A stretch of 5,986 nucleotides of DNA from a virus (Duplodnaviria > Heunggongvirae > Uroviricota > Caudoviricetes), in IMG/VR virus record IMGVR_UViG_2778261171_000001, one strand, 5' to 3'. Numbering within the stretch: the first letter of the stretch is position 1; each line of letters begins with the position of its first letter. This document shows, piece after piece, positions 1-5,986 of the stretch. The position numbers and the translations under genes were made by a program. Below the pieces are notes generated by a model that was not told where the DNA came from, made no database searches, and saw only the letters and a list, made by a program, of their open reading frames with translations.

Positions 1-427
1 GAACTGCCGGAGGCGTAGGCCATTCAATATCTGGCGCACCGGAAGTATCGACCAGCTCCAGTGCGTCCAGATAATCCAGCCACAAATTATATTGCGCCAG
101 TTCCTCACCTTTCAGACGACCAATAGCCGCTTTACCTGGCCATTGCTTACCGTGCATATAATTATTGGCTTCATCGATACGAATTTGTTTTTCATTCTTA
201 TTTTTCAGAATAAGTTCTTCTTCAGTCATAGGCGGGGCATCTTCCCAGATGGGCAGGCCATCTGCATGGGAGCGAATTTTGCCTTTCGGTGGATTTTGCG
301 AATATTGATAAAATAATTCATCTGAAACTTCTTTTGCATCTGCTGGCCACGATCCAGCATCCTCATAGCTCTCTTTGTTAATATCTGAAACAAAAATATT
401 ATGTGCTGCACTGTAGAAAAATGTCAT
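1..427 (-). CDS. Tail fiber assembly protein (Tfa, Mu U / lambda Tfa-like chaperone); C-terminal few residues lie beyond the window edge
   Basis: Not in the ORF track because it has no in-window stop. Hand translation of the reverse complement from the ATG at 427..425 gives 142 codons with no stop: MTFFYSAAHNIFVSDINKESYEDAGSWPADAKEVSDELFYQYSQNPPKGKIRSHADGLPIWEDAPPMTEEELILKNKNEKQIRIDEANNYMHGKQWPGKAAIGRLKGEELAQYNLWLDYLDALELVDTSGAPDIEWPTPPAV... The C-terminal segment (W..Y..L..VDTS.APDIEWP..P) matches the conserved C-terminal motif of phage tail fiber assembly proteins as I recall it. The start lies 1 nt after the tail fiber stop (TGA-T-ATG) with a GGGG Shine-Dalgarno-like run about 9 nt upstream. 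Confidence 0.8.
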   Translation of the reverse strand, partial: MTFFYSAAHNIFVSDINKESYEDAGSWPADAKEVSDELFYQYSQNPPKGKIRSHADGLPIWEDAPPMTEEELILKNKNEKQIRIDEANNYMHGKQWPGKAAIGRLKGEELAQYNLWLDYLDALELVDTSGAPDIEWPTPPAV

Positions 428-428
428 A

Positions 429-1166
429 TCAGTAACCCCATGCTTCATAAGAGATTTCAGCGTTCGGTAGCGCGCCCAGCGACGGGCTTCCACCGTTGCC
501 AAGAATGTTCGCCACTCCCCATATCTTCACGCCCGTTCTGCTTAAATTAGAATACATCGCCATGTTGTAGGATGGGACGCCACTTTCTTGGTTGTGCAAT
601 GCAAACCGAACACAAGCATTTGGGAACGCCACTGGGAATGTCATGGTCTGGGGAGTCAAAGAGCTTACTGTTGGGGTCATACCTAAAATCTGAATTAAGC
701 CATTCGCGTAATAATTAATAGTGTAAGTAGTGGTTGTTACTCGACGGACGCTATCCAACGTTACCAGGCGGATGGCTGTGTGAGTGTCCTCATGCATAAG
801 ATAAGGGGCAAGTTCACTTCCTAAGTAGAACCCTGCTTCTTTACAGGTATCACCAATTATCGCGTTGGTTAATCCAAGGTTTTCGAGAGCCGTTTTCACC
901 GTGCCATCCGATTTGATATCGCCAAACGGATTCTTGCGGCTTAACAGCAGCGCGCGAAGCGCGGTAAGTAGCTGGTCGTGCCGCCCCTTATCCAGGCTGG
1001 CACCGGACGCCTCCACAACGCTGCAAAGCTCCTCCTGCAACATGTCAAAGTAGTCATCATCCAGATCGGTGGCAGGCGTGCCGGTCTGGGGGTTACCACG
1101 GGTAAAACCGTTCTTACCCGCGCCGAACTTATCCTTCTGCGCGGTTTTCGTGTCTATACGATGCAT
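429..1166 (-). CDS. Tail fiber protein (short, 245 aa), with a conserved baseplate-proximal N-terminal part and a divergent distal part
   Basis: ORF-track ORF with ATG start at 1166..1164 and TGA stop at 431..429. A GGAG Shine-Dalgarno lies 6 nt upstream (minus-strand reading of 1173..1176). The gene sits between the DUF2313 (gp48-like) gene and the Tfa chaperone, which is the canonical position of the Mu S fiber. The N-terminal region (DDDYFDMLQEELCSVVEASGASLDKGRHDQLLTALRAL) resembles the conserved N-terminal module of Tfa-dependent fibers as I recall it. The distal part is AT-richer than the rest of the operon. Confidence 0.7.
   Translation of the reverse strand: MHRIDTKTAQKDKFGAGKNGFTRGNPQTGTPATDLDDDYFDMLQEELCSVVEASGASLDKGRHDQLLTALRALLLSRKNPFGDIKSDGTVKTALENLGLTNAIIGDTCKEAGFYLGSELAPYLMHEDTHTAIRLVTLDSVRRVTTTTYTINYYANGLIQILGMTPTVSSLTPQTMTFPVAFPNACVRFALHNQESGVPSYNMAMYSNLSRTGVKIWGVANILGNGGSPSLGALPNAEISYEAWGY
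857..890. other. Candidate relic or partial Din-family (Hin/Gin/Cin/Pin) inversion crossover site embedded in the tail fiber coding sequence
   Basis: Forward sequence TTATCGCGTTGGTTAATCCAAGGTTTTCGAGAGC contains the core AATCC-AA-GGTTTTCGAGA. One half matches the hix/gix half-site consensus (…AAAACC NN GGTTTT…) well, by my count 9 of 12 against hixL as recalled from memory; the other half is degenerate at about 5 of 12. It sits at the GC-rich to AT-rich transition of the gene, within codons for ALENLGLTNAI. Confidence 0.25.
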
Positions 1167-1169
1167 GGA

Positions 1170-1754
1170 TTACTCCGGATATTTAAAAATTACGTAGGTA
1201 TGCGACGGGCAGAGTTTGTTAAGCACACATTCGACAACTGTGTCGCCCCAGATACGCAGTGCGGAATCACAGGGATCGCCACATGCCATCCAGGTGGTGT
1301 TGGTGGCGGCTGGCATGTTGACCTGCCAGTAATACCGCCATTCAGGCGCGTTCACAGCGTCAGTACAGGCCGATGAGCAGGTGAACGTGCTTTTGTCGTA
1401 TCGCGTGATGGTGGCATCTGGTCTGCCCAGGGCAGCAAGCTGTGCAAGATAAAAATCCTCGTTGATGCCGCCCGCCAGGTTAACCTTCGCATCCAGTCGT
1501 TGCTGACGCTGGCGAAGGGTCTGTGTTCCTGCGGGAATACATTCATCCGGCAGGCCGCACAGACGCTCCCAGCGATTTATCAGTTCGGTGGTGGTGCGCG
1601 GATCCAGCTCCCGCATCAGGGCATCCGCACGCTGATGAACGCGGGTTAATGACGGTGCCGCACCGGCAATCGCCGGATCGCTGGCTGACCACGCCGGACC
1701 GGGCGGCAGCAGTGCCGACAACAGGCGGATGTAATCATCGTTTGTCACGTCCAT
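1170..1754 (-). CDS. Phage tail protein of the DUF2313 / YmfQ family (Mu gp48-like)
   Basis: 194-aa ORF with ATG start at 1754..1752 that overlaps the upstream gene's stop by 10 nt, and TAA stop at 1172..1170. A GGGGA Shine-Dalgarno-like run lies about 7 nt upstream. Size and position (between baseplate J and the tail fiber) match Mu gp48; the family call is from synteny and recollection, not a search. Confidence 0.75.
1173..1176 (-). promoter_or_regulatory. Shine-Dalgarno sequence (GGAG) for the tail fiber gene
   Basis: Forward ctcc at 1173..1176 reads GGAG on the minus strand, 6 nt upstream of the ATG at 1166..1164. Confidence 0.45.
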
Positions 1755-2803
1755 GAAATCGTCCCCAGAACCGCCAGTTCATTTTTTGCAATGGAGATAT
1801 TTTCCGCCGGTGCAAGCAACTGATGGCTGTATTCCCCGTTCGCACCGGAAATCGCTTCACTGATACGCGACACCTTCAGTTCTCCCTGCGGATAACCATC
1901 ACGCAGCAGGAACGAACGCAACTCCGCGGTGATGGCAGCCCGTATTTCCGGTGTATCCGGCGTCACACGGATATGAAAATCCACCGTATGCGCCACCGGC
2001 CTGAACACATACAAATCAGAGCCTGCCACCGGGGCCAGTGGCCCGATATGTTGTCTTGCCGCCGTTTCCGTTGATTCTTCCGGAATGGGATTAATCAGGT
2101 CACTGCCGGCAATCATCACACCGACAGTCCCCGTTCCCATCCAGTGACGGTATGCCCATGCGCGGGTAATGCCGGGCACTTCTTTAGCCCAGACAACATA
2201 GTCCCCGTCAGCCCCGCCCTGAGGCGTCCAGTAATACCGCTCAATGACGCGGGCGCGCCACGTTTCCAGATCTTCAGTATCAAATCCACCTGTCAGAGTG
2301 TCTGCCACGCCGGAAGACGGCAGACCATTAACCGGCGTGACCAGGATTAATGACGTACCGTCGTCAGCGTTACCGACCGCGCCTGCACTTGAGCAGGCGA
2401 TCGGCACGCGCAGGACACCACCGGCGCTGGTTGCATCGGCAGTTGCCGTGTACTGAACCAGGTCATCGCGCTGAATAACACTCCCGGCGGTCACCTTCAG
2501 GCCATCGCTGACGCCTTCCCAGCGCATATACCCGCTGGCAGTCGTGGCCCCCTTGCGCGGACACCGTTTCATCGCAGCATGTCGCGCCAGCCAGGACTCA
2601 TCGCACAGGTCAGGCAGCATGTTCATTGCCAGATAATCGATGTACCCGTAAACCGTATGCAGCGCCGCCGCATACACCTTTGCCCGCACGTCTTCATCCA
2701 TGCGCCGGAGCGTGTCGCTGACGTCCAGCCTGGCGAATAAATCGTTACGGAGCATACTGATATTTTCTGCCAGCGTCGGGCGCTGAAATTCACTGTCCGC
2801 CAT
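1745..2803 (-). CDS. Baseplate J-like protein (Mu gp47 / P2 gpJ family baseplate wedge)
   Basis: 352-aa ORF with ATG start at 2803..2801 and TGA stop at 1747..1745. The start overlaps the gp46-like gene's end by 14 nt. Length and position match Mu gp47; the protein looks like baseplate J family members as I recall them. Confidence 0.85.
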
Positions 2804-3218
2804 GCGTTATCGCACTCCACAGATCATCAAAAGAAATCATTACCGGTCCGTCACGACGCCAGAGGGTGATACTGTTACCCAGCTCATTAATCCCGGTGCG
2901 GCGGATATCCAGATCAATACGGGACACCACGCCGTCATCAATCATCCATTGCAGGCATTCGCGGGTATATCCCCTTACCGTCTGCACCAGTTGATTGGTC
3001 AGTTTGCTGCGCTGAAGCAGCCACAGTCGGGAGCCGTAACGGTCATTCTGTACCGCAGGCCAGGTATCCCCCCACCATCCCATCGGGACGTCGGCGTTGT
3101 CATCAGGCTCCGCCCGCCGCCAGGTAAACAGGGAAATCACCACGGCGCGGGTCAGCGGATCCAGCGGTGCGCTGGCGCAGGTGCGTTTACCGTTCACCGT
3201 CAGCCACAGTTCCATCAT
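2790..3218 (-). CDS. Phage GP46-family baseplate protein (Mu gp46-like)
   Basis: 142-aa ORF with tandem ATG ATG at 3218..3213 and TGA stop at 2792..2790. The start overlaps the spike gene's stop in an ATGA arrangement. Size and position between the spike and baseplate J match Mu gp46. The exact start (first or second ATG) is uncertain. Confidence 0.7.
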   Translation of the reverse strand: MMELWLTVNGKRTCASAPLDPLTRAVVISLFTWRRAEPDDNADVPMGWWGDTWPAVQNDRYGSRLWLLQRSKLTNQLVQTVRGYTRECLQWMIDDGVVSRIDLDIRRTGINELGNSITLWRRDGPVMISFDDLWSAITHGGQ

Positions 3219-3763
3219 GCCTCCATCGCTTTATCCGGTTTGTCGGTGTTACTGCCCTGACCGTTCTCTCTGTGACGATGCCCGTTATAGGCAAGCCGCA
3301 TCGCTGACATGGTGGTACCGCCGGAGTCGCACAGGTCTTTCACCTGTCCGGTCACTTCCAGGTCCATTTCAAAACGTGCTCTGGGCGCATTGCGAAACGT
3401 GATCGTTTTACCTGCACCGTCCACCACGATCCCCTCCCGGGTCAGCGTCACAGACTGCCCCTGATCGTCATAGACAGCCACCTCACCCGTCTGCAGCCCT
3501 TTCAGGCGGTAGCGCCGGTCCGACACCGTAACAACCACCGCATGAGAACGGTCGCCATCCGGAAACAACACCACCGCTTCCGCACCGCTGTTTGCCCTTG
3601 CGGTAAAACCGTAGGGTTCAAGATGTTCAATCCCGGCTTTGGGTTCACCGGCAATCAGGGACACATCCACGGTCTGACATTTCGTGGCGGCACTGATGCT
3701 TTTCACCACTGCCCGCCCAATCAGGCCGAGAAGTTGTCGCTGCATGGCTTCAATCGTCCTCAT
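3215..3763 (-). CDS. Baseplate central spike / baseplate assembly protein V family (Mu gp45-like)
   Basis: 182-aa ORF with ATG start at 3763..3761 and TGA stop at 3217..3215. An AGGAGG Shine-Dalgarno lies about 10 nt upstream (minus-strand reading of 3774..3779). The start overlaps the hub gene's stop by 1 nt (TGATG). The protein has a beta-rich composition and an H-R-H motif near the C-terminus, consistent with a spike protein; size and position match Mu gp45. Confidence 0.8.
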   Translation of the reverse strand: MRTIEAMQRQLLGLIGRAVVKSISAATKCQTVDVSLIAGEPKAGIEHLEPYGFTARANSGAEAVVLFPDGDRSHAVVVTVSDRRYRLKGLQTGEVAVYDDQGQSVTLTREGIVVDGAGKTITFRNAPRARFEMDLEVTGQVKDLCDSGGTTMSAMRLAYNGHRHRENGQGSNTDKPDKAMEA

Positions 3764-4842
3764 CAGAACGGGTCCTCCTGTACTCTGGCTTTTTTCTTTT
3801 TCCGCGCGCCGGGGTCTTCGGGTTCAGGCAGATAAGCATCAGGCGGGCCGACACGGATTTCCGTCAGGGTGCCGTTCTGGTCCTGAGTAAACGTGACTTC
3901 CGAAACAAGCAGTTCGGTATTGTCGAAACCACAGACCGGATCGAAGACAATCACCCGCTGGTTGGGCTGCCACAGCGTACCGTTACCCTGTCGCCAGCCC
4001 TGAACCACATAGGTGGTTTCATCCGTCCGCGCCGCCCGTTGTCGGGCTTCAAAGTCCGCACGGGCAATACAGCCTGCCCCCGTAGCCTGCCCTGTCTGCC
4101 TGATATACATCGGACGGTAACGGGCAATAAATGCGTCCTCTGTGCGGGCCCGCAGCGCGGTGGTGGTGGCCTCACCGAAATCATCGTCGTTTCCGGCACG
4201 CTGCCCCGCCACCTGGTAAACAGAAAACCGCTCCCGGATACTCTTCTCCGTATCACAGGAAAGGATATTTTCCCCAAGTACCAGCGCGGTATGTGCCCGC
4301 GTTGAGCCAATACCGCCAATCACCAGCCTGCCGTGCGGGTCGTCGTAAGCCAGTGCCTGCTGCTGACCGAGTATTTTGTTGATCACCTCAATCACCGTTT
4401 CGCCGTGATCAGGCTGGACATCAGGAATAACACCCGACGGCGCACTGTTGTTCACCACCTCAATGCCGAAAGGCGCAGCAAGCGCCTGCGTAATCTGTAC
4501 CAGCGATCGTCCGTTAAACTGTGTCGGTTCGGCTGCACAGTCAATCAGGTCAGCGGTCAGACTGCGTCCGGCAATACCGGTGCTGACCGAACGGGCATCG
4601 TAACGAACGGGCGTCGCCTCCACCCAGCCGGTGATCACCAGCTCATCACCAATCAGCACCTCCACTTTTGAACCGTTTTTAATGCGCGGCTGAAGCGTGG
4701 TGATACCCTCATCTCCCGGCCACTGTCGGGTGATCTCCACACTGAAATCCCGCGCCAGCCGTTCAATACCGGCACCGATGCGTACCGATGTCCAGCCATT
4801 CCACTCCCGGCCATTTACCCGTAGCGTGACATTGTCGTTCAT
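3763..4842 (-). CDS. Baseplate hub protein, Mu P (gp44) / late-control-D-like family
   Basis: 359-aa ORF with ATG start at 4842..4840 overlapping the upstream gene's stop (ATGA), and TGA stop at 3765..3763. Size and position immediately downstream of the DNA-circulation-like gene match Mu P. It has a lysine-rich C-terminal tail (ARKKKKARVQEDPF). Confidence 0.8.
   Translation of the reverse strand: MNDNVTLRVNGREWNGWTSVRIGAGIERLARDFSVEITRQWPGDEGITTLQPRIKNGSKVEVLIGDELVITGWVEATPVRYDARSVSTGIAGRSLTADLIDCAAEPTQFNGRSLVQITQALAAPFGIEVVNNSAPSGVIPDVQPDHGETVIEVINKILGQQQALAYDDPHGRLVIGGIGSTRAHTALVLGENILSCDTEKSIRERFSVYQVAGQRAGNDDDFGEATTTALRARTEDAFIARYRPMYIRQTGQATGAGCIARADFEARQRAARTDETTYVVQGWRQGNGTLWQPNQRVIVFDPVCGFDNTELLVSEVTFTQDQNGTLTEIRVGPPDAYLPEPEDPGARKKKKARVQEDPF
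3774..3779 (-). promoter_or_regulatory. Shine-Dalgarno sequence (AGGAGG) for the spike gene, embedded in the 3' end of the hub gene
   Basis: Forward cctcct at 3774..3779 reads AGGAGG on the minus strand, 10 nt upstream of the ATG at 3763..3761. Confidence 0.5.
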
Positions 4843-5986
4843 TGCACTGGCACCTTCAGAGGGATCACCGGCACAAAGCCGGGATGCGTAATGGCATTAC
4901 GCCGGATAATGTCCGCGTCACGCGCCGCGTTATCAAACCAGGTCGCCGCCAGCACCAGCGCGGGTAAAACCTCATCCGGTGTGCGCTGAATGATCCGTGC
5001 AGACTGTTCAAGGCGCGTGTTGATATCCGCATTCAGATCTGCTTTCACCCGGCGCAGCGCCAGAAACAGCGCATCACTGGTTGTACGGGACAACTCCTTA
5101 TCAATTGCCGTATTCAGTGTGTCGCGAATGTCAGTCAGTTCTTCCCACGTCGGCAGGTCAACCGTGTTTTTCACCGCCGGTGCATTGTTCAGTGCCGGAT
5201 GCGTGACGGAAGGCCAGCCAGTGCTCTGCGCAGGTGTTGTTGCCTGCCCCACTGCGGAATTCTGCATCACCGCGGAAGTTGTTGGCGCAGGCAATCGGGT
5301 GATGGCATACGCCGCTTCGCTGATTGCGGTCGTACGAAGGGTGCTGGCAACCACATTACGCTGCTGCGTAGCCGTGGCGGTGGTTTTACTGTCCGTTTTC
5401 CAGACGCCGCGCGGTTGCAGATCGCTGCCGAGGCTGACACCGGAAAGCGTTTTGATCATGGTGACCAGGTCGCTGGCGTTACCATAAAGGCGTTTCCCGG
5501 TACGCCACATTTTCTGCACCTGCTCAACGAAATTTTTGCCTGACGATGGCGGCGGCAGAAGTACCGAGATATCCCCCTGCAACAGCCTGGCGGCATCCGA
5601 TACGGCAGAATCCACCACTTTCATCGCATCAGAAACATACCCCAGCATTATGCTGGCATTACCGATAACGTCGTTCTGCACGAAATCCGCCACACCATCG
5701 ATACTGAAACCGCTGAAGCTGTCACTGATGCAGTCATCCAGTGCAGAACAGGATGACATCAGCGTCTGCGCCGTCGCCGCACCTGATGTGGGGTAAGAGA
5801 GTTCTCCTGCTTCGACAAACTTCAGGTCAAAGCGGACAATACGCCCTTCACTTTTCGATGTGCTGACCCGAACTTCCCCGGGCTTTGTTGAATAAATCGA
5901 ACTTTTGCTGAGTTGAAGGATCAGATCACGCATCTTCCCGACAACGCAGACCGTTCCGTGGCAAAGCAAAAGTTCAAAATCACCAA
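4839..5986 (-). CDS. DNA circulation protein family (Mu N / gp43-like), C-terminal ~380 codons only; 5' end is beyond the right edge of the window
   Basis: The reading frame is open from the window edge to the TGA at 4841..4839. The M at 5969 in the ORF track is actually a TTG codon (forward caa at 5967..5969), and the frame continues without a stop to position 5986, so the true start is off-window. Assignment is by synteny (the gene immediately upstream of the P-like hub gene) and size; I do not recognise the sequence itself with certainty. Confidence 0.6.
   Translation of the reverse strand, partial: GDFELLLCHGTVCVVGKMRDLILQLSKSSIYSTKPGEVRVSTSKSEGRIVRFDLKFVEAGELSYPTSGAATAQTLMSSCSALDDCISDSFSGFSIDGVADFVQNDVIGNASIMLGYVSDAMKVVDSAVSDAARLLQGDISVLLPPPSSGKNFVEQVQKMWRTGKRLYGNASDLVTMIKTLSGVSLGSDLQPRGVWKTDSKTTATATQQRNVVASTLRTTAISEAAYAITRLPAPTTSAVMQNSAVGQATTPAQSTGWPSVTHPALNNAPAVKNTVDLPTWEELTDIRDTLNTAIDKELSRTTSDALFLALRRVKADLNADINTRLEQSARIIQRTPDEVLPALVLAATWFDNAARDADIIRRNAITHPGFVPVIPLKVPVQ

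Follow-up and report, generated by a model that had tools for sequence, protein, structure and literature searches.

The analysed stretch of DNA (5,986 nt, hereafter the window) comes from an SfV/SfII/SfIV/e14-like E. coli prophage with a Mu-type tail and corresponds to its baseplate and fibre operon, which lies on the minus strand. Its GC-rich backbone (1170–5880, minus strand) comprises, by Pfam assignment, the genes of Mu-type gp48 (YmfQ), gp47 (baseplate J), gp46, gp45, gp44 (hub) and a truncated gp43 (DNA circulation). The backbone is 97–99.7% identical to that of SfV-like phages and prophages, and 1,061 complete E. coli genomes contain at least 80% of the window. The end of an IS903B element (IS5 family) is inserted in the gp43 gene at 5881–5986, outside the fibre cassette. 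It was recognised by a homology break and an IS match: divergence from genome N9 and all other relatives is complete from 5881 onward, and IS903B ends match positions 5868–5986 at 95–97% in 1,947 genomes. The prophage is defective here, as IS903B interrupts gp43.

The fibre gene (429–1166, minus strand) encodes a protein of 245 aa and is directly followed by the gene of a Tfa chaperone, which starts at 427 (minus strand) and runs off the window start, with 142 of its 145 aa inside the window; this is the layout described in the initial annotation. The Tfa start codon lies 1 nt beyond the fibre stop (TGA-T-ATG). Tfa scores 97 bits for Pfam family PF02413 (Caudo_TAP), whose cut-off is 22.1. Neither the fibre nor Tfa is covered by an NCBIfam model, and the sole match of Tfa among PDB sequences, a carbonic anhydrase, was rejected as spurious.

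Fibre tip and chaperone

The fibre consists of a constant and a variable part. The constant N-terminal part (aa 1–97; 876–1166, minus strand), defined by homology and presumed to attach to the baseplate, is 97–98% identical at the nucleotide level to phages SfV, SfII, SfIV and SfI; SfV orf21 has the same 97 residues with few substitutions. Matches to PHROG tail-fibre families are restricted to aa 1–100. The N-terminal part also shows weak similarity to residues 41–114 of Mu S (E = 0.007), ending at an ENL motif, while the Pfam search gave no match in the fibre to PF12571 (Phage_tail_fib), the N-terminal domain of the long Mu S and P2 H fibres. The variable distal part, from Gly98 to Tyr245 with the stop codon (429–875, minus strand), is presumed to be receptor-binding on the basis of PF21882 and a structural model. 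It makes up 60% of the protein (aa 98–245), so its earlier description as the distal two-thirds was about right. The fibre had also been called unusually short, which holds against Mu S but not against SfV orf21 (216 aa) or the fibre of strain JS01 (215 aa). SfV and JS01 too have short gp53-like fibres.

Within the distal part, a linker or repeat unit of about 40 aa (aa ~98–140) is followed by a Gp53-like C-terminal β-sandwich tip (aa 154–244), which matches PF21882 (Gp53-like_C) with 34.8 bits, above the gathering threshold of 24.9. A single-sequence AlphaFold2 model of the whole fibre (pLDDT 37.6) was discarded. The alignment-based AF2 model of aa 98–245 has a pLDDT of 81 and is good only from about query residue 41, with values of about 85 or more at query residues 41–148. 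A Foldseek search with the modelled tip gave the feet of R2/R1 pyocin fibres (6ct8, 6cl6, 6cxb) and gp53 of phage AP22 as best matches (E from 1e-4 to 4e-4, 4mtm at 1.9e-4; probability 1.0; about 108–115 aligned columns). According to the model, the tip has the Gp53-like_C fold, a β-sandwich like that of the R-pyocin foot. From fold and position only, it is presumed to be the receptor-binding domain, and we infer that its ligand is a surface carbohydrate or LPS.

The tip is absent from 50,697 phage records, where the best tblastn match is 34% identical. A word-indexed protein search gave only relatives at least 85% identical, whereas an exhaustive search exposed a gap down to 42%: outside its own cassette family, the closest tip is at most 42% identical. 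The earlier statement that the receptor specificity is not yet characterised thus stands. A frameshift in the fibre of N9, where PGAP annotates an stfP pseudogene and a gp53-like ORF, was considered and rejected, since N9 equals the window over 429–1166 and the ORF is intact.

Tfa is likewise divided. The N-terminal domain (aa 1 to ~86; 170–427, minus strand) is cassette-specific, and the stretch encoding it is present only in the six genomes that have the fibre tip. In TfaMu, fibre binding is the task of the non-conserved N-terminal domain (North et al. 2019, summarised in PMC9608196); by this analogy and by its distribution, Tfa aa 1–86 is presumed to be fibre-binding. The conserved C-terminal domain (aa ~87–142 of 145, with the last three codons outside; 1–169, minus strand), assigned by homology and Pfam, is encoded by thousands of Tfa genes in E. 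coli prophages. Matches at 90–97% cover window positions 1 to ~170 in more than 2,000 E. coli genomes and end there. As judged from these alignments, the cassette ends inside Tfa, at the border between the variable N-terminal and the conserved C-terminal domain.

Composition and distribution of the cassette

The cassette (170–876, 707 nt) has a GC content of 44.1%, and any 707-nt window within 880–5986 has a GC fraction of 0.539–0.607; the difference from the remainder of the window is far beyond chance (chi-square p = 3e-11). The genes from gp43 to gp48 (1170–5969) have GC of 0.558–0.582 each. The fibre gene as a whole has 0.511, with 0.564 in the proximal part (876–1166; GC3 0.67) and 0.477 in the distal part (432–875; GC3 0.486). 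The in-window portion of Tfa has 0.432; the N-terminal part (170–427) is the most AT-rich piece (GC 0.384, GC3 0.291), and GC climbs again to 0.506 in the C-terminal part (2–169). Overall, GC3 is 0.29–0.49 in the cassette and 0.61–0.67 elsewhere. Composition and codon usage are therefore not uniform but differ by sub-part. The GC step reported in the initial annotation is real, although its figures were somewhat overstated and its boundaries are sharpened here: the 60-nt lines within 1–900 range from 0.32 to 0.58 and not from 32 to 45%. In SfV, GC drops at the matching point (distal fibre 0.471, orf22 0.396, operon 0.574). As the step is also found in JS01, that is, in both relatives checked, it is not special to this window.

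Homology with SfV, SfII, SfIV and SfI (97–98%) covers positions 874–5880 and breaks off at about 874, so that in the comparison with SfV-type phages the distal part varies and fibre aa 1–97 are kept. The cassette was found in six of 5,426 complete E. coli genomes, at 94–99.9% nucleotide identity. The tail modules bearing it in these six carriers are SfV-like, of another Mu-like kind, P2-like and DUF2612-type, and the fibres bearing the same tip range from 154 to 498 aa. Homologues of the fibre do not keep to the same baseplate partners; the same tip instead occurs on unrelated tail modules. The composition step, the SfV break at 874 and the six carriers support the original proposal of a horizontally exchanged receptor-binding module.

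The cassette homology begins at CC TT GG in the six carriers; in N9, LWY24, 1368KP, KMi029 and Z1323CEC0006 it runs from CC-TT-GGATTAACC. The same TT|GG fusion joins it to Mu-like, P2-like and DUF2612-type fibres. The P2-like and DUF2612-type fibres share a left flank of about 8–14 nt, with the joint on the same dinucleotide. In LWY24, the joint is found 63 nt upstream of the core. Carrier L006, of the DUF2612 type, shows the TT|GG joint, and the 6-kb flank examined there contains no invertase or second cassette. Judging by the L006 flank and the LWY24 joint, exchange does not always depend on the invertase.

Crossover site, invertase and partner site

A 26-bp crossover site of the Din family (pix type) lies at 864–889, as indicated by a pixL match and the homology break. 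On the plus strand, it reads GTTGGTTAATCC AA GGTTTTCGAGAG, with the core dinucleotide (876–877) inside fibre codon Leu97. It is thus a dix-type site with an AA core, located in the fibre gene at the joint of the constant and variable parts. The e14 site pixL is TTCTCCCAAACC AA GGTTTTCGAGAG (Table 3 of PMC3241671); the outer half and the AA core of the window site agree with it at 14 of 14 positions, the inner half at 5 of 12. By our own count, the inner half GTTGGTTAATCC fits about four of the seven dix consensus positions. In SfV and JS01, this outer half is paired with the canonical inner half GGTTTGGGAGAA, reported as the inverted repeat of e14 (PMC12529663). A search for the full palindromic dix site (TTCTCNNAAACCNNGGTTTNNGAGAA, up to three mismatches) gave nothing in the window or in N9, because the inner half is degenerate; a looser scoring scan did recover 864–889. 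Strong degeneracy of one half is also seen in functional natural sites such as hixR (Table 3 of PMC3241671). Inversion may still work with the non-canonical inner half-site of the cassette. In the initial annotation, the graft point had not been recognised as a DNA-invertase crossover site.

The partner site and the invertase both fall beyond the window. Contig L009, from sample ERR13159733, encodes an identical 245-aa fibre, a second cassette and an intact invertase of 182 aa with Resolvase and HTH_7 domains, which matches Mu Gin structures at E = 1e-56. The partner site on this contig, GGTTATAAAAAAGG-TT-GGTTTGGGAGAA, is inverted and lies about 1.9 kb off. An identical fibre together with an intact invertase and a partner site makes it probable that the window cassette is the expressed half of a host-range switch. 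The window itself contains one cassette; in N9, L007 and L009 the sequence continues with an opposed cassette encoding Tfa′ (197 aa, tail to tail with Tfa, 29-nt overlap) and Sv′ (156–160 aa). In JS01, the two inverted sites are both present, along with two opposed Sv+Tfa cassettes and a frameshifted recombinase pseudogene.

One of the six genomes, L004, has the same invertase and flank as L009 (99.98% over 4 kb) and carries the window cassette in the silent position, joined as GGTTATAAAAAAGG-TT-GGATTAACC at the same TT; both silent-site halves are non-canonical. The two loci are not strict isomers: at the nucleotide level the tail modules show no relationship, and the second cassettes are not the same. 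Recombination instead of inversion could therefore have given rise to the two orientations. The partner site is absent from N9, as judged by an inverted-repeat search, and from L007; IS elements occupy the region (IS1 and IS5 in N9). In N9 and most contigs with the exact fibre (L007, L008, L010–L014), an IS5-like element stands in place of the invertase and, consequently, the orientation is fixed in these sequences. The switch is probably inert in the genome from which the window comes, because IS903B interrupts gp43.

A candidate invertible segment and its relatives

In this SfV/e14-like prophage, host range would be set by an invertible segment of the e14 P-segment/Mu G-segment type, and window positions 1–876 are very probably its expressed half. 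In such a system, the lineage-constant fibre aa 1–97 would dock on the baseplate and the exchangeable aa 98–245 would form the receptor-binding tip, which would travel with the fibre-binding N-terminal domain of its own chaperone (Tfa aa 1–86); the conserved Tfa C-terminal domain would close the far side of the cassette. Cleavage at the central AA/TT would be by a serine invertase of the Gin/Pin type, whose gene lies outside the window in intact relatives. Inversion of a segment of some 1.9 kb would then fuse one or the other of two opposed tip-plus-Tfa cassettes to the constant part. The crossover site and the conserved Tfa C-terminal domain may also serve as seams for cassette exchange between unrelated phages, and exchange at the seam would account for the lower GC of the cassette. 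We infer that an invertase, and not homologous recombination, moved the cassette between lineages.

Formation of a plain mosaic joint by homologous or microhomology recombination between co-resident prophages is unlikely. The site would then be there only by way of the (E/Y)NLGL or YLGL motif, and the cassette would not be, or would no longer be, invertible. The constant part and the Tfa C-terminal domain (90–97%, more than 2,000 genomes) do offer ample homology among SfV-like prophages, and the NLGL/YLGL motif recurs at module borders of many fibres; the degenerate inner half-site, the upstream joint of LWY24, the L006 flank and the loss of the invertase in most carriers point the same way. 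However, the P2-like and DUF2612-type fibres are joined at the same dinucleotide in spite of their short shared flank, and the cassette is also joined, again at this dinucleotide, to the invertase-proximal outer half-site by an intact Gin-like invertase, which is the expected product of inversion. As for the degenerate half, it has its counterpart in hixR-like functional sites.

It is still less likely that the fibre and Tfa are kept for the benefit of the host, as an adsorption-blocking anti-phage protein. There is a precedent in e14, where P-segment inversion creates StfE2, a protein with a gp53-like domain that blocks T2 adsorption (PMC12529663), and the fibre ORF has remained intact while IS elements hit gp43 and the invertase region. 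Nothing here, however, indicates expression or defence, the IS insertions may be recent, and the cassette occurs in P2-like and Mu-like prophages that look complete and in which an ordinary role suffices. Scarcely credible is an explanation of the low GC by relaxed selection and decay of a dying prophage, or by an effect of amino-acid composition, rather than by foreign origin. The prophage is indeed defective in its source genome, and the neighbouring cassette in N9 has been struck by IS1 and IS5; but the fibre and Tfa ORFs are both intact, identical copies of the 245-aa protein are recorded in 237 assembly blocks and on 126 contigs, the GC difference is strongest at third codon positions, the cassette is highly conserved across unrelated tail modules and the viable phage SfV has the same step. 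The pN/pS between cassette alleles is about 0.4 (small counts), which suggests purifying selection on their sequences. Decay was rejected as the cause of the low GC, being contradicted by the intact ORFs, the GC3 pattern and the SfV step.

An extension of the invertible-segment interpretation is rather doubtful, if less so than the mosaic joint: the non-canonical inner half-site GGATTAACCAAC might act as a functional quasi-site, at which resident Gin/Pin-type invertases would flip the tip and also capture it between unrelated phage genomes (Mu-like, P2-like and DUF2612-type). If so, site-specific recombination, not homology, would be the vehicle of cross-lineage host-range exchange. The tip itself may bind a receptor that has yet to be assigned to any phage.

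The design is already familiar, and its one uncharacterised element is this tip; with an architecture known since Mu G and e14 P, the locus provides no new mechanism. It provides a clean, base-pair-resolved case of host-range change in temperate coliphages, in which a cassette of tip and chaperone domain, bounded by the crossover site and the Tfa C-terminal domain, is reused on at least four kinds of tail. The natural fusion points, Leu97|Gly98 in the fibre and about residue 86 in Tfa, could be used to equip tailocins or phages of the SfV, Mu or P2 type with grafted receptor-binding tips. As the tip is missing from the phage records searched, its receptor could be worth identifying.

Among known systems, the P segment of the remnant prophage e14 in E. 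coli K-12 (stfP-tfaP / tfaE-stfE, pinE) has the same gene order, from jayE/ymfQ-type baseplate genes to the fibre and two opposed cassettes. The likeness extends to the constant 5′ fibre part, the gp53-like tips, the segment size of about 1.8–1.9 kb and the outer half-site with core; in PGAP (NCBI) annotation, the constant part is labelled ‘stfP’ and the gene beside it ‘ymfQ’. The window differs in its inner half-site (GGATTAACCAAC as against GGTTTGGGAGAA in e14), in the extra unit of about 40 aa in the tip and in a tail operon that is complete except for the interrupted gp43. Phages SfV, SfII, SfIV and SfI share the baseplate genes and fibre aa 1–97, and SfV also the outer half-site, the position of the GC drop and a short gp53-like fibre. 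SfV, however, has another tip and another Tfa N-terminal domain (orf21 fibre, orf22 Tfa), and downstream of its single cassette come a terminator and gtrV, an invertase and a second cassette being absent.

The Mu G segment (S/U, S′/U′, Gin) and the P1 C segment (Cin) follow this principle too: alternative C-termini of the fibre, each with its Tfa, are flipped by a Din serine invertase at a 26-bp intragenic site. Mu S, of about 500 aa, has another shaft and tip, and Mu gix has a GA core and other half-sites (PMC3241671). The best structural matches of the tip, the R-type pyocin fibre feet and gp53 of Acinetobacter phage AP22 (4mtm), likewise belong to PF21882; identity to them is 17–23% with a TM-score of about 0.5 for a model that is a monomer and not a trimer, and their ligands are not transferable to this tip.

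Tail genes and the compositional step

All real genes of the window are on the minus strand, according to ORF calls and Pfam searches. They encode a truncated DNA-circulation protein of the Mu gp43 type (4839–5969, no Pfam match within the window), the baseplate hub gp44/P (3763–4842, GpP-like domains), gp45 (3215–3763, Phage_Mu_Gp45), gp46 (2790–3218, GP46), gp47 (1745–2803, Baseplate_J), gp48/YmfQ (1170–1754, Phage_Mu_Gp48), a 245-aa fibre (429–1166) and the tail fibre assembly protein Tfa (from 427 to beyond the window start; Caudo_TAP, 97 bits). The Tfa start codon is 1 nt past the fibre stop codon, and 142 of the 145 aa of Tfa are inside the window. By megablast, the window groups with the E. 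coli and Shigella prophages of the SfV/SfII/SfIV/SfI/e14-like group; among 5,426 complete genomes of E. coli, 1,061 contain 80% or more of it, and E. coli N9 matches it at 99.7%. Within 1–5880, N9 differs by 20 substitutions, 14 of them clustered in 300 nt at 2060–2353 (baseplate J/gp47 gene); this cluster looks like a small recombination patch in an otherwise near-identical operon.

The initial annotation described an AT-richer cassette on a GC-rich operon. Computed by region, GC is 0.558–0.582 (GC3 0.61–0.66) from gp43 to gp48, 0.564 (0.67) in the proximal fibre (876–1166), 0.477 (0.486) in the distal fibre (432–875), 0.384 (0.291) in the N-part of Tfa (170–427) and 0.506 (0.43) in its C-part (2–169). 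The 707-nt core, 170–876, has a GC of 0.441, and same-size windows elsewhere are all at or above 0.539 (chi-square p = 3e-11). The step is real, with the direction and approximate boundary correctly described; the GC values quoted for single lines had the right direction but were somewhat selective, since lines in 1–900 span 0.32–0.58. The step is common to SfV (tail operon 0.574, distal orf21 0.471, Tfa gene orf22 0.396) and the related strain JS01 (0.574, 0.476 and 0.465, respectively), so it is not peculiar to the window. The entire JS01 invertible segment has a GC of 0.47–0.50, and the window's cassette is just somewhat AT-richer than its SfV and JS01 counterparts. The backbone of a DUF2612-type carrier (L006) is similar to the cassette in composition (GC 0.43–0.45), a likeness that may, speculatively, hint at the cassette's origin.

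The crossover site and a probable invertible segment

SfV, SfII, SfIV and SfI match the window at 97–98% over 874–5880, where homology ends; the stretch 170–900 is found in just six of the 5,426 complete E. coli genomes. In these six carriers, cassette homology starts at a common point, ...CC TT GGATTAACCAACGCG, in the middle of a Din-family recombination site of 26 bp (864–889). The plus strand of this site reads GTTGGTTAATCC AA GGTTTTCGAGAG; e14 pixL was published as TTCTCCCAAACC AA GGTTTTCGAGAG (PMC3241671, Table 3). The outer half and AA core agree at 14 of 14 positions and the inner half at 5 of 12. The core (876–877) is inside the codon of Leu97, in the motif A-L-E-N-L-G-L, and the variable part is Gly98–Tyr245. 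SfV orf21 and the JS01 fibre combine an outer half identical to that of the window with the canonical inner half GGTTTGGGAGAA; this is the inverted repeat that PMC12529663 gives for the P segment of e14 (1,797 bp). In N9 (contig L001, 8429–9166 = window 429–1166), NCBI's pipeline PGAP splits the fibre into an 'stfP pseudogene, missing C-terminus' and a 122-aa 'gp53-like domain-containing protein'. A frameshift was considered and rejected: N9 DNA is the same as the window over this range and the 245-aa ORF is intact. The split is an artefact of annotation that stems from the mosaic joint.

The right-hand boundary of the cassette is inside Tfa, at about 170 (approximately aa 86). Between this point and position 1, matches of 90–97% occur in over 2,000 E. 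coli genomes. The position of the boundary fits the known domain logic of Tfa, in which fibre-tip binding is the task of the variable N-domain and trimerisation that of the conserved C-domain (North et al. 2019, as summarised in PMC9608196).

In JS01, the site in the fibre gene is paired with an inverted one 1.8 kb away, TTTTCTTAAACG TT GGTTTGGGAGAA, with two opposed cassettes, Sv–Tfa and Tfa′–Sv′, between the sites; the recombinase gene directly outside the segment is a pseudogene. In an index of public assemblies, 237 blocks contain the window's 245-aa fibre in exact form. One contig carrying it, L009, has an intact locus made up of the fibre, a 145-aa Tfa, the opposed Tfa′ (197 aa) and Sv′ (160 aa, Collar domain), the partner site GGTTATAAAAAAGG TT GGTTTGGGAGAA and an invertase, a 182-aa Resolvase+HTH_7 protein that matches 3uj3 and 4m6f, structures of Mu Gin, at E = 1e-56. 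Most other carriers (L007, L008, L010–L014 and N9) have an IS5-like element in place of the invertase side, so that the orientation is fixed. The two opposed Tfa genes meet tail to tail with a 29-nt overlap (L009 8149–8177; L001 7990–8018, just outside the window start), so that one piece of DNA serves as the 3′ end of each chaperone gene.

In strain 1368KP (L004), the window's cassette is in the silent position beside the invertase, joined as GGTTATAAAAAAGG TT GGATTAACC, and it is a canonical cassette that is joined to the fibre. An alignment of eleven junctions found the outer and inner half-sites to re-assort exactly at the invariant TTGG, which, on this comparative evidence, would be the product expected from inversion at the central dinucleotide. 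The invertase and the yciI–tonB-side flank of L004 (6702–10702) and L009 (9202–13202) are 99.98% identical over 4 kb; their second cassettes are different, and so are their tail and baseplate modules, which have no megablast-level similarity. The mosaicism of these prophages therefore turns on the invertible segment. We infer that the window's cassette is the variable cassette expressed from an invertible host-range segment of the e14 P or Mu G type, joined at a pixL-type crossover site.

Exchange among tail modules

Copies of the cassette, 94–99.9% identical in nucleotide sequence, are present on several unrelated modules: the SfV-like module of the window and N9, a different Mu-like module in 1368KP, a P2-type H fibre of 498 aa accompanied by an intact invertase in KMi029, and DUF2612-type baseplates in LWY24 and Z1323CEC0006. 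In an exhaustive HMMER search, the tip turned up on fibres 195–396 aa long. The earlier proposal of horizontal exchange of the receptor-binding module is thereby supported and sharpened, with the joint placed at a pixL-type site. Sequence is conserved on both flanks of the cassette, so related prophages can exchange it by homologous recombination. Among unrelated fibres the common left flank is just half-site-like (8–14 nt), which suggests site-specific or microhomology-mediated joining. In E. coli LWY24 (L003 ~6771 = window ~940), the joint is 63 nt upstream of the core and 63 nt of the SfV-type constant part came along; this event did not use the crossover site. No invertase or second cassette was found within the 6 kb of L006 flank examined. 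One protein from the representative search (P0061, 396 aa) is a direct fusion of about 290 N-terminal residues of the gp43 DNA-circulation protein with the final 108 aa of the window's fibre tip; its source genome evidently carries a deletion removing gp44 to gp48 and the fibre base.

The fibre tip and comparison with known systems

The Gp53-like_C domain occupies aa 154–244 of the fibre, above the Pfam threshold. An AlphaFold2 model (148-aa query, 46 homologues) has a pLDDT of 81, with residues 41–148 mostly above 85. The sole significant Foldseek matches in the PDB are foot domains of R2-/R1-type pyocin fibres (6ct8, 6cl6, 6cxb, 6cl5) and AP22 gp53 (4mtm), with E-values of 1e-4 to 1e-3 and TM-scores of about 0.5. 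These pyocin feet are lectin-like and bind LPS; by analogy, a carbohydrate or LPS receptor is a reasonable guess for the tip. Between the joint and the gp53-like domain (aa ~98–140, window ~750–875) is a ~40-aa unit with the motif GDxCxxAGFYxGSxxxPYxxH, which matches no Pfam family, is modelled poorly as a monomer and is tandemly repeated at least three times in some longer fibres (P0064–P0066). Among 1.84 billion representative proteins, 27 match the tip at E ≤ 1e-3; eight are the cassette itself and the next best is 42% identical. The best tblastn match among 50,697 phage records has 34% identity over 61% of the query. These values bear out the view that the receptor specificity is uncharacterised. 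The databases already contain the 245-aa protein under the name 'tail fiber protein [Escherichia coli]'. The pN/pS of cassette alleles is about 0.4, from small counts.

Window positions 5881–5986 are the end of an IS903B (IS5-family) element inserted in the gp43 gene, which encodes 442 aa in intact relatives; the window's ORF is left with 376 aa and begins at a spurious TTG. This copy of the prophage can probably not assemble tails. In a recent paper, inversion of the e14 P segment is reported to give rise to a gp53-like protein, StfE2, that blocks T2 adsorption (PMC12529663); in view of that finding, a host-beneficial role of the intact fibre in the defective prophage is conceivable, though unlikely.

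The design is well known; the cassette contributes a new allele whose inner half-site is non-canonical. In having one degenerate half, its site resembles hixR, a natural functional site (PMC3241671, Table 3).

Follow-up and report, generated by a model that had tools for sequence, protein, structure and literature searches.

The tail fibre gene of the prophage sequence IMGVR_UViG_2778261171_000001 changes composition partway through its reading frame, and at the point of change lies a short motif that a first-pass annotation, made from the letters alone, had likened to a crossover site of the Din family of serine invertases. Is this the fibre-side site of a host-range inversion switch and, if so, is the switch functional or a relic? 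To answer these questions we compared the whole analysed stretch of 5,986 nt, referred to here as the window, with complete Escherichia coli genomes, phages and contigs. Our preferred reading, to which we assign a probability of about 0.78, is that positions 864-889 are the fibre-side (pixL-equivalent) crossover site of a Pin/Gin-type host-range segment, and that in the lineage of the window the switch is most likely dead, with one tip, tip B, fixed.

Organization of the window

The prophage is e14/SfV-like and has a baseplate of Mu type; the window covers its distal tail module, and all genes of the window lie on the (-) strand. In coding direction these are the DNA-circularisation protein N (4839-5969), which is shortened compared with its relatives, a baseplate P/gp44-like protein (3763-4842), gp45 (3215-3763), gp46 (2790-3218), gp47/J (1745-2803), gp48/YmfQ (1170-1754), a 245-aa tail fibre with an intact ORF (429-1166) and the tail fibre assembly chaperone TfaB (Caudo_TAP; 1-427, the final 11 nt including the stop codon being off the window). 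The fibre gene consists of a constant StfP-like N-terminal part of approximately codons 1-96 (878-1166, (-) strand) and a variable C-terminal tip with a Gp53-like_C domain (429-875, (-) strand). The tip, of which TfaB is the cassette partner, is termed cassette B below.

The right-hand end of the window has a different history. In its last 106 nt (5881-5986) the window departs from every one of the ten relatives and matches an IS903B terminus (IS5 family; GGCTTTGTTGAATAAATCG...). Interruption by this element leaves gene N as a 376-aa ORF with a TTG start, compared with 442 aa in the relatives, and the prophage of the window is therefore defective.

The constant/variable border of the fibre gene

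The change of composition within the fibre gene was confirmed. GC content drops from 56.7% (GC3 67%) in the constant part to 47.7% (GC3 48.6%) in the variable part, the remaining tail module being at 57.8%. Sequence similarity ends at the same place. The constant part was found in 1,850 of 5,426 complete E. coli genomes, and only two of these extend across the junction. In a sample of 59 records spread over the 1,859 matching E. coli records, the match of other fibre genes started at window 869-874 in every non-self row; among phages the limit of homology was at 874 for SfV, SfI, SfII and SfIV and at 871 for vB_EcoM-689R6. A break of similarity between 857 and 890 had been specified beforehand for a true junction, and this is where fibre homologues end, both in E. 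coli records and in phages (871-874). By homology break and GC shift alike, the site described below is located at the constant/variable border of the fibre gene.

In the nearest complete genome the NCBI pipeline PGAP cut the 245-aa fibre ORF (L001 7429-8166) into two annotations: an 'stfP pseudogene, missing C-terminus' ending at window 870 and a separate 'gp53-like domain protein' at 429-797. The ORF is intact, and we regard this split as an annotation artefact, since a mosaic junction lies at the crossover site.

A pixL-type site at the border

The string AATCC-AA-GGTTTTCGAGA, which the first-pass annotation had placed at the junction, is located at 871-888. It forms part of a 26-bp Din-family site of pixL type, GTTGGTTAATCC-AA-GGTTTTCGAGAG (864-889, (-) strand), composed of two 12-bp imperfectly symmetric half-sites around a 2-bp core, which is AA as in pix, cix and hix. 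In the coding direction of the fibre it reads CTCTCGAAAACC-TT-GGATTAACCAAC and encodes ..LENLGLTN... The site agrees at 19 of 26 positions with published pixL, TTCTCCCAAACC-AA-GGTTTTCGAGAG (PMC3241671 Table 3).

The two halves are very different in quality. The outer half-site GGTTTTCGAGAG on the constant side (878-889) is identical to that of e14 pixL and has 6 of the 7 specified positions of the Din half-site consensus, as had been anticipated for the better half. Together with the core (876-889) it is identical in 14 of 14 nt to published pixL and to K-12 e14 stfP, in which the equivalent codons read CTCTCGAAAACC-TT-GGTTTGGGAGAA. The central dinucleotide AA (TT in the coding strand; 876-877) is the point of strand exchange, and the cassette diverges directly past it in all contexts found. 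The inner half-site GTTGGTTAATCC on the cassette side (864-875) is degenerate, sharing 5 of 12 nt with the e14 inner half and having the consensus base at 3 of 7 positions. It is kept wherever cassette B occurs, including beside an invertase gene.

The bare motif is not statistically significant: with up to one mismatch, TCNNAAACCWWGG is expected 0.32 times in the window, and at least one match was seen in 50 of 200 shuffles. A scan of genome contigs with the 14-mer GTTGGTTAATCCAA returned chance matches in unrelated taxa only; a 27-mer query against viral contigs was more informative. As motif statistics give no support, the argument rests on homology and on comparison of junctions.

The left edge of the window and IS-truncated relatives

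The first-pass annotation had suggested that the left edge of the window is entering a G-segment-like switch. The sequence supports this: window 1-18 on the (+) strand is the 3′ end (18 nt, ELPEA-stop) of a second, convergent Tfa gene belonging to an alternative silent cassette (L001 CDS 6425-7018 ends at window 18). The closest complete genome is that of E. coli 2022CK-00450, with one mismatch in the first 1,800 nt. Beyond the left edge it contains the convergent Tfa gene, then an alternative fibre C-terminal fragment on the (+) strand, and then unrelated DNA. The fragment is cut at its 5′ end by ISKpn26, and left of the fibre locus in this genome neither a partner site nor an invertase gene was found. 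An inverted-repeat search in 2022CK-00450 did not find a partner either, as is to be expected of a genome from which the partner has been deleted; even in intact copies the two sites are too dissimilar to register as repeats. In the IS-truncated relatives ISKpn26 (IS5 family) lies approximately 27 nt inside the segment from the expected far-end site, and the silent tip of this lineage is a third allele.

Three further features of this region were observed. The sole difference from 2022CK-00450 in the first 1,800 nt is at window 1648: an A in the window, where the ymfQ/gp48 ORF is intact, against a T in 2022CK-00450 that gives rise to a stop within the gene, annotated there as a ymfQ pseudogene. 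The 3′ ends of the convergent Tfa genes overlap by 29 nt (L001 6990-7018). The conserved Tfa C-terminal region, window 1 to approximately 197, is 89-97% identical to many P2-like and other phages and constitutes a second mosaic boundary of the cassette.

How general the IS-truncated layout is can be judged from the exact 245-aa fibre protein, for which 237 blocks are on record, ten contexts being listed. Nine of the ten listed contexts have this layout, with neither partner site nor invertase, and the two complete E. coli genomes covering this region share it; L133 alone is intact. Over window 1-5880 the IS-truncated L136 shows no mismatch, several further IS-truncated relatives show 0-1, and L133 shows at least 65. 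This near-identity to the IS-truncated copies, together with the distance from L133, indicates that the switch of the window is most likely frozen. As the deciding region lies outside the window, this state is read from its haplotype-identical relatives.

Partner site and invertase in intact relatives

The intact relative L133 (Logan ERR13159733) has the identical 245-aa fibre. The alternative tip, here with a Collar domain, is followed by a partner site, TTCTCCCAAACC-AA-CCTTTTTTATAA, and then by a 182-aa Resolvase/HTH_7 gene adjoining yciI-tonB. With PinE the product of this gene has 55% identity, and among solved structures it is closest to the Gin invertase (3uj3, E = 1e-56). Invertase genes with Resolvase and HTH_7 domains are also present in L004, L005, L130, L144 and L146. 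In the intact elements paired sites agree at only 13 of their 26 positions, so that a search for long inverted repeats fails even there.

The proposal that a second site and an invertase gene lie off the window thus holds for L133, with its identical fibre, and fails for the haplotype-identical IS-truncated relatives. The first-pass annotation had also left open whether the site is functional or a relic. For the lineage of the window a relic is the better fit, its haplotype-identical relatives having lost both partner site and invertase.

Inversion of the segment in a sister prophage

The complete genomes of E. coli 1368KP and 2022CK-00450 both carry a sister prophage at yciI-tonB, and several protein accessions are identical between the two. 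The flanks of these prophages are collinear, with 100% and 99.94% identity. The 1,874 bp between them, beside a Gin/Pin-like serine invertase, are in opposite orientation and 99.15% identical. In 1368KP cassette B is silent and lies beside the invertase, with GTTGGTTAATCC-AA-CCTTTTTTATAA, and the expressed fibre has CTCTCACAAACC-TT-GGTTTGGGAGAA. The corresponding junctions in 2022CK-00450 are TTATAAAAAAGG-TT-GGTTTGGGAGAA and GTTGGTTAATCC-AA-GGTTTGTGAGAG. Taken together, the four junctions correspond exactly to what reciprocal exchange at the central dinucleotide produces. An equivalent inversion was found between L004 and L130 (IMG/VR contig), and also in L144 (Logan contig).

Exact reciprocal junctions in otherwise identical prophages are a signature of conservative site-specific recombination. 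Judged by these junction sequences, a site type with a degenerate half-site has recombined in nature, even though its paired sites are alike at only 13 of 26 positions. With one complete genome per orientation, the count is too small for inference of a bias. The expectation that both orientations would be met with is borne out for the sister prophage, which has the same inner half-site; inversion polymorphism was found only in this sister prophage, which shares cassette B and the invertase, and not within the prophage type of the window itself.

The second, Mu-like prophage of the nearest genome, also at yciI-tonB (L146; NZ_CP104681.1 2715173-2722273), has an intact switch, the same inner half-site as the window and the invertase WP_000639140.1. 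In a genome of this type the orphan site, at 3.796 Mb, would coexist with a cognate enzyme in trans, the sites of the yciI prophage being at 2.717-2.719 Mb.

Cassette B in other fibre genes

Cassette B (window 200-875) is rare, being present in only 7 of 5,426 complete genomes, and these represent several different settings. A distant blastn search of the phage collection with cassette B found nothing. In every setting the common sequence ends ..TAATCC-AA and diverges immediately thereafter. At the protein level at least six N-terminal contexts are joined to it at ..GL|TNAIIGD: the e14-type stem, a second Mu-like stem, a 233-aa class, a P2-like 498-aa fibre, a fibre beside a DUF2612 gene, and the silent position beside an invertase.

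Particular cases differ in their surroundings. In L005 (NZ_CP147109.1) cassette B is carried by the 498-aa P2-like fibre of an element with its own invertase, the invertase-side site being TTTTCTTAAACG-TT-GGTTTGGGAGAA. In L003 and L006 the junction again falls on the central dinucleotide; the fibres belong to prophages that have DUF2612 and baseplate J genes, and no invertase is present nearby. L129 (IMGVR_UViG_2734482772_000016, oriented 2142-2500) expresses cassette B and has a site identical to K-12 pixR, TTTTCATAAACG-TT-GGTTTGGGAGAA. The approximately 340 nt beside the latter site contain no ORF of 90 aa or more, and the next ORF encodes a 713-aa protein that is perhaps VgrG-like. L129 may be another independently truncated switch.

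It had been suggested that a single well-conserved half-site could be a fossil of past recombination. The inner half is indeed poor (3 of 7), but decay is not the explanation, as GTTGGTTAATCC is the native cassette end in intact systems. We therefore take the poor inner half to be the native end of cassette B, which by the evidence of its junctions recombines in those systems.

Comparison with known inversion systems

The closest known system is the e14 P segment (pinE, pixL/pixR, stfP-tfaP / tfaE-stfE), which is inverted by PinE, PinQ and PinR (PMC12529663). It has the constant region of the fibre in common with the window at approximately 97% nt identity, the same outer half-site and core in pixL, baseplate neighbours of equal type (ymfQ/gp48 and gp47), and the same order of elements: stem, site, tip with Tfa, convergent Tfa with tip, site, invertase. 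The inner half-site and the entire variable cassette are different. On the invertase side the intact relative has CCTTTTTTATAA where e14 has CGTTTATGAAAA, and only 55% of the residues of its invertase are shared with PinE. Whereas e14 has 16-bp perfect inverted repeats, the two sites of the system described here have 13 of 26 positions in common, and in the lineage of the window, unlike e14, the invertase gene and partner site have probably been deleted.

In the G segment of Mu (Gin, gixL/gixR; S/U versus S′/U′) and the C segment of P1 (Cin, cix) two alternative fibre C-termini and their chaperones are flipped by a serine invertase, the left site being internal to the fibre gene, where constant and variable parts meet. 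The logic of the system of the window is the same, and the site encodes the same ..NLGL-type peptide. The fibre sequences are unrelated, however, and at 245 aa the fibre of the window is much shorter. Its core, AA as in pix, cix and hix, is GA in gix, and its host element is an e14/SfV-like prophage, whereas Mu is a transposable phage.

Precedent for degenerate half-sites, and for the shuffling of cassettes among fibre genes, is provided by the shufflon-like Min system of p15B (mix sites). Strongly degenerate half-sites are included among the Min sites, e.g. mixQ''R' GGTAATCAAGAA (PMC3241671 Table 3). Min has six sites and several overlapping invertible segments, whereas the system of the window is a single two-site segment.

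Discussion

The system thus belongs to the already known Pin/Gin/Cin class. From the e14 P segment it differs in its cassette, which is new, in the unusually poor inner half-site, in the diverged invertase of the intact relatives and, probably, in inactivation mediated by an IS element. By analogy with the Din family, a dimer of the invertase would bind each 26-bp site, and the synapse would cleave at the AA/TT core, rotate and religate. Systems of this family also have a Fis-dependent recombinational enhancer in the 5′ part of the invertase gene, which is off the window here, and the Fis consensus is too degenerate for a scan to be informative. In the intact copies the approximately 180-aa serine invertase would cut both sites and flip approximately 1.9 kb. 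As the reciprocal junctions show, the stem, codons 1 to approximately 96, comes to be fused with one of two sets, tip B plus TfaB or the alternative tip of the opposite strand plus its own Tfa. The window has the first of these states: tip B lies in frame in an intact ORF and would be expressed from the tail operon. In this lineage a rearrangement associated with ISKpn26 has most likely removed the partner site and the invertase gene.

One rival reading concerns the state of the switch, which might still be active in the genome of the window and flip in vivo, with partner site, intact alternative tip and invertase just off the left edge. L133, where the identical fibre is accompanied by a partner site and a 182-aa Resolvase/HTH_7 gene, is an actual example of such an arrangement. 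However, it is from L133 that the window differs at 65 or more positions over 1-5880; from the IS-truncated relatives it differs at none or one, the truncated layout prevails in nine of ten listed contexts and in both complete E. coli genomes covering the region, and the IS903B in gene N fits a decaying element. We consider an active switch unlikely.

The junction itself could have arisen by ordinary homologous or short-homology recombination at the ..NLGL.. coding motif, the likeness to pix being inherited and an invertase having had no part in placing cassette B. Fibres such as those of L003 and L006, to which cassette B is fused with no invertase nearby, would be accounted for in this way, and so would the poor consensus match of the inner half-site. 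Such exchange could fall anywhere in the conserved codons, yet all junctions are at one dinucleotide, and it does not predict exact reciprocal pairs or a segment inverted between otherwise identical prophages beside an invertase gene. Homologous recombination as the sole cause of the junction is rejected on these grounds, and we hold it to be quite improbable that the invertase was uninvolved. That the motif is a chance match with no biological meaning agrees with the non-significant motif-only test; it is scarcely credible given that the gene holding the 14 nt shared with pixL is itself a homologue of 97% identity and that the homology breakpoint coincides with it in every sampled genome. Chance is contradicted by the homology data and was rejected. 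A crossover site of a Pin/Gin-type segment, most likely orphaned in this lineage, is the reading that we retain.

A further reading goes beyond the window and is offered tentatively, as we think it possible but doubtful. The core dinucleotide with the ..GL codons may be a universal splice point, at which Din invertases from prophages in the same cell would transfer tip-plus-chaperone cassettes from one fibre gene to another, unrelated one (Mu-like, P2-like and invertase-less), even by way of half-sites with 3 of 7 consensus positions. The orphan site might also still be cut in trans; the second prophage of the nearest genome encodes a cognate invertase and has the same inner half-site. If this is true, such cutting could drive exchange between prophages or chromosomal inversion. 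Alternatively, the fixed fibre may be kept as an anti-phage, receptor-blocking protein like e14 StfE2 (PMC12529663).

Overall, a classic inversion switch for phage host range has its crossover point at the junction in this fibre gene. In natural isolates a Din site has recombined although one of its half-sites is very poor and it is identical to its partner at only 13 of 26 positions, and switches of this type would be missed by annotators and by tools that search for long inverted repeats. A single fibre-tip cassette has been spliced at the exact dinucleotide onto at least six fibre contexts, and insertion of an IS element can freeze an inversion switch, leaving an orphan site.
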